DNA of 64,000 nt from a virus (lineage: Duplodnaviria > Caudoviricetes): the IMG/VR virus record IMGVR_UViG_3300046171_000271; one strand, written 5' to 3'. Positions 1 through 64,000 of this stretch are shown one piece after another. The notes under the pieces are model-generated. The model did no database searches, was not told the origin of the DNA, and saw only the letters and a list, made by a program, of their open reading frames with translations. The number at the start of each line of letters is the position of its first letter. Position 1 is the first letter of the stretch. A program made the translations under genes and the position numbers.

Positions 1-165
1 CTTGCATCTGCATTCTGTCAATCAAATATCATAAAGTATGGGACGCGGTATGGTGATAAAGATGGAAAAAATAAAAAGGATTTACTAAAAGTAATTCATT
101 ATGCTATGCTACTCTTGCATTTTGATGATCACTACAAACCAACCAACTCTGACTATCCTTATTGA
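1..165 (+). CDS. 3' end of conserved phage protein (DUF3310-like), partial
   Basis: Frame 1 reads LASAFCQSNIIKYGTRYGDKDGKNKKDLLKVIHYAMLLL...PY*. The N.IKY..R...K.....DL.K..HY pattern is typical of DUF3310-like proteins. Confidence 0.7.
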   Translation, partial: LASAFCQSNIIKYGTRYGDKDGKNKKDLLKVIHYAMLLLHFDDHYKPTNSDYPY

Positions 166-185
166 TAATGAAAATTCGTAATCCT

Positions 186-851
186 ATGAAACTGTCTGAT
201 TCTACTCTTTCTCTTCTCAAGAATTTTTCTTCTATTAACCAATCGATTTTGTTTAAAGAGGGTAGCAAACTTCGCACTATTAGTGTGATGAAAAATATTC
301 TTGCGGAAGCAACTATTAGTGAAGAGTTCGCTCGTGATTTTGGTATCTATGATCTTAATCAATTTCTTAATGGTTTGAGTTTGCATCAGAAACCTGAACT
401 TGATTTTGCCAACGATGGTTACGTTGTGATCAGGGAAGGACGTTCACGTTCAAAGTATTTCTTTGCAGATCCCTCTGTGATTGTCACTCCCCCCGATAAG
501 GAAATTTCACTTCCCAGTGAAGATGTTTGCTTCGAGTTGACTACCACCGTTCTTGAAAAACTGCTGAAGGCAGCTGCTGTTTATCAATTGCCAGATATTT
601 CTGCTGTTGGCGAAGCAGGTGTTGTAAAACTTGTTGTCCGCGATAAGAAGAATGACACCTCCAATGCTCATGAAGAAGTTGTTGGTGAGACTGATGAAAA
701 CTTTAACTTCAACTTTAAAGTTGAGAACATTAAGATTCTTCCTGGAACATATGAAGTCGTTGTCTCACAAAAACTTCTCTCTCGCTTCACAAGTAAAAAT
801 CACGATTTGACTTACTACATTGCACTTGAACCAGACTCAACTTTTGGGTAG
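186..851 (+). CDS. gp45: Sliding clamp (T4 gp45-like)
   Basis: MKLSDSTLSLLKNFSSINQSILFK start, C-terminal YYIALEPDS, and position before the clamp loader. ATG at 186 preferred over 162. Confidence 0.95.
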   Translation: MKLSDSTLSLLKNFSSINQSILFKEGSKLRTISVMKNILAEATISEEFARDFGIYDLNQFLNGLSLHQKPELDFANDGYVVIREGRSRSKYFFADPSVIVTPPDKEISLPSEDVCFELTTTVLEKLLKAAAVYQLPDISAVGEAGVVKLVVRDKKNDTSNAHEEVVGETDENFNFNFKVENIKILPGTYEVVVSQKLLSRFTSKNHDLTYYIALEPDSTFG

Positions 852-852
852 A

Positions 853-1059
853 ATGCGGTTGATTGGATGTATGTTGATTGTTTGCTCTCACTTTACTTTG
901 ATTTATGTGAGTGTACTAGCAGGAGTCATAGTGCATCTAATCGCTGATTTTCTTACTCTCCCATTCTTTATAAAAAACAAAATGTGGGATATGGTAATTA
1001 TGCTCTCCTTTCTTGTCACTATTGGAATAAGTAAATTATTTGCTTACTATGCAACCTGA
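853..1059 (+). CDS. Small membrane protein, hypothetical
   Basis: Hydrophobic ORF (MRLIGCMLIVCSHF...) starting right after the gp45 stop. Confidence 0.6.
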   Translation: MRLIGCMLIVCSHFTLIYVSVLAGVIVHLIADFLTLPFFIKNKMWDMVIMLSFLVTIGISKLFAYYAT

Positions 1060-1393
1060 TCCTTATATTCAGTTCTTAGAAAATTGGATACCTGGAATAG
1101 GTGAAGATACTAAACTTCATGATCAACTTCATATACATTTTGATCTTGGATTTAGTGTTAATGACGAAGCTAGACTTCTTGGTTTTCAATTAGGACATCA
1201 CCCTGCTGGAAGTTTCTTTCACGTTGTGATATTCTGTATGATGAGTGTTACGATTTATCCTAGTGATTATCGAAACAGTTTGAAAGATATTCAGGATTTT
1301 TACGAAGCATACTTGCTCGGAAAATACTGGCAATCTGTATCCTATTGGTTTATTCCCAAAACAATATTATGCGCGACGAATTTCTGTGGGTAG
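1040..1393 (+). CDS. Hypothetical protein
   Basis: 117-aa ORF filling the gap before gp44 and overlapping its start. Confidence 0.55.
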   Translation: MLTMQPDPYIQFLENWIPGIGEDTKLHDQLHIHFDLGFSVNDEARLLGFQLGHHPAGSFFHVVIFCMMSVTIYPSDYRNSLKDIQDFYEAYLLGKYWQSVSYWFIPKTILCATNFCG

Positions 1394-2313
1394 AAAAGTA
1401 TCGCCCACGTAAAATTGAGGAGTGTATTCTCCCTGATAATATCAAGAAGACTTTTCTCGACTTCCTAGATAAAGGAGAAGTGCCTAACCTGCTTCTTGCA
1501 GGCCCTGCTGGATGTGGTAAGACTACAGTTGCAAAAGCACTTTGCAATGAACTTGGAGTAGACTATTATGTCATCAATGGATCCGATGAGGGACGATTCC
1601 TTGATACCGTCCGAAACAATGCGAAAAACTTCGCTTCAACCGTTTCGCTTGCATCAACTGCAAAACACAAAGTCATCATTATTGATGAAGCAGATAACAC
1701 AACCAACGACGTTCAACTCCTCCTACGGGCGTTTATTGAGGAGTTTAGTGGCAACTGCAGATTCATCTTCACCTGCAACTATAAAAACAAAATTGTCGAA
1801 CCTCTTCACTCTCGATGCGCCGTCATCGAGTTCGGAATCAAAGGAAAGGAACGACAAGAAATCGCAGCATCTTTCTTCAAGCGTGTCAGAACTATCTTGG
1901 ATGAAGAAAGTATTAAATATGATAACAAAGTCCTGGTAGAATTAATCAATAAACACTTTCCTGATTGGCGTCGAGTTCTGAATGAAATTCAGAGATACTC
2001 ATCAGGCGGTGCTATTGATGCAGGAATTCTCGCTACATTCTCTGATGTCAAAGTTAATAACCTTATACAAAATCTTAAACAAAAGAACTTCCCTGAAGTT
2101 CGGAAGTGGGTGGTGGATAATTTGGATAATGATTCTGGTGTACTTATGCGTCGTATTTACGATGCTCTTTATACATCCTTGGCAAACTCTAGTATTCCTG
2201 CTGCTGTCCTTGTTATTGCTAAGTATCAATATCAGATTGCCTTCGTTGCGGATCAGGAAATAAACCTGCTTGCTTGTCTAACTGAAATTATGGTGGAGTG
2301 TGAATTCAAATGA
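1369..2313 (+). CDS. gp44: Clamp loader large subunit (T4 gp44-like, RFC AAA+)
   Basis: LWVEKYRP, Walker A GPAGCGKTT, Walker B IIIDEAD and SRC motifs. Confidence 0.97.
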   Translation: MRDEFLWVEKYRPRKIEECILPDNIKKTFLDFLDKGEVPNLLLAGPAGCGKTTVAKALCNELGVDYYVINGSDEGRFLDTVRNNAKNFASTVSLASTAKHKVIIIDEADNTTNDVQLLLRAFIEEFSGNCRFIFTCNYKNKIVEPLHSRCAVIEFGIKGKERQEIAASFFKRVRTILDEESIKYDNKVLVELINKHFPDWRRVLNEIQRYSSGGAIDAGILATFSDVKVNNLIQNLKQKNFPEVRKWVVDNLDNDSGVLMRRIYDALYTSLANSSIPAAVLVIAKYQYQIAFVADQEINLLACLTEIMVECEFK

Positions 2314-3374
2314 TATTGACGGAGGATGATGCAGTTTATGCTGCTAATAAATTCATAAACTATTATTCTCAATTCAATCGTATTGATGATTATCTAAGGC
2401 ACATCAAAGAAGATAGAGGTGAGAACAGATCGGGATATCTTCCTGGATTTGGTGCAGACTCAGATATGTTTGACAAGTTTGATATGCATCCTAATGACAT
2501 GAATTTTGAAGTTTATGTAGTTGACACTGATACTAAAAGTCGTTCAAAGTATAATCAGTGGCTTTATTCTGAGACATTGAATTTGACTGCTTCTAATCCT
2601 ATTGAGGAAGCAATTCCTGGTAGGACACATAAATGGATAGTAGTTGAAACAAACACGGACAAGGTTGTTGGTGTTGTTAGGTTTGGTTCACCCACAATCA
2701 ATAGCAAACCTCGCAATAATTACTTTGGTGAAGTCAAGTCTCTTAGTGATATTAATGCTCACTTCGTTATGGGCTTTAACATTGTTCCTACTCAACCTTT
2801 CGGGTTCAATTACCTGGGCGGAAAACTTCTTGCCTTACTAGCATCTTCTAAAGAACTGAAGCAACAGTTTGATGAGAAGTATGGGATAGATCTCAAATAC
2901 TTTGAGACTACATCTCTTTATGGAACTACAAAGGGAGTATCAATGTATGATGGACTCAAACCCTTTCTGAGGCATATTGGAGACACTGAGAGTAAGTTCT
3001 TACCTCTGTTTCACGATGATGTGTTTAGAGACTTCTTCTGGTGGTTTAATGAACGTAATGGAGGCGAGCGTTTGATCTCTGCCGATAAATCATCAAAGAA
3101 ACTGAAGATTCAAGTTAAGATGATATCTATTATTAGAAATTCTTTGAAGGACGAAGACAAACTAAAGCAGTTTAATGAGTGTATTGAACATGCAATGTCT
3201 CTCACAGAAAAGAAAAGATATTATCTTGGAGACTTCCGTCATACTTCTGAAGAAGCAATCACCTGGTGGAAGAAGAAAGCATCCAAGCGGTTTGAAAAAC
3301 TTAAGTCTGAAGACAGAGTAAGAACTGAACTTGAGATTTGGGGATCTACAGAAAATATGGAGATTATTAGATAA
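2310..3374 (+). CDS. DUF4338/DruA-like protein
   Basis: Motifs PFGFNYLGGKLLALL and ETTSLYG resemble the DUF4338 family. Start and stop overlap gp44 and gp62. Confidence 0.6.
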   Translation: MILTEDDAVYAANKFINYYSQFNRIDDYLRHIKEDRGENRSGYLPGFGADSDMFDKFDMHPNDMNFEVYVVDTDTKSRSKYNQWLYSETLNLTASNPIEEAIPGRTHKWIVVETNTDKVVGVVRFGSPTINSKPRNNYFGEVKSLSDINAHFVMGFNIVPTQPFGFNYLGGKLLALLASSKELKQQFDEKYGIDLKYFETTSLYGTTKGVSMYDGLKPFLRHIGDTESKFLPLFHDDVFRDFFWWFNERNGGERLISADKSSKKLKIQVKMISIIRNSLKDEDKLKQFNECIEHAMSLTEKKRYYLGDFRHTSEEAITWWKKKASKRFEKLKSEDRVRTELEIWGSTENMEIIR

Positions 3375-3742
3375 TGGAACTTAAAGATTGGTTGAATTCG
3401 GTTAACTTTACAAAAGAAGATTTGTCTGAGGATATGAAATCTTATCCTCCTTATATTGTTAATCGTTGTTTATCTGGACATCTTGATTGTGTATTGTTCG
3501 CTAATGAGATGAACAAGTATCACTTTCTTGATAAGGACATGCAATATAAATTTTATCTAAATAGTCTGAGGAAAAAAAAGAGATTTTCTCCCTGGCTCCG
3601 TAAGGATAAAGTCACGGATCTCGAAAGTGTCAAACAATACTATGGATATAGTAATGAAAAGGCATGTCAAGCTCTGAAAATCCTGACACAAGAACAGATT
3701 AACTTTATTAAAAAACGACTTGACGTTGGAGGAACAAAATGA
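3374..3742 (+). CDS. gp62: Clamp loader small subunit (T4 gp62-like)
   Basis: LKDWLNSVN, YPPYIVNRCLS, KKRFSPW and YYGYSNEKA motifs; lies between gp44 and regA. Confidence 0.92.
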   Translation: MELKDWLNSVNFTKEDLSEDMKSYPPYIVNRCLSGHLDCVLFANEMNKYHFLDKDMQYKFYLNSLRKKKRFSPWLRKDKVTDLESVKQYYGYSNEKACQALKILTQEQINFIKKRLDVGGTK

Positions 3743-4176
3743 GTAATACTGTGGAACCCCAGTATCACTGGACTCAAGATCGTATGATCGAAGTCCTTTT
3801 AAATGAACCAGACGATTTCCTAAAAGTAAGAGAGACGTTGACTAGAATTGGAGTTGCTTCTAGAAAAGAGAAGAAACTTTATCAGTCATGTCACATTCTT
3901 CACAAGCAGGGAAAGTATTATATTGTCCATTTTAAGGAACTGTTTGCATTAGATGGAAAACATGCAAACCTTTCTATAAACGATGTTCAGCGTCGTAATC
4001 GCATTGTGCGTTTGCTTTCTGATTGGGGATTAATCTCTATTGTTGATGAGGAGACTGTTGCAGATATTGCACCTCTTAATCAAATTAAAGTTCTTGCATA
4101 TAAAGATAAGGGGGATTGGATCTTAGAGCAGAAATATAACATTGGTAAGAAGGGTAAAACCCAGGAAACCGAATAA
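3739..4176 (+). CDS. regA: RegA translational repressor
   Basis: DDFLKVRETLTRIGVA, LYQSCHILHKQGKYYIVHFKELFALDG. Confidence 0.97.
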   Translation: MSNTVEPQYHWTQDRMIEVLLNEPDDFLKVRETLTRIGVASRKEKKLYQSCHILHKQGKYYIVHFKELFALDGKHANLSINDVQRRNRIVRLLSDWGLISIVDEETVADIAPLNQIKVLAYKDKGDWILEQKYNIGKKGKTQETE

Positions 4177-4207
4177 AAATATACGGGGTTTACTGCCCCG
4201 TTTTTTT
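4167..4207 (+). repeat. Left copy of 41-nt imperfect direct repeat (regA 3' end plus terminator)
   Basis: AACCGAATAAAAATATACGGGGTT at 4167-4190 is identical to 6015-6038. Both copies continue through 5 variable nt to CCCCGTTTTTTT. Confidence 0.9.
4183..4207 (+). terminator. Rho-independent terminator after regA
   Basis: ACGGGG..CCCCGT stem followed by a T-run. Confidence 0.85.
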
Positions 4208-4226
4208 ATGATATGATGTATAAATA
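4189..4226 (+). promoter_or_regulatory. Tandem sigma70-like (TTTACT-N17-TATGAT) and T4 late (TATAAATA) promoters
   Basis: TTTACT 4189-4194, TATGAT 4212-4217, TATAAATA 4219-4226. Confidence 0.65.
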
Positions 4227-4345
4227 ATACGTCTCTAGATCGGTTGACTGGAGATGCCTGTTGGTGAAAGCCTCAGGTGGGATATGTTCCCGTAACCACT
4301 AACCCGTTGAAACACACGGTTAACGAACACTGAGAGGTAATAACC
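4227..4345 (+). ncRNA. Candidate structured 5' leader RNA (four hairpins, possible pseudoknot)
   Basis: Stems 4230-4238/4248-4256, 4257-4260/4274-4277 with an inner GAAA-tetraloop hairpin, 4279-4282/4288-4291 and 4304-4307/4316-4319. GAGAGG SD at 4332-4337. Found by eye. Confidence 0.55.
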
Positions 4346-6016
4346 ATGGCGAGAGAAATGCGCCCTAATGATGCTTATGCCAAATTTGCATCAAACTTTG
4401 AGGAGTCTATTAGTAGTGCAATTTTTTTAGAACCCAAAGTAAAAGTCTACCCACTTCAGACAAGTGGTGGTAAATCTTACTACCAAGATAAAGAAATGCC
4501 GTTGAAGATCAAACAGGTATTTCCCGAGATGAAGTATATTTTTAGATTGTCTCCAACAAGAGAAGTTGCACACGATGGAACTTTTGAAAAGGTTCACGAA
4601 CTTTCCGCTGATGGTGACACCAGGTTTAGTTTTATTGCAGATCCCCCAAGTAGCAATATTCTGGATTGTTTTGGTAATATGCCAAATACAGTTCTATGTG
4701 TTTCCTGTACACATACATATTTCACTACAAATTTTGAAAGGTTGCTGGAGTATGCTTCTGACTCTGTTTTGGTGATTGAGGAAGCTCATCAATTTATTGG
4801 TGCAGCAGATCCTGGATCAGAATCATATGTAATTAACTTTGGATATTCCTCTGAATATACTGCTGAAACTTGGCAGAGAATTAAAAAGTGGAGAGATGTA
4901 AATCCAAGAATTATTGGGTTTACTGCAACTCCAACAGAACATCATAAAGGACACACGTCACTTAGCGATCAATTTAGAGTTTGTGGTGAACTCGCTGAAA
5001 AGAAAGTTATTCTTCCATCACAAGCATGGATGAGTAAAGCACATCCTTATTCTTTTACAAAATATCAGGGAAAGTCATCTGTCGAACCTGCTATTCATCA
5101 AAGCATTGATCTTTTATTTGAGAGAGAGGAAAAATTAATTGATCTCAAATATTTTCCGTTGGAAAGGGAAGAGCAACTTTTAAGCACATATCTAAGGCCA
5201 GATAAAGATGGCCGAATTAATACTAAACTATCCGCCATGTATGTTTGTGGTGATCAACGGGGAGTTTGGGGTTGTTCAATTGATGAAGTTAGAGAAACAA
5301 TCGCAAAATATTTACTTTCCGATTGTGGATTTGATGAATCTAAAAAGATGATTGCAACAATGGTTGAAAATAGTAGTGGTGGTAATACTATTTGGACACT
5401 GGATGGAGTTGCTGCGGAAAAAGTTGATAATCGAACGTTAATGAAAAAACTTCATGATGAATATGATCCTCTTAGATTTCTTCTTGTTATCAATAGAGGC
5501 CGATCTGGAATCAATGTTCATAACTTAACTGCTCAAGTTATTTGTAGAATTAGAGATCCTAAAGAAGTCAGAACACCAATTCCCATTCAAATTTTTGGTA
5601 GAATGGTTCGACTTAATCCTGGGACAGGTGATGTCATCCGTAAAGAATATGCCAATAATTTGGACAACTATTTAAAATATTATCCGAAGGATTATAGTGT
5701 TGACATTAATACAATGTTGGAAACAATTAAAGTTGCAAATGTTTTTGATATTTGGCATCCAACTAACGGTAAGGCAAAAAGAACTTGGGAAGAATCTCTT
5801 GATGAATTTCAACGAGATTATGTAAACACTTCTAAAGAAGGGTTTGATTATCTGTATGAATATACTGGAGTTGATAAACCAAATCTAAAACCAATTAATT
5901 TAGAGATAGAAGTTGAGTGTCCATGTGATGGCAGTAAGTTTATGGTAAACGTAAATAAAGAGATTGAAGATTGGAAAGGGGATGGAACATTAGACGCATT
6001 TTTTAACATGGTATAA
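4346..6016 (+). CDS. Divergent superfamily-2 helicase/ATPase (ResIII-like)
   Basis: Motif I QTSGGKS, motif II VIEEAH, motif III FTATP, motif V GRSGINV, motif VI QIFGRMVR. Confidence 0.8.
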   Translation: MAREMRPNDAYAKFASNFEESISSAIFLEPKVKVYPLQTSGGKSYYQDKEMPLKIKQVFPEMKYIFRLSPTREVAHDGTFEKVHELSADGDTRFSFIADPPSSNILDCFGNMPNTVLCVSCTHTYFTTNFERLLEYASDSVLVIEEAHQFIGAADPGSESYVINFGYSSEYTAETWQRIKKWRDVNPRIIGFTATPTEHHKGHTSLSDQFRVCGELAEKKVILPSQAWMSKAHPYSFTKYQGKSSVEPAIHQSIDLLFEREEKLIDLKYFPLEREEQLLSTYLRPDKDGRINTKLSAMYVCGDQRGVWGCSIDEVRETIAKYLLSDCGFDESKKMIATMVENSSGGNTIWTLDGVAAEKVDNRTLMKKLHDEYDPLRFLLVINRGRSGINVHNLTAQVICRIRDPKEVRTPIPIQIFGRMVRLNPGTGDVIRKEYANNLDNYLKYYPKDYSVDINTMLETIKVANVFDIWHPTNGKAKRTWEESLDEFQRDYVNTSKEGFDYLYEYTGVDKPNLKPINLEIEVECPCDGSKFMVNVNKEIEDWKGDGTLDAFFNMV

Positions 6017-6055
6017 CCGAATAAAAATATACGGGGTTCAACACCCCGTTTTTTT
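6015..6055 (+). repeat. Right copy of 41-nt direct repeat including terminator
   Basis: AACCGAATAAAAATATACGGGGTTcaacaCCCCGTTTTTTT matches 4167-4207. Confidence 0.9.
6031..6055 (+). terminator. Rho-independent terminator after the helicase
   Basis: ACGGGGT/ACCCCGT stem followed by a T-run. Confidence 0.85.
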
Positions 6056-6062
6056 GTATTTG

Positions 6063-6071
6063 TGTTATAAT
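6063..6071 (+). promoter_or_regulatory. Extended -10 promoter for hsp20
   Basis: TGnTATAAT (TGT TATAAT) at 6063-6071. Confidence 0.55.
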
Positions 6072-6129
6072 TAGTATGTACGCCGAAAGGGTACACACAA
6101 CACAATCTCGCTTTAAAAGGAGAAGTCAA

Positions 6130-6561
6130 ATGGGAGAACTTACCCGCTACCGCGTGGCAGATATGGCTGCGCTGATGGAAAAACTAAATAAGAATGCGAT
6201 TGGTATGAATGAATACTTTGATAAAGTATTCGAGGGCACAGCACCCAGCAATTATCCACCTTATAATGTGATTCAATTAAATAATATTGAAACACGATTG
6301 GAAATCGCACTAGCAGGATTTAAGAAGGAGGAGGTTCATGCTTTCACCGAGTATGGAAAACTTTTTGTCAGGGGGGAAAAAGAAACATCTGACGAAGAAG
6401 GGACATACATCCACAAGGGTTTGGCTCAGCGAAACTTTGAAAGATCCTGGACACTTGCTGAAGGTACAGAAGTCACCGACGTGTTATTTGAAGACGGACT
6501 TCTGAGAATTACTGTAAAGAAAGTAGTGCCTGAACACCACGCACGAAAAGATTATCTCTAA
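6130..6561 (+). CDS. hsp20: Small heat-shock protein (Hsp20/IbpA-like)
   Basis: NYPPYNV, EIALAGF, YIHKGLAQRNFERSW and FEDGLLRI motifs. AGGAG SD before the ATG at 6130. Confidence 0.95.
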   Translation: MGELTRYRVADMAALMEKLNKNAIGMNEYFDKVFEGTAPSNYPPYNVIQLNNIETRLEIALAGFKKEEVHAFTEYGKLFVRGEKETSDEEGTYIHKGLAQRNFERSWTLAEGTEVTDVLFEDGLLRITVKKVVPEHHARKDYL

Positions 6562-6577
6562 TTATTATTTTTTAATC

Positions 6578-6847
6578 ATGAACAAGATTTTCATTGGACT
6601 TGCTACACTTTTGATTGCTTCACCCGCTATTGCTCATCCAAGAACTCCAAGAACTACTTGGACATATTCTTATCCAGAAAAGGATGTAATGGTTCGACGT
6701 GATTGGAAACGTTGTAAAAAGATTAAGTATGTTACCAAGTATGATAAGTATGGATGGTTCACTGAAAGACAAGTTACACCTTTGAGATCATGTTGGAAAA
6801 ATCATGCTCATAGTGATGTTAAACTGAAAGTGATTATCAAAGACTAA
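6578..6847 (+). CDS. Hypothetical secreted protein
   Basis: Signal-peptide-like N-terminus MNKIFIGLATLLIASPAIA. Confidence 0.65.
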   Translation: MNKIFIGLATLLIASPAIAHPRTPRTTWTYSYPEKDVMVRRDWKRCKKIKYVTKYDKYGWFTERQVTPLRSCWKNHAHSDVKLKVIIKD

Positions 6848-6875
6848 ATATAACTGAATATCGTCGTCGCAGACG

Positions 6876-6927
6876 GAGGGGCAACTGGCCAAATCCAGTT
6901 GACGCCCCTCTTTTTTATTGTTAGAAT
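6876..6927 (+). terminator. Terminator fused to a sigma70 promoter (TTGACG-N17-TAGAAT)
   Basis: GAGGGGC/GCCCCTC and CAACTGG/CCAGTTG stems, then T6. TTGACG 6899-6904, TAGAAT 6922-6927. Confidence 0.8.
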
Positions 6928-6948
6928 ACTTGGAGGAACAAATCAAAA

Positions 6949-7293
6949 ATGACTGTAAAACTTTTGCTATTAAAGTCCGGCGAGGACGTAATTGCTGATG
7001 TCAGCGAGATGGCAATGGGTGATGGAGCGGACAAGAAAGTCCTTGGATATTTCTTGGACAAACCTTGTGTTGTTAAGATTTTAAATGCTGAGAAATCTAC
7101 AGAGGAAAACAAAAAGTCAGCATTTAATATTTCAATGTATCCCTGGTGTCCCTTGGCAGAAGATAGTGTTATCCCTCTTCCTGTAGACTGGGTGGTAACT
7201 ATTGTTAATCCTAAGGAACAACTTAAAGAAATGTATGTGGAGGATGTTTTAGGAAATGAACAAAATAGTCAAAGTAATTCTACTGACGAATAG
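6949..7293 (+). CDS. Conserved cyanomyovirus hypothetical protein
   Basis: MTVKLLLLKSGEDVIADV...PWCPL; typical position upstream of gp43. Confidence 0.75.
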   Translation: MTVKLLLLKSGEDVIADVSEMAMGDGADKKVLGYFLDKPCVVKILNAEKSTEENKKSAFNISMYPWCPLAEDSVIPLPVDWVVTIVNPKEQLKEMYVEDVLGNEQNSQSNSTDE

Positions 7294-7513
7294 TGAGAGG
7301 CTAATCAGCGAAATAGAAGAAGTCGGTGCTGAAATTGGTGAACCAGATTGTAAATTGATTAATCCGATGGAGATTTGGGAAAGTAATAATCTTGCTCCTT
7401 GGATGATGGATCATACAATGCAAGACACTTTTATGATTAGTTCGGACAAGATTATTACACTAGCTGATCCTATGCCGACACTCCTTGAAAAATACCTCGA
7501 ACAAACTAAGTAA
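7256..7513 (+). CDS. Hypothetical protein, probable paralog of the upstream gene
   Basis: VKVILLTNSERLISEI...LINP...PW aligns by eye with the previous ORF. Confidence 0.7.
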   Translation: MNKIVKVILLTNSERLISEIEEVGAEIGEPDCKLINPMEIWESNNLAPWMMDHTMQDTFMISSDKIITLADPMPTLLEKYLEQTK

Positions 7514-7746
7514 TGGCATTATCTAAACAAACTCTTGATCATCTGTGTGATGCAGAATCTCACATTCGCGCTGCAATTAAATCGGCAGCAGTGAATGAAA
7601 AACCACTGGTAGTTAAACAACTATCTGAAATACTAATGAGCATGGAACAAACTAAAAAGTTTGACGAAATTATGGACATGCTTGATAATAGAGAACCTGG
7701 CAGTAAAGGGCAATTCGGTTCTTTTTTTAATGATGATGACGAATGA
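7513..7746 (+). CDS. Hypothetical protein
   Basis: 77-aa ORF coupled to its neighbours by overlapping stop/start codons. Confidence 0.7.
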   Translation: MALSKQTLDHLCDAESHIRAAIKSAAVNEKPLVVKQLSEILMSMEQTKKFDEIMDMLDNREPGSKGQFGSFFNDDDE

Positions 7747-10241
7747 AGTTTTACACTAATGTTCAGCTGATCGGTAATCAGTTTCTAGTTCGTGGAGTTG
7801 AAGATGGAAAGAGGTTTGAAGTTAGAGATAGTGAATTCTGTCCTACTCTTTTTGTCAATAGTAAAAGAGAAACCAAGTACAAAACGCTGAATGGTGAAAG
7901 TGTAGAACCAATTAAACCAGGACAAGTTCGCGACTGTCGCGACTTTTATAAAAAGTATCAAGATGTAGATGGTTTTTCCATTTATGGTAATGATCGATAT
8001 ATCTATCAGTATATTTCAGAAAAGTATCCTGAAGATGAAGTTAAGTTTGATATTAGTAAAATTAAACTAGTAACTCTTGATATTGAAACAACTGCAGAGC
8101 ATGGATTTCCAAATGTAGAATCTGCTTCTGAAGAGATTTTGGCGATCACAATTCAAGACTATACCAGCAAGGAAATCATTACTTGGGGTGTAAAACCTTT
8201 TATTAATAAACAGAAGAATGTAACTTATCGGTATTGCTCAACAGAACATCAACTTCTTAATGATTTTATCAATCATTGGATGCAAGATGTACCTGATGTT
8301 ATTACTGGTTGGAATATTCAACTATTCGATATTCCTTATATCTGCAAACGCCTTAATAGAGTTCTTGGTGAGAAATTAATGAAGCGATTCTCACCTTGGG
8401 GACTTGTGACTGAAGGTGAGATGTATATTCAAGGACGTAAACACATCACATATGATGTTGGTGGAGTCACTCAACTTGATTACCTTGATCTATATAAAAA
8501 GTTTACTTATAAGGCACAGGAATCATATCGTCTTGATTATATTGCCAGTGTTGAACTGGGACAAAAGAAACTTGATCACTCTGAGTATGATACGTTCAAA
8601 GATTTTTATACTCATGGATGGCAAAAGTTTATTGAATATAACATTGTTGACGTAGAACTTGTTGATAGGTTAGAGGATAAGATGAAACTTATCGAATTAG
8701 CCTTGACTATGGCATACGATGCCAAGGTGAATTATAACGATGTGTTCTATCAAGTTCGTATGTGGGATAACATCATTTATAACTATTTAAAGAAGAGGGA
8801 TATTGTTATTCCTCAGAAACGCCAGACGGACAAGAACGAAAAGTACGCAGGTGCTTATGTCAAAGAACCGATTCCTGGAAAGTATGATTGGGTTGTTAGT
8901 TTCGATCTTAACAGTCTCTACCCTCATCTTATTATGCAATACAATATCTCACCAGAGACTCTTCTTGAGGAGAAACATCCAACAGCAACAGTTGATAGAA
9001 TTCTTAATGAAGAGATAAATTTTGAACTCTACAAGGACAATGCGATTTGTGCTAATGGCGCAATGTACCGCAAAGATGTTCGTGGGTTCTTGCCGGAATT
9101 GATGGAGAAAATGTATGGAGATCGTGTCGTCTTCAAGAAAAAGATGCTTGCTGCCAAACAGCAGTATGAGAAGACGCCTACTGTTGCACTTGAAAAAGAA
9201 ATCGCTCGATGTAACAACATTCAAATGGCGAAGAAGATTTCTCTTAACTCTGCTTATGGTGCTATTGGTAATCAATACTTCAGGTATTACAAACTAGCAA
9301 ACGCAGAAGCAATCACATTGTCTGGACAGGTATCAATCCGTTGGATTGAACAAAAGATGAACAAATATCTAAATAATCTGTTAAAAACAGAAGACGAGGA
9401 CTATGTCATCGCATCAGACACTGATTCTATCTATCTTAATATGGGATCTGTTGTTGATAAATTTTTTGCTAATTGCTCTGGCGACAAAGCAAAGATTGTG
9501 GAGTTACTTGATATGGTTTGCCGTGACAAACTGGAACCGTACATCGACGAGTGTTACCAGAACTTGGCGAACTATGTATCGGCATATGATCAAAAGATGC
9601 AAATGAAGCGTGAGAATATTGCTGATCGTGGTATCTGGACTGCGAAGAAGCGATATATTCTTAACGTGTGGGATAGTGAGGGTGTTCGTTATGAAGAACC
9701 CAAACTAAAAGTCATGGGTATTGAATCAGTTAAATCATCTACACCGGCTCCTTGCCGTAAAATGTTGAAAGATGCCTTCAAGATTCTTATGACTGGTAGT
9801 GAAGATGAGATGATCAAGTTTATTGATTCTAGTCGTGATCAGTTCAAAAAACTTCCACCTGAAGAAGTATCTTTCCCACGATCTGTATCTGATGTAGTAA
9901 AGTATAAATCACATTCAAGTATCTATAATAAAGGAACTCCGATTCATGCGCGGGGAGCACTTCTTTATAATCATTATATTGTGAAAAATAAACTAGATGC
10001 TAAGTATTCTTTGATTCAGAATGGAGAGAAAATCAAGTTCTGTTATTTAAAGAAACCAAATCATATTCATGAGAATGTCATCTCATTCATTCAAGATTTT
10101 CCTAAGGAATTAAATCTTGACAAGTACGTTGACTACGACTTACAATTTGAAAAGTCGTTCCTCGAACCTCTGAAAGCAATCTTAGATGCTATTGGATGGA
10201 GTGTGGAAAAAACTGTAAACCTAGAACTTTTCTTTGGATAA
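7743..10241 (+). CDS. gp43: Family B DNA polymerase (T4 gp43-like)
   Basis: Exonuclease motif LDIET; polymerase motifs FDLNSLYP, KISLNSAYG and SDTDS. Confidence 0.99.
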   Translation: MKFYTNVQLIGNQFLVRGVEDGKRFEVRDSEFCPTLFVNSKRETKYKTLNGESVEPIKPGQVRDCRDFYKKYQDVDGFSIYGNDRYIYQYISEKYPEDEVKFDISKIKLVTLDIETTAEHGFPNVESASEEILAITIQDYTSKEIITWGVKPFINKQKNVTYRYCSTEHQLLNDFINHWMQDVPDVITGWNIQLFDIPYICKRLNRVLGEKLMKRFSPWGLVTEGEMYIQGRKHITYDVGGVTQLDYLDLYKKFTYKAQESYRLDYIASVELGQKKLDHSEYDTFKDFYTHGWQKFIEYNIVDVELVDRLEDKMKLIELALTMAYDAKVNYNDVFYQVRMWDNIIYNYLKKRDIVIPQKRQTDKNEKYAGAYVKEPIPGKYDWVVSFDLNSLYPHLIMQYNISPETLLEEKHPTATVDRILNEEINFELYKDNAICANGAMYRKDVRGFLPELMEKMYGDRVVFKKKMLAAKQQYEKTPTVALEKEIARCNNIQMAKKISLNSAYGAIGNQYFRYYKLANAEAITLSGQVSIRWIEQKMNKYLNNLLKTEDEDYVIASDTDSIYLNMGSVVDKFFANCSGDKAKIVELLDMVCRDKLEPYIDECYQNLANYVSAYDQKMQMKRENIADRGIWTAKKRYILNVWDSEGVRYEEPKLKVMGIESVKSSTPAPCRKMLKDAFKILMTGSEDEMIKFIDSSRDQFKKLPPEEVSFPRSVSDVVKYKSHSSIYNKGTPIHARGALLYNHYIVKNKLDAKYSLIQNGEKIKFCYLKKPNHIHENVISFIQDFPKELNLDKYVDYDLQFEKSFLEPLKAILDAIGWSVEKTVNLELFFG

Positions 10242-10411
10242 TGGATTTGCCAATCAATGATAAAGAACTTGCTACTATCGTTAGTGCATTACGATTGGGC
10301 GGTGACGCAGCACTTTATCAAAAATTGAATAAAATAAAAGAGATCCGTGATGCTAACCCAGGCGGCCCTTATAAGAAAATTGCTCGTGAAGAATTTGGAT
10401 TTGTAATTTAA
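10241..10411 (+). CDS. Small hypothetical protein
   Basis: MDLPINDKELATIVSALRLGGD..., coupled to the gp43 stop. Confidence 0.65.
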   Translation: MDLPINDKELATIVSALRLGGDAALYQKLNKIKEIRDANPGGPYKKIAREEFGFVI

Positions 10412-11418
10412 TGGATTTTTTAAAAGAAATTGTAAAAGAGATTGGAAATGAACATACCAAACTCGCAAGAGACATCGATGACACTGAGCGATATGTGGAC
10501 ACGGGTTCTTACATCTTTAACGCCCTTTGCTCAGGGAGTATATTTGGTGGTGTATCTGGGAATAAGATTACTGCCATTGCTGGCGAGTCTAGCACTGGTA
10601 AAACTTTCTTTAGTTTGGCCGTTGTCAAGAACTTCCTTGATTCTAATCCTGATGGGTATTGTTTATATTTTGATACTGAAGCCGCTGTTAACAAGTCTCT
10701 TCTCGCAGATAGGGGTTTAGATCTTGATCGTATTGCTATTGTCAATGTTGTTACGATTGAGGAGTTTAGGAGTAAAGCACTAAAGGCAGTTGATCTTTAC
10801 TTAAAAAAATCAGTAGATGAACGCAAACCTTGCATGTTTGTGCTAGACTCTCTGGGGATGCTTTCTACTGAGAAGGAGATTGCAGACGTTTTGAATGATA
10901 AGCAAGTTCGTGACATGACTAAGTCACAACTTGTCAAAGGTGCATTCAGGATGTTGACTCTGAAACTGGGGCAAGCAAACATTCCTATGATCGTTACTAA
11001 TCATACTTACGATGTTATTGGTGCTTATGTTCCAACTAAAGAAATGGGTGGAGGTTCTGGACTCAAGTACGCCGCCTCTTCTATCATCTACTTGTCTAAG
11101 AAAAAAGAAAAGGATGGAACTGAAATCGTTGGAAATCTTATCAAGGCAAAGACTGCTAAGTCGCGTTTAAGTAAGGAGAACAAGGATGTTACTGTTCGTC
11201 TTTACTATGATAATCGTGGTTTGGATCGCTACTATGGTTTGCTTGAGTTGGGAGAACTTGGTGGACTTTGGAAGAATGTGGCTGGACGCTATGAAATAGA
11301 CGGTAAGAAAGTCTATGCCAAAGCAATTTATAAAGATCCAGAAACATATTTCACTCCAGAAGTGATGGAAAAATTAGAAGAGATTGCAAAACAGGAGTTT
11401 AGTTATGGACAATGTTGA
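10411..11418 (+). CDS. uvsX: RecA-like recombinase UvsX
   Basis: Walker A GESSTGKT, FVLDSLG, MGGGSGLKY. Confidence 0.96.
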   Translation: MDFLKEIVKEIGNEHTKLARDIDDTERYVDTGSYIFNALCSGSIFGGVSGNKITAIAGESSTGKTFFSLAVVKNFLDSNPDGYCLYFDTEAAVNKSLLADRGLDLDRIAIVNVVTIEEFRSKALKAVDLYLKKSVDERKPCMFVLDSLGMLSTEKEIADVLNDKQVRDMTKSQLVKGAFRMLTLKLGQANIPMIVTNHTYDVIGAYVPTKEMGGGSGLKYAASSIIYLSKKKEKDGTEIVGNLIKAKTAKSRLSKENKDVTVRLYYDNRGLDRYYGLLELGELGGLWKNVAGRYEIDGKKVYAKAIYKDPETYFTPEVMEKLEEIAKQEFSYGQC

Positions 11419-12778
11419 GTTTCTAATTCTTAGAAACCTACTTCATAATGAGGAATATGTCCGTAAGGTAATTCCATTTATCAAAGCAGATTACTTTGAG
11501 AATCGTAGTCAAAAAATTGTCTATGAAGAAACTCTCAAGTTCGTAGAACAATATAATAAACCAGTCACCAAAGAGATTCTTTGTATTGAAACAGAGAAGC
11601 GTCAGGATATTACTGATGGTGACTATAAAGAAATTACTCAACTCATTTCTTCACTAGAAGAAGCACCTACTGAGTTTGAATGGTTGGTGTCTACCACTGA
11701 AAAGTGGTGTCGTGATCGTGCTATCTATCTGGCACTGATGGAGTCCATCTCTATTGCCGATGGACAGGATGAAAAGAAAAATCGGGATGCTATCCCAACT
11801 ATTCTTTCCGATGCCCTTGCAGTGTCATTTGACACCCATGTGGGGCATGATTATCTTCAAGATTATGAGGCACGTTATGAGTCCTACCACAAGAAAGAAG
11901 ACAAAGTTGAATTCGACTTGGAGTACTTCAACAAAATTACAAAGGGAGGTTTACCGAATAAAACGCTTAATATTGCTCTTGCTGGCACTGGCGTCGGTAA
12001 ATCTTTGTTTATGTGCCATTGTGCGGCTGCATCTTTACTTGGTGGGAAAAATGTCTTATATATCACGGCTGAAATGGCTGAGGAAAAGATTGCAGAACGA
12101 ATTGACGCTAACTTGCTCAACGTCCCTATCCAAGAAATCTCAGATTTACCTAAAATGATTTATGAGAGTAAGGTAACAAAACTCTCAGAAAAAACACAAG
12201 GAACTCTAATTATTAAGGAATATCCTACTGCTACTGCTCATGCAGGACATTTCCGTGGTTTGCTTAATGAACTCGCTATTAAAAAATCATTTCGTCCTGA
12301 CATTATTTTCATTGATTACCTTAATATATGTGCTTCCTCTAGGTATCGCGGAAATCTTTCTGTCAATTCATATAGCTATATCAAGGCTATTGCTGAAGAA
12401 CTTAGAGGCCTCGCTGTCGAAGCGAACGTACCTATCGTATCTGCCACCCAGACTACCCGTTCTGGTTATGGTAGCTCTGATGTTGAGCTTACTGATACTA
12501 GTGAGTCCTTTGGCTTGCCTGCTACTGCTGATTTTATGTTTGCCCTTATTTCAACTGATGAGCTTGAAGAACTCGGGCAAATTATGGTAAAGCAGTTGAA
12601 AAATCGATACAATGATCCAACTGTGTATAAGCGTTTTATTGTTGGTATTGATCGTGCAAAAATGCGTCTTTATGATTGCGAGCAAACTGCTCAGTCTGAT
12701 ATGGTTGACAGTGGGCAGGAAGAGGAGTATACTTACGAAGATAAACCTAAGAAATCATTTGATGGGTTCAAATTCTAA
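11405..12778 (+). CDS. gp41: Replicative DnaB-like helicase (T4 gp41-like)
   Basis: AGTGVGKS, FIDYLNI, SATQTTRSG, KQLKNRY. Confidence 0.97.
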   Translation: MDNVEFLILRNLLHNEEYVRKVIPFIKADYFENRSQKIVYEETLKFVEQYNKPVTKEILCIETEKRQDITDGDYKEITQLISSLEEAPTEFEWLVSTTEKWCRDRAIYLALMESISIADGQDEKKNRDAIPTILSDALAVSFDTHVGHDYLQDYEARYESYHKKEDKVEFDLEYFNKITKGGLPNKTLNIALAGTGVGKSLFMCHCAAASLLGGKNVLYITAEMAEEKIAERIDANLLNVPIQEISDLPKMIYESKVTKLSEKTQGTLIIKEYPTATAHAGHFRGLLNELAIKKSFRPDIIFIDYLNICASSRYRGNLSVNSYSYIKAIAEELRGLAVEANVPIVSATQTTRSGYGSSDVELTDTSESFGLPATADFMFALISTDELEELGQIMVKQLKNRYNDPTVYKRFIVGIDRAKMRLYDCEQTAQSDMVDSGQEEEYTYEDKPKKSFDGFKF

Positions 12779-13062
12779 TGTGCGGTTATTATTCTGTATT
12801 CAATTCCTATCATAAAAAAATTGCTGATTGTGGATCTGAGAGAGATGCTCTCTTTCTTATTCATAGTCGCAATAAAATTTGTGATGGACATTACTACACT
12901 TTTAATCCCCTTCCAGGCGATATAGTTAACATAAAAACCGTAAATCAACTTCCTACCAAAGACATCGTTGTTAATATGGATGGCGGTGTTGGTGGTAGTT
13001 GGAAAGAAATATCACTTACTGAAAATTTTCAAGAACCATTCATTCCTGATTATCACGACTAA
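12778..13062 (+). CDS. Hypothetical protein
   Basis: 94-aa ORF coupled to gp41. Confidence 0.6.
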   Translation: MCGYYSVFNSYHKKIADCGSERDALFLIHSRNKICDGHYYTFNPLPGDIVNIKTVNQLPTKDIVVNMDGGVGGSWKEISLTENFQEPFIPDYHD

Positions 13063-13070
13063 AGAAAATT

Positions 13071-13463
13071 ATGAACAACTACGTTGATTTTGTTAAGCAA
13101 ACTACTAGTGAACCAAGTCTTGATTATGGTTCAATGGCATCACGTCTTGCAGAACTTGAAGTAACAGGAACTAATACCACACAACTTCTTACTGCTGCAC
13201 TTGGTTTAACTGCTGAATCTGGAGAGTTTACTGAAGTTGTAAAGAAGATTGTCTTCCAGGGTAAACCTTATAATGAAGAAAATGTATTTCATATGAAGCG
13301 TGAACTTGGAGATATCTGCTGGTATCTTGCTCAAGCGTTCATGGCACTTGATACTAATTTTGATGAGATTCTTGATATGAATATTGAGAAACTCTCTGCC
13401 CGATACCCCGAAGGAACATTCAATGCATACTATTCTGAAAATCGTAAGGAGGGAGATCTGTGA
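13071..13463 (+). CDS. mazG: MazG-like NTP pyrophosphohydrolase
   Basis: LGLTAESGEFTEVVKK, ELGDICWY, NIEKLSARYP. Confidence 0.93.
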   Translation: MNNYVDFVKQTTSEPSLDYGSMASRLAELEVTGTNTTQLLTAALGLTAESGEFTEVVKKIVFQGKPYNEENVFHMKRELGDICWYLAQAFMALDTNFDEILDMNIEKLSARYPEGTFNAYYSENRKEGDL

Positions 13464-13687
13464 TTGAATTTGATGATATGGAACTCATGCAACTTAAGTT
13501 TTGCATGGATCAAACCAAAAATCAAATGTCTATGGGTGGAGAAATTCGCCGTCATGCATCTATCTGTGAAAAGGTAGAAGCGGAAATGAATCTTCGTAAG
13601 CAAAAGACAGGTGCTTACACTAAAGAGAAAGTTCTCCGAGATCTTGAAGAACAAATTAAAATGATGCAGAAAAATTTAGGAAAATGA
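13460..13687 (+). CDS. Hypothetical protein
   Basis: 75-aa ORF with overlapping start/stop junctions. Confidence 0.6.
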   Translation: MIEFDDMELMQLKFCMDQTKNQMSMGGEIRRHASICEKVEAEMNLRKQKTGAYTKEKVLRDLEEQIKMMQKNLGK

Positions 13688-13842
13688 TTGATCTTAAACT
13701 TACTTCTGAACAAGCATCTGCTCTTCGTTATGCATTATATCTTCATACAAGAGAAGATTCATATGAATTTCCATCTTCTCGTGTTGTATTACTTAGACAA
13801 GTAATTGACGCATTAGATGGTTTAATTGAAAAAAATACATAG
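13684..13842 (+). CDS. Small hypothetical protein (52 aa, not in ORF track)
   Basis: MIDLKLTSEQASALRYALYLHT...KNT* fills the gap and overlaps the previous stop. Confidence 0.55.
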   Translation: MIDLKLTSEQASALRYALYLHTREDSYEFPSSRVVLLRQVIDALDGLIEKNT

Positions 13843-13852
13843 AGTATAACAA

Positions 13853-14074
13853 ATGAAATTATTAACACTTGAAGACTATCAAAAAGCAGGAGAAACATTT
13901 TGGCCTAAGTATTGGTATGTTTCCAAAGAACTTGGAGAAGGTGCTAAGGCAGAAGACATCTTGAAAGTTATGGAAGCAGTTGGTGGTGTTGCACTGAAAC
14001 TTGCACTAGAAAAGAAAGAAGGCCCATTTGGATTCAACAAAAAGGAGGAAAATGACGAATCAAGCACAGACTGA
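13853..14074 (+). CDS. Hypothetical protein
   Basis: 73-aa ORF (MKLLTLEDYQKAGETFWPKYWYV). Confidence 0.7.
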   Translation: MKLLTLEDYQKAGETFWPKYWYVSKELGEGAKAEDILKVMEAVGGVALKLALEKKEGPFGFNKKEENDESSTD

Positions 14075-14309
14075 TCAAGAAATCAAAATTCCAGAAGGAT
14101 CGGAACTGATTGATGAAGCATTCTATGTGTGGAAAACACGCTTCGGACTTCATAGCACGATGACAGTTCAGGGCAGAAAAATGCTTACCGGATTAAAAAA
14201 AGAAGATGTCATTGAAATGACTAGATGGCATCTTAAGTGTGAAATCGACGGAACTCTTGATGATTATAGTCGTGTGATTGGATCTGCTGTTGTTGGAGGC
14301 AAACTCTAA
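14052..14309 (+). CDS. Hypothetical protein
   Basis: AGGAGG SD before the ATG at 14052; ends SAVVGGKL. Confidence 0.7.
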   Translation: MTNQAQTDQEIKIPEGSELIDEAFYVWKTRFGLHSTMTVQGRKMLTGLKKEDVIEMTRWHLKCEIDGTLDDYSRVIGSAVVGGKL

Positions 14310-14325
14310 ATAATTAAAAAGGATA

Positions 14326-16215
14326 ATGGAAAAATTATCATCATATACAGTTAATACTTTCAATCAAGAACTATTGCAATGTGTTGCTATATCATTCTTT
14401 ATAAAAAATAAAGAAGCAACACAAAACGATTTTTCTGAATATATTGAAAATAACTTTTCTGAAAATAAAGATGATGATAATATTTTAAATGGAATAAATG
14501 CAGAATATGACAAAAGAACTAACTTAGGGATTTTTAATACGACTTCTAAAACTGGAATTAGTTGGATAAAATCCTCTGTCGATATTGCAAAATTCCTAAT
14601 ATCTAAATTTAATTTGGATAATCAATATAAAGTTTATCACCAAAAATCCAAATTTGGTAGAATGATAAAAGAAGAATGCATTAATAGAATTGTAAATGAT
14701 TTAGACTTAGCAAAATATTCCAAAGAACCCGATGTTTACAATCCTACGGATATTTGGATTGTTAGAGAATCCAAAGCAAACATTATTGAAAAGACATTAA
14801 GGGAAAAAATAATAGATGCTCCTACTGGAATAGTAACAAAAAATTATATAAGCAATAGAAATACATATAAATCGATTATTGGTTCTTTTTTTAAAACGGG
14901 AGATTTGTACCAAATTTCTTTGAAAAAAGCATCACCTTCGGGTAATGTAAAATACAGAATGATTGGATCTTTATATGGTATACCATCTAAAGATGTAGAT
15001 CCTTATACTAAATTTATTTCAATATTAGATGATATATTGAAGGAGAGAAATAAGCAAAAATTTTTTGATTTCATTAGTGATTTAGTTTTACTTAGGAAAA
15101 TAAATTATACAGATGAAGTACTTCAACCAAATGTTACCTTTACCCTTAGATATGGGCAATTGGATGTTGGTGATCAGATTTTAGGTGAAAATGAAAACTG
15201 GAAATTAGATACTCCTGGTAATACATTTAATATGCAAAAAATTGGAGGAACAGCATGGAGTGGTGGATTAAATTTTAATGGCATTCACTTGGCATTAAAA
15301 AATTATACAAAATATATGCCAGTGTTTCGAGAAATGAAAAAATTGAGATACAAAAGTTTTGAGGAATTATATTCTCAACTTTTTCCAGGAAAAAGAGTTC
15401 CTGAAAATATAAAAGGTATTTTACTAAGAAAAGACGAAATAATTTATAAAAAAGATGATTTAAATGCAATAAAAAAAAGTTTAAATAATGAAGAAAATTA
15501 TAAACATTTTTTGGCAGAAGCAATAAAAAAACTTTCTAATCCATATAGAGGAGAAAAATCATTGTATGGAATTACTTCTGTTGGATCTATGAATATTGGA
15601 GAGTCAAAAATTAGTAAGTTAAAAGATGGACAAGATGCCATAGCACTTTCAATTAATCCAATTGAGAGGGGAGATAGTATTATTACTTATAGTGATAAAG
15701 TAAATTATAAGTCAATAAATGCAAGAAATTCATCTTTTAATAAAATAAGAACGAATGATGTAGTTTTTATCCGAAAAGTAAATGATAGGGGTAATGATAC
15801 TTCTGTAAGTGCTGTAAAAACAAGAGTCAAGAGTATTGATATCAGAAAGAAAAAAATCACACTTTCCAAATCAATAAATGCTAATGCTAGTGGAAATTTA
15901 ATTGCAGTCATTTTTAATCCAGTACAATCTAACATTTTGTCAGATAAAAAGTTGAGAAGTATTGATACAAAAATATTAGAGCAAAAGTTTTCAAAATTAC
16001 AACCTTTTTGGATGTTTATGAGAGGTGGGCCTCAACAATTAAGAGATTTTTTTAAGAAGCAAATAGTTTTGACAATTTATGGATTAGTATCTAAAAAAGG
16101 TGGAAAAATATTTGAGCATAATTTTGCTGAAGGAGAAACCATAGGATCTAAACTAACAACTAAAAATGCTTTAGATAAATTCATCATTCCACAATTTTCA
16201 ATAGTTGGCGATTGA
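14326..16215 (+). CDS. AT-rich protein with PD-(D/E)xK nuclease-like motifs
   Basis: YNPTDIWIV ... YQISLKK resembles a restriction-endonuclease fold. Visibly more AT-rich than its flanks. CTAAATA at 14306-14312 upstream. Confidence 0.6.
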   Translation: MEKLSSYTVNTFNQELLQCVAISFFIKNKEATQNDFSEYIENNFSENKDDDNILNGINAEYDKRTNLGIFNTTSKTGISWIKSSVDIAKFLISKFNLDNQYKVYHQKSKFGRMIKEECINRIVNDLDLAKYSKEPDVYNPTDIWIVRESKANIIEKTLREKIIDAPTGIVTKNYISNRNTYKSIIGSFFKTGDLYQISLKKASPSGNVKYRMIGSLYGIPSKDVDPYTKFISILDDILKERNKQKFFDFISDLVLLRKINYTDEVLQPNVTFTLRYGQLDVGDQILGENENWKLDTPGNTFNMQKIGGTAWSGGLNFNGIHLALKNYTKYMPVFREMKKLRYKSFEELYSQLFPGKRVPENIKGILLRKDEIIYKKDDLNAIKKSLNNEENYKHFLAEAIKKLSNPYRGEKSLYGITSVGSMNIGESKISKLKDGQDAIALSINPIERGDSIITYSDKVNYKSINARNSSFNKIRTNDVVFIRKVNDRGNDTSVSAVKTRVKSIDIRKKKITLSKSINANASGNLIAVIFNPVQSNILSDKKLRSIDTKILEQKFSKLQPFWMFMRGGPQQLRDFFKKQIVLTIYGLVSKKGGKIFEHNFAEGETIGSKLTTKNALDKFIIPQFSIVGD

Positions 16216-16234
16216 TAAAATATTATTATGAGAG

Positions 16235-16447
16235 TTGACATGGAGGGAAGGTTTGTGTATGATGTACCCAAGCACTAAAACCATCCCAATGAAGTCTGAC
16301 TATTATGCAGATGTGTTTGATATGTCTGGAGTTCTAGTTTGTAAAAGAGTGTATGTTGGTAAATATAAATCAAAAACTTGGGCAATGAAAAAAGTTTGTT
16401 CCATGTATCCAGATTATCATGACTTTGATCTTTATGTGGGTATGTAA
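16235..16447 (+). CDS. Small hypothetical protein
   Basis: 70-aa ORF; start uncertain. Confidence 0.45.
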   Translation: MTWREGLCMMYPSTKTIPMKSDYYADVFDMSGVLVCKRVYVGKYKSKTWAMKKVCSMYPDYHDFDLYVGM

Positions 16448-16453
16448 TTAATC

Positions 16454-16461
16454 TATAAATA
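16454..16461 (+). promoter_or_regulatory. T4-type late promoter
   Basis: TATAAATA upstream of the cytidyltransferase. Confidence 0.75.
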
Positions 16462-16484
16462 ATGTATAAGGATCAACAATATAG

Positions 16485-17710
16485 ATGAAAAGTTTCTTTC
16501 AGTTCCTTAGTGAGGCAGAAACAGAAGCCGCATCACAGGCAAGAAAACTTGGTTTGAAAGGCGACGGACATGGCGGTTGGGTAAATCGTGCTGGAGAGTT
16601 TGTCGCCAAAACTGTTGACGGGAAACTTAAATTCTTTAATAAGAATCAAAAACCTGGAAGGGATCCAGATCAAACTCCCAATACAAAAAAGGTTGAACCT
16701 AAATTAAAAGTTAAAACAATGTCTGTGGATAAGGCTCCACAGAAAGATAAGAAGAAAGATGGAGATGAAGCAGAGAAAGTTATAGGTAGTGACACACTTA
16801 CCCTTGCTTTTGGTAGATTTAATCCACCAACTGTTGGTCATGGAAAACTTTTAAGTGCTGCTAAGAAAGCAGCAGCAGGTGGTGATTTGGCAATTTATCC
16901 ATCCAGAACTCAAGATCCTAAGAAGAATCCATTGGATCCTGATATGAAGATTTCTTTTATGAAAAAAATGTTCCCTGAATATGCGGATGACATTATAAAT
17001 GATGCTGAAATGATATCCATTTTTAATGTTCTTGGTGCAGCAGCTGAAGGTGGATATAAGAATGTTAATATTGTTGTAGGGTCTGATCGTCAATCTGAAT
17101 TTGACAATCTAGCACAAAAGTATAATGGAGAATTGTATAATTTTGAAATGATTAATGTAATCTCTGCGGGAGTTCGTGATGCAGACTCTTCAGGTGTAGA
17201 AGGAATGTCTGCATCTAAGATGAGAAAAGCAGTTGTTGATGATGACTTTGCTGCATTCCGCAAAGGAACACCAAAGGAACTTGATGATGGTGATACTACA
17301 GCACTATTTGATGCAGTTCGTTCTGGTATGGGTATTAAGAAAAAGAAAGAAGTTAAGGAGATGTGGGAGATTGCACCTAAGTATGACCCCAAAGGTCTAA
17401 GAGATAATTACATTTCTGGTAACATATTTAACCTTGGCGATATTGTTGAAAACTTAAACACTGGTTTAATTGGTGAGATTGTTCGTCGTGGAACAAATCA
17501 TCTTATCTGTGTAACTAAAGAAAACTATATGTTTAAGTCCTGGATTACGTGATGTGATGGAAGCAGTAGAAAATATCATGGACCATCATGGGGTTCCTGC
17601 AAATCAAAGACTTAGTTGGAACTGATTCTCATCGTGAAGTATGCTATGAGAATACAGGTACTTCTGGTATAAAGAATTTCATAAATAAGTATAAGAAAAA
17701 GAAGTCGTAG
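16485..17710 (+). CDS. Cytidyltransferase-like (HxGH nucleotidyltransferase) protein; 3' end split by indels
   Basis: FGRFNPPTVGHGKLL and VVGSDR motifs. After the 17552 stop, shifted frames continue RDVMEAV...GVPANQRL / VGTDSHRE / GIKNFINKYKKKKS*. Confidence 0.8.
17680..17687 (+). promoter_or_regulatory. Late promoter variant
   Basis: CATAAATA about 30 nt before the ATG at 17718. Confidence 0.55.
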
Positions 17711-17717
17711 TATTCCA

Positions 17718-19860
17718 ATGTCTGAAATTCATTTGAGTGATCTCTCGAAAATCTATAAAGAACAGATTGCTGAGAAAAAAGACGATTCATATCTTGAACC
17801 TGATATGAAGAAACGTCAGAAAGAATAATGAGAAGGCACGTAAAGATATGGAGAAGATGGGGACTTCTATGAAGAATCCACACTTTGAAGCACTTGATCC
17901 TGTAGGACAGGAAGATGGTGATATTGACAATGATGGAGATAAGGATAAGTCAGATAAGTATCTGTTAAACCGTCGTAAGAAGATTGGTAGGGCAATCGCT
18001 GCAAATGAAGGGGTTGAAATCACAGAAGAAATGGTAGCAAGCAATGCTGCACATTACTTCTATGAGGAGGGTATCAACGAAAAGGGTGTAGAAATATTCA
18101 TTGAAGAACTTGGACTTGAAGAGTTTGTATCTTTTGTAGAAGATCTGTCTGCTGACTTGCTTATTGAAGAGAGAGCAGCAAGAAGAGCACGTAAGGGTGC
18201 AAAATCATATGCTCAAGTAAAAGCAGAGATTGATGCTAAAGAGGCAGCAAAGAAAAAAGCATCTCCCGCAAAAGTTCAGTCTGCTACAGTAACTGCCAAG
18301 AGTCAACAACCTAAGAAGAGGGGTGCATTAGACAGCATTGCAAGAACGGTTCTTAAGGGAATGGATCGTCATAAAGCGGCAATGGCAAGAGCAAAGAGTG
18401 ACATTCAAACCACTAAGAAGATTGCTTCAAAGGTTAGTAAAGGCGCAAGAGAATTTGGTAAAGGATTTGCTTCTGGTGTAAAAACTGCAGGTAAAACTGC
18501 AAAGCTTGCTAAGAAAGCAATGGAAGAATACTCTGATTGGAGATCGGATCTTCAAGAGCAGGGACTTATTGAAGTGATAGATGATGCTGAACAAAATAAA
18601 CCCATCAAAGAGAAGAAGGTAAACAATAAGGTTAAGATTAACCCTAAACTTGGTGAAGCAATTGAAAAGATGGGTGGAACTTTAATCGAAGAGATTGAAG
18701 TTGATGAGATGGATTATGTTGTTGAAAGTGTTTATGACGAATTGATTGAGGAAGGTTTCTCAGAAGATGATGTAGAGGAAGCAATTGAGTATGCACTGAC
18801 CGAAGCAAAGGTAACTTATGGTCATGACACTGAGACTCCAAGACAAAAGATGATGAAGCAAGCTAAGGGTCGTTTGAGATTCCTTGGTAGAAAAGCAGGA
18901 GAGAAAGTTCAGCAAGCAAAGCAACAAGTTGGCAAATCCACTAATAAACTTAGAGGAAAGGTTGCTGGTGCTGCTGTTGCTGCTACTATGGCGGGTGGTA
19001 TTGCTAAGGATCAGGCAAGAAGAACTGGTAGAGCAGTTAAGCAGGCAGTAACAAGTGCTCCCGGAAAAGCAAAGAAAAGTATCAAAGACAGAATCAAGCA
19101 AGGAGCACTCGCTGTTGCAAAGCGCATGAGTGAAGAAAATATAGAAGAATTATATAAGGGTAAGCACGGACAGTCTGAGAAAGAGTATGCTGATTCCCGC
19201 TCTCAAGGTGGTAAGATGGTGTCAGGTAACTCTAAGATGAGTGGTGCTGAATACACTCATGGACGTAGAGTCAAAGCAGCAAATCCTGGTATGCAACCTG
19301 ATGTCGGCGGTAAAACCAAACCTAAGTCTCAGGGTAAGATGGATAAAGGCACCCGTGCTGATCTTGAATATCGTAAGGCCAAGATGAAAGAGACTGGTGT
19401 CACAGAACAAAATGAACTTGATGAAGCAAAGAAGAAACTTCCTTATGGGAAGATGTTCCGTAAGGCAGGTAATCTTGGACGCGATGGAAGTCCTGAAGCA
19501 ATGAAGCGTTCTAAAAAAATCACTGGTGTGATGAATAAGAATGCTGAGAGAGTTGCTGCTCATCGTGAGAGAGATGATGCTGCTAAGAATGCTAAAGATG
19601 CAAGAAGGGCTGCTGAAAAGGCCAGACAGGCAAAGGCAAAGATGAAAGAGGAGTTATCTATTGCAGATCAAATGAGAATCTCCCGTGATGCGGCAAAGGA
19701 TCGTAAACCTTTTGATCCAGAGGCAAGACAAAAGCAACGTGCTGCTCAAATTAAAGATATTGTCAAACACTCTAAGACAAATAAAACAGATGCTGAGCGA
19801 ATGGCAGATGCATATGCATCTCCCCGTAAAGGCCCAGGTGGTGCTACCAGAGCGGACTGA
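17718..19860 (+). CDS. Large Lys/Ala/Glu-rich modular protein (probably virion-associated), with a +1 frameshift near 17824
   Basis: MSEIHLSDLSKIYKEQI...KKRQK joins NNEKARKDMEKMG (frame of the 17848 ORF) if one base is removed. Confidence 0.7.
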
Positions 19861-20252
19861 TGCCTGCAGTATCTAAAGCACAGCAGAAGTTTTTTGGAAT
19901 AGTTCGTGCCATCCAAAAGGGCGAGATGGCACCCACTACTCCTGAGACTGCAAAAGCAGCTGCTGAGATGAAGAAAAAAGATGTAAAAGATTTTGCATCA
20001 ACAAAGCACAAGAACCTCCCCGATAAAATGGATGTAAACGAAATCTACAGTAGTTCTGACGCCGGGAGAGCGGAAAGAATTAAAAGATATGATGCTGAGA
20101 AAAAGAAATTTGCCAAAGATGATAAGCGTAAAAAGTTTGGTAAGTTCATTCAGGATGTTGAGAAAGTTAGATCCAAATCATCAGGAATGCGTGGATACCA
20201 TAAGGGAAAGATGGGAACTTTTAACAAAGGAGTTTTCACTCCCGATAAATGA
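19860..20252 (+). CDS. Basic hypothetical protein with DUF3008-like N-terminus
   Basis: MPAVSKAQQKFFG start motif. Confidence 0.65.
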   Translation: MPAVSKAQQKFFGIVRAIQKGEMAPTTPETAKAAAEMKKKDVKDFASTKHKNLPDKMDVNEIYSSSDAGRAERIKRYDAEKKKFAKDDKRKKFGKFIQDVEKVRSKSSGMRGYHKGKMGTFNKGVFTPDK

Positions 20253-20279
20253 TATATAGAATGTAGAATAGAGGTTATC

Positions 20280-20480
20280 ATGTTTGCATTTTTACTTCCA
20301 ATAGCTTCAAAAATTATTTCAGATGCAGTCGCCAAAATTCCGGAAAATGAAGAACTCGGTGAGAAGTTGGTTGAGATCTGTCTTGTTATCCTTGCTAAAG
20401 CGGTTAAGTTAACTAAGACTGATATGGATGACAAACTTCTCGAAGTTGTTACCGAAGCAATTAAAACGAGAGAAGAGTGA
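20280..20480 (+). CDS. Small hypothetical protein
   Basis: 66 aa with motif VKLTKTDMDDKLL. Confidence 0.7.
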   Translation: MFAFLLPIASKIISDAVAKIPENEELGEKLVEICLVILAKAVKLTKTDMDDKLLEVVTEAIKTREE

Positions 20481-20483
20481 ATT

Positions 20484-20491
20484 TATAAATA
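20484..20491 (+). promoter_or_regulatory. T4-type late promoter
   Basis: TATAAATA. Confidence 0.75.
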
Positions 20492-20523
20492 TCTTATAGC
20501 AATTAAACTATCGGACGTAAGAC

Positions 20524-21054
20524 ATGGCACTCTGGGGCAATAACGATAATATTACTGCAACCGGAATTGTTACCGTTAACTACTCTACTAGAGAAGTGAC
20601 TGGTTTCAATGCAGGATTTGGTGAAAGTGGTAAGATTCAAGAAGGTGATGTGATTCGTTTTGGATCAATTGAAAAACCTGGCACATACTTTGGTGATGCT
20701 GTTGTTGTAAGTATTGCCAATACATCACAACTGACAATCGCATCCACTTCAGGACTCAGCGGTGCCGCTATTGCGGGCACTTCTTATCTTGCTTCTCAAC
20801 TTCCTAAGTTCGCTGTTGACGGACATTACAGTGAGAGAAACACTGCATACTCCGCTATTAATTATGGAGTTGCTGCTGAAGGATCTGCTGATGCATCAGG
20901 AACCGTTTATGAAACTGGTGTAGGCTGGGTTGGTGTTACCACTTATACAGATAATGCTGGTAACTTGAGAGTCAAGAAAGAGATTCTTTGCGCCATGTCT
21001 GGTATTTCTACTGGTAACGCTCCTAGTTATCCAAACATTGAGAACGCTGTTTGA
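20524..21054 (+). CDS. Probable virion structural protein
   Basis: MALWG N-terminus and GWVGVTTY...RVKKEILCAM C-terminus, typical of cyanomyovirus late proteins; follows a late promoter. Confidence 0.7.
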   Translation: MALWGNNDNITATGIVTVNYSTREVTGFNAGFGESGKIQEGDVIRFGSIEKPGTYFGDAVVVSIANTSQLTIASTSGLSGAAIAGTSYLASQLPKFAVDGHYSERNTAYSAINYGVAAEGSADASGTVYETGVGWVGVTTYTDNAGNLRVKKEILCAMSGISTGNAPSYPNIENAV

Positions 21055-21063
21055 TATTGAAGG

Positions 21064-21450
21064 ATGTTATTTCATGAGTTGAATTCGGAGAACTTTCTCC
21101 TCTTTGCCATTAAAAATTACGAAAATCCCCAGGCGGTTACTAGAGAAGACTTTGATAAAGATTTAAATCATTTCAAATACATAAAAAGGTTGCTTAAAAG
21201 ATATAAGTCAACCGGTGAATTAAAAATTCATCTTCTTTTAAATCATTTTATTGTTTTGTATAATATATTTGGTGAAGCAACAACACCAATGTTATTTTTT
21301 AAAATAGATGAGCAGGATCTCAGAAGTTGTTTAAAAACATTTGTAGTTTTTTTAGGAAAGTTACCTGAGTTTCCTCATACATATATTCATGATTTAGAAA
21401 TGGACGAAAATTGTTTAAGAGAACTTATTTCTTTTTACAATGAGCAGTAA
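21064..21450 (+). CDS. Conserved T4-like hypothetical protein (upstream of primase)
   Basis: FLLFAIKNYENP, YIKRLLKRY, HLLLNH motifs. Confidence 0.8.
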   Translation: MLFHELNSENFLLFAIKNYENPQAVTREDFDKDLNHFKYIKRLLKRYKSTGELKIHLLLNHFIVLYNIFGEATTPMLFFKIDEQDLRSCLKTFVVFLGKLPEFPHTYIHDLEMDENCLRELISFYNEQ

Positions 21451-21658
21451 ATCAGTAGAAAAGTTTTTACATCTTTTTAGAGAAATGATGGGTGCAGGAG
21501 CTGTTGGTGCTCCCACTAATAATGTTGGTGACGGTAAGATCGCTGGTATTGCACCCGGAGAAGATCCTCCAATTCATCTTAAAAGGAAAAGAAAACCAAC
21601 ACCCATAGGTAGATACGGCACACGTAGAACTTGGCGTCAAAATGGCGGAACAAATTAA
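21440..21658 (+). CDS. Hypothetical protein
   Basis: 72 aa with PTNNVGDGKIAG motif. Confidence 0.7.
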   Translation: MSSKSVEKFLHLFREMMGAGAVGAPTNNVGDGKIAGIAPGEDPPIHLKRKRKPTPIGRYGTRRTWRQNGGTN

Positions 21659-22043
21659 GGTTGCAGTATTAGAAGAAAAACTTCAAAACTTTGAGTCACT
21701 TGTTACAAAGTTAGACTCTGCGATTGAAAAAATTGCAGAGGTAAATAATAATGTGTCTAGGATGCTTGCCGTCCATGAAGAAAGAATATCAAAGCAAGAG
21801 AAAATCGATACAGTACTCTTTGATAAAATCGACAAACTCCGTGATAAAATGGACAGCGATCATGACGGTGTTGTTACAAGATTATCTGTACTCGAAAGAA
21901 AACTTTGGATCGCTGTCGGAGCATTGGGATTGACAGTAGCTATTACTAATCCTCAAGCAATAAAAATTATTAAACCCTTGTTATCTTCCGCTGAAAGTGC
22001 TATAGTGGCACCAGCAATTGCCTTTGTGAATGGATCACATTGA
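21642..22043 (+). CDS. Coiled-coil protein with C-terminal membrane anchor
   Basis: Heptad-rich body followed by KLWIAVGALGLTVAI. Confidence 0.75.
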   Translation: MAEQIKVAVLEEKLQNFESLVTKLDSAIEKIAEVNNNVSRMLAVHEERISKQEKIDTVLFDKIDKLRDKMDSDHDGVVTRLSVLERKLWIAVGALGLTVAITNPQAIKIIKPLLSSAESAIVAPAIAFVNGSH

Positions 22044-23001
22044 TTCTAAGTACATTGGGATTATTTCCCCACGCTTAGGAAAATTCAAAAGAGTTAAATC
22101 AAATCTATACAACTTTCGTTGTCCGATTTGTGGTGACTCAAAAAAGAATAAGAACAAGACTAGAGGATATATTTACTCTGTAAAAACAAATACAAACTTT
22201 AAGTGTCACAACTGTGGTGCTTCAATGTCTTTTAGTAACTTTTTGAAGCATATAGATGCTCCGACTCATAAACAATATTCATTAGAGAAGTTTAAAGGAG
22301 GACATTCTGGAGGTAGGAATTTTGTTGTTGAGGAACCTAAGTTTAAGTTTGAAGCACCTAAATTTAAAAAGAGTTTGAGTATTCCTAAAGCTTTTGAGAA
22401 TCCCAAATCCAATGGATATCTGACTGCAAGGAAACTGGATACATCAAAGTTTTATTATGCTAGTAAGTTCAAGAAGTTCGTCAATACAATCAAACCAACC
22501 TTTGATGATACTCGCTATGATGAAGAAAGAATTATAATTCCTATCTACTATGAAAAGAATCTTATTGGACTTCAGGGAAGATCTATAGATCCTAATCCTG
22601 TTAAATATATCACTGTGATGTTTGATGACAATGCGCCAAAAATTTATGGACTTGATGATGTTAAAAAATCTGAAGCAGTTTACGTTACTGAAGGCCCGTT
22701 TGACTCAACTTTCCTTCGTAACGCGATTGCAATGTGTGGCGCTGATGGTGATGTTGGTAAGTGGGGGATCAGCAATCCTGTTTGGATCTATGATAACGAA
22801 CCACGTAATCGAGAAATCGTCAATCGAATCAGTCGCACAATAGATAGAGGAGATTCGGTAGTTATATTTCCCTCATCTATAGATGATAAAGATATTAATG
22901 ACATGGTAATTTCTGGACATGATGTTCAAAAGATTGTAGAATGTAACACGTATAGTGGTTTAGAAGCAAAACTTAAATTTAACACCTGGAAGAAAGTATG
23001 A
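22030..23001 (+). CDS. gp61: DNA primase (T4 gp61-like)
   Basis: Zn finger CPICGDS...CHNC; TOPRIM motifs YVTEGPFDS and DNEPRN, KDINDM. Confidence 0.96.
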   Translation: MDHIDSKYIGIISPRLGKFKRVKSNLYNFRCPICGDSKKNKNKTRGYIYSVKTNTNFKCHNCGASMSFSNFLKHIDAPTHKQYSLEKFKGGHSGGRNFVVEEPKFKFEAPKFKKSLSIPKAFENPKSNGYLTARKLDTSKFYYASKFKKFVNTIKPTFDDTRYDEERIIIPIYYEKNLIGLQGRSIDPNPVKYITVMFDDNAPKIYGLDDVKKSEAVYVTEGPFDSTFLRNAIAMCGADGDVGKWGISNPVWIYDNEPRNREIVNRISRTIDRGDSVVIFPSSIDDKDINDMVISGHDVQKIVECNTYSGLEAKLKFNTWKKV

Positions 23002-25295
23002 GCAACGGTATTAAAGTTAATAAAAGAGACGGTAGAATTGAGTCTCTTGATTTGGATAAAATGCATCTGATGGTTGATGAAGCAACCAAAGGACTTGCAG
23101 GTGTTTCAGCTAGTCAAGTTGAGATGAAATCGGGTATCCAGTTTTATGATGGTATTACTACAGCTGAAATTCAAGAAATCTTGATCAAAGCAGCAAGTGA
23201 TTTGATTGATCTGGAGCATCCTAACTACCAATTCGTCGCTGCTAGACTGCTTCTGTTTTCACTTAGGAAGCAACTGTATGGAAAGATGCGTGAACTTCCT
23301 GATTTAGAAACTCATATCATGAGTTGCACAAATATTGAGGTGTATGACAAGGAGATTTTCCTTAAATACTCTAAGGAGGAGATTGCGAAAGCAAATTCCT
23401 ATATCGATCATCATCGTGACTTTCTCTTCACTTATGCTGGGTTGCGTCAAGTAGCAGATAAGTATCTGGTTCAAGATCGCAGCACTGGCGGAGTATATGA
23501 GACTCCTCAGTTCATGTATATTATGATTGCTCTGACTATTTTTGCAGAGTATCCCAAAGAAACCAGGATGACTTATGTCAAACGATACTACGACGCAATC
23601 AGCAAGCACAAAATCAACATTCCCACACCTATCATGGCGGGAGTGCGAACTCCACTTCGACAATTTGCTAGCTGTGTTCTTGTTGATGTTGATGACACCC
23701 TCGATAGCATCTTTACTTCTGATATGGCTATCGGCAGATATGTTGCACAAAGGGCGGGCATCGGTATTAACGCAGGCAGAATCCGTGGTATCAACAGTAA
23801 AATCAGAGGCGGAGAAGTTCAACACACAGGTGTTGTACCATTCCTCAAAAAATTTGAGAGCACTGTCCGATGCTGCACTCAAAATGGCATTCGAGGCGGA
23901 AGCGCGACTGTCCACTTCCCAATCTGGCACCAAGAGATCGAAGACATAATTGTCCTTAAGAACAACAAAGGTACAGAGGACAATCGCGTAAGGAAACTTG
24001 ACTACTCCATCCAGATTTCAAAACTTTTCTATGAGCGTTTCATCCAGGATGGAGAAATTAGCTTATTCTCACCGCATAACGTACCAGGTTTGTATGATGC
24101 TTTTGGTACTGATACATTTGACGATCTCTATGTGGGTTATGAATCAGATGAGTCTGTTCCAAGAAAAGTTATCGGTGCTCAAAAACTGATTCTTGATCTG
24201 CTGAAAGAACGTGCAGAGACTGGACGTGTTTATATAATGAACATTGATCACTGTAACTCTCACTCATCTTTTAAAGATAAGGTTGAGATGTCCAATTTGT
24301 GCCAAGAAATTACTCTCCCAACATATCCTCTGAATCATATTGATGATGAGTATGGTGAGATTGCACTTTGTATTCTTTCCGCTATCAATGTTGGCAAAGT
24401 TAAGTCTGATGAAGAACTCGAAAACCTTTGTGATCTTTCAGTACGCGGACTAGAAGAACTCATTGACTATCAGAAGTATCCTGTAAGGGCAGCAGAAATC
24501 GCTACAAGGGCGCGTAGATCGCTTGGTATTGGTTTTATTGGTTTGGCACATTATTTGGCAAAACTTGGATACAAGTATGGTGATCAAGAAGCATGGGATG
24601 CAGTTCATGGACTTGCTGAGTCCTTCCAGTATTACCTTCTGAAGGCGTCTAACCAACTTGCCAAGGAAAAGGGACACTGTGAATATTTTGGGCGCACCAA
24701 GTATGCAGATGGTATCCTTCCTATTGACACTTACAAGAAAGATGTTGATGAAATCTCTAGTCAAGAATTAGCACATGATTGGGAAACTCTTAGAGAATCT
24801 ATCTCCACCTACGGTTTACGGCACTCAACACTGTCTGCTCAAATGCCATCAGAGAGCAGTTCCGTTGTGTCAAACGCAACAAATGGAATCGAGCCACCTA
24901 GAGACTATTTGTCCGTTAAGAAAAGCAAGAAAGGCCCACTTAAGCAGATTGTCCCGTCTTACGCGACTCTTAAGAACAATTATACGCTTTTGTGGGATAT
25001 GCCTAACAATAGGGGTTATATTAATGTTGTTGCTGTGATGCAAAAGTTCTTTGATCAAGCAATTTCTGGTAACTGGAGTTACAATCCTGAAAATTATCCT
25101 GATAATGAAGTACCAGTGTCCGTCATGGCACAAGACTTTTTAACTACATATAAGTACGGTTGGAAAACCTCTTACTACCAGAATACAAATGATCTAAAGT
25201 CTGATGAAGTAGAGGGCGACAAAGAAAAACTGAATAGTATATTAGAAGAATTAGAACAAGTCGAGGAGGGAGAGTGTGAATCCTGTGCAGTTTAA
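22998..25295 (+). CDS. nrdA: Class Ia ribonucleotide reductase alpha subunit
   Basis: ATP cone VNKRDG, PTPIMAG, SNLCQEI, QMPSESSS. Confidence 0.98.
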   Translation: MSNGIKVNKRDGRIESLDLDKMHLMVDEATKGLAGVSASQVEMKSGIQFYDGITTAEIQEILIKAASDLIDLEHPNYQFVAARLLLFSLRKQLYGKMRELPDLETHIMSCTNIEVYDKEIFLKYSKEEIAKANSYIDHHRDFLFTYAGLRQVADKYLVQDRSTGGVYETPQFMYIMIALTIFAEYPKETRMTYVKRYYDAISKHKINIPTPIMAGVRTPLRQFASCVLVDVDDTLDSIFTSDMAIGRYVAQRAGIGINAGRIRGINSKIRGGEVQHTGVVPFLKKFESTVRCCTQNGIRGGSATVHFPIWHQEIEDIIVLKNNKGTEDNRVRKLDYSIQISKLFYERFIQDGEISLFSPHNVPGLYDAFGTDTFDDLYVGYESDESVPRKVIGAQKLILDLLKERAETGRVYIMNIDHCNSHSSFKDKVEMSNLCQEITLPTYPLNHIDDEYGEIALCILSAINVGKVKSDEELENLCDLSVRGLEELIDYQKYPVRAAEIATRARRSLGIGFIGLAHYLAKLGYKYGDQEAWDAVHGLAESFQYYLLKASNQLAKEKGHCEYFGRTKYADGILPIDTYKKDVDEISSQELAHDWETLRESISTYGLRHSTLSAQMPSESSSVVSNATNGIEPPRDYLSVKKSKKGPLKQIVPSYATLKNNYTLLWDMPNNRGYINVVAVMQKFFDQAISGNWSYNPENYPDNEVPVSVMAQDFLTTYKYGWKTSYYQNTNDLKSDEVEGDKEKLNSILEELEQVEEGECESCAV

Positions 25296-26466
25296 GATGT
25301 CATCCGTAGAGGAACCTAAAACTAAAATTGAAGGCATGACAGTCTTCAATACCGAACAAGTTAATACTAAAAAGCAACCTATGTTTTTTGGAAAACCTCT
25401 GGGAGTCCAGAGGTATGACTCTTATAAATATCCAGTTTTTGATAGACTGACTACTCAACAACTTGGATACTTTTGGCGTCCCGAAGAAGTATCTTTGCAG
25501 AAGGATCGTGGAGATTATCAAATTCTTCGTCCAGAACAAAAGCATATCTATACTTCTAATCTGAAGTATCAGATCATGCTTGATTCTATTCAGGGTAGAG
25601 GCCCTGGAATGGCATTCATTCCTTATTGTTCTCTTCCTGAATTAGAAGCATGTATGGAAGTCTGGGGGTTCATGGAAATGATCCACAGTCGTTCCTACAC
25701 CTACATCATCAAGAACGTCTATTCAGATCCTTCCGAGGTATTTGATAAGATCGTCACTGATGAACGCATTCTAGAACGTGCTGCGAGTGTTACAGGAGCA
25801 TATGATGACTTCATCAATAGTGCTCAGACTTGGGGCAATGGCAATATGTGGCAAGATGACTTTAGAGATTCACCTTCATCCATATGGGAAATTAAAGATG
25901 TCAAAAGAAAACTCTACAGAGCAGTTGCAAACGTCAACATTCTAGAGGGCATTCGATTCTATGTTAGTTTCGCTTGCAGCTTTGCATTTGGCGAACTTAA
26001 ACTTATGGAAGGATCCGCTAAGATTATCTCGCTTATCGCCAGAGATGAGAACCAGCACCTTGCAATCACTCAAAATATCCTCAACAAGTGGAGAGCAGGT
26101 GATGATCCAGAAATGAAGCAGATAATGAAGGAAGAGGAGGAATGGACATATAAGATGTTTGATCGTGCTGTCAATGAAGAAAAGCGTTGGGCAGACTATC
26201 TCTTCAAAGATGGTTCAATGATTGGACTAAATGATAAACTTCTGCAGCAGTATGTTGAATGGATTGCCAATCGTCGTCTCAAATCGATCGGACTGTCACC
26301 TCAGTATGACATTCCTGCATCTGCTAATCCTCTTCCCTGGACTCAGCATTGGATTTCCTCTAAAGGCCTTCAAGTAGCACCGCAGGAAACTGAAGTAGAG
26401 TCTTACGTCGTTGGTGGTATCAAGCAAGATGTGAAAAAGGACACATTCAGTGGTTTTCAACTCTGA
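25276..26466 (+). CDS. nrdB: Class Ia ribonucleotide reductase beta subunit
   Basis: FWRPEEV, EMIHSRSY, LEGIRFY, RDENQH, PQETE. Confidence 0.98.
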   Translation: MNPVQFKMSSVEEPKTKIEGMTVFNTEQVNTKKQPMFFGKPLGVQRYDSYKYPVFDRLTTQQLGYFWRPEEVSLQKDRGDYQILRPEQKHIYTSNLKYQIMLDSIQGRGPGMAFIPYCSLPELEACMEVWGFMEMIHSRSYTYIIKNVYSDPSEVFDKIVTDERILERAASVTGAYDDFINSAQTWGNGNMWQDDFRDSPSSIWEIKDVKRKLYRAVANVNILEGIRFYVSFACSFAFGELKLMEGSAKIISLIARDENQHLAITQNILNKWRAGDDPEMKQIMKEEEEWTYKMFDRAVNEEKRWADYLFKDGSMIGLNDKLLQQYVEWIANRRLKSIGLSPQYDIPASANPLPWTQHWISSKGLQVAPQETEVESYVVGGIKQDVKKDTFSGFQL

Positions 26467-26469
26467 TTA

Positions 26470-26664
26470 ATGCTATACATAGGGAGAATGACACTCCCTA
26501 TGATGCCAAAAAATAAACTTGAGAAAGAAGAATTTAAGGTTCGTGTCTTAAAATTGAAAAATGAGGTAGAGGGAGAACCGTCTACTGTTTGGCAAGGAGA
26601 GAAAGATCTTGCTCATAAATATTTGAACAAGATCATTGATATCATTGATGAGTATCGATATTGA
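26470..26664 (+). CDS. Small hypothetical protein
   Basis: 64-aa ORF; start may be a downstream Met. Confidence 0.6.
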   Translation: MLYIGRMTLPMMPKNKLEKEEFKVRVLKLKNEVEGEPSTVWQGEKDLAHKYLNKIIDIIDEYRY

Positions 26665-27109
26665 TTATGAGAATCCCTGGTATTTTAAAGGAGAACCTTT
26701 TTTATCTGAGAATATTGACGATAACTTCGGTTTTGTCTACCTCATTACTAATCTATCAAATCATCGTCAATACATAGGTAGAAAATACTTCTGGCAGTTT
26801 AGAACTCCAAGAGGTAAAAAACGAAAAGTAAAATCTGAATCTGACTGGAAAAAATATTATGGTTCTTGTCCGGAACTTAAAGAAGATATTGACAAATTCG
26901 GTAAGCAAAATTTTAGCAGAACTATTATCAGTCTTCATAAAACGAAGGGCAAAACTAATTTTGAAGAAACCAGACAACTCTTTGTCAATGGAGTCCTCAC
27001 AGAATCTCTTGACAGCGGAGTCCCCAAGTTCTATAATAGCAACATCCTCAGCAGGTACTTTAGAAAAGACTACTATGGAAACGACGGACGTAGTAATGCA
27101 AGCTCGTAA
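26648..27109 (+). CDS. GIY-YIG nuclease-family protein
   Basis: GFVYLITN...YIGRK, YYGS, conserved Glu (NFEET) and FYNSNI motifs. Confidence 0.8.
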   Translation: MSIDIDYENPWYFKGEPFLSENIDDNFGFVYLITNLSNHRQYIGRKYFWQFRTPRGKKRKVKSESDWKKYYGSCPELKEDIDKFGKQNFSRTIISLHKTKGKTNFEETRQLFVNGVLTESLDSGVPKFYNSNILSRYFRKDYYGNDGRSNASS

Positions 27110-27281
27110 CTGGGCAATTACTCACATTGAAGAAATGGCACAAAATGAATCTGTTGATCAAATTTATGATAGACTTGCAATGATGGATGAATGGTACGAA
27201 TGGTTCGATCTTGACAAAATGGATGGAATGGATTATATTGTACTGGAAGACACAACTCGGGGTTCTGAGTCAGAGATTTGA
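27075..27281 (+). CDS. Small acidic hypothetical protein
   Basis: METTDVVMQARNWAI...; 3' part of track ORF 26859..27281. Confidence 0.55.
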   Translation: METTDVVMQARNWAITHIEEMAQNESVDQIYDRLAMMDEWYEWFDLDKMDGMDYIVLEDTTRGSESEI

Positions 27282-27293
27282 GTCTTCTCTTTT

Positions 27294-27367
27294 GTCTCAG
27301 TAGCTCAGTGGATTAGAGCAACTGCCTTCTAAGCAGTCGGCCGTAGGTTCGAGTCCTACCTGAGACG
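27294..27367 (+). tRNA. tRNA-Arg(UCU)
   Basis: Acceptor GTCTCAG/CTGAGAC, anticodon loop CTTCTAA, T-loop GTTCGAG. Confidence 0.95.
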
Positions 27368-27371
27368 CCTC

Positions 27372-27443
27372 GCGGAGTTAGTTCAGCGGTAGAACGCTAT
27401 CCTTCCAAGTTAGATGTCGTCGGTTCGATTCCGATACTCCGCT
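27372..27443 (+). tRNA. tRNA-Gly(UCC)
   Basis: GCGGAGT/ACTCCGC, loop CTTCCAA, GTTCGAT. Confidence 0.93.
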
Positions 27444-27459
27444 TTCCTTCTTTAGGAAC

Positions 27460-27627
27460 ATGAAACCAGTTGAAATTCTTCTACTTATATCAGAGTTAGA
27501 AGGTTCTTATCAACACACCAAGAAACTTGGTTTTGACGATGACAAAGATGTCCTCAGAAAAATGTGCGATAAGTATCATAAACTGTATTACAAACTAAAG
27601 AAGGAACAAAAAAACAATCCTCTATAG
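27460..27627 (+). CDS. Small hypothetical protein within the tRNA cluster
   Basis: AGGA SD; MKPVEILLLISELEGSY...NNPL*; the last 10 nt overlap tRNA-Asn. Confidence 0.55.
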   Translation: MKPVEILLLISELEGSYQHTKKLGFDDDKDVLRKMCDKYHKLYYKLKKEQKNNPL

Positions 27628-27689
27628 CTCAATGGTAGAGCTCTCGACTGTTAATCGAGCGGTTCTTGGTTCGAGTCCAAGTGGGGGAG
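27618..27689 (+). tRNA. tRNA-Asn(GUU)
   Basis: TCCTCTA/TGGGGGA, anticodon arm CTCGA-CTGTTAA-TCGAG. Confidence 0.93.
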
Positions 27690-27693
27690 CCTT

Positions 27694-27765
27694 GCTTGAT
27701 TAGCTCAGCGGTAGAGCATCTCGTTTACACCGAGGCGGCCGGCGGTTCGATCCCGTCATCAAGCA
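27694..27765 (+). tRNA. tRNA-Val(UAC)
   Basis: GCTTGAT/ATCAAGC, loop TTTACAC. Confidence 0.93.
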
Positions 27766-27789
27766 TTCCTATCAGGAGGATTATGAAAA

Positions 27790-28038
27790 ATGATTATTGT
27801 ACGTTGCAAAGAATGCAACACAGAAATTTGTAGTAATAATAAAACTCAAGTCTGTGGTTGCCCTAACATGATGACTGTGTTAGGTGATAAAGTTTCTGCT
27901 CAGGATCTTAGTAAAATCGTCATGATTAATTCTGATAAGAAAAAGACATCAAATAATGTCTTATCTAATCAAGATTTACAAGATCAAGAAAAGAGGAGAA
28001 AAAGAAAAGTACGTAAGTTGGACTTTGAAGTTCGTTGA
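27790..28038 (+). CDS. Small Cys-rich (Zn-binding) hypothetical protein
   Basis: CKEC...CGC motif; AGGAGG SD. Confidence 0.75.
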   Translation: MIIVRCKECNTEICSNNKTQVCGCPNMMTVLGDKVSAQDLSKIVMINSDKKKTSNNVLSNQDLQDQEKRRKRKVRKLDFEVR

Positions 28039-28063
28039 CAATGGTTCAGCTTTCCTCTATAAT
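28035..28063 (+). promoter_or_regulatory. Consensus sigma70 (early) promoter for tRNA-Ser/Pro
   Basis: TTGACA-N17-TATAAT exact consensus. Confidence 0.85.
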
Positions 28064-28128
28064 AATGTTATATGCTCTGTGCTCCCTACCATCGTAAACT
28101 TCACGCTGGTTTTTGGAAATAATTTAAT

Positions 28129-28211
28129 GGAGAGAGTCCGGTTGGCCGAGGACACCGCCTTGAAAGCGGCTGAGGGTAACACCTTCGCAGGTTCGATTCC
28201 TGTTCTCTCCG
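28129..28211 (+). tRNA. tRNA-Ser(UGA)
   Basis: GGAGAGA/TCTCTCC, loop CTTGAAA, long variable arm. Confidence 0.92.
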
Positions 28212-28213
28212 CT

Positions 28214-28287
28214 CGGGATGTAGCTCAGTTTGGTAGAGCACTCGCTTTGGGAGCGAGTGGCCGTAGGTTCAAATCCTATCATCCCGA
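28214..28287 (+). tRNA. tRNA-Pro(UGG)
   Basis: CGGGATG/CATCCCG, arm CTCGC-TTTGGGA-GCGAG. Confidence 0.95.
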
Positions 28288-28572
28288 TTGTGTTTGTATC
28301 AAGATGTTACACTCTTTAGAGAATATTTTGTTTCTATATACAATTATACCTGCATAAAAATATTGATTGTTTTTTATCTTCTTATCTTAACACTTATTGC
28401 GTTAATCATAATAGGTGGTTATGATGCAACTATGCGACTTATTGCATATATTGATCTTAAAGTCAGGTACTCTTTGATAAAAATAAGATCATATTTTTTG
28501 ATGAGAAAACTCAGATCTCAACTTACAAGAGATAGAAAACAATTACTCAAGGAGTTTAAGAAGAATGTCTGA
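28288..28572 (+). CDS. Hypothetical membrane protein
   Basis: Hydrophobic N-terminal half; start uncertain. Confidence 0.45.
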   Translation: MCLYQDVTLFREYFVSIYNYTCIKILIVFYLLILTLIALIIIGGYDATMRLIAYIDLKVRYSLIKIRSYFLMRKLRSQLTRDRKQLLKEFKKNV

Positions 28573-28813
28573 TGAGCAAACATCTTTGTCGTCTGATACT
28601 AAAACTTGCCCTAATTGTGGTGCCACATGGATAGGTGGACAACATTACTGGAGCGGAACTGGAAAATTAGGAAACGAGTTAGATCTTGCTGGTTTAGTAT
28701 GTAATAACCTTGGCGATGAAACCTGCATAAACCCTTGCGTAGGTATGGAAGGTGGAGTAACATGGGAGAAGAGGATGTCCCAGTTAGACAAAGATGAGTC
28801 ACAGAATGGATGA
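28565..28813 (+). CDS. Hypothetical Cys-containing protein
   Basis: CPNCGATW...LAGLVCN...CINP. Confidence 0.7.
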   Translation: MSDEQTSLSSDTKTCPNCGATWIGGQHYWSGTGKLGNELDLAGLVCNNLGDETCINPCVGMEGGVTWEKRMSQLDKDESQNG

Positions 28814-28988
28814 GATTAAACCAGAGCACTATGTTACAGAAAAACAGTGCCAAGAAATGATCGACAAAGCAATTGACAAACACAATAAAACTGCTACACT
28901 AATAAGTGCAATCCTAGGTTCTATAGTCCTAGGATTCTATTCTCACGGACTTTTTGCCCTGGTAAATAAATGGAAATCTTTTCTTTAA
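28806..28988 (+). CDS. Small membrane protein
   Basis: MDEIKP...CQEMIDKAIDKHN followed by a transmembrane segment; start approximate. Confidence 0.6.
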   Translation: MDEIKPEHYVTEKQCQEMIDKAIDKHNKTATLISAILGSIVLGFYSHGLFALVNKWKSFL

Positions 28989-29140
28989 AGGAATGGGAAG
29001 ATAATTTTGACGAACTCTTTGCAAGAGTTGAGAATGGAGAGAGACTTGGTATTGTTAGAGAAGACGGTAAAGCAGCTGTCTTTATGCCAGTTGACGATGA
29101 ACTAATGAAATTGTATACTGATCATGAAGAGGGATCTTGA
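28970..29140 (+). CDS. Phd/YefM antitoxin-like small protein (not in ORF track)
   Basis: MEIFSLKEWEDNFDELFARVENGERLGIVREDGKAAVFMP fits the Phd/YefM N-terminal pattern. Confidence 0.6.
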   Translation: MEIFSLKEWEDNFDELFARVENGERLGIVREDGKAAVFMPVDDELMKLYTDHEEGS

Positions 29141-29215
29141 GGGACTGTCGCCTATCGGTTAAGGCCCACTGCTTATAACGGTGTGAACTGGGTTCAACTC
29201 CCAGCAGTCCTACCA
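29141..29215 (+). tRNA. tRNA-Ile(UAU) with encoded CCA
   Basis: GGGACTG/CAGTCCT-A-CCA, anticodon arm CACTG-CTTATAA-CGGTG. Confidence 0.88.
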
Positions 29216-29288
29216 AGGGGTTTAGCAATCTGGTGAATGCAGCAAACTCATAATTTGCCTAAGGCGAGTTCGATCCTCGCAACCCCTA
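29216..29288 (+). tRNA. tRNA with CAU anticodon (elongator Met or Ile2)
   Basis: AGGGGTT/AACCCCT, arm GCAAA-CTCATAA-TTTGC. Lacks initiator features (no C1-A72, no 3 G-C pairs). Confidence 0.85.
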
Positions 29289-29317
29289 TTGACAACCATA
29301 CATATTTCAGTTATACT
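29289..29317 (+). promoter_or_regulatory. Sigma70-type promoter
   Basis: TTGACA-N17-TATACT immediately after the last tRNA. Confidence 0.75.
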
Positions 29318-29336
29318 TGACTCGTCAACATACAAG

Positions 29337-29555
29337 ACAATGACACTGACTACAAAATTCAAGAAGGACGTTCAGACTCTCCGAAGTGCAGCAAACGGAG
29401 AAATCTTTCTCGATGTAAAGAATCCAAAGCTTCTCAAGAAAGTTCGTAAGTATTATGAGAATAACGGAGTAGTATTTTCTGGAGATCCGATGGATGACTA
29501 TGATATTCTGATGGAATACTTGTATAATGATCTTGAAACAGTTGAAGTACAATGA
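29337..29555 (+). CDS. Conserved cyanophage hypothetical protein
   Basis: MTLTTKFKKDVQTLRSAANGE...; start approximate. Confidence 0.7.
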   Translation, partial: TMTLTTKFKKDVQTLRSAANGEIFLDVKNPKLLKKVRKYYENNGVVFSGDPMDDYDILMEYLYNDLETVEVQ

Positions 29556-29785
29556 AAGTAATTTTTGAACGCTTTCCCTATCGATACGTTGAATCTGGTA
29601 TGCTAGAAAATGGTATGCCAGACTATCGTATTCAAAAAGCAAATGAATATACCAAGAGATACAGTGACATGTATTTGCTTGATAATCAAATGCAATTGAT
29701 TACTGCTATGGATGATTTTGAATACACCAAATGGTTAGATCCAGAAGGTGTTCCTTGTTATATTAAAGATTGTGTCTCTAAATAG
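29552..29785 (+). CDS. Conserved cyanophage hypothetical protein
   Basis: MKVIFERFPYRYVE...KWLDPEGVPCY. Confidence 0.75.
   Translation: MKVIFERFPYRYVESGMLENGMPDYRIQKANEYTKRYSDMYLLDNQMQLITAMDDFEYTKWLDPEGVPCYIKDCVSK
29778..29784 (+). promoter_or_regulatory. Late-promoter variant at the head of the glycosylation island
   Basis: CTAAATA 18 nt upstream of the ATG at 29803. Confidence 0.5.
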
Positions 29786-29802
29786 TCCCATATAACCTTA
29801 TT

Positions 29803-30894
29803 ATGTCAGAATTTAATAAGACTGCACTAGTGCTTGGTGCAGGTGGCTTTATCGGAAGCCATATGGTTAAAAGACTCCGAGAGGAGGGTTACTGGGTACG
29901 TGGGGTTGATCTTAAACAACCCGAATTTTCATCAACTCAAGCACATGAATTTGTGCAGGGTGATCTGCGCGACGTTGAATTTGTTCGCCGTGTCATTCAG
30001 TTCAAAGGGTATGCAGGCAACTTCTTTGCCAGTGTTCCTTACCAATACATTCGTCCCTTTGATGAGATCTATCAGTTCGCTGCTGACATGGGTGGTGCAG
30101 GTTTCGTTTTCACTGGAGAAAACGATGCAGATATCATGCACAACTCTGTCACTATCAACCTAAATGTTCTTGAGGAAGTTCGTAAGCTTAACGAGACTTT
30201 TAACTGTGATGTAAAAGAGTGGACAGAAGCAAATCGTCCCAAGTTGGAACAACCTACTAAGATCTTCTACTCTGGATCTGCTTGCATGTATCCAGAACAT
30301 AACCAACTAGATCCTGATAACCCAGATTGCCGTGAAGAATCCGCATACCCCGCCAACCCAGACTCAGAATATGGATGGGAAAAACTATTTTCTGAACGAC
30401 TTTACTTTGCTTATCATCGTAATTACGATATCCCTGTTCGGGTTGCTCGATATCATAATATCTTCGGGCCTGAAGGAACCTGGGAAGGTGGAAGAGAGAA
30501 AGCACCAGCTGCAATCTGCCGTAAAGTCGCAGAGCTCGCGCCAATGGGTGGAACCATCGAGGTGTGGGGAGATGGCTTACAGACTCGTTCCTTCTTGTTC
30601 ATTGACGAATGCATTGAAGCAACTAGAAGGTTGATGGATAGTGACTTTATTGGCCCTGTCAATATTGGTTCTGAAGAGATGGTAACCATCAATGAACTTG
30701 TAGAGACTGCTGCTAGAGTCGCTGGAAAGTCTGTCAAGAAGCGTCATAAGCTTGATGCACCTCTTGGTGTTCGGGGAAGAAATTCTAATAATGATCTTAT
30801 TCGAGAAAAACTTGGTTGGGATTATTCTCAAACACTTGAAGAAGGAATCAGAAAGACGTATAATTGGATTGCTGAGAAGGTTTCTAATCGATGA
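29803..30894 (+). CDS. NAD-dependent epimerase (GDP-mannose 3',5'-epimerase-like)
   Basis: GAGGFIG, QFAADMGGAGF, YGWEK (YxxxK), KAPAAICRK. Confidence 0.9.
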   Translation: MSEFNKTALVLGAGGFIGSHMVKRLREEGYWVRGVDLKQPEFSSTQAHEFVQGDLRDVEFVRRVIQFKGYAGNFFASVPYQYIRPFDEIYQFAADMGGAGFVFTGENDADIMHNSVTINLNVLEEVRKLNETFNCDVKEWTEANRPKLEQPTKIFYSGSACMYPEHNQLDPDNPDCREESAYPANPDSEYGWEKLFSERLYFAYHRNYDIPVRVARYHNIFGPEGTWEGGREKAPAAICRKVAELAPMGGTIEVWGDGLQTRSFLFIDECIEATRRLMDSDFIGPVNIGSEEMVTINELVETAARVAGKSVKKRHKLDAPLGVRGRNSNNDLIREKLGWDYSQTLEEGIRKTYNWIAEKVSNR

Positions 30895-31748
30895 TTATTA
30901 CTATATTGGGATCGAGTGGACAGATTGGTGCTTATCTTACTGAGCACTTTCTCTCCAAAGGACATGAAGTTATTGAGATTGACAAAGAGTTAAACCCTCA
31001 GCATAACTTGACTATCATTCCGAATGATTTTGTAGAGAACCAAATCAAACGCTCTGACTTTGTATTTGTTTTGGCATTTGATGTTGGTGGTTCTAGATAT
31101 CTTAAAAAGTACCAGCATACTTTTGACTTTGTTAATAACAATGCTCGTATGATGGCAAATATTTTTACGATGCTTGAGAAATATAAAAAGCGTTTTGTTT
31201 TTGCATCATCTCAGATGAGTAATATGGGTTACTCACCTTATGGAGTATTGAAGCGTGTTGGCGAATTATATACATCCACTTTAAAAGGACTTACCGTAAA
31301 GTTCTGGAATGTATATGGTATCGAAAATGATATGGAAAAAGCACATGTCATTACTGATTTTATTCGCAAAGGATTTGAAGAGACTGAATTTGAGATGCTC
31401 ACTGATGGAACTGAAGAACGTCAGTTTCTCTATGCTGAAGACTGCTGTGAAGCGTTAGAAGCGGTTATGGAGAACTACACAGACTTTAAACCAGAAGATC
31501 CTCTTCATATCACATCATTTCACTCCAATACTATTAGAGAAGTAGCTAATATTATTCAAGGATGTTTCTCAATGGAGGGGATGCATGATGTAAGGATTAT
31601 TTCTGGACTTGCTAAAGATAGTGTTCAGATGGACAAAAGGAATGAAGCAAATACTTATATCCTTGATTGGTGGGTTCCTAAAACTACTATTGATGTGGGT
31701 ATAAAAAAAGTATTTAATGAAATGAAAAAGAATTATGGATATCAATGA
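30891..31748 (+). CDS. NAD-dependent epimerase/dehydratase (extended SDR)
   Basis: GSSGQIG, YGVLK, WNVYG. Confidence 0.85.
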   Translation: MIITILGSSGQIGAYLTEHFLSKGHEVIEIDKELNPQHNLTIIPNDFVENQIKRSDFVFVLAFDVGGSRYLKKYQHTFDFVNNNARMMANIFTMLEKYKKRFVFASSQMSNMGYSPYGVLKRVGELYTSTLKGLTVKFWNVYGIENDMEKAHVITDFIRKGFEETEFEMLTDGTEERQFLYAEDCCEALEAVMENYTDFKPEDPLHITSFHSNTIREVANIIQGCFSMEGMHDVRIISGLAKDSVQMDKRNEANTYILDWWVPKTTIDVGIKKVFNEMKKNYGYQ

Positions 31749-32572
31749 CATTTGAAGTATCTCATTGGAGTGGTAGATTAGGTAATAACATACAGCAAGT
31801 TGCTAATTGCATCATGGCTGCTGAAAAGTATAAGTCTACTTTTATACAAAGATTAGAGCATAGCATTATCTCTAACTATAAAGTTGATTTTAATACCATG
31901 ACAGATGTCTCTCAATGGAATGGCAGGGGACGTTATTATTCATGGGAACCTCTTATCCATTGTGAGAAAGGTATTCATGAGGGTGGTAATGAAATTGGTG
32001 TAGAGAGAGATTATATCTATGAAAATATGCGTCGTATTTGTAAATCATATGTTGCTCCTTTTTTAAAGATTCCTAGAAAAGGAACTATTGGAGATGATAC
32101 GATCGTCATGCATTTGAGAAGCGGTGATAATTATCATAGAATTTTCGATCCACCAACTAACTATGTTCCTAATCCCCTTATCTTCTATCTTAATTTGATT
32201 GATAGTTTTGATAAGTGTATTCTTATCACTGAACCTGATGACAAGAATCCTATTGTCCATGAATTAAAGATGATTGATAAAGTTCAAATTCAATCATCTA
32301 CGGTTGAAGAAGACTTTGCAACTTTGATGAGTGCAAAAAATGTTGCACTTTCTGGTGTAGGAACATTTGCTATGGCAGCTGCGTTGTGTTCTAGTAATAT
32401 ATCTAATTTGTTTACCACAGATTTGCTATTGACTGAACACCTAAATTATACTATGCTATTCAACACAGATGTTGAAGTTCATGTGATGGAATTGGATAAT
32501 TATATTCCAGTCATTCCTTGCAGTTGGGCTAACACTGAAGAGCAGAGACAGTTTATTTTAGATTATAGATGA
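31745..32572 (+). CDS. GT11-like (alpha-1,2-fucosyltransferase-like) protein
   Basis: GRLGNNIQQ, MHLRSGD, DFATLM, GTFA motifs. Confidence 0.7.
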   Translation: MTFEVSHWSGRLGNNIQQVANCIMAAEKYKSTFIQRLEHSIISNYKVDFNTMTDVSQWNGRGRYYSWEPLIHCEKGIHEGGNEIGVERDYIYENMRRICKSYVAPFLKIPRKGTIGDDTIVMHLRSGDNYHRIFDPPTNYVPNPLIFYLNLIDSFDKCILITEPDDKNPIVHELKMIDKVQIQSSTVEEDFATLMSAKNVALSGVGTFAMAAALCSSNISNLFTTDLLLTEHLNYTMLFNTDVEVHVMELDNYIPVIPCSWANTEEQRQFILDYR

Positions 32573-33558
32573 AAATCTTCGTAACCGGTTGTGCTGGTTT
32601 GCTTGGTTCAAATTATTCACGTCATCTTCTTGAAGCGGGACATGAAGTAATAGGTATTGATGATCTCTCTGGAGGGTACAAAGCGTTTGTACCTAAAGGG
32701 GAGAAATTTACATTTGTGAAATTAAACCTAGAAAAGAGGAAGAAAGTTGTTGAACTTTTTAAAGAACATCAACCTGATGTTCTCATTCATTTCGCGGCGT
32801 ATGCGGCTGAAGGACTTTCTCCTTTTATTCGTAATTACAATTATCGTAATAATCTTATCGTTTCCGCTAATCTAATTAACGAGTGTATTACTTATGAAAC
32901 GAAAGTTATATTTACCTCTAGTATGGCAGTCTATGGAGATCAATCTCCACCATTTACCGAAGAAAAGCGTCCACAACCTATTGATCCATATGGTATTGCA
33001 AAATACGCAGTAGAATGTGATTTGAAATTAGCACATGAGCAATTTGGATTACGATATAATATTGTTCGTCCTCATAATGTTCTCGGGGTTTATCAAAATA
33101 TCTGGGATCGATATCGTAATGTGATTGGTATCTTTATTCGTAAGGCATTGAATGGACAACCTATTCTTGTTTATGGAGATGGAGAACAAACAAGAGCATT
33201 CTCTGATATCAAATACTATATGGAACCGTTTGATAAACTCTTGACTGATCATGATGGCGAGATATTCAATATTGGTGCCGATAAACATTTCACATTAAAT
33301 GAAGTTGCAATAACGGTTCAAACAATCGCTGCAAAATATGGTTACCATGTCAACATTGAGCATGGTGAGCCACGGCATGAAGTAAAACATGCTTATTGCG
33401 ATCATACCAAAGCAAAAACAATACTTAACTTCCAGGACAATACAAATCTTAATGAACTCATTGAGAGTATGTTTGTCTGGGCAATGAAACAACCTAATAG
33501 GAAGGTGAAGGATATGGAATATGAAGTGACAAAAGAGATCTATGATTATTGGAAATAA
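32569..33558 (+). CDS. UDP-glucose 4-epimerase-like SDR
   Basis: GCAGLLG, TSSMAVYG, YGIAK, RPHNVLG. Confidence 0.88.
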   Translation: MKIFVTGCAGLLGSNYSRHLLEAGHEVIGIDDLSGGYKAFVPKGEKFTFVKLNLEKRKKVVELFKEHQPDVLIHFAAYAAEGLSPFIRNYNYRNNLIVSANLINECITYETKVIFTSSMAVYGDQSPPFTEEKRPQPIDPYGIAKYAVECDLKLAHEQFGLRYNIVRPHNVLGVYQNIWDRYRNVIGIFIRKALNGQPILVYGDGEQTRAFSDIKYYMEPFDKLLTDHDGEIFNIGADKHFTLNEVAITVQTIAAKYGYHVNIEHGEPRHEVKHAYCDHTKAKTILNFQDNTNLNELIESMFVWAMKQPNRKVKDMEYEVTKEIYDYWK

Positions 33559-33561
33559 ATC

Positions 33562-34209
33562 ATGCTTTTAAATTACAATCAACTTAGTTCACAATTTAAA
33601 TTTCGCCAGAATGTAACCGGTATCATCCATATTGGAGGACATACTGGTGAAGAATTTGATGATTATTGTAGGGGCGGAGTAGAAAATCTAATCGCTTTTG
33701 AACCACAAAAGTGGTGTTATGATAAGATGGTTCAAGAGGCTCATAGATGGGACTTTCCAAAAGAAAATATGTTTAATCTTGCTCTGGGAGATGAACCTGG
33801 AGAAGTTGAAATGTATTGTAATCCAGATGGAGCATCTAGTTCTTTATTGAAACCAAAACTTCATCTGGAAGTTTCTCCTGATGTTATATTTAATACAAGA
33901 GAGAAAGTTCAAGTAGTTCGACTTGATGATTTTATTGAGGAATATTGTCCGGAGCATCCTTTTAATTTCATCAATATGGATGTTCAAGGATATGAGATGA
34001 AGGTTCTCAAAGGAGCAATTAAAACTCTTGAATTGATCAAGTATGTCTACTGCGAGATAAACACTGTAGAGATGTATGAGGGTTGTCCACTTGTCTAAGA
34101 ACTGGATGAGTTCTTAGGACAATACAACCTCACGAAGGAATATGCTACTGGATTACATGGATCTGGTACATGGGGAGATGGTTTTTACATTCACGAGGAT
34201 TTAATCTGA
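33562..34209 (+). CDS. FkbM-family methyltransferase interrupted by an in-frame TAA (34096-34098)
   Basis: IHIGGHTG, MDVQGYEMKVLKG and YCEIN motifs. The frame continues after TAA: ELDEFLGQY...TWGDGFY...LI*. Confidence 0.8.
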
Positions 34210-35067
34210 TGCGAGTATTTGATTCTTTTATTTTCTTTAACGAACTTGAGTTACTTGAGATGCGTCTTAACATTTTGGGTGATGTTGTAGATAAGTTTGT
34301 TCTTACTGAATCTCCTTATACAGTTAGTGGTAATGAGAAACCACTTTACTATGAGGAGAATAAAGATAAATTTGCTAAAGTGGCATGATAAGATCGTTCA
34401 CAATATCACAGAAGAGATTCCAAATGATTTCTCTCATATGATGGAGAAGAGTAAGTTTCATATTGGATATGCAGAACGCGATCCATATGGACAGCGTTTC
34501 ATTGATCTGCCTATTCGTTTTCAACGTGCCGTTTACAATCGGAATGCTAGTTGTTTTGGTATTGAAAAGGCAGGTGTAGAGGATGATGATATTGTGATGA
34601 CAAGTGATGCTGATGAAATTATCAACCCATATGTTTTAGAAGATCTCTCTTGGTTTGATCCTGATAATCATTATGTTGCAGTTGGTAATGCATATTACTA
34701 TAAACTGAACTTCCTCTATCAGGACGATTGGATGGGTACACGTTTATGTACCTGGAAGCATCTTAAGAGCACCACAATCGATCAGCACCGTCAAGATCAT
34801 GAGAATGCACACAAGATTCAGGAAGCATCTTGGCATTTTAGTTTCTTAGGTAATGCAGAAAACTTTAAATTAAAACTTGCTTCCTATGAACATACTGAAA
34901 ACTTTACTGCTGCTAATATTTCTAATGCAGAGGAGAAAGTTGAAAAAGGACTTGATCCCCTTAATCGTGGTATGACATATAGAGCAGTACCTATTGATGA
35001 AAGTTATCCGGAATATGTTCGGAATAATCAAGAGAAGTATGCAGAATTTATTAAATCATGGAATTAA
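34209..35067 (+). CDS. GT17-like glycosyltransferase (beta-1,4-GlcNAc transferase family), +1 frameshift near 34380
   Basis: FDSFIFFNELELLEMRL...FVLTES joins WHDKIVH...SDADEI...WHFSF. Confidence 0.8.
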
Positions 35068-35981
35068 TTGAAGGTGTAGCACTATCAAAACTTTGTGATT
35101 ACTCGTTTGGCGATCAATCGGGACAATGGAGTGGCATATATACACATTTCATGAAGGAAGCTAATCTGATGAATTTTGAATTTGTTAGTAAAGTTTTTGA
35201 GATTGAGAGAAGTAGAAATTATATGACTCTGTTCATTGATAACATTCGTTTATATCATAGAAAGATTGCAGAGGTTAAAGATGAAGATTGGCCTGCTGTC
35301 AGAGCAATGATGCAAAAGAGTAATCTTCTTAATCTCTGTAGAAACTTCAAGGACATGAAGTTTATTATCTTCACCAATCTTGAAGATACTCCGATCGATG
35401 ATTACATTTATGAGTTCATTCCTGATAATGTAGTTCGCATTGTTGCTGTTAATGCCGTCACCTTTGGTGGGAAAGTGATCCCTGCACCATATGGTGTGCA
35501 GAGACGTATGAATCCAAATGATGATAGAATTGAAATTCTTAAACACTACATGAGTGAGAGAGATCCTAGATCATATAGACTTTTATATGTTGGTATAAAT
35601 GAAAACTCTCATCAAGAGCGTAAAGGTTTAACTAGCAAGTTTACTGATGAACTTTGGGCAACGGTGGAAACAGGAAGAGTTGATTTTGAAACTTACTTAA
35701 ACAATATGAGGAAATGTAAGTTTGTTCTATGTCCTAGAGGTAATGCAATTGATTGTCATAGGAACTGGGAGACAATTTACATGCGACGTGTTCCTGTAAT
35801 GAAACGTACTCCTCTATTAGAAGAATTGTATAAAGACTATAAGGTTCTCTTTGTTGACGATTACTCTGAGGTAACAGAACAGCTACTCCTGGATAATAAT
35901 CAGTTATTCCTTGATGCACAGACACAAGATTTATCCAAACTCGATCTTAATAACTTTTTTGAAACATGGAAAAAACCTTAG
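35058..35981 (+). CDS. Exostosin/GT47-like glycosyltransferase
   Basis: KFVLCPRGNAIDCHRNWETIY...VPVM. Confidence 0.75.
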   Translation: MELIEGVALSKLCDYSFGDQSGQWSGIYTHFMKEANLMNFEFVSKVFEIERSRNYMTLFIDNIRLYHRKIAEVKDEDWPAVRAMMQKSNLLNLCRNFKDMKFIIFTNLEDTPIDDYIYEFIPDNVVRIVAVNAVTFGGKVIPAPYGVQRRMNPNDDRIEILKHYMSERDPRSYRLLYVGINENSHQERKGLTSKFTDELWATVETGRVDFETYLNNMRKCKFVLCPRGNAIDCHRNWETIYMRRVPVMKRTPLLEELYKDYKVLFVDDYSEVTEQLLLDNNQLFLDAQTQDLSKLDLNNFFETWKKP

Positions 35982-36689
35982 TAATATCCAATTATAACTG
36001 GGATTTGGAATGGTTGAAGATAACCTATGATTATGGATTTTCTCCTAAAAATACGGTAATTTACGATAAAAGTAGTGCTGATAAAGACTTATCGCATCTT
36101 GGTGAGGTTATTAAGTCTCCTAATGTTGGAGCTAATCAATTTGATATTCTTAGATATATTATTGAAAACTATGAAGATCTCCCAGATATGATTATGTTCT
36201 TTAAGGGGAATCTTTTTTCGAGAAGGTAAAAATTATTACACAACAGAAGAAAGATTCATACAAACCTTAAACTCTACAGAATTCTTTAGTGCTTGGGTTG
36301 ATAAAAATGTATTAGTTGGAGATCTAAGACATACTGATTACACGCCTATTGAAACACTCAATAACGGTAGATTAATACAACCCGTTGCTTGGTGTGATTA
36401 TTCATATAATAATGATCTAGAAAACAGATATTTTTCTAATCATCATGAAGTTCTTGATTGGTGTTTTATTAATCCACCCAAAACCAGAACTATTGAATTT
36501 ATACCTGCTTCAAATTTTGCAGTACCCAAAGAGTTAATATTAAAGTATTCTAAAAATTTATACGATAAACTGGCAAGTGCTTTATATTATGAACCGGATT
36601 CTAAATATGATCCAACTTGTGCAGAAGCTCATATTATTGAGAGAATGTTTTATTTAATTTGGAATCAAGATTTGACGGAAAGAGATTAA
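35966..36689 (+). CDS. DUF3431-like protein, +1 frameshift near 36220
   Basis: LVISNYNWDLEWL, IYDK, PNVG and YEDLPD motifs continue in another frame to FIPASNFAVPKELI...HIIER...W*. Confidence 0.7.
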
Positions 36690-36698
36690 CTAGCAATC

Positions 36699-36706
36699 AA
36701 TAAATA
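36699..36706 (+). promoter_or_regulatory. Late promoter inside the island
   Basis: AATAAATA upstream of the radical SAM gene. Confidence 0.5.
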
Positions 36707-36737
36707 ACTCAGCAAAAAACATTATGGACACCTTTAA

Positions 36738-37871
36738 ATGACTACCGTACCTTATAAGGGTTCTCCAATCTTTAATGAAGATGGAACTTATAGAAAAGAA
36801 GATGATAAAGTTCAAGGAAGAAGTTACAGTAGTAATCTTTCTAAACTTGTAAAGCATATGGATAAATTGCAGGATCTTCAGCAAGGAAAACCTGCATCGC
36901 CAATTATGGCACATATTTCTCTTACTAATGCTTGCAATCTGACTTGTTCTTTTTGCTGTTTTGCAAACAGAGACATCTCAGAAAAGATGCCTACTGAAAA
37001 AGTATTTCAGGCACTTGAAAGTTTTAAAGCGATTGGAGTAACGGGGGTAGAATTTACTGGTGGTGGGGAACCAAGTATTCATCCACACTTTAAAGAAATT
37101 GTTCAATATGCTAAAGATTTGGGATTCAGTCTAGGAATCTGTACAAATGGAGCACGTTTTGGTGCTGATAGGCCCATCAAAAAAGATATTGTAGAATTAT
37201 TTGATTGGGTTCGTTTAGGAATGTATGGATTTTATGAAGGATATGATTATGACTTAAGTGTTTTTGAAGGAACTAATTGCAAACCTTCTGCTGCATACGT
37301 CTGGGATGAAAACTTGGAGACTTCTAAGAATCCAAATATTACGGGAGAGTGGAGTGATGTAAAAAATAAGCGTGTTCTTTCTAAAAAGTTTCAGACTACT
37401 GAAAATTTTATCCGTATGTTAGATTGGGTTGAAGAAAAAGAAATTCCCTGTCGTATTGCATTTAATGCAATTAAAGATGTGAAAGAAACAGAAAAAGATA
37501 TTGAAACAATCCGTGGAATTATCAACGCATACGAAGAAGATCGTGGTAGAAAACTAAAGTCTGCGTTCTTGTCTGACTTTAACTTCAAAGGAGAACGTAG
37601 AAACGATCATTGCTATATGCACATGGTAAAACCATTTTTGTTTACAGATGGGTATGTTTATGCGTGTCCATCTGCAGAGTTGTCTATTGAAAACAACTAT
37701 AACTATGTTCCTGAATCACAATTTGCTGTGTGTGACATTGATGGTATTGAAGATTTTTATAATCAAGGGCCAACTTTGAGACATCATGCTTGTCATTATT
37801 GCAAGTATGCCATGCAAAATGAACTAATTGACGATATACTTACTGATACTATACATAATGATTTCGCTTGA
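36738..37871 (+). CDS. Radical SAM protein with SPASM/Twitch-like C-terminus
   Basis: CNLTCSFC (CX3CX2C), TGGGEP, CTNG; C-terminal CY...DGYVYAC...CHYC. Confidence 0.9.
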   Translation: MTTVPYKGSPIFNEDGTYRKEDDKVQGRSYSSNLSKLVKHMDKLQDLQQGKPASPIMAHISLTNACNLTCSFCCFANRDISEKMPTEKVFQALESFKAIGVTGVEFTGGGEPSIHPHFKEIVQYAKDLGFSLGICTNGARFGADRPIKKDIVELFDWVRLGMYGFYEGYDYDLSVFEGTNCKPSAAYVWDENLETSKNPNITGEWSDVKNKRVLSKKFQTTENFIRMLDWVEEKEIPCRIAFNAIKDVKETEKDIETIRGIINAYEEDRGRKLKSAFLSDFNFKGERRNDHCYMHMVKPFLFTDGYVYACPSAELSIENNYNYVPESQFAVCDIDGIEDFYNQGPTLRHHACHYCKYAMQNELIDDILTDTIHNDFA

Positions 37872-38472
37872 TATGCATCAGTTCACTAAAGATTATTATG
37901 AGGATGGTGTAAGGAAACATATCTCTGGGTATGAAGACTATAAGTGGATGCCAACTCGTTCAATTCCTGAAGCACTTGATATTCAGAATAACTTTGAGTT
38001 CAAAACTTGTGTTGATTATGGATGTGCAAAAGGTTTTCTAGTAAATGCTCTTCGTATTATTGGATGTGATGCTTGGGGAGAAGATATTAGTGAATATGCC
38101 GTTGAAAATTGTCATCCAAATGTGAAAGATTATGTATCTCTCCCGACGGATAAATTTTATGATCTATTAATTTGTAAGGATGTTCTTGAGCATGTTGAGG
38201 TTGAAGATATACCCTCTGTTCTTCAAAATTTTAAACAAAAGTCAAATCAGTTTTTCTTCGTAATTCCTCTTGGAGATAATGATAGGTTTAGAATTAGAGA
38301 ATATGAGGTAGATATTACTCATGTCACCAAGAAAGATGAAGAGTGGTGGATTAAGATGTTTGAATCTCAGGGTATGAAACTTATTAGGTTCTCATATTCT
38401 CTGGGTTCAATTAAAGAAAAATGGGTTGAACCGCATCCTCATGGTAATGGATTCTTTATTTTAGAAACTTGA
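37828..38472 (+). CDS. Class I SAM-dependent methyltransferase
   Basis: VDYGCAKG, GEDISEYA, DLLICKDVLEHV. Confidence 0.88.
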   Translation: MTIYLLILYIMISLDMHQFTKDYYEDGVRKHISGYEDYKWMPTRSIPEALDIQNNFEFKTCVDYGCAKGFLVNALRIIGCDAWGEDISEYAVENCHPNVKDYVSLPTDKFYDLLICKDVLEHVEVEDIPSVLQNFKQKSNQFFFVIPLGDNDRFRIREYEVDITHVTKKDEEWWIKMFESQGMKLIRFSYSLGSIKEKWVEPHPHGNGFFILET

Positions 38473-38475
38473 ATA

Positions 38476-39366
38476 ATGTTAGCGACGGAATTTTTGTATG
38501 GACAAGGACTTGGAAATCAATTATTTGCATATGTAACAACTAGAGTCTTAGCACATAGATTGGGTTATGATTTTGGAATCAAGGGACTTCAAAGTGCGGG
38601 AGATTCCCGTGTCAACAACAAAGGTTTTTATTTTATGAACCTTGATTATGGTAAAAAAGTTCCTGATGACATGAAACCATACTTTGAGTATCGACATGCA
38701 ATTCATACTGATGAATGGTTGCATACTGATATTCGTTTAACTGATAAAAATTTATTATCTATTTCTGATAATCATATAATCTATGGTAATCTTCAATCTG
38801 AAGATTACTTTTGTAATGAAATTGATTTAGTTAAAGAGTGGCTTAAAGTTCGTATAATGTACGAGCATGATGACACAAACGGAAAGAACATCTGCGTTCT
38901 TAATTTCCGTGGTGGAGATATGGTTGGAAATGCTGGTGCTTTTGTTCCCAGAACATATTGGGAAAATGCAATGGATCATATGTCTCAGTATAATCCGAAC
39001 ATGGAGTATTGTATTGTAACTGATGATGTCGAATCTGCTAACAGGATGCTACCAGATATTCCTGCATACCATGTTGACGTGGCATGGGATTATGTCGCTG
39101 TCAAGAATGCAAGGAATGTCATCTGCACCACCTCCACTTTCTCCTGCTTCCCTCTCTGGACATCAAAAAATCTAGAGATGTGTATTGCACCTAAGTATTG
39201 GTTCCATCATAACTTATCTCAGGGTTGGTGGAGTCTTGGATGCAGTATCTATAGTTATCCGACATATTACATGGATAGAGACGGCAAACTCTTTACACCA
39301 GACGAATGTAGAGTAGAATGGGAAGAGTATAAAAAGACTTCAAACATTTACGATGGAGACTTATGA
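38476..39366 (+). CDS. GT11-like glycosyltransferase
   Basis: GQGLGNQLF, NFRGGD, VTDD, STFSCF, IAPKYW. Confidence 0.8.
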   Translation: MLATEFLYGQGLGNQLFAYVTTRVLAHRLGYDFGIKGLQSAGDSRVNNKGFYFMNLDYGKKVPDDMKPYFEYRHAIHTDEWLHTDIRLTDKNLLSISDNHIIYGNLQSEDYFCNEIDLVKEWLKVRIMYEHDDTNGKNICVLNFRGGDMVGNAGAFVPRTYWENAMDHMSQYNPNMEYCIVTDDVESANRMLPDIPAYHVDVAWDYVAVKNARNVICTTSTFSCFPLWTSKNLEMCIAPKYWFHHNLSQGWWSLGCSIYSYPTYYMDRDGKLFTPDECRVEWEEYKKTSNIYDGDL

Positions 39367-40064
39367 TTAATTTGCCAGATGTCACATTGATATCGGTTGA
39401 TACCACCGATGATTTATCGGGGACACTTAATGGTGTTTATACTAGTATGTCTGGCATCAAATTTGGTGATGTCAAACTTATCACAACACAAGAGCAGATT
39501 GATAATAATCCTAACCTTGTAGAAGATGGTATTACGATGCAGACACCTGTGCGTGATATTAAGAACTACAATGATTACAATTATTACGTTGTATATCACC
39601 TTCATGAACATGTAGACACTTCACATTGCCTTCTTGTTCAACCCGATGGATTTGTATTATTCCCCGATAAATGGGATGATACTTGGCTTGAATACGATTA
39701 TATTGGCGCACCATGGGCGCTTGTAGAAGACGCATACATCGATCCTTTCGGTAGACACTGGCGTGTTGGCAATGGTGGATTCTCCATGCGTAGTAAGAAA
39801 TTTCTTGAAGTCCCTACTAAAGTAGAAGTACCTTGGGAAACAAACAATAGCGATTTTTATTGGATGCCTGAGGGCATTGTAAATTACCATGAGGATGGTA
39901 ATGTCTGTGTTCATAACAGACACATCTTTCAAGAACAGGGTATGAAGTATGCTCCAGTTAATGTAGCAGTCAGGTTCTCACAGGAAACCAGAGTACCTGA
40001 AGCAGAAGGTGTAACACCATTTGGTTTCCACTATAGATTACCCCCAGGAGTTGAACTATCATGA
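39363..40064 (+). CDS. DUF5672-like glycosyltransferase-related protein
   Basis: VQPDGFV, YDYIGAPW, VGNGGFSMRSKK, RFSQE, PFGFH. Confidence 0.8.
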   Translation: MINLPDVTLISVDTTDDLSGTLNGVYTSMSGIKFGDVKLITTQEQIDNNPNLVEDGITMQTPVRDIKNYNDYNYYVVYHLHEHVDTSHCLLVQPDGFVLFPDKWDDTWLEYDYIGAPWALVEDAYIDPFGRHWRVGNGGFSMRSKKFLEVPTKVEVPWETNNSDFYWMPEGIVNYHEDGNVCVHNRHIFQEQGMKYAPVNVAVRFSQETRVPEAEGVTPFGFHYRLPPGVELS

Positions 40065-40867
40065 TCGGACATAATCACATTGGCAGAAACGGAAGATTTG
40101 GTAATCAAATGTTTCAGTATGCTGCAACTAGAGGTATTGCGGCAGCAAGGGGATATGATTTTATTATCCCTGATGGGCCTAGAACAGACGAAGAGTTTTA
40201 TGATGAAGAGAAACAACATAAACTCTTCATGGCATTTAATATGACAGGTGCTAAGAATATTGGTTTACTAGAGGCGAGTTATCGTAAAGAAGCATCTTTT
40301 AGATATGATAAAGAACTTGTAAAAAGGTGTCCTGATAATGTAAATCTCTACGGATACTTTCAATCAGAAAGGTATTTCTTTCATATTGAAGACGAAATTC
40401 GTGAGGATTTTACCTTTAGGGATGAAGTAGAAGAAAACTGTCATAATTTTCTAGATCAAGCAGTAAGTGAAAGTGAATTTATTACTCTTCATGTTCGTCG
40501 TACAGATCATTTAATCAAACCAACATTCCATCCAGTCTTACCTATCAGTTATTATGAAGAAGCACTTGGACGAATGCCTAAGGATATCCCTGTGGTTGTA
40601 CTCACGGATGATCCATCGTGGGCATTCGGACATAAATTCTTTGAATCAGATCGTTTCTTTATCTCTGAGAGTGACAACATTCACGATATGTGCCTCATGT
40701 CAATGTCACAATACAATATCATCGCAAACTCTACCTTCTCCTGGTGGGGAGCATGGTTAGCAGGACATAATAATGTGATTGCGCCTAAACTGTGGTTCGG
40801 CCCTGATGGGGAGGATCCTACAGACATTTACCAGCAGGAATGGGAGTATCTAGATGTCGAAAATTAG
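40061..40867 (+). CDS. GT11 glycosyltransferase
   Basis: GRFGNQMFQYA, GYFQSERYF, LHVRRTD, IIANSTFSWWGAWL. Confidence 0.9.
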   Translation: MIGHNHIGRNGRFGNQMFQYAATRGIAAARGYDFIIPDGPRTDEEFYDEEKQHKLFMAFNMTGAKNIGLLEASYRKEASFRYDKELVKRCPDNVNLYGYFQSERYFFHIEDEIREDFTFRDEVEENCHNFLDQAVSESEFITLHVRRTDHLIKPTFHPVLPISYYEEALGRMPKDIPVVVLTDDPSWAFGHKFFESDRFFISESDNIHDMCLMSMSQYNIIANSTFSWWGAWLAGHNNVIAPKLWFGPDGEDPTDIYQQEWEYLDVEN

Positions 40868-41615
40868 TCTTGCAATTCCCTGTCATGATAGGGGAGAAAA
40901 TGGCCCTCTTTGGTTAGATGAATTATTTCAATCAATCAAGTCACAAACATTTCAAGATATTGATATTGTCATCTCAGATCAAAGTGAGAATGATTTGATT
41001 TTAGATAAGTGTAAAGAGTGGAATGATGATTTTGAGTTTACCTATGTGAGGTATGAGGGAAGCACTCCCTGTGATAATATCAATACCGCTTTGGAGAACT
41101 GTACTGGTGACATCACAAAAATCATTTTTTCGGATGATGTCTTTACAAAAGACATTGCATTAGAGACTGTTGATCATGTATTAGAAAACTTTGATTGTAA
41201 TTGGATGTTCACTGGATATTGTGAGACTAATGATGGAAAAACATTTTATTCTCTTAAGCGTCCAAAGTGGGTGAAGGAAACTCTGATTGGAAGAAATCTT
41301 TTGAGTAGTCCTTCAGGTGTAGCATTTAAAACTGAATGTGGTGTGAAGTTTGATCCAAATCTAAAATTACTGTTAGATGTGGATTTCTACCACAACATGA
41401 GAATAAAAAATGGATTACCTGCCTTCTTTCCTGAAGTTTTTTATGCTAATAGGAATCATAGTAATAGGGTAAGTAGTCAATCTACATCTCAGTATGATTG
41501 TACAATTGAGCATCCTGAAGGTAATTGGATGATGAATCGCTCGGAATATGAATATATAACAGCGAAATATAAAGAATTTTTTGAGAATGATATGAGGTAT
41601 CCTGATGAAACTTGA
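40854..41615 (+). CDS. GT2 glycosyltransferase
   Basis: ISLAIPC, VISDQS, FSDD (DxD-like), LLDVDF. Confidence 0.85.
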   Translation: MSKISLAIPCHDRGENGPLWLDELFQSIKSQTFQDIDIVISDQSENDLILDKCKEWNDDFEFTYVRYEGSTPCDNINTALENCTGDITKIIFSDDVFTKDIALETVDHVLENFDCNWMFTGYCETNDGKTFYSLKRPKWVKETLIGRNLLSSPSGVAFKTECGVKFDPNLKLLLDVDFYHNMRIKNGLPAFFPEVFYANRNHSNRVSSQSTSQYDCTIEHPEGNWMMNRSEYEYITAKYKEFFENDMRYPDET

Positions 41616-42417
41616 TTTAACTGATGCAACTTTTATTATTCCTATTCGTATTGAATCTGAGGATAGGCTGAGGAATGTTATTACTTCAGTCGCATTTCTT
41701 TTAAACAACTTTAACACCAATATCATTATCAAAGAGGTTGATAAGACTTCTGTATTCAAAGAGAGGGCACTTCCTCAGTTAGAAAGTTTTTTTGGAGAAG
41801 TCAAAATAAAGCATATCTTTGAAGAGAGTGATGAACCTCTGTTTCATCGTCAGAAAGTTCTCAATGAAATGATAATCGAGGCAGACACTGAAATTGTAGT
41901 TAATTATGATTGTGATGTTATTCTTCCTCTTAAATCATATGAAATGGCATACGAGGGAATTAAGCAAAAGATTTATGATGTAGTATATCCATACGGAGAA
42001 GGATTGTATCAGCGGCAAGTGAATGCAGAGGATAAAATTGTATCTGCTTTCCTTGATAGTAATGATTATTCTGTTTTAGATTCAGTCTCTAATGATCATA
42101 CATCAGACTTTGGGTGGGCTCAGTTCTTCCGCCGTAGTGTTTATATTGAAGGTGGTATGGAGAATGAAAATTTCCGTGCATATGCACCCGAGGATAAAGA
42201 GAGGTATTTTAGATTTACAACTCTGGGATATAAGGTAGGTAGAATCAGCGATGTAGTTTATCATTTAGAACATGCTAGAGGAGAAAATTCATGGTTCTCC
42301 AACCCACATATGAAATCAAATCTTCATGAGTGGGAAATGATAAGTAGAATGGACAAAAAGCAATTAATGGATTATTATTCTAAACAAGAATATCTGGAGA
42401 AGTATGCTCGCATTTAA
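41605..42417 (+). CDS. GT2/GT7-like glycosyltransferase
   Basis: FIIPIR, NYDCDV, GGMENENFRAYAPED, VYHLEH. Confidence 0.82.
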   Translation: MKLDLTDATFIIPIRIESEDRLRNVITSVAFLLNNFNTNIIIKEVDKTSVFKERALPQLESFFGEVKIKHIFEESDEPLFHRQKVLNEMIIEADTEIVVNYDCDVILPLKSYEMAYEGIKQKIYDVVYPYGEGLYQRQVNAEDKIVSAFLDSNDYSVLDSVSNDHTSDFGWAQFFRRSVYIEGGMENENFRAYAPEDKERYFRFTTLGYKVGRISDVVYHLEHARGENSWFSNPHMKSNLHEWEMISRMDKKQLMDYYSKQEYLEKYARI

Positions 42418-43258
42418 TCAACTCGGAAACCTAGGAAGACTAGGAAATCAAATGTTTGAGTATGCTGCGCTTCGTGGTATTGCTGCTAAACATGGTTATG
42501 ACTGGTGTATCCCTCCATATAATGCGCAGAGTATTGAGAACTATAGTCTTCATTATTGTTTCAAGATGGAGGATGTAAAAGAAGAAAACCTTCAACAGAG
42601 GAATGCTGGATTTATTCAAGAAAGATTCTTTCAATATGATGAATATCTCGTAGAGAAGTGTCCTGATAATGTTAGTTTGCATGGATTCTTTCAATCCGAA
42701 AAATATTTCAAGCATATAGAAAGTGTCATTCGGAAAGAGTATACTTTTCATGATGAGCATCTTGAACCATGTAAACAAATCATGGATGAATTTAAGGATC
42801 AAGAACCAATTATGCTTCATGTTAGACGAGGTGATCCTAATCTGACAGATCCTCGTGGATTTAAATGGGCATACACTCAGTGTTCATCAATGCACCCACC
42901 TCAGACTATTGATTATTATGAACGTGCTCTTGCAGAATTTGATGACAATCAACCCGTCTTTGTATTCTCTGATTCTGTTGATTGGGTAAAAAAACAAGAA
43001 TTTTTTTCTGGTGATAGATTTTTTATTTCAGAACCAGTTGATAAATATGCAGATGGATCTTTTACTCCATATGCTGACTTGTGCTTGATGTCTTTGTGTT
43101 CTCATGCTATTATTGCTAATAGTAGTATGAGTTGGTGGGGTGCCTGGTTGCAGACAAACCCTAACAAAAAAGTAGTTGCGCCAAATAATTGGTTTGGCCC
43201 TGCATATGCAGATAAGGATACTACTGATCTTTATTGTCCTGATTGGATCATCCTATGA
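42404..43258 (+). CDS. GT11 glycosyltransferase
   Basis: GRLGNQMFEYA, GFFQSEKYF, LHVRRGD, IIANSSMSWWGAWL. Confidence 0.9.
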   Translation: MLAFNQLGNLGRLGNQMFEYAALRGIAAKHGYDWCIPPYNAQSIENYSLHYCFKMEDVKEENLQQRNAGFIQERFFQYDEYLVEKCPDNVSLHGFFQSEKYFKHIESVIRKEYTFHDEHLEPCKQIMDEFKDQEPIMLHVRRGDPNLTDPRGFKWAYTQCSSMHPPQTIDYYERALAEFDDNQPVFVFSDSVDWVKKQEFFSGDRFFISEPVDKYADGSFTPYADLCLMSLCSHAIIANSSMSWWGAWLQTNPNKKVVAPNNWFGPAYADKDTTDLYCPDWIIL

Positions 43259-44094
43259 ACAGAATTAACGATTATACTGAACTGGAATCTAGGATCGTTT
43301 CCTGGATTCGTGAATATGCTGATAATAATGCTATCAATGCATTAGTTGTTGGTGTTTCCGGTGGTATTGATTCCGCTGTAGTTTCTACGCTTTGCGCTAG
43401 AACTGGAATTCCCACCTTTGTATTGACGATGCCTCTTGCATCAAAAATGGATAATACTATTCTATCTACATCTCACGCAACATATCTCCGAGAGACATAT
43501 GATAATGTAGTGATGCAGAATGTAGAATTATCTTCTACATATGAACAACTGCTGAAGTCTATTGATTGGTGGACTGATATGCACGGTGGAGAGAGAGGAA
43601 CTTATACCTCTAATCAACTTGCAAATGCCAATACCAAGTCACGTCTACGTATGGTAACTTTATATCAAGTTGCAGGATCTGTTGGGGGTATTGTTGTAGG
43701 TACTGGTAACAAAGTTGAAGATTATGGTATCGGATTCTATACTAAATATGGTGACGGTGGTGTTGATATCGCACCTATTGCTGATCTGTACAAAACAGAA
43801 GTATGGGAACTTGGTAGACATCTTGGTGTCGATCAGCGTATCATCGATGCTGCTCCTACAGATGGACTGTGGGAAGACAGCAGAACTGATGAAGCACAGG
43901 TTGGTGCATCCTATGAGGATCTAGAATGGGTGATGGAGTCTGAAATTTTCTCTCATGAAAAAGAACCAGAGTCTGCTACCATGTGGAGAGGCATAGAACT
44001 GACTGAAAATCAAAAATCTGCTATCAAGCAGTATGGTAAGTTTCACCGTCAGAACAAGCATAAAATGATCTCTATTCCTACATTCAAACTATGA
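43243..44094 (+). CDS. nadE: NH3-dependent NAD+ synthetase
   Basis: GVSGGIDS, NTKSRLRM, GTGNKVE, GFYTKYGDG, APTDGLW; no glutaminase domain. Confidence 0.93.
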   Translation: MDHPMNRINDYTELESRIVSWIREYADNNAINALVVGVSGGIDSAVVSTLCARTGIPTFVLTMPLASKMDNTILSTSHATYLRETYDNVVMQNVELSSTYEQLLKSIDWWTDMHGGERGTYTSNQLANANTKSRLRMVTLYQVAGSVGGIVVGTGNKVEDYGIGFYTKYGDGGVDIAPIADLYKTEVWELGRHLGVDQRIIDAAPTDGLWEDSRTDEAQVGASYEDLEWVMESEIFSHEKEPESATMWRGIELTENQKSAIKQYGKFHRQNKHKMISIPTFKL

Positions 44095-45227
44095 AAATTG
44101 GTGTAATTGGTGCGGGGCGACTTGGTATTTGCTTCGCACTTCTTTGTGAACAAGCAGGGTATGATGTATTAGTCTCTGATATTCGCGAAGATTACGTTGC
44201 GGATCTTATGGAAAAGAAGATCAAGACTAACGAACCTGATGTTCAAGATTTACTTAATCAATCTAATAATTTTTCAGCTACAACTAGCAATCAAAAAGTA
44301 ATCGAAGAGTGTGATATCGTTTACACTCTTGTTGCAACTCCGTCTTTACCTAGTGGTGACTATGATGTCAGTGCCGTTTGGAGAGTTGTTGATGATATCA
44401 TCAAGTCTGGTGTAAAAGATAAGTCTTTCATCGTTGGATGCACCACTAATCCTGGTGATTGTGAGATGTTCCAGGAAAGACTAGATGAAATAGGATGGGA
44501 AACATTCTATAATCCAGAGTTCATCGCTCAAGGATCTATTGTTAAAGATCTTCAGAATGCCGATATGGTTCTCATTGGTGGTAAGTGGGGTAAAACATTT
44601 GATAAATTATCTGACTTGTATCATAAAATTCAAGTTACTAAACCTCAGATTAGTTTGATGTCTAGAACAGCTTCTGAGGTGGTTAAAATTGCCACTAACT
44701 GCTTCCTCACTACGAAGATTAGTTATGCCAACATGATGGGACAGGTTCTTACTCTTGACGGTATGGAGGATGAGATTGATACTGTGCTTGATGCCATTGG
44801 TGCTGACAGTCGAATTGGTAAAAAGTATTTGAAGTTTGGTTATGGTTTTGGTGGCCCTTGTCTGCCTAGAGATAATCGTGCTTTTGCTGCTTATGCCAAG
44901 AGTCTTGGAGTCGAATATAATTTAGGCGCTACGACTGATAATTTTAACGAGGCACACAGTAAGTTTCTTCTTGATTATATGATTTGTAAGAATCATAAAA
45001 GTCTTCCTTACTATTTTGACTATGTTTCTTATAAAAGAGGAACAGATATACTTACAGAAAGTCAGCAGTTTAAACTCTGTAGAGCATTGCTTGACGAAGG
45101 ATATATTGTGTATATTAATGATAACGAAACTATCCTAAATCGTGTTAAAGATACTCTGTATGATCAATACTATGATAGAGTGAAGTTTGGAGAACCTGAC
45201 GAGGAAGTATTTAAAGTAGATATCTAA
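44091..45227 (+). CDS. ugd: UDP-glucose/GDP-mannose 6-dehydrogenase
   Basis: GAGRLG, YNPEFIAQG, KIATNCFLTTKISYAN, GYGFGGPCLPRD. Confidence 0.9.
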   Translation: MKIGVIGAGRLGICFALLCEQAGYDVLVSDIREDYVADLMEKKIKTNEPDVQDLLNQSNNFSATTSNQKVIEECDIVYTLVATPSLPSGDYDVSAVWRVVDDIIKSGVKDKSFIVGCTTNPGDCEMFQERLDEIGWETFYNPEFIAQGSIVKDLQNADMVLIGGKWGKTFDKLSDLYHKIQVTKPQISLMSRTASEVVKIATNCFLTTKISYANMMGQVLTLDGMEDEIDTVLDAIGADSRIGKKYLKFGYGFGGPCLPRDNRAFAAYAKSLGVEYNLGATTDNFNEAHSKFLLDYMICKNHKSLPYYFDYVSYKRGTDILTESQQFKLCRALLDEGYIVYINDNETILNRVKDTLYDQYYDRVKFGEPDEEVFKVDI

Positions 45228-46051
45228 TGACTTTTGCTAACGCTGAAAAGAACAAATCAAAACATAAACTCCGTAACTTTGGCCCTGTTTATTATCTAAA
45301 CTTGGATGATCAACCAGAAAGGCGTCAGTTTATGGAAGATCAATTTGAGTATTGGGGAGTTGAAAACTATGAACGCATTTCTGCTTATGATGGCAGAGAT
45401 GATGATCTTGGCCATATTCTCAAAGGTAAATATCCAAATCAAATGTCATCCGGTGAGATTGGTTGTACCACTTCTCATCTTAAAGCACTCAAACATTGGT
45501 TAGATACATCTGATAGTCCTTATGCGATCATTATGGAAGATGATTGTAGTCTTGAAACAGTTCAGTGTTGGAATTTTGTTTGGGATGATTTTATTGCATA
45601 TGCTCCGTATGACTATGATGTAATTCAACTTGCAATTATTTGTACTGGAGATATTCATGTTAAGATTCATAAGAGGTTCGTCAATGACTTTTCTACCGCT
45701 TGCTATATGATTACTAGACGCCATGCACAAAAATTGATAGACTTTCATGTGCGTGGAAACAAATACAAATTAGATAACGGAGTAAAACCACGTCCTGTTG
45801 CAGATGATTTAATCTATAATTCTGGTAATACATATTCGATCCCACTACTTCTTTACCGCACAGAACTTGGTTCTAGTATCCATCCAGAGCATGTTGATGC
45901 ATATCATATAGGTAACTATAAAGCACAATCTAACTATTGGATCACAAACGGATCTAATATGAGTATCAAAGAACAAATGGATTATGATCCATATCTGGGT
46001 AGAATCACAGAAAACTCTGCTGCAAAAAGTTCGGAAACCTCAACAAGTTGA
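45227..46051 (+). CDS. GT25 glycosyltransferase
   Basis: YYLNLDDQPERR, GEIGCTTSH, IMEDD, TACYMIT, ADDLI. Confidence 0.85.
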   Translation: MTFANAEKNKSKHKLRNFGPVYYLNLDDQPERRQFMEDQFEYWGVENYERISAYDGRDDDLGHILKGKYPNQMSSGEIGCTTSHLKALKHWLDTSDSPYAIIMEDDCSLETVQCWNFVWDDFIAYAPYDYDVIQLAIICTGDIHVKIHKRFVNDFSTACYMITRRHAQKLIDFHVRGNKYKLDNGVKPRPVADDLIYNSGNTYSIPLLLYRTELGSSIHPEHVDAYHIGNYKAQSNYWITNGSNMSIKEQMDYDPYLGRITENSAAKSSETSTS

Positions 46052-46076
46052 CAGAATCTGAAGAAACTGTTATCAT
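46048..46076 (+). promoter_or_regulatory. Sigma70-type promoter (with overlapping CATAAATA)
   Basis: TTGACA-N17-TATCAT. Confidence 0.65.
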
Positions 46077-46116
46077 AAATACTTAACCTTTTGCTTTGCA
46101 TTAGGTATAATTACAC

Positions 46117-46161
46117 AGAACCATGTCGAGGTTCTTTCCATCTGCGGGTATTCATTCCGCA
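46117..46161 (+). other. Two-hairpin 5' leader of the porin-like gene
   Basis: AGAACC/GGTTCT and TGCGGG/TCCGCA stems. Confidence 0.45.
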
Positions 46162-46184
46162 AGTAAATAAAGGTACACAAAAAA

Positions 46185-46559
46185 ATGTTTAAATCTGTAT
46201 TCGCAGCAACTGCTGCTCTGTTCACTTCCGCAGGCGCTGCCCTTGCAGGCCCTTATGTCAACGTCGAAACCAACGCAGCTTGGGCAGGCGATGATTACGC
46301 TGGGGCTACTACAGATCTCCACGTAGGCGTTGAAGGTGAAGTCGGTACTGCTGATGTCTATGTACAAGGCGGCCCTTCTATCGTTGCTATCGATGGTGAA
46401 GAAAACGAAACCCGTTTCTCTGGTAAGGTTGGTGTTGGTTTCCCTGTCTCCGATGCTCTTGGTGTCTATGGTGAACTTTCTGCGATTACCGCTACCGATG
46501 AGTTTGAACTTGATGATCTCAGCGTCGGTGGTAAACTGGGTGTGAAGTACAACTTCTGA
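46185..46559 (+). CDS. Small outer-membrane beta-barrel-like protein
   Basis: Signal peptide ending ALA-GPYV, alternating beta strands, C-terminal KYNF. Confidence 0.8.
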   Translation: MFKSVFAATAALFTSAGAALAGPYVNVETNAAWAGDDYAGATTDLHVGVEGEVGTADVYVQGGPSIVAIDGEENETRFSGKVGVGFPVSDALGVYGELSAITATDEFELDDLSVGGKLGVKYNF

Positions 46560-46589
46560 TAAGTTAATTAATATACATCTAGATGTGTT

Positions 46590-46617
46590 GGGGTGCTGAC
46601 GAGCACCCCTTTTTTTT
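46590..46617 (+). terminator. Rho-independent terminator
   Basis: GGGGTGCT/AGCACCCC followed by T8. Confidence 0.9.
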
Positions 46618-46672
46618 GTTTAAATTTTGTTTAAACCGCTCTATATACCAAGGTTTGTCTTTGGTTAACGAA

Positions 46673-46716
46673 TTTAACCTATTCTTAAATACATAACCAG
46701 AAGTCTCTGTTATACT
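46673..46716 (+). promoter_or_regulatory. Candidate Pho box plus -10 for the porin-pstS operon
   Basis: TTTAACCT (46673) and CTTAAATA (46684) at an 11-bp period, in the -35 zone of TATACT (46711-46716). Confidence 0.5.
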
Positions 46717-46761
46717 ATCAAAGTCTTCAAAAGACAAACAAGTAGTTTGCAAAACAAAGAA

Positions 46762-47133
46762 ATGAAAACACAAGCACTTGCCGCACTGGCACTGACTGCA
46801 CTGGCGACACCTGCTCTGGCTGGCCCTTATGTCTCCACTAAGTCAGAATTTAAGGGTGATGAAGATGGATATGGTAAGACTGTTCATCAAGCTCGCGTCG
46901 GTTATGGAACCAAACTGAACGGTGGTATCAAACCTTACGTTGAAATTGGCCGTGGAATTTCCGCTGATGATGGTGTAGAAGTTTTTGATGGTGATGGTTT
47001 CACTGTTGCTGAAGTTGGTGCATCTTTCCCCATTACTGAAAGTTTCTCCGCTAAGGCAAAGTTTGAGCACAAGTGGGCTGAAGATGATGCTCGTGATTGG
47101 AAGTTTGAAGTTGGCACCAAGTACAAGTTCTGA
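46762..47133 (+). CDS. Second small outer-membrane beta-barrel-like protein
   Basis: Signal peptide ending ALA-GPYV, C-terminal KYKF; paralog of 46185. Confidence 0.8.
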   Translation: MKTQALAALALTALATPALAGPYVSTKSEFKGDEDGYGKTVHQARVGYGTKLNGGIKPYVEIGRGISADDGVEVFDGDGFTVAEVGASFPITESFSAKAKFEHKWAEDDARDWKFEVGTKYKF

Positions 47134-47160
47134 TCTCTAATTTAAAACGAGGACATAAAA

Positions 47161-48123
47161 ATGAAATTCGCCGCAATCGCTTTGGGCGCACTCTCCTTAG
47201 TTGCGCCTAGTGCTCAGGCTGTAGAAACTCTGAATGGTGCTGGCGCATCATTCCCCGCTCCAATCTACCAGCGTTGGTTTAAGGACTATGCTGAAAAAAC
47301 TGGTAATCAAGTCAACTATCAAGCAGTTGGTTCTGGTGCTGGTGTCCGTCAATACAAAGCAGGAACCACTGATTTCGGTGCTTCCGATAAGGCAGTATCT
47401 GATAGCAAACTGTCTGGCATTTCCCGTCCTATGGTTCAAATTCCTATGACTGGTGGTGCTATTGCTGTAGCATACAATAAGCCTGGTTGTGATCTTAAAC
47501 TGACTCAAACAGAAGTTGCTAAAGTTTTTTATGGAAGTATTAATAACTGGGCACACTTCGGTTGTGGTGATGCTCCTATCACTATTGCTGTTCGCTCTGA
47601 TGGTTCGGGTACGACAGCTGGTTTTACTAATTCTCTCTCTGCTTTCTCAGTTTATTGGGATGTTAAAGTCGGACGTGGTAAGTCTGTGAAATGGCCTGGC
47701 GCTAACACCGTCGCTGGTAAAGGTAACAGTGGTGTTGCTGGTGTCATCAAGAACACCGAAGGTGCTATCGGTTATCTGAACTATGGATATGTTGTTGGCG
47801 ATCGTTTCCAACAGGCTGCCATTAAAAATAAAGCAGGTAATTATGTCAAAGCAAATGGTGAAACTTCTGCTGCCGGTTTAGCACAAATCAAACTTGATGA
47901 TAAACTGCGTGGAACCGACGCTAACCCCGCTGGTGCTAACTCATTCCCCATTGTATCTCTCACTTGGATTCTTGCTGAACCAGGACATAAGACTGATTCA
48001 GTTAAGTCTGCTCTTCGTTATATGTTGAGTGAAGAAGCACAAGGTATTTCAGATTCTCTTGGTTATGTACCTCTCCCTGAGTCTCTTCGACAGAAATCCC
48101 TTGCCGCTGTTGACTCTCTCTGA
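47161..48123 (+). CDS. pstS: Phosphate ABC transporter substrate-binding protein
   Basis: GAGASFP, VGSGAG, DFGASD, RSDGSGTT, GKGNSGV. Confidence 0.97.
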   Translation: MKFAAIALGALSLVAPSAQAVETLNGAGASFPAPIYQRWFKDYAEKTGNQVNYQAVGSGAGVRQYKAGTTDFGASDKAVSDSKLSGISRPMVQIPMTGGAIAVAYNKPGCDLKLTQTEVAKVFYGSINNWAHFGCGDAPITIAVRSDGSGTTAGFTNSLSAFSVYWDVKVGRGKSVKWPGANTVAGKGNSGVAGVIKNTEGAIGYLNYGYVVGDRFQQAAIKNKAGNYVKANGETSAAGLAQIKLDDKLRGTDANPAGANSFPIVSLTWILAEPGHKTDSVKSALRYMLSEEAQGISDSLGYVPLPESLRQKSLAAVDSL

Positions 48124-48151
48124 TATAATATAGACTTAAGTGTAATTTACT

Positions 48152-48361
48152 ATGAATGATTGTGATCCCAAGTGGAGACGTTGGTGTATTGCCTGCTGTT
48201 CTTCGCAACTATGGTTAGTTCCTGCCGCTCTGCTTGGGATTCTCATTCTTATTGAGAGTGTTCATACTTCTGCTCATCTTAAGATGGAGCAAGATGTTCA
48301 TGGATATTGCAGTAAAAATGTAGAACATCAAAAAAATCTTGAATTTGAGGAAGATTGGTGA
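48152..48361 (+). CDS. Small membrane protein
   Basis: One transmembrane segment; 69 aa. Confidence 0.55.
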   Translation: MNDCDPKWRRWCIACCSSQLWLVPAALLGILILIESVHTSAHLKMEQDVHGYCSKNVEHQKNLEFEEDW

Positions 48362-48543
48362 AAAAGAAAGTACAGAAAATGTTAGAATGGTTCTATCAGG
48401 AAACTGATAGGGGTGAACAAAACATCGTAGAGTGTAAAAATGTTTATGATCTTGTAGAAAGACTTCAGTATCGTCTTGAAGATTTGGAAAATGAGCATAT
48501 GCAGTTATTACGAAGATTGGAAAGTCTTGAAAAGAAAAAATAA
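48355..48543 (+). CDS. Small coiled-coil hypothetical protein
   Basis: 62 aa, overlapping the upstream gene. Confidence 0.55.
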   Translation: MVKKKVQKMLEWFYQETDRGEQNIVECKNVYDLVERLQYRLEDLENEHMQLLRRLESLEKKK

Positions 48544-48558
48544 GTAATAATTACTACA

Positions 48559-48595
48559 GGGAACGCTTGACAGCGTTCCTTTTTTACTATATAAT
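48559..48595 (+). terminator. Terminator with TTGACA loop fused to a consensus promoter
   Basis: GGGAACGC-TTGACA-GCGTTCCT plus T-run; TTGACA 48567-48572, N17, TATAAT 48590-48595. Confidence 0.85.
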
Positions 48596-48621
48596 ATGTA
48601 AAGTTTCATAACAAAAAGTTA

Positions 48622-48840
48622 ATGACTGTTACAACAGAAGATGGTGGACGCCAGAATTTGTTTGCTCGCGAACCAAAAATGTACATCTCAAAATCTGACG
48701 CTGAGCGTTATGGTTATGAGTCATATGCGGAACGAGCAGAGAAACTGAATGGACGTACTGCTATGCTTGGATTTGTTGCTGCTATTATCTCTTATGCTAC
48801 TAGTGGTAGTGTATTTTTCTTTGGTGCTTTCGGATTCTGA
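48622..48840 (+). CDS. hli: High-light-inducible protein
   Basis: AEKLNGRTAMLGF chlorophyll-binding motif. Confidence 0.95.
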   Translation: MTVTTEDGGRQNLFAREPKMYISKSDAERYGYESYAERAEKLNGRTAMLGFVAAIISYATSGSVFFFGAFGF

Positions 48841-49053
48841 TTGATGCTTGAACTCCTTACTTATTATGTAATCGTTTCCGTTGTATTCATCGGAGCACCC
48901 GGTGTATTTTTTTACATCGTATTCATGCCTGCCCTACAAAATACAAAGGGTAGAATGGTTGGATACAAAGATCATAGGGACTATGGTGATTCCTCCATTT
49001 ATGAAAATTCACCATCTGATCAAACTAAATTTTACCTTACTTTAGAATCATGA
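48841..49053 (+). CDS. Small membrane protein
   Basis: Transmembrane segment then FMPALQNTKGRMVGY. Confidence 0.65.
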   Translation: MMLELLTYYVIVSVVFIGAPGVFFYIVFMPALQNTKGRMVGYKDHRDYGDSSIYENSPSDQTKFYLTLES

Positions 49054-49157
49054 ACGAAACAGCAGAAAGAATTAACGGACTCGCAGCCATGATTGGTGTT
49101 ATTGCCGCTATGGGTGCATACGCAGTCACAGGACAAATTATCCCTGGAGTATGGTGA
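49050..49157 (+). CDS. hli: High-light-inducible protein (35 aa, not in ORF track)
   Basis: MNETAERINGLAAMIGVIAAMGAYAVTGQIIPGVW*. Confidence 0.92.
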   Translation: MNETAERINGLAAMIGVIAAMGAYAVTGQIIPGVW

Positions 49158-49276
49158 TGCTAGTCCTGGCAATGTCTTTATTTGCAGGATTTATTGTGGG
49201 ATCATTCTTGGGAAGAGATATTAACGACGACGATGATATGGATGGAGGTATGCTGGTGCCAGCATCAACCTCTTGA
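49157..49276 (+). CDS. Small membrane protein with acidic tail
   Basis: MLVLAMSLFAGFIVGSFLGRDINDDDDMDGGMLVP. Confidence 0.55.
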   Translation: MLVLAMSLFAGFIVGSFLGRDINDDDDMDGGMLVPASTS

Positions 49277-49290
49277 TAAAACTAAATAAG

Positions 49291-49328
49291 AAAGCGGTAT
49301 TGACTTACCGCTTTTTTTATGCTATTAT
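49291..49328 (+). terminator. Terminator with TTGACT loop fused to a promoter
   Basis: AAAGCGGTA-TTGACT-TACCGCTTT plus T-run; N17; TATTAT 49323-49328. Confidence 0.8.
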
Positions 49329-49340
49329 GACTTTGTCAAT

Positions 49341-49928
49341 ATGAAAACTATGAATCTCTTTTTTATTGGAGTAGTGACAACTGGTGCATTTTTTTCTTTT
49401 CTTTTCAAAGAAAAAAATCAAAAGATCGATCCTCCTGTAGAAATTGCTGTTCAAGAATTTAAATCTCCATCTTGGAAGTGTCCTGATTGCACTCCAGAAG
49501 AAAAATATATTTTACAAGAATTACAAGAAAAAACTAAAATTGTAGATAGGAATGCACTTGCGACTATCCTGGGAAATATCAAACAGGAAAGTAAGTTCAT
49601 TGCAAACATATGTGAGGGAGGTGCTAGAGTTCCTTATGATCGTTGTCACCGAGGTGGTTATGGAATCATTCAGTGGACATCAGAGAATCGTTACTTGGGA
49701 TTAGGAAACTTTGCTAAAAAGTATGGTTGCGATCCTAGTAATTTTAAATGTCAAACTCGTTATATGATTAATGAATCTGTCTTTCAAAAATATCTTCCAA
49801 TGTTTGAGGGATCAGGTGAATCAATTTCGCAATATATGGTTCCTGCCTATTATTGGTTAGGATGGGGAATCAAAGGAAAACGAGAAATTTACTCACATAA
49901 CTACTATCAGAAACTAGTTTTGCAATGA
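49341..49928 (+). CDS. Phage-tail-lysozyme-like (Phage_lysozyme2) protein with N-terminal anchor
   Basis: ALATILGNIKQES, GYGIIQWT...R motifs. Confidence 0.7.
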   Translation: MKTMNLFFIGVVTTGAFFSFLFKEKNQKIDPPVEIAVQEFKSPSWKCPDCTPEEKYILQELQEKTKIVDRNALATILGNIKQESKFIANICEGGARVPYDRCHRGGYGIIQWTSENRYLGLGNFAKKYGCDPSNFKCQTRYMINESVFQKYLPMFEGSGESISQYMVPAYYWLGWGIKGKREIYSHNYYQKLVLQ

Positions 49929-50341
49929 TTAATAAAATTAAAAAAACACTAAGTCAAGTCCTCTTCTCTGATGATTCTACGAAACTTCCATTTTGGGATG
50001 ATACAGACATTGAATGTGCAATTGATGAAGAAGTTGTGGACTGCAGTGAAATGGACAGTCCTCCTTATGTCGGTATTCCTGCTCCTGCGTACCTAGAGGA
50101 TGATCCTTGGTTCCCTAATCCTTTCATGAAAGACAAAGAAATAAAATTTGCTGGCAATTATCAAGGGCCACTGTATGCCCCATATACTGCAGTGGATGAG
50201 TTTAAAAAGTCTACTGGAGATGATGGAATGCATCAAAAAATGTATGAAATGTCTACCAGAAGTGGCAAAACAACTTTGCAACTAAATCTTATTGGAGGAT
50301 CTGAAAACTTTCAAGGCGGTTCTGAAAATGTCCATCGATGA
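49925..50341 (+). CDS. Hypothetical acidic protein
   Basis: 138-aa ORF coupled to the upstream gene. Confidence 0.6.
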   Translation: MINKIKKTLSQVLFSDDSTKLPFWDDTDIECAIDEEVVDCSEMDSPPYVGIPAPAYLEDDPWFPNPFMKDKEIKFAGNYQGPLYAPYTAVDEFKKSTGDDGMHQKMYEMSTRSGKTTLQLNLIGGSENFQGGSENVHR

Positions 50342-50549
50342 TTGGCGCTACAACGATCACAAAATGAAAGTGCGCCAACAGGCACTGACAATTCTACTTG
50401 CAAAATATGGAGGACAAATGGATGGTGTCGTCCCTAAATACTCTAGTCAGTCCATCTATGAATGTGCTAACGACTGGGTTTCGCAAGGTAACATGCATAC
50501 GGCTGGCATAGTACAATACTACAAGGCATATTATGCAAAAAGTAATTAA
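50328..50549 (+). CDS. Hypothetical protein
   Basis: MSIDDWRYNDHKMKVR...IYECANDWV; start approximate. Confidence 0.6.
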   Translation: MSIDDWRYNDHKMKVRQQALTILLAKYGGQMDGVVPKYSSQSIYECANDWVSQGNMHTAGIVQYYKAYYAKSN

Positions 50550-50760
50550 CGTATTAGCACTACTTTCATTCGTAGGAACTTCTGCTATAATTGCAGGCGG
50601 AGGTTATGTTTATCTCAATAAGGATAACATTATTGCGAATGTCAAGTCACGAATGTCTGAAGCGATTGGAGAAGCAATTACAGATGCTCTTCCTGTTGCA
50701 TTAGATGCAGAACTTCCAGAAGCACTTCCACAAACAACTGGTGGAGTATTACCTTTTTAA
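50533..50760 (+). CDS. Small membrane-anchored protein
   Basis: N-terminal transmembrane segment; 75 aa. Confidence 0.65.
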   Translation: MQKVINVLALLSFVGTSAIIAGGGYVYLNKDNIIANVKSRMSEAIGEAITDALPVALDAELPEALPQTTGGVLPF

Positions 50761-50763
50761 TTT

Positions 50764-51417
50764 ATGAAAAAATTTTTTATGATGCTAATGGCAGCGGCAT
50801 TGACTGCACCTGCTATTGCTGAAGAATCAAAAGTCAAGAGATGGAATTCTTTTGACTCTATGGGATGTATGATGCTTCGTGAATGCACCGAAGATGTAAG
50901 ACAGGTGAAAACTTGGATGAGTTTTGGTGAACAATATGAAGTATATAAAGATGAGATCTCCGATATCCTCACTAGTCTCAATCAAATTGGAGTCAATGTT
51001 TATATCGGTGACAACAAATATTTTGCTTTTGCTACACGCGGACTTTATTATGTAAAGGGAAATGATATGTTCTTTAATGAGAAATATCTTTCTACTCCCA
51101 ATGTACTTCTGAAAGTTCTTCGCCATGAAGGTTGGCATACTGCTCAAGATTGTATGGCAGGAACTATTGACAATACATTTACAGCTGTAATTCTGCAGGA
51201 TGGTAAAGTTCCAGATTGGATTGTTAATGGGGCAGAGAAAACCTATCCAGCATCAGCAGCACCATATGAATCAGAAGCAATGTATGCTGCATTCTCTGAC
51301 ACCATGACTAGAGATGCTCTTAAAGTCTGTGCAGGCCCTAAAAAAATGTGGGAAGTTTATAAACCAACACCTCTTACTAAAAAATGGTTGATGGAGCAAG
51401 GATATATTTCTAAATAA
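50764..51417 (+). CDS. Secreted zincin-like metallopeptidase
   Basis: Signal peptide and an HExxH motif (RHEGWH) with a downstream E.E. Confidence 0.65.
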   Translation: MKKFFMMLMAAALTAPAIAEESKVKRWNSFDSMGCMMLRECTEDVRQVKTWMSFGEQYEVYKDEISDILTSLNQIGVNVYIGDNKYFAFATRGLYYVKGNDMFFNEKYLSTPNVLLKVLRHEGWHTAQDCMAGTIDNTFTAVILQDGKVPDWIVNGAEKTYPASAAPYESEAMYAAFSDTMTRDALKVCAGPKKMWEVYKPTPLTKKWLMEQGYISK

Positions 51418-51437
51418 AGAAGATTTATCCATTACTT

Positions 51438-51890
51438 ATGCCAGGAACTGAATCCGGAGACAATAAGGAAGTTAAGAAGGATCTTAAAAAGAAAGGTATT
51501 ATCGGTAAACTAAAAGATGCAGCAGAAGATAAAGAAGAACAGTTAGCAATTTTATCTACCTTTGTACGTTTGGGCATCCTTGTTTGGAGTGGAGGAATTC
51601 TTACTTTGGCATATGTCGATTTGCCTAAGGCATTAAACTTTCCTGAACAGGATCTCGATCCGACTTTTATCGCCAGTGTTTTCACCGGGGTTTTAGCTAC
51701 TTTTGGAGTTCAGACTACTAAGAAGAGTGGTGGTGCTGCTAATGGTGCAGGAAGTATAACAAAAGCAGATATGGAGAGATTGATTGCTGCAGCTGCTCAG
51801 ACTGCACCAGCACAAACAATTCGTGTAGAACAAGCACCTCTTATAATTCAGACGAAGGACGGAGAACCACCTGTAAAACCGGCGGTATGA
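51438..51890 (+). CDS. Membrane protein with two transmembrane segments
   Basis: FVRLGILVWSGGILTLAY; DPTFIASVFTGVLATFG. Confidence 0.75.
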   Translation: MPGTESGDNKEVKKDLKKKGIIGKLKDAAEDKEEQLAILSTFVRLGILVWSGGILTLAYVDLPKALNFPEQDLDPTFIASVFTGVLATFGVQTTKKSGGAANGAGSITKADMERLIAAAAQTAPAQTIRVEQAPLIIQTKDGEPPVKPAV

Positions 51891-51894
51891 TATT

Positions 51895-52416
51895 ATGTTT
51901 AAGTGGACTGCTCTTACAATAGGAACATTGATTGGGGTTGCTCATATTGGCGTCATTGGACATCTTATAAATCGTCCTAAGATACCAGTAATAAATCTTC
52001 CAGTAGGAGATTACACGACATATAAGTTAGAAGCAGGACGGGAAGGATACAAAATAGAGTATAGTTCTAATGATCCCAAAGTGATTGGGAAGAAAAAAAC
52101 AGTAGATAAAGAAAATGGATTATTTGGTATAGGTGGAAAAACTACTGTAGTAACTGATGAAGAATATACAATGGAAAGTCAGGATGATTCTGTGGGAAAG
52201 TTGAGTGCAAAAAAAGAAGAGTGCATCAAGGCGGCAGGTGGAGGACAGTCAACAGGAAGGATTGTCGGAGCTAGTGTAGGCGCTGCAGCAGCTCCATTCC
52301 TTTCTAGCATTCCTTATGTTGGTTGGGTTGCTGCTGGTTGGGCAGCGATGTTTGGGCAGAGTCAAGGATCTGAGATTGGTGGGGAACTAGCCACTGCATT
52401 AATGGATTGTGAGTAA
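51895..52416 (+). CDS. Membrane protein with C-terminal glycine zipper
   Basis: GRIVGASVGAAAAPFLSSIPYVGWVAAGWAAMFG. Confidence 0.7.
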   Translation: MFKWTALTIGTLIGVAHIGVIGHLINRPKIPVINLPVGDYTTYKLEAGREGYKIEYSSNDPKVIGKKKTVDKENGLFGIGGKTTVVTDEEYTMESQDDSVGKLSAKKEECIKAAGGGQSTGRIVGASVGAAAAPFLSSIPYVGWVAAGWAAMFGQSQGSEIGGELATALMDCE

Positions 52417-52491
52417 CTCAAAATAAAATTTAGTTACAAAACAATTTTATAGACAAGATAACATATAGATAGGGTAGTTGCATAAACTTAT

Positions 52492-52815
52492 ATGAAGTTT
52501 CTATTTGGACTTCTTGCTACATTATTTCTTGCTGCACCTGCTTGGGCTGTAGATGTGCAGATGGGATCTGGTGGCAATTTGGTTTTTGATCCTGCTGAAG
52601 TTACAATTAGCGCAGGAGAATCGGTGCATTTTGTAAATAATATGCTCCCACCTCATAACGTCATTGTCGAAGATCATACAGAGTTAAGTCATGAAACCCT
52701 GGCAATGATGCCTGGTGAAGAGTTTGATGTTGCATTTCCCGAACCTGGTGACTACACTTACTGGTGTGGGCCCCACAAAGGAGCAGGTATGATCGGTACA
52801 ATTCATGTAGAATGA
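52492..52815 (+). CDS. petE: Plastocyanin
   Basis: Signal peptide; copper ligands PHNV and YWCGPHKGAGM. Confidence 0.96.
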   Translation: MKFLFGLLATLFLAAPAWAVDVQMGSGGNLVFDPAEVTISAGESVHFVNNMLPPHNVIVEDHTELSHETLAMMPGEEFDVAFPEPGDYTYWCGPHKGAGMIGTIHVE

Positions 52816-52949
52816 ACTCTGATCAAAGAAGAGAGTTTTACAAATCCTTAAGAGAAAGGATCAAACAACTAAGAATGGAACATTTATTTGAAGAACCATG
52901 CCCACTCTATGAACCAGAATGGGAGGAAGAAGACAATGAACACTATTAA
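52812..52949 (+). CDS. Small hypothetical protein
   Basis: MNSDQRREFYKSLRERI...EEPCPLYE. Confidence 0.6.
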   Translation: MNSDQRREFYKSLRERIKQLRMEHLFEEPCPLYEPEWEEEDNEHY

Positions 52950-53484
52950 CACTGTTGTTTTAAATTTCACTGTAGCAATTATTGATTTTCTCTATCAAGG
53001 TAGAGACTTTCAAAGATTTTGGGTTCTAGAAGAAATTGCTAGAGCACCATATTTTGCTTTTTTAAGTGTTTTGCATTTAAGAGAATCTCTAGGATTACGT
53101 GGCCCAGAGCACATTTATCTGATGAAGGAACATTTTGCTCAAACACTTAACGAGACAGAACATTTGGAGTATATGGAAAGTAGGGGCGGTAGTGCTTATT
53201 GGATTGATCGCTTCTTTGCCAGACATCTTGTACTTGCCTACTATTGGATCAATGTGGTTTATTATTGGTTGGCTCCTCGCTCTGCTTACCATCTCTCCTA
53301 TGAGATAGAAGTTCATGCATCATTAACATATGCAGAATACTTGACTCGTTTCCCTGACGATAAAAAAATCTGCGAAATTATGAATGATGAGATTCAACAC
53401 TTTCAAGAACTAGAAGAGGCAATTAAATTGATTGATCCAGATCGCTTATCTGTCGGGGAAAACGAATTACAAAATCAGAGTTAA
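52936..53484 (+). CDS. ptox: Plastoquinol terminal oxidase (PTOX/AOX family)
   Basis: RFWVLEEIARAPYF and diiron motifs NETEH, EIEVHA, DEIQH. Confidence 0.95.
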   Translation: MNTINTVVLNFTVAIIDFLYQGRDFQRFWVLEEIARAPYFAFLSVLHLRESLGLRGPEHIYLMKEHFAQTLNETEHLEYMESRGGSAYWIDRFFARHLVLAYYWINVVYYWLAPRSAYHLSYEIEVHASLTYAEYLTRFPDDKKICEIMNDEIQHFQELEEAIKLIDPDRLSVGENELQNQS

Positions 53485-53489
53485 AGAAA

Positions 53490-54509
53490 ATGAGAGTTGG
53501 AATTATCGGACTTGGTAGAATGGGCGAGGGTATGTCTCGTCGTATGATGAAAGAGGGTATCGAAGTTTGGGGATACCGTAGAAATTATGAAAAAGCACAG
53601 GAACTTTTTGAAAATGGTGGGGTTGATGGTGTCGCCATAGACATCAAAAATCTCTGCGGAATGGTGAAGAGTAAGTCTCCTGGCATTTTTATGATGGTTG
53701 TACCAGCAGAAACAGTAGAGGACACCTTAAATGAGTTACTACAATTTTGTAGTGAAGGCGATATTATTATTGATCATGGCAATTCCAATTTTAAAGACTC
53801 TAGACGCAGGGCAGAACGGTTGGAAAAACTTGGCATCCAATATATTGACTGCGGTACTAGTGGTGGTGTTTACGGTTTGGAGCGTGGATACTGTCTTATG
53901 GTTGGTGGTTCAGATACTGCAGTATCCATCTGCGCTCCTATCTTCAGGGCCCTCGCACCCGGTATCGGATCAGCTCCCAGAACTGATCCTATGAGTAAAG
54001 CAACGAGTGCTGAATATGGATGGTTACATTGTGGGCCTCCTGGTGCAGGACACTTTGTAAAAATGGTTCATAATGGAGTTGAATATGGAATCATGCAAGC
54101 ATATGCAGAAGGATTTAATATCCTGCATGAAGCTAATGCTGGGGCAAAATATGTTAAGGAAGGCGATGCTGAGGTTGCTCCGATGGAGAATCCAGAAGAT
54201 TATCAATATGATATTGATTGTTCTGAGGTGGCTGAGTTATGGCGTCGTGGTAGCGTTGTGGGGAGTTGGTTGCTTGATCTTACCGCTGATGTACTACGCG
54301 GCGATAGAGAGCTTAGCAAGTTCGGTGGGGGAGTTAGCGATAGTGGTGAGGGGCGTTGGACTGTTCACGCTGCTGTGGATCTTGGTGTTCCCGCACCTGT
54401 TATATCTACCGCACTATTTGAACGATTTGGATCAAGAAAGTTAGGGGCATTCGCTAATAAAGTGCTAAATGGTATGAGGTACATGTTTGGAGGACATCAC
54501 GTAAGATAA
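53490..54509 (+). CDS. gnd: 6-phosphogluconate dehydrogenase (short form)
   Basis: GLGRMG, DHGNS, DCGTSGG, GHFVKMVHNGVEYG, MRYMFGGH. Confidence 0.97.
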   Translation: MRVGIIGLGRMGEGMSRRMMKEGIEVWGYRRNYEKAQELFENGGVDGVAIDIKNLCGMVKSKSPGIFMMVVPAETVEDTLNELLQFCSEGDIIIDHGNSNFKDSRRRAERLEKLGIQYIDCGTSGGVYGLERGYCLMVGGSDTAVSICAPIFRALAPGIGSAPRTDPMSKATSAEYGWLHCGPPGAGHFVKMVHNGVEYGIMQAYAEGFNILHEANAGAKYVKEGDAEVAPMENPEDYQYDIDCSEVAELWRRGSVVGSWLLDLTADVLRGDRELSKFGGGVSDSGEGRWTVHAAVDLGVPAPVISTALFERFGSRKLGAFANKVLNGMRYMFGGHHVR

Positions 54510-54510
54510 A

Positions 54511-54639
54511 ATGGCAAATTCACCAACAGATAAAAGTAAACAATTTGAAGAGTCTGGTATGACTCTTATTACTCAAATAGAATCTGATAAGTATCTTAAA
54601 AAAATTAAAGATAAAAATTCTAAAAAGGAAGATAAATGA
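54511..54639 (+). CDS. Small hypothetical protein
   Basis: 42-aa ORF filling the gap after gnd. Confidence 0.4.
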   Translation: MANSPTDKSKQFEESGMTLITQIESDKYLKKIKDKNSKKEDK

Positions 54640-55106
54640 TGTGCCTTGGTACAATGACAATTGTGACTACTTTAGCCACGATAGTTACAGGTTTAGTAAC
54701 ACCCGAAAAAGTAAAAACTTACGTTTCGCTTAATGCTGATCCTTGGGATAATAATGAGCAAATAAATTTTCAAGAACCTATGGGATTACTTGGTATTGAG
54801 TATGACTATAATAAACATACTCGAATATTTGCTGAACATATCTCATCACCAATGCAATGTGATGATCATCCAGGCATCAATCATGCGGGTGTCAAATTAC
54901 TTGCTCCTATCAATGACATTACTCTTTATTCTGGATTGAGTTTCAATAATTCATATATTGATAGTAACGATAAATTTAGTTCGCCTCTTACATCATTTGG
55001 TTTTGAATATGGAGATACAGTTAAACTATATGCCGAATACTTAGTTGATATAGATGATTTTGATGACGGCAGATTTTCCACTGGATTTAAGGTATTTTTC
55101 AAATGA
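54636..55106 (+). CDS. Hypothetical protein with beta-barrel-like pattern
   Basis: Alternating hydrophobic strands (GLLGIEYDY, SFGFEYG); ends GFKVFFK. Confidence 0.6.
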   Translation: MMCLGTMTIVTTLATIVTGLVTPEKVKTYVSLNADPWDNNEQINFQEPMGLLGIEYDYNKHTRIFAEHISSPMQCDDHPGINHAGVKLLAPINDITLYSGLSFNNSYIDSNDKFSSPLTSFGFEYGDTVKLYAEYLVDIDDFDDGRFSTGFKVFFK

Positions 55107-55234
55107 CTCTTGCTAATGCACTACTATGGATCTCAATACCATTTGTATTATCCACAATATATTTCGGGATACGAAAAGGTGAAAATAACTACTACGAAAC
55201 AGACAAGTATGATGGAAACGGAACCGCTCACTAA
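55103..55234 (+). CDS. Small membrane protein (43 aa, not in ORF track)
   Basis: MTLANALLWISIPFVLSTIYFGIRKGENNYYETDKYDGNGTAH*. It explains why the track's zwf N-terminus is spurious. Confidence 0.65.
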   Translation: MTLANALLWISIPFVLSTIYFGIRKGENNYYETDKYDGNGTAH

Positions 55235-56549
55235 AGGCATAGTAATATTCGGTGCTACCGGAGATCTGTGTAGAAGAAAACTTATTCCAGCACTTTACAA
55301 ATTATGGCAGAAAGATCTTCTTCCAAATGGATTTTCAATAACTGGTGCTGCCAGAAGAGATATTGGAGTTAATGCTTGGAAAGAATCTCTTGGAGAATAC
55401 CCAGATCAATTTTCACATCAATTAGATTATGTTTCGTGTGACTTATCTAATCAAGAAAGTTTAAGTAATCTTCCACAATCAGACGACACAACTTACTTCT
55501 TATCTGTTCCACCAGAGAGGTACGAAAATGCCATTACTAGTCTCAAAGGATCAGGATTACTCGATGATCCAGAAACATCCCGTGTTGTTATTGAAAAACC
55601 CTTTGGGTACGATCTTGAATCTGCTAATCATTTACAGTCAGTGGTGGGCAGACATTTACGCGAGAAACAAGTATATCGCATTGATCATTATCTTGGCAAA
55701 GACACTGTTAATAATATTCTTGCCACTCGTTTCGGTAATATATTATTGGAACCACTTTGGAACCGGGAGTACATAGAAGAAGTACAGATTTTCGCAACTG
55801 AGACTATCAGTTGTGAAGGTAGATCTCAATATTATGAGGGTGCAGGCGTTGTGAGAGATATGCTTCAGAATCATATGCTTCAGGTTCTGGCATTAATTGC
55901 GATGGAAGCTCCTTGTCGGATGAACGCAAAAGAAATTCGTAGAGAGAAAACAAAAGTTCTTTCTGCAACTCGTTTGGGTACAAAACTAATCTGTGGACAA
56001 TATGAATCTTATAAATCTGAAGAGGGCGTTGATCCTTTCAGTAATACTCCTACCTTTGTTTCTGGTGATTTATATATCGATAACTGGCGTTGGAAGGGAG
56101 TACCTTTTCACTTCATGACAGGTAAAAAAATGCCTTATCAAGGCGTTGAAGTTGTCATTAAATTGAAATCTCCACCACTTTCTTTATTTGACGGAGAAAA
56201 AAATAATCGAATTGTAATTAGATTACAACCTCATGCACACCTCGATATTCAAATTGATGTTAAGTCACCAGGACTAAGTGATAGTGTAGAACTTGCTACA
56301 TTAACTCATCGTTATCCTGATTGGTTAGGAGTAGATGGTTATGAAAAACTTTTATATGATTCTATAAATGGTGATCAATCACACTTTGTTCATTCTGAAG
56401 AAGTGATAGAATCATGGAGAATTGTTGACGATCTACTTTGCGAGGGGGATGAATGTCCTATAAGAACTTCACCTTATATCTACCATGAAGGTTTATGGGG
56501 CCCTATGCATAAAACAGAGTTTATTACTAAATGGGATTATCCTGCATGA
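55212..56549 (+). CDS. zwf: Glucose-6-phosphate 1-dehydrogenase
   Basis: IFGATGDL, IEKPFG, RIDHYLGK, RDMLQNH, WKGVPF. Confidence 0.97.
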   Translation: METEPLTKGIVIFGATGDLCRRKLIPALYKLWQKDLLPNGFSITGAARRDIGVNAWKESLGEYPDQFSHQLDYVSCDLSNQESLSNLPQSDDTTYFLSVPPERYENAITSLKGSGLLDDPETSRVVIEKPFGYDLESANHLQSVVGRHLREKQVYRIDHYLGKDTVNNILATRFGNILLEPLWNREYIEEVQIFATETISCEGRSQYYEGAGVVRDMLQNHMLQVLALIAMEAPCRMNAKEIRREKTKVLSATRLGTKLICGQYESYKSEEGVDPFSNTPTFVSGDLYIDNWRWKGVPFHFMTGKKMPYQGVEVVIKLKSPPLSLFDGEKNNRIVIRLQPHAHLDIQIDVKSPGLSDSVELATLTHRYPDWLGVDGYEKLLYDSINGDQSHFVHSEEVIESWRIVDDLLCEGDECPIRTSPYIYHEGLWGPMHKTEFITKWDYPA

Positions 56550-56748
56550 TCCTATAGTTTTAGAATGGATAGGTGTAGTCCTTGCATTTTTGTTTGGACT
56601 CATTATGATTTGTCAAGGACACTTCATTTACCATCAAAAATATGGATACTCCAGAAAAGAAACCGAAAACCCCGAAGCAAGGGACAGAGTTAGACGACAA
56701 ATCGAAAAGGCGCTTAGAGATTTCAAAAATGATTCATCCTCACGATGA
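56546..56748 (+). CDS. Small membrane protein (start uncertain)
   Basis: PIVLEWIGVVLAFLFG...QGHFIYHQKYGY. Confidence 0.45.
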
Positions 56749-56911
56749 TGAACCTGATCCTACCGCCCATATGGGAAACTATAATTTCCCTCAGATGCTA
56801 TTTGCTTTTTGTCTTGGATTTGTAACTATGTTTGTTCTTTCAGTAAATGAGATAAACGAATTTAAAGGATGTCCTTTGCCAGAATACTTTCAAAATGAGG
56901 TAAAAGGATGA
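56642..56911 (+). CDS. Hypothetical membrane protein
   Basis: MIHPHDDEPDPT...QMLFAFCLGFVTMF. Confidence 0.55.
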   Translation: MDTPEKKPKTPKQGTELDDKSKRRLEISKMIHPHDDEPDPTAHMGNYNFPQMLFAFCLGFVTMFVLSVNEINEFKGCPLPEYFQNEVKG

Positions 56912-57069
56912 TGCATACTGCTGGACGCTTAGCTTATAATGTGTTAAATAATCCATATGGATTAGGTATCCTATCATGGTTTCTTGTATTTGTTCCAATA
57001 ATTGGAATGTGGGCAGTTCATAAGTATGGATGGGAGCACTGGGAACCATTTACTAAAAAACACAAATGA
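56908..57069 (+). CDS. Small membrane protein (not in ORF track)
   Basis: MMHTAGRLAYNVLNNPYGLGILSWFLVFVPILGMWAVHKYGWEHWEPF. Confidence 0.6.
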   Translation: MMHTAGRLAYNVLNNPYGLGILSWFLVFVPIIGMWAVHKYGWEHWEPFTKKHK

Positions 57070-57260
57070 ACATAGTATTACTCGCATGTTTCTTGCCATT
57101 ATTAATAATTTTTATTATAATTAAATTGTCTGTTTGGTTATCCGGAATTTATACCGAAGAAAAGTATGTCGAATCAGAATCCAGACGAGAACACGGCCCA
57201 TATTTGGAAAACCCGTATGAAGATATTGACAGAGAGGCAGAAGAGCGTGAAGGTTTCTGA
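57066..57260 (+). CDS. Small membrane protein
   Basis: N-terminal transmembrane segment, HGPY motif. Confidence 0.6.
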   Translation: MNIVLLACFLPLLIIFIIIKLSVWLSGIYTEEKYVESESRREHGPYLENPYEDIDREAEEREGF

Positions 57261-57396
57261 AATCATTGACGATGCATTGTATCAATATTATGTCGTAGAA
57301 AATGATCTTCCAGTTCCAAATTGGAGATACATAAAGGATCAAGATTGGTGGTTAGAATATCTTGATAGTATGGGTATTGATAGGAGAAATCCATGA
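57247..57396 (+). CDS. Small hypothetical protein
   Basis: GTG start; VSEIIDDALYQYY...VPNWR...WW. Confidence 0.5.
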   Translation: MKVSEIIDDALYQYYVVENDLPVPNWRYIKDQDWWLEYLDSMGIDRRNP

Positions 57397-57593
57397 ATTT
57401 TGAGTTAACAATGGAAGATTTTACAATCATCCAAAATGCTCTACATTATTATAAACATGTAGAGAAACGCGGACATTTTTCACAATATGATGTTGAGCGT
57501 ATAAATCAATTGAGAGATAAGTTATCTTATCAACTAATCCCTAGTATGAATAGTAAAGATGGAACTGTTCCTTCGCCCCCTAGAAAATCCTAA
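57393..57593 (+). CDS. Small hypothetical protein
   Basis: MNFELTMEDFTIIQNALHYY. Confidence 0.6.
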   Translation: MNFELTMEDFTIIQNALHYYKHVEKRGHFSQYDVERINQLRDKLSYQLIPSMNSKDGTVPSPPRKS

Positions 57594-57691
57594 TGATCCT
57601 GTCTGGAGTGTGATTATTTCAATTATCATACTTTTGATAGGAGTTTTTTATATAATCGTCTATATACTAAGAATTGATGAAAGTGAATCTT

Positions 57692-58153
57692 ATGGGAGCG
57701 ATGACACCCCCGAGTCGGAAAAGTTGTTACAACTTTCGAGTGATAGAGATCAATCGAGTAGTGGACGGGGACACGATCGATGTGACGATCGATCTGGGAT
57801 TCGATCTTTACAAGAAGGAGAGAGTGAGAATAGCGGGAGTGGACACCCCGGAGAAAAGAACCAGGGATCTTGATGAAAAAGAACTGGGAATTGATGCTAC
57901 CAATTGGATGAAGGAGAAACTAGACGGTGCTATTTCTGGAGACGACGATCTCATCATTAGAACTGAACTGGTTGGTGGTATGGGTAAGTACGGTAGGCTT
58001 CTTGGTTGGTTATATATTGGAGATGGAGAAACATCGCTAAATGAGCAGATGATTGAAGAAGGATATGCATGGGCATATGATGGTGGAACAAAGCAGAAAA
58101 ACTTTGAGGAACTGAGAGAAATAAGACGTTCTCATGGTACTTTAGTGGGATGA
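57692..58153 (+). CDS. Staphylococcal-nuclease (SNase/thermonuclease) homolog
   Basis: VVDGDTID, RVRIAGVDTPE, KYGRLLG, GYAWAY. Confidence 0.88.
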   Translation: MGAMTPPSRKSCYNFRVIEINRVVDGDTIDVTIDLGFDLYKKERVRIAGVDTPEKRTRDLDEKELGIDATNWMKEKLDGAISGDDDLIIRTELVGGMGKYGRLLGWLYIGDGETSLNEQMIEEGYAWAYDGGTKQKNFEELREIRRSHGTLVG

Positions 58154-58944
58154 TACCATTAATACCTGATGTGAATAATGGAATTAAAAAAATTCCAGAC
58201 ATATCTATTCCAAGTTACATAACAAATCCACCATCTGCATTACCAATATACCCACCAGTGACAACTGAAATTGGTGTACCAATTGTTAATATTCCTGGTT
58301 GTGTTGAAGCACATAAAGATAGTAGTGAAAATCAAACTCTTACTTCAGAAGATGATGATGGTGTGGTAACTTTTTGTGATGCGGGAGCTCCTAATTTTTA
58401 TCCATTAAATTATGACTCAAATATTGAAATAAAACAGGATCCACCCCCACCTCCAGCATATAAACCACCGGAACCTAAACCACCTACAGTTCCAAAAGCA
58501 AAAACACCAAACATACCTAAATCAAAAAAACCTGATTGCCCTTCAGACATACAGGTGTTGACTGAACCTATTGGCGAAGTAATTGGTGATCAAGTTGTAG
58601 TCGAACATCGATTGGTGATGCAAGGAAATAATTGGGTTTGCATTACCGTAAAGAGAGATGTTGATATACCTACTCAAGTATTAGAAAATATTCCTAGTGC
58701 TGGTGCTGTGACGGCAACGGCGTCGATTGCAGTGGTTGCCACGACTTCGGCACTGATCGCAAAACCTCTTGCTGATCTTTTGTTAAGAGTGGTGAAACCG
58801 ACTGTGAAGAAGGTATTGAAGAAGGTTGCTGCCTTACGGGGTAAGAAGATCCGGGAATTGTCTGCCGGGGAACGGCGGGCTGAGCAGAGACAGAGGAACC
58901 ACGCGCTGAAGATGCTGCGTTCTGTAACCCCGAAGAAGAAATAG
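58150..58944 (+). CDS. Pro-rich membrane-anchored hypothetical protein
   Basis: PPPP-rich centre, hydrophobic TATASIAVVATT segment, basic tail. Confidence 0.75.
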   Translation: MIPLIPDVNNGIKKIPDISIPSYITNPPSALPIYPPVTTEIGVPIVNIPGCVEAHKDSSENQTLTSEDDDGVVTFCDAGAPNFYPLNYDSNIEIKQDPPPPPAYKPPEPKPPTVPKAKTPNIPKSKKPDCPSDIQVLTEPIGEVIGDQVVVEHRLVMQGNNWVCITVKRDVDIPTQVLENIPSAGAVTATASIAVVATTSALIAKPLADLLLRVVKPTVKKVLKKVAALRGKKIRELSAGERRAEQRQRNHALKMLRSVTPKKK

Positions 58945-59745
58945 GACGTGGGATAGAATGACGATGAGGCGATATTACGTTTACGTTTTGCACTAATACG
59001 TCTGCACAAATTTTTCCATATTGACTACGTGGATGAAAACGAATTCCTGCTTTCATTAACTCACCACAATTTTTTAGTCTGGCTAATTCAAAGTCCAACC
59101 GCTTATTAGCAAGTAATTGTGTTTGTAGAGCGATTTGAGTTTCTGCTGCTGTCTTACAACGCTCTTGTAATCCTCCATCAAGAGGTATAGAAAGAGTCGC
59201 GGATAATCCAATACTGGTGCTATAGTTTCTTGTATTACCAGTTCTTACTGGTTTTTTCCAAAGTTCTGATCCAGGATTATCAGGAACGCCATCACCCTGC
59301 ATTTCCATAACGGTGATAGTCATATCCTGTCCATCTTCATATGCTCTTACTTCTTCTCCTTCAGCATTAATATATGTTCTATTATCATACCATTCTTCCC
59401 AAGGCCAGTTCTTTACATTTTTTTGTACTTCTACCATTCTTCCTTCAAAATCTCTAGCATCATATTGAGGTTCCAAATAAAAAGTTTCAAAGGGATCCTT
59501 ATCATTTTTAGCATGTGTAATGTAAGGTGTAAAGTTCGCAGTAGGCCCCTGGCAACTAATACCACCACCATAAGTGTTTGTAATATAAGGCCCTTGAAGC
59601 ACCTGAATAGCCTGATTGGTAACTGAGCCTGATGAATTAGCTATTGGATTTGCTGTTGCACTTACACCCCCCACATCTGCCGCCAGTGTGACAGGGGCAG
59701 TCGCAAGATTTGTTAGACATAGTGCTATTGGGTAAAGATACTTGT
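58694..59745 (-). CDS. Secreted hypothetical protein; on the minus strand although labelled + in the track; start unclear
   Basis: Reverse complement gives YKYLYPIALCLTNLATAPVTLA-ADVGGVSATANP...QGP...SCQGPT...GLSATLSIPLD...RLDFELARLKNC. The only in-frame ATG is at 60016. Confidence 0.75.
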
Positions 59746-60195
59746 AGTGTCGGTTACGCTGGTAACTTCTGTGACTCTTTGAATCACTGTTTGGTTTGAA
59801 ACCCCAGGCCCGTCGTAGGTTTGAGTAAACTGGAATGCTTCTCCGGGGTTTGTTATCGTGAACTTTGAATTGGAAAAGTCTAGTCCAGCTGAAGGACTTG
59901 TTATTTGTCCCTCTGCTCCTCCTAGAGGATTCACTATCACATTGTTGTTTGTTGTAGAAGGCAGTAAAGGTTGTCCGTTGTTGGACACGTTGCTTCCAGT
60001 TACTGAGTATTGCCATCCTGTATTATAATCTATTGAATTTATAGTTTCAGTCACTTTCGATGTCGTTTCTGTGTGGCTCGTCATAGAGCCCTGTGTGAAA
60101 TTTGGAACGACAGGCACTGAGTATGCTGGTTGAGTCAAACCATGGATGATACCAAGAATCAACCCAAAAGAGATTGCTTCTTGAAGTCTAGTCAT
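59725..60195 (-). CDS. Secreted Ser/Thr-rich hypothetical protein
   Basis: Signal peptide, then VPVVPNFTQGSM...FQFTQTY. Confidence 0.8.
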   Translation of the reverse strand: MTRLQEAISFGLILGIIHGLTQPAYSVPVVPNFTQGSMTSHTETTSKVTETINSIDYNTGWQYSVTGSNVSNNGQPLLPSTTNNNVIVNPLGGAEGQITSPSAGLDFSNSKFTITNPGEAFQFTQTYDGPGVSNQTVIQRVTEVTSVTDTTSIFTQ

Positions 60196-60692
60196 CAGTC
60201 GATTACAGTGATCTCAGAGACAAATTGGCCGATAGCCGTGGATCCAGCTCCACCCGCAGTCACCGTAAGTGCGCCAGATGATGTTACAGTACCTGCTAGA
60301 GAGGTATTATCGCCAGCAGCGTAAGAAGTTACACTGGAGAAATTAGGTGCTGCACCTAAAGAGACAGCAGCAGTTGGTACTGCATCTGCTTGAGTATAAG
60401 ATTGACTGAATGAGAACGCAGAACCAGCAGTATCTTGAGTTGCTGAAATAGTTCCAGGATTATATACCCCAGAAGTAATTGTACCGGCAGAAACAGTTCC
60501 TGCAGTTGTACCATCAGTAGTATCGATATTAGATCCAGAGATACTAAATGAAGATCCAATTCTGGAAGATGTTGCTCTCGCTGCATCAACAGTTAATTGA
60601 ACACTAGATGCATGTTTAGAAACAAGTCCGCCTGCATTAACAGAACTTGCAGTCAAAAATAACATTCCAAAAGCAATTAACGCTTTTTTCAT
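60195..60692 (-). CDS. Secreted Ser/Thr/Gly-rich hypothetical protein
   Basis: MKKALIAFGMLFLTASSVNA signal peptide; AFSFSQSY motif shared with the downstream gene. Confidence 0.8.
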   Translation of the reverse strand: MKKALIAFGMLFLTASSVNAGGLVSKHASSVQLTVDAARATSSRIGSSFSISGSNIDTTDGTTAGTVSAGTITSGVYNPGTISATQDTAGSAFSFSQSYTQADAVPTAAVSLGAAPNFSSVTSYAAGDNTSLAGTVTSSGALTVTAGGAGSTAIGQFVSEITVID

Positions 60693-60806
60693 TTATCTAA
60701 GCACATAGGCAAAAGTATTTAGATTTTTTATTTATCTACAAGATATTTTTGTATCTTCAAGAACAACAAACCTAGTCTAACTAATTTTTTAACTAGAGTC
60801 AAGAGG

Positions 60807-60840
60807 TTGACAAAGTCAGGATTTCAGTATATTATAAATA
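60807..60840 (+). promoter_or_regulatory. psbA promoters: sigma70 plus T4 late
   Basis: TTGACA-N17-TATTAT (60807-60835) overlapping TATAAATA (60833-60840). Confidence 0.75.
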
Positions 60841-60877
60841 CATCAACGACATGGAACGTTAAGTTCTGTAAAGTTGT

Positions 60878-60980
60878 ATTACTCTCTGCAAACCGAGGCC
60901 TCTAGGGAGTATAAAAACGCCTCTAATACCTATCTCTGAGGGTGAGATAGGAATATTTACTTCAGTGTCCCTGCACTCAT
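60878..60980 (+). ncRNA. Structured psbA leader (PhotoRC-II-like)
   Basis: GAGGC/GCCTC stem (60895-60923), CCTATCTC/GAGATAGG (60929-60951), AGTG/CACT, and 60880-60887 pairing with 60904-60911 (pseudoknot). Position matches the PhotoRC motifs known upstream of cyanophage psbA. Confidence 0.6.
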
Positions 60981-60998
60981 AATTAACCCTTTTTCAAA

Positions 60999-62075
60999 AT
61001 GGCTTCAACTCTTTCAAGGCAACAAACATCCACTTGGGAAAATTTCTGCGAGTGGGTAACTTCTACCAACAACCGTCTGTATGTCGGTTGGTTCGGCGTA
61101 CTGATGATCCCAACTCTGTTGGCAGCAACAATTTGCTTCATTGTCGCTTTCGTCGCTGCTCCCCCTGTGGACATCGACGGCATCCGTGAACCCGTTGCTG
61201 GTTCTTTAATTTACGGTAATAACATTATCTCTGGTGCTGTTGTACCTTCTTCTAACGCTATCGGACTTCATTTCTATCCCATCTGGGAAGCAGCTTCTCT
61301 CGATGAGTGGTTGTATAATGGTGGCCCTTACCAGTTAGTTGTTTTCCACTTCCTCATTGGCGTCTTCGCATATATGGGACGTGAGTGGGAACTGTCATAC
61401 CGTTTGGGTATGCGCCCCTGGATCTGCGTAGCATACTCTGCACCTGTTGCAGCAGCATCCGCAGTTTTCCTTGTCTATCCTTTCGGCCAAGGTAGTTTCT
61501 CCGATGGTATGCCTCTTGGTATCTCTGGTACTTTTAACTATATGCTTGTATTCCAAGCAGAACACAATATCCTTATGCACCCGTTCCACATGCTCGGTGT
61601 TGCTGGGGTATTCGGTGGATCTCTTTTCTCTGCTATGCATGGAAGTCTGGTTACTTCTTCGCTGGTTCGTGAAACCACAGAAACTGAGTCCCAGAACTAT
61701 GGTTACAAGTTCGGACAAGAGGAAGAAACATACAACATCGTCGCTGCACACGGTTACTTTGGACGTTTGATCTTCCAATACGCTTCCTTCAACAACTCCC
61801 GTTCGCTGCACTTCTTCTTGGCAGCATGGCCTGTTGTCGGTATCTGGTTCACTGCTCTTGGTGTTAGCACCATGGCATTCAACCTGAATGGTTTTAACTT
61901 CAACCAGTCCATTATCGATGGACAAGGACGAGTTCTGAATACCTGGGCAGATGTTCTTAATCGCGCTGGACTTGGAATGGAAGTAATGCACGAGCGTAAT
62001 GCTCACAACTTCCCTCTCGATCTCGCTGCTGCTGAGTCAACTCCTGTTGCTCTGACTGCACCTACCATTGGATGA
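60999..62075 (+). CDS. psbA: Photosystem II D1 protein
   Basis: Full-length D1 ([29 protein letters not shown]); no intron. Confidence 0.99.
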
Positions 62076-62094
62076 TATGCAACCTGGTAGTTTC

Positions 62095-62124
62095 AACCCT
62101 CTCACGTCAGTGGGGGGGTTTTTT
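62095..62124 (+). terminator. Terminator after psbA
   Basis: AACCCTCTCAC/GTGGGGGGGTT stem followed by a T-run. Confidence 0.8.
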
Positions 62125-62196
62125 ATAGGCATTTTAACTCTAGTATTACCACTACTAGTTGTGATAATATTCTAAAATACAAAAAGGTAAATAAAA

Positions 62197-63252
62197 ATGG
62201 TAACATCAACTATTAAACAACCAACAAGGGGGTGGTTCGATGTCCTTGATGACTGGCTTAAACGCGATCGCTTTGTCTTTGTGGGTTGGAGTGGACTACT
62301 TCTTTTTCCCACTGCTTATCTCGCAATTGGTGGCTGGCTTACTGGTACTACGTTTGTCACGTCTTGGTACACTCACGGACTCGCAAGTAGTTATCTTGAG
62401 GGTGCTAATTTTCTTACAGCGGCTGTGTCAACGCCTGCTGATGTTATGGGCCATTCTCTTCTTCTACTTTGGGGTCCTGAGTCTCAGGGAGATTTCGTCC
62501 GGTGGTGCCAACTTGGAGGGCTTTGGGCCTTTGTTGCTCTCCACGGTGCCTTTGCCCTAATTGGATTCATGCTTCGTCAATTTGAAATCAGTCGTCTAGT
62601 AGGTATTCGTCCTTACAATGCTATTGCGTTCTCTGGGCCTATTGCTGTTTTTGTCTCTGTTTTCCTCATCTATCCACTCGGACAGTCGAGTTGGTTCTTT
62701 GCGCCGAGTTTCGGTGTTGCGGCGATTTTCCGCTTCCTACTCTTCCTCCAAGGCTTTTCATAACTGGACGCTCAATCCCTTTCCATATGATGGGAGTAGC
62801 AGGTATCCTGGGTGGTGCTCTGCTTTCTGCTATCCATGGTGTCACTGTGGAGAACACATTGTATGAAGATGGAGATCAAGCAAACACATTCAAGCTTTTG
62901 ATTCCACGCAGGAAGAAGAAACTTATTCAATGGTCACTGCAAACAGATTTTGGTCACAGATCTTGGGATCGCGTTTAGTAATAAGAGGTGGTTGCATTTC
63001 TTTATGCTTTTTGTTCCTGTCATGGGCCTTTGGACTTCCTCTATTGGCATCATTGGCCTTGCTCTTAATCTTCGCGCCTATGATTTTGTAAGTCAGGAGA
63101 TTAGAGCTTCTGAAGATCCTGAATTTGAAACGTTTTACACAAAGAACATTCTTTTAAATGAGGGACTCCGTGCATGGATGGCACCAGTAGATCAACCTCA
63201 TGAATCATTTGTATTTCCAGAGGAAGTTCTTCCGAGGGGCAACGCACTCTAA
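62197..63252 (+). CDS. psbD: Photosystem II D2 protein, split by four single-base indels
   Basis: D2 sequence continues across frames ([20 protein letters not shown]...TFK/AFD...[14 protein letters not shown]...PRGNAL*). Total span 1056 nt = 351 aa. Confidence 0.93.
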
Positions 63253-63323
63253 TCTTTAATAAGGATTTCTCTTATTAAAGGAAACCCACTAAACCTTTAA
63301 TAAGATACTTCCATAATCGTCAC

Positions 63324-63361
63324 AGCACTCCTTCACAGGGGTGCTTTTTTTATTGTATAAT
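63324..63361 (+). terminator. Terminator with a -35-like loop and downstream TATAAT
   Basis: AGCACTCC-TTCACA-GGGGTGCT plus T-run; N18; TATAAT 63356-63361. Confidence 0.75.
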
Positions 63362-63381
63362 ACTCTTAGTGTGGATTTATT

Positions 63382-63690
63382 ATGACTCACTTTGATTACA
63401 TCACAAAACATATGCTTCCTGGTTGGGTTGAGTCTTGGACTTATAACTTCAGGATATGGGCAGATTTAATGACTGGTAACTACAAACCATATGCAAATCC
63501 TTGGGGTGAAAGTCCAGAACGAGAATGTTATGAATGGTTCTGGACATCTATTAATCTAGATGATATATACACCAAAGAGTTTATTGAAGAACTTTTGCAG
63601 ATGAAGAAAGATGTTGAGAGTGGTAAAGTAAAAACATATCCTTTGGATGATGTTCTCAAATTATGGGGAGAGGACAATGAACAACTTTGA
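63382..63690 (+). CDS. Hypothetical protein
   Basis: 102-aa ORF after a promoter. Confidence 0.65.
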   Translation: MTHFDYITKHMLPGWVESWTYNFRIWADLMTGNYKPYANPWGESPERECYEWFWTSINLDDIYTKEFIEELLQMKKDVESGKVKTYPLDDVLKLWGEDNEQL

Positions 63691-63889
63691 AGTATTCTTT
63701 TATTTCGTTTGCTTTGCTGTTATTGCAGGTGCTGCATTTGCGATGATGTGGAGTAATATTCAATCTATCAATATGATGATGGATGAACCTCCTAAACCAA
63801 AACATCCTGAAGCACCAGAAGAAGGAGATGAGGTTATGTATGTTGATTTGTCTAGGGAAAGACTGGAAAAGTTGTATGAGGACGAGTAA
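63677..63889 (+). CDS. Small membrane protein (DUF2973-like)
   Basis: Transmembrane segment then KHPEAP...VMYVDL. Confidence 0.6.
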   Translation: MNNFEVFFYFVCFAVIAGAAFAMMWSNIQSINMMMDEPPKPKHPEAPEEGDEVMYVDLSRERLEKLYEDE

Positions 63890-63894
63890 TAACT

Positions 63895-64000
63895 ATGCTT
63901 ACGATTATTAATCATGTAACTGCATTTTGGACAGTGGTTGTTATGAATTGCATTCAACCTGTCAATTGGCAACAATGTCTACCTGTTCATGAATGGTTGT
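63895..64000 (+). CDS. Hypothetical protein, runs off the window
   Basis: MLTIINHVTAFWTVVVMNCIQPVNWQQCLPVHEWL... Confidence 0.55.
   Translation, partial: MLTIINHVTAFWTVVVMNCIQPVNWQQCLPVHEWL

Follow-up and report, generated by a model that had tools for sequence, protein, structure and literature searches.

Translational operators are known from phage T4, and those involving gp43 and RegA provide parallels for the leader described here. T4 gp32 is under autogenous control through a leader pseudoknot that nucleates binding beside an unstructured ribosome-binding site (RBS), as quoted in the report of an IMG/VR structured-RNA catalogue that holds 8,495 unnamed candidates (Fremin et al. 2023; PMC10690425). 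PeSL elements are defined by a consensus in which the −35 box lies in or near a terminator loop and is followed by a 17-nt spacer and a −10 box (PMC4122927). The locus examined here lies in a 64,000-nt stretch of DNA (the window) from a T4-like cyanomyovirus, whose nearest relatives in culture are S-SM2 and SynMITS9220M01, with ~79% identity across the clamp-loader region. In it, a folded leader precedes a helicase gene, and both are part of a PeSL-type cassette.

The regA–hsp20 locus

The features of the locus are listed in Table 1. All of the hairpins and the Shine–Dalgarno (SD) sequence listed in the preliminary description could be read directly in the sequence. A 354-aa ORF (2310–3374, + strand) located between gp44 and gp62 matches Pfam DruA (Druantia, E 3e-11) and, over its full length, phrog_19197. 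S-SM2 retains a DruA-like ORF, annotated there as 'putative cytoplasmic protein'. Elsewhere in the window, PhotoRC-II, a known cyanophage cis-regulatory RNA family, was found at 60869–60964 on the + strand (scoring 67 bits where the gathering threshold is 39), and Rfam identified eight tRNA genes clustered at 27294–29288 (+), the one at 28129–28211 scoring exactly at the threshold. The region around the hsp20 start (L001:3953–4014, approximately 6056–6140 in the window) resembles the ROSE_3 RNA thermometer, but at 26.5 bits the score is below the gathering threshold of 43.

Table 1. Features of the regA–hsp20 region and its surroundings (window coordinates)
Feature	Position	Strand	Description
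gp44	1345–2313		
gp62	3374–3742		
regA	3739–4176		Pfam Translat_reg, E 1e-43
Spacer between regA and helicase			169 nt; folded leader is its 3′ two-thirds
Left direct repeat	4167–4207	+	41 nt; last regA codons, stop codon, terminator; left border of cassette
regA intrinsic terminator	4183–4207	+	stem-loop 4183–4201 and T run; −35 box in loop
Putative sigma-70-like early promoter	4189–4217	+	TTTACT, 17 nt, TATGAT; TG before −10 box
TATAAATA	4219–4226	+	T4-type late-promoter consensus; 5–7 nt before first RNA helix
P1 hairpin	4230–4238/4248–4256	+	consensus pairs 4231–4238/4248–4255; clade A only
P2	4257–4260/4274–4277	+	CCTG/CAGG; 4256–4260/4274–4278 with flanking pair; encloses P2a
P2a	4263–4272	+	GGT-GAAA-GCC; stem 4263–4265/4270–4272, GAAA tetraloop 4266–4269
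P3	4279–4282/4288–4291	+	GGGA/TCCC; abuts P2
Tail	4292–4303	+	GUAACMACUAAC, conserved, mostly single-stranded; UUAAAACUAAU in clade B
P4	inner 4304–4307/4316–4319; outer 4300–4303/4319–4322	+	outer TAAC/GTTA
Linker	4323–4345	+	variable, A-rich, unstructured; SD GAGAGG 4332–4337; ATG 4346
Helicase ORF	4346–6016	+	556 aa, divergent SF2, RadD-like, C-terminal CxxC
Right direct repeat	6015–6055	+	41 nt; orphan regA end and terminator copy; right border of cassette
hsp20	6076–6561		gp43 further downstream

The two direct repeats that flank the helicase gene and its leader are 90% identical, and the ancestral hsp20 promoter sits 3′ of the right-hand copy. In S-SM2 the site is empty, with regA followed by a single terminator/promoter and then hsp20, and the S-SM2 promoter at this empty site matches the right-hand junction in the window. 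Both of the features that define a PeSL cassette were therefore found, namely a terminator stem-loop with a sigma-70-type promoter, and flanking copies around a gene that is present or absent among close relatives. The promoter layout is shared by the relatives, with TTGACA in the terminator loop, 17 nt and TATTAT or TATGAT. Further downstream, UAUAAAUA or a one-base variant of it was found at the head of nearly all of 38 aligned leaders, and from what is known of T4 we take TATAAATA to be a late promoter. Together, the terminator, promoters, leader and helicase gene make up a mobile cassette (unit 4167–6055). Many relatives also carry an element of ~50 nt with hairpin potential between the regA stop codon and the terminator (…CGUGC…CUAC…GGAAUA…; e.g. 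L001:2011–2060 and, in S-SM2, L125:4685–4740). It is missing from the window, where the terminator directly follows regA.

The identification of the downstream gene as a helicase, made in the preliminary description, was upheld. Motifs I (LQTGGGKS), II (EEAH), III (TAT) and VI (QxxGRxxR) of the SF2 helicases are present in addition to the C-terminal CxxC, and the predicted fold is nearest to RadD. The best match of the confident AlphaFold model (pLDDT 83) among solved structures was E. coli RadD, followed by HsdR, RapA, FANCM and the Dicer/RIG-I cores. Searches with the window's helicase found nothing above threshold in Pfam or PHROGs and no meaningful hit in a PDB sequence-profile search, and weak Pfam signals for ResIII, DEAD and Helicase_C were found in its relatives. 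Of these relatives, more than 150 are metagenomic. The cultured phages in the collection lack the helicase, save for a homolog in S-CAM9 that is 27% identical.

Structure and conservation of the leader

As a single sequence, the leader in the window folds only marginally better than its shuffled controls (z −1.6 to −1.9), so that the dense structure first described for it stood without being exceptional in energy. A stretch of 122 nt gave z −1.58, with 12 of 200 shuffles equally good and z −0.62 for the opposite strand. For the structured part alone (4230–4325) z was −1.92, and the minimum-energy fold consisted of the consensus hairpins P1, P2/P2a, P3 and P4. When nine diverse members were folded singly, the same hairpins were obtained each time, with z from −0.6 to −3.8.

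Homologous loci were collected using protein-guided scans of IMG/VR, an exact scan for an 18-nt core and a gapped pattern scan of JGI metagenomes, which yielded 38 distinct leaders, all from uncultivated marine T4-like phages. Where the helicase is at least ~64% identical (clade A), the leader is always present with the same four hairpins. In clade B and in L058 and L059 (helicase ~50–57% identical), P1 is missing and P2/P2a, P3, the A-rich tail and P4 are kept. In these B-type leaders P2 is CCUA/UAGG or CUUA/UAAG, P2a is CAG-GAAA-CUG, and P3 is UGGA/UCCA or GAGA/UCUC. Homologs with compensatory changes, which the preliminary description had left to be sought, are thus present.

An unguided RNAalifold prediction recovered P2, P2a, P3 and P4. 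In a MAFFT alignment of 22 sequences, 97.2% of the cells were paired and 13 of 32 pairs had changed on both sides, a count in which four of the pairs are pseudoknot pairs; none of 500 shuffles was as good, and slid controls reached 35–52%. In a model-guided alignment of all 38 sequences, which had been fitted to the covariance model, pairing held in 97.7% of the cells and 17 of 28 pairs showed changes on both sides; again none of 500 shuffles was as good, and slid controls reached 37–47%. An all-against-all column scan for further covarying pairs returned mostly artefacts of the split between clades A and B. Because this deep split alone yields many spurious covariations, the strongest support comes from repeated independent events within clade A.

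Such events were found in P1, where six of the nine pairs have changed on both sides, 98.8% of the cells are paired and clade A includes at least six different stems. All three pairs of P2a show compensatory changes, with four stems within clade A. The inner helix of P4, which varies in sequence and length across leaders, has compensatory changes in three of three pairs and several stems, and in the outer helix C-G has been replaced by U-A in three lineages. P2 (99.5% paired, with a single unpaired cell among the 38 sequences) includes GC/AU and CG/UA swaps. P3 is 100% paired, with no helix-breaking sequence and two independent compensatory variants, UGGA/UCCA in L058 and GAGA/UCUC in L059. 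The support for P2 and P3 comes from few independent events.

Several unpaired positions are near-invariant across proteins down to ~50% identity, namely the P1 loop (AUCRGUUGA, conserved in clade A), the P2/P3 junction, the ACUAA tail and the GAAA loop. This conservation of unpaired nucleotides and of the GAAA loop implies specific recognition or tertiary folding. The last four nucleotides of the tail open P4, and the tail is also the 3′ partner of a candidate pseudoknot. In clade A the SD is separated from P4 by 10–12 nt, and only in the B-type clades does it adjoin or run into the 3′ arm of P4. Many of the conserved pairs are G-U, which would be A-C mismatches on the opposite strand, and the RNA is therefore read from the + strand. 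On this comparative evidence, positions 4230–4322 encode a conserved folded RNA domain, on the + strand, at the 5′ end of the helicase mRNA.

Two further pairings of the P1 loop had been proposed. The pseudoknot with 4293–4297 fits the window perfectly, but across the alignment that register can form in 77.9% of the cells and shows no covariation. In clade A, the loop AUCAGUUGA can instead form 5 bp with CAACU in the tail (AGUUG/CAACU) in 95.7% of the cells, using a register 3 nt away. In the clade A alignment this loop–tail pairing has no compensatory changes and shuffles were equally good. Five variants (the window itself in the consensus register, L045, L054, L108 and L109) each break one of its pairs, and clades without P1 cannot form it. 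We place the pseudoknot outside the conserved core, and in clade A it is a possible interaction. The second pairing, of the P1 loop with TAACC at 4341–4345, is a chance match to a stretch that varies freely in relatives.

Other potential elements were considered in the same way. Pairing between the 5′ strand of P2 (UACCU) and the SD (AGGUA) is lost in clade B. We found no conserved alternative helix that sequesters the SD, the clade A linker leading to the SD varying in both sequence and length, and no terminator between the fold and the ATG. The hairpin followed by the A-rich ACUAA tail resembles preQ1-I, but the P3 loop of 4–5 nt is too small for the preQ1-I pseudoknot and there was no Rfam hit. 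A mini-ORF in P3 (AUG-UUC-CCG-UAA, window 4285–4296, preceded by the SD-like AGGUGG) was rejected as an upstream ORF, having been lost in L042, L109 and clade B. Its retention in most of clade A is probably incidental.

Distribution and linkage to the helicase

Each of the 29 true metagenome hits, and every hit in a viral contig, immediately precedes the helicase ORF. With the covariance model (R1), the window and each contig gave a single copy, and a 12.8-bit match at window 57500–57568 (E 3.9) was treated as noise. When the pattern scan was applied to one genome from each of 185,579 prokaryote species, no true copy was found, the sole hit, in an Acetatifactor MAG, lacking P2 and being due to chance. 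Metagenome hits L116 and L117 and viral hit L031 were also chance matches. A blastn search of cultured phages with the leader matched the terminator alone (in S-SKS1).

The possibility that the leader belongs to a characterised family was examined using Rfam 15, including manA, wcaG, PhotoRC-I/II, glnA and preQ1-I, and no gathering-level match was found in 4100–4400. Relaxing the cut-off to E ≤ 10 brought in just sub-threshold hits before position 4240, which were driven by the terminator. No leader among those of 10 relatives, whatever its type, gave an Rfam match at E ≤ 1. The leader is thus apparently an uncatalogued structured 5′-leader element of a phage gene, with no Rfam family. The catalogue of 8,495 candidates (PMC10690425) could hold this motif; the comparison made was with the text of that paper, in which the word 'helicase' does not occur.

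In three studies, RNA libraries yielded contigs of relatives with a likeness of at least 80% (90–95% for those that bridge) which extend from the leader into the coding region, and one of them also covers the terminator. Contigs do not show starts, ends or strand, DNA carry-over is possible, and RNA-seq runs covered small shares of the stretch only. The contigs fit a leader that is carried on the helicase mRNA.

Leader types map one-to-one onto the protein clades, and the clades with the P2–P3 core (A, B, L058/L059 and L064) form one group. In clades C–G, in which the helicase is 36–48% identical, the 70–120-nt leaders have other folds that are partly supported by covariation and match neither R1 nor Rfam. 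Among the distant-clade leaders (L066–L091; e.g. L068:1365–1488, L075:600–717, L085:590–674 and L081:770–852), several contain a hairpin with a GUAAAA or GAAA loop inside an outer stem; none of the distant-clade leaders is in Rfam, and these may be further undescribed motifs. The S-CAM9 leader (L124:1075–1146), with CGAAAUCCGUG twice and a CACG/CGUG hairpin, shows another arrangement again.

Clades A, C and F were all found at the site after regA in cyanophages. The leader–helicase pair of clade B is found elsewhere, downstream of the major capsid gene gp23 and followed by a gp19-like gene and uvsY. The leader is thus cargo of the cassette and does not belong to the insertion site. Covariation, strict co-occurrence and co-mobility agree that a cis-regulatory RNA leader of the helicase, as first suggested, is the right general class, and the leader probably controls expression of the helicase gene.

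Possible functions and comparison with known systems

The layout found here, with a structured leader, a gene for a nucleic-acid-binding protein and an adjacent unstructured RBS, is of the operator type. Our tentative preference, drawn from this layout and from analogy, is that the leader may be a translational operator recognised by a protein. The helicase itself is the most likely candidate (autogenous control), with RegA or another nucleic-acid-binding protein less likely as the regulator. The protein would bind the structured domain upstream of the free RBS and, by blocking this adjacent site or spreading over it, would limit helicase synthesis; the 5′-terminal helix would probably also protect the mRNA end. 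A protein is favoured over a metabolite as the ligand because a single gene is involved, the architecture turns over with the protein clade and P1 is lost or gained as a module, and also because there is no terminator and no conserved anti-SD pairing, and the RBS is free and adjacent. However, the conservation of unpaired nucleotides, the GNRA loop and the possible pseudoknot would be just as much in keeping with a metabolite aptamer. In clade A, the 10–12 nt between P4 and the SD make simple steric occlusion less than obvious. Nor is RNA binding by the helicase implied, because its fold is nearest to DNA-repair or translocating enzymes (RadD, HsdR) and the dsRNA helicases rank lower. Physical linkage alone would make leader types follow protein clades, so that this correspondence is no proof of RNA–protein co-evolution.

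Possible, though doubtful, is that leader and helicase form a mobile RNA–protein module, the RNA being either a marine-phage-only class of riboswitch or aptamer, or a co-evolving cofactor or loading site, with a cognate RNA in each clade. If real, a two-part module of this kind would add a previously undescribed, phage-borne helicase ribonucleoprotein.

It seems unlikely that the leader is a riboswitch in which the P2–P3–tail–P4 core, joined in clade A by P1 and the loop–tail pseudoknot, binds a small molecule or ion and alters translation initiation. The term 'riboswitch-like' used earlier does suit the fold, an aptamer-like and covariation-supported 5′ UTR structure of ~95 nt and four helices with near-invariant unpaired nucleotides in the junction and tail and a GAAA tetraloop; it does not extend to an expression platform, since there is neither a terminator nor a conserved anti-SD helix, and clade B does not preserve the complementarity between the P2 5′ strand and the SD. 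The SD does abut or overlap the 3′ arm of P4 in the B-type clades, and the loop–tail pairing is possible in 95.7% of clade A cells, but without covariation. Orphan cyanophage cis-regulatory motifs are known, with PhotoRC-II in this same window. On the other hand, the leader matches no Rfam riboswitch, is associated with one gene family only and is never found in cellular genomes, and sister helicase clades at the same phage locus use unrelated leaders. A metabolite-binding leader would represent a phage-only riboswitch class.

The element might instead be a passive 5′-terminal module that has no dedicated effector, protects the mRNA from 5′-end-dependent decay and insulates the RBS from the context of the landing site. 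Every helicase clade has some structured leader, whatever its sequence. The first helix, P1 in clade A and P2 in clade B, begins 5–7 nt after TATAAATA, approximately at the predicted late start, the RBS is kept unstructured and the cassette is mobile. A stabiliser would need just a hairpin, yet the unpaired positions are near-invariant down to ~50% protein identity, and we consider this explanation improbable.

Less credible still is a leader, perhaps processed from the mRNA, that serves as a cofactor, loading site, substrate mimic or decoy for the helicase in a ribonucleoprotein, for example in phage–host conflict. RNA and gene are obligately paired and co-mobile, the helicase fold also resembles the dsRNA-binding Dicer/RIG-I cores, and accessory or adaptive genes are frequent cargo of PeSL cassettes (PMC4122927). 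Against this, no terminator or other 3′ end separates the leader from the ORF, RNA-library contigs run on from the leader into the coding region, which is a weak argument, and a DNA-repair helicase gave the best structural match. Finally, the suggestion that the hairpins arose by chance in an intergenic spacer and do not function as RNA accords with the marginal fold of the window's own sequence (z −1.58 and −1.92) but has almost no probability, since every helix covaries, G-U pairs are kept and conservation extends to ~50% protein identity and to two genomic loci.

When compared with the PeSL cassettes of T4-like phages (PMC2839356, PMC4122927), the locus shares the stem-loop overlapping a promoter, the flanking copies and the empty site in a relative. 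The promoter found here, TTTACT-17-TATGAT, is one −10 base off the T4/PST-type consensus TTTACW...TAYWAT. PeSLs account for the movement and transcription of the cassette but not for the ~95-nt folded leader inside it, and a structured leader as cargo is no part of the PeSL description in PMC4122927. The present case shows that the cargo of PeSL-type cassettes can include elements of post-transcriptional control. The candidates in PMC10690425 come from the same data source and are also covariation-supported intergenic motifs directly upstream of phage genes, several of them before gp32 and gp20.

The orphan cyanophage and marine motifs in Rfam (PhotoRC-I/II, manA, wcaG and glnA/Downstream-peptide) are likewise structured 5′-UTR motifs known mainly from metagenomes. 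They differ in architecture and associated gene, no covariance model matched at E ≤ 10, and the leader described here was not found in the 185,579 prokaryote genomes scanned. A well-supported structured RNA is thus added to the small set from marine cyanophages. The helicase attached to it is RadD-like, uncharacterised and widespread, lies in the T4-like replication module and moves as a self-contained cassette. The leader is a short RNA that is easily synthesised, and with one protein it makes a concrete pair to test.

The T4 operators (the gene 32 pseudoknot, the gene 43 hairpin and the RegA targets) have no sequence or structural homology to the leader, which has four hairpins as opposed to an H-type pseudoknot or a single hairpin. 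To our knowledge, autoregulation of an SF2 helicase has not been reported in T4-type phages. If a helicase-bound operator is confirmed, autogenous translational control of the gp32/gp43 style would extend to an SF2 helicase. What the T4 operators and this locus have in common is a T4-type phage and a structured 5′ leader followed by an unstructured A/U-rich RBS region. Like the genes controlled by the T4 operators, the helicase gene encodes a nucleic-acid enzyme of replication or repair, has its own putative promoters and is located near regA and gp43.
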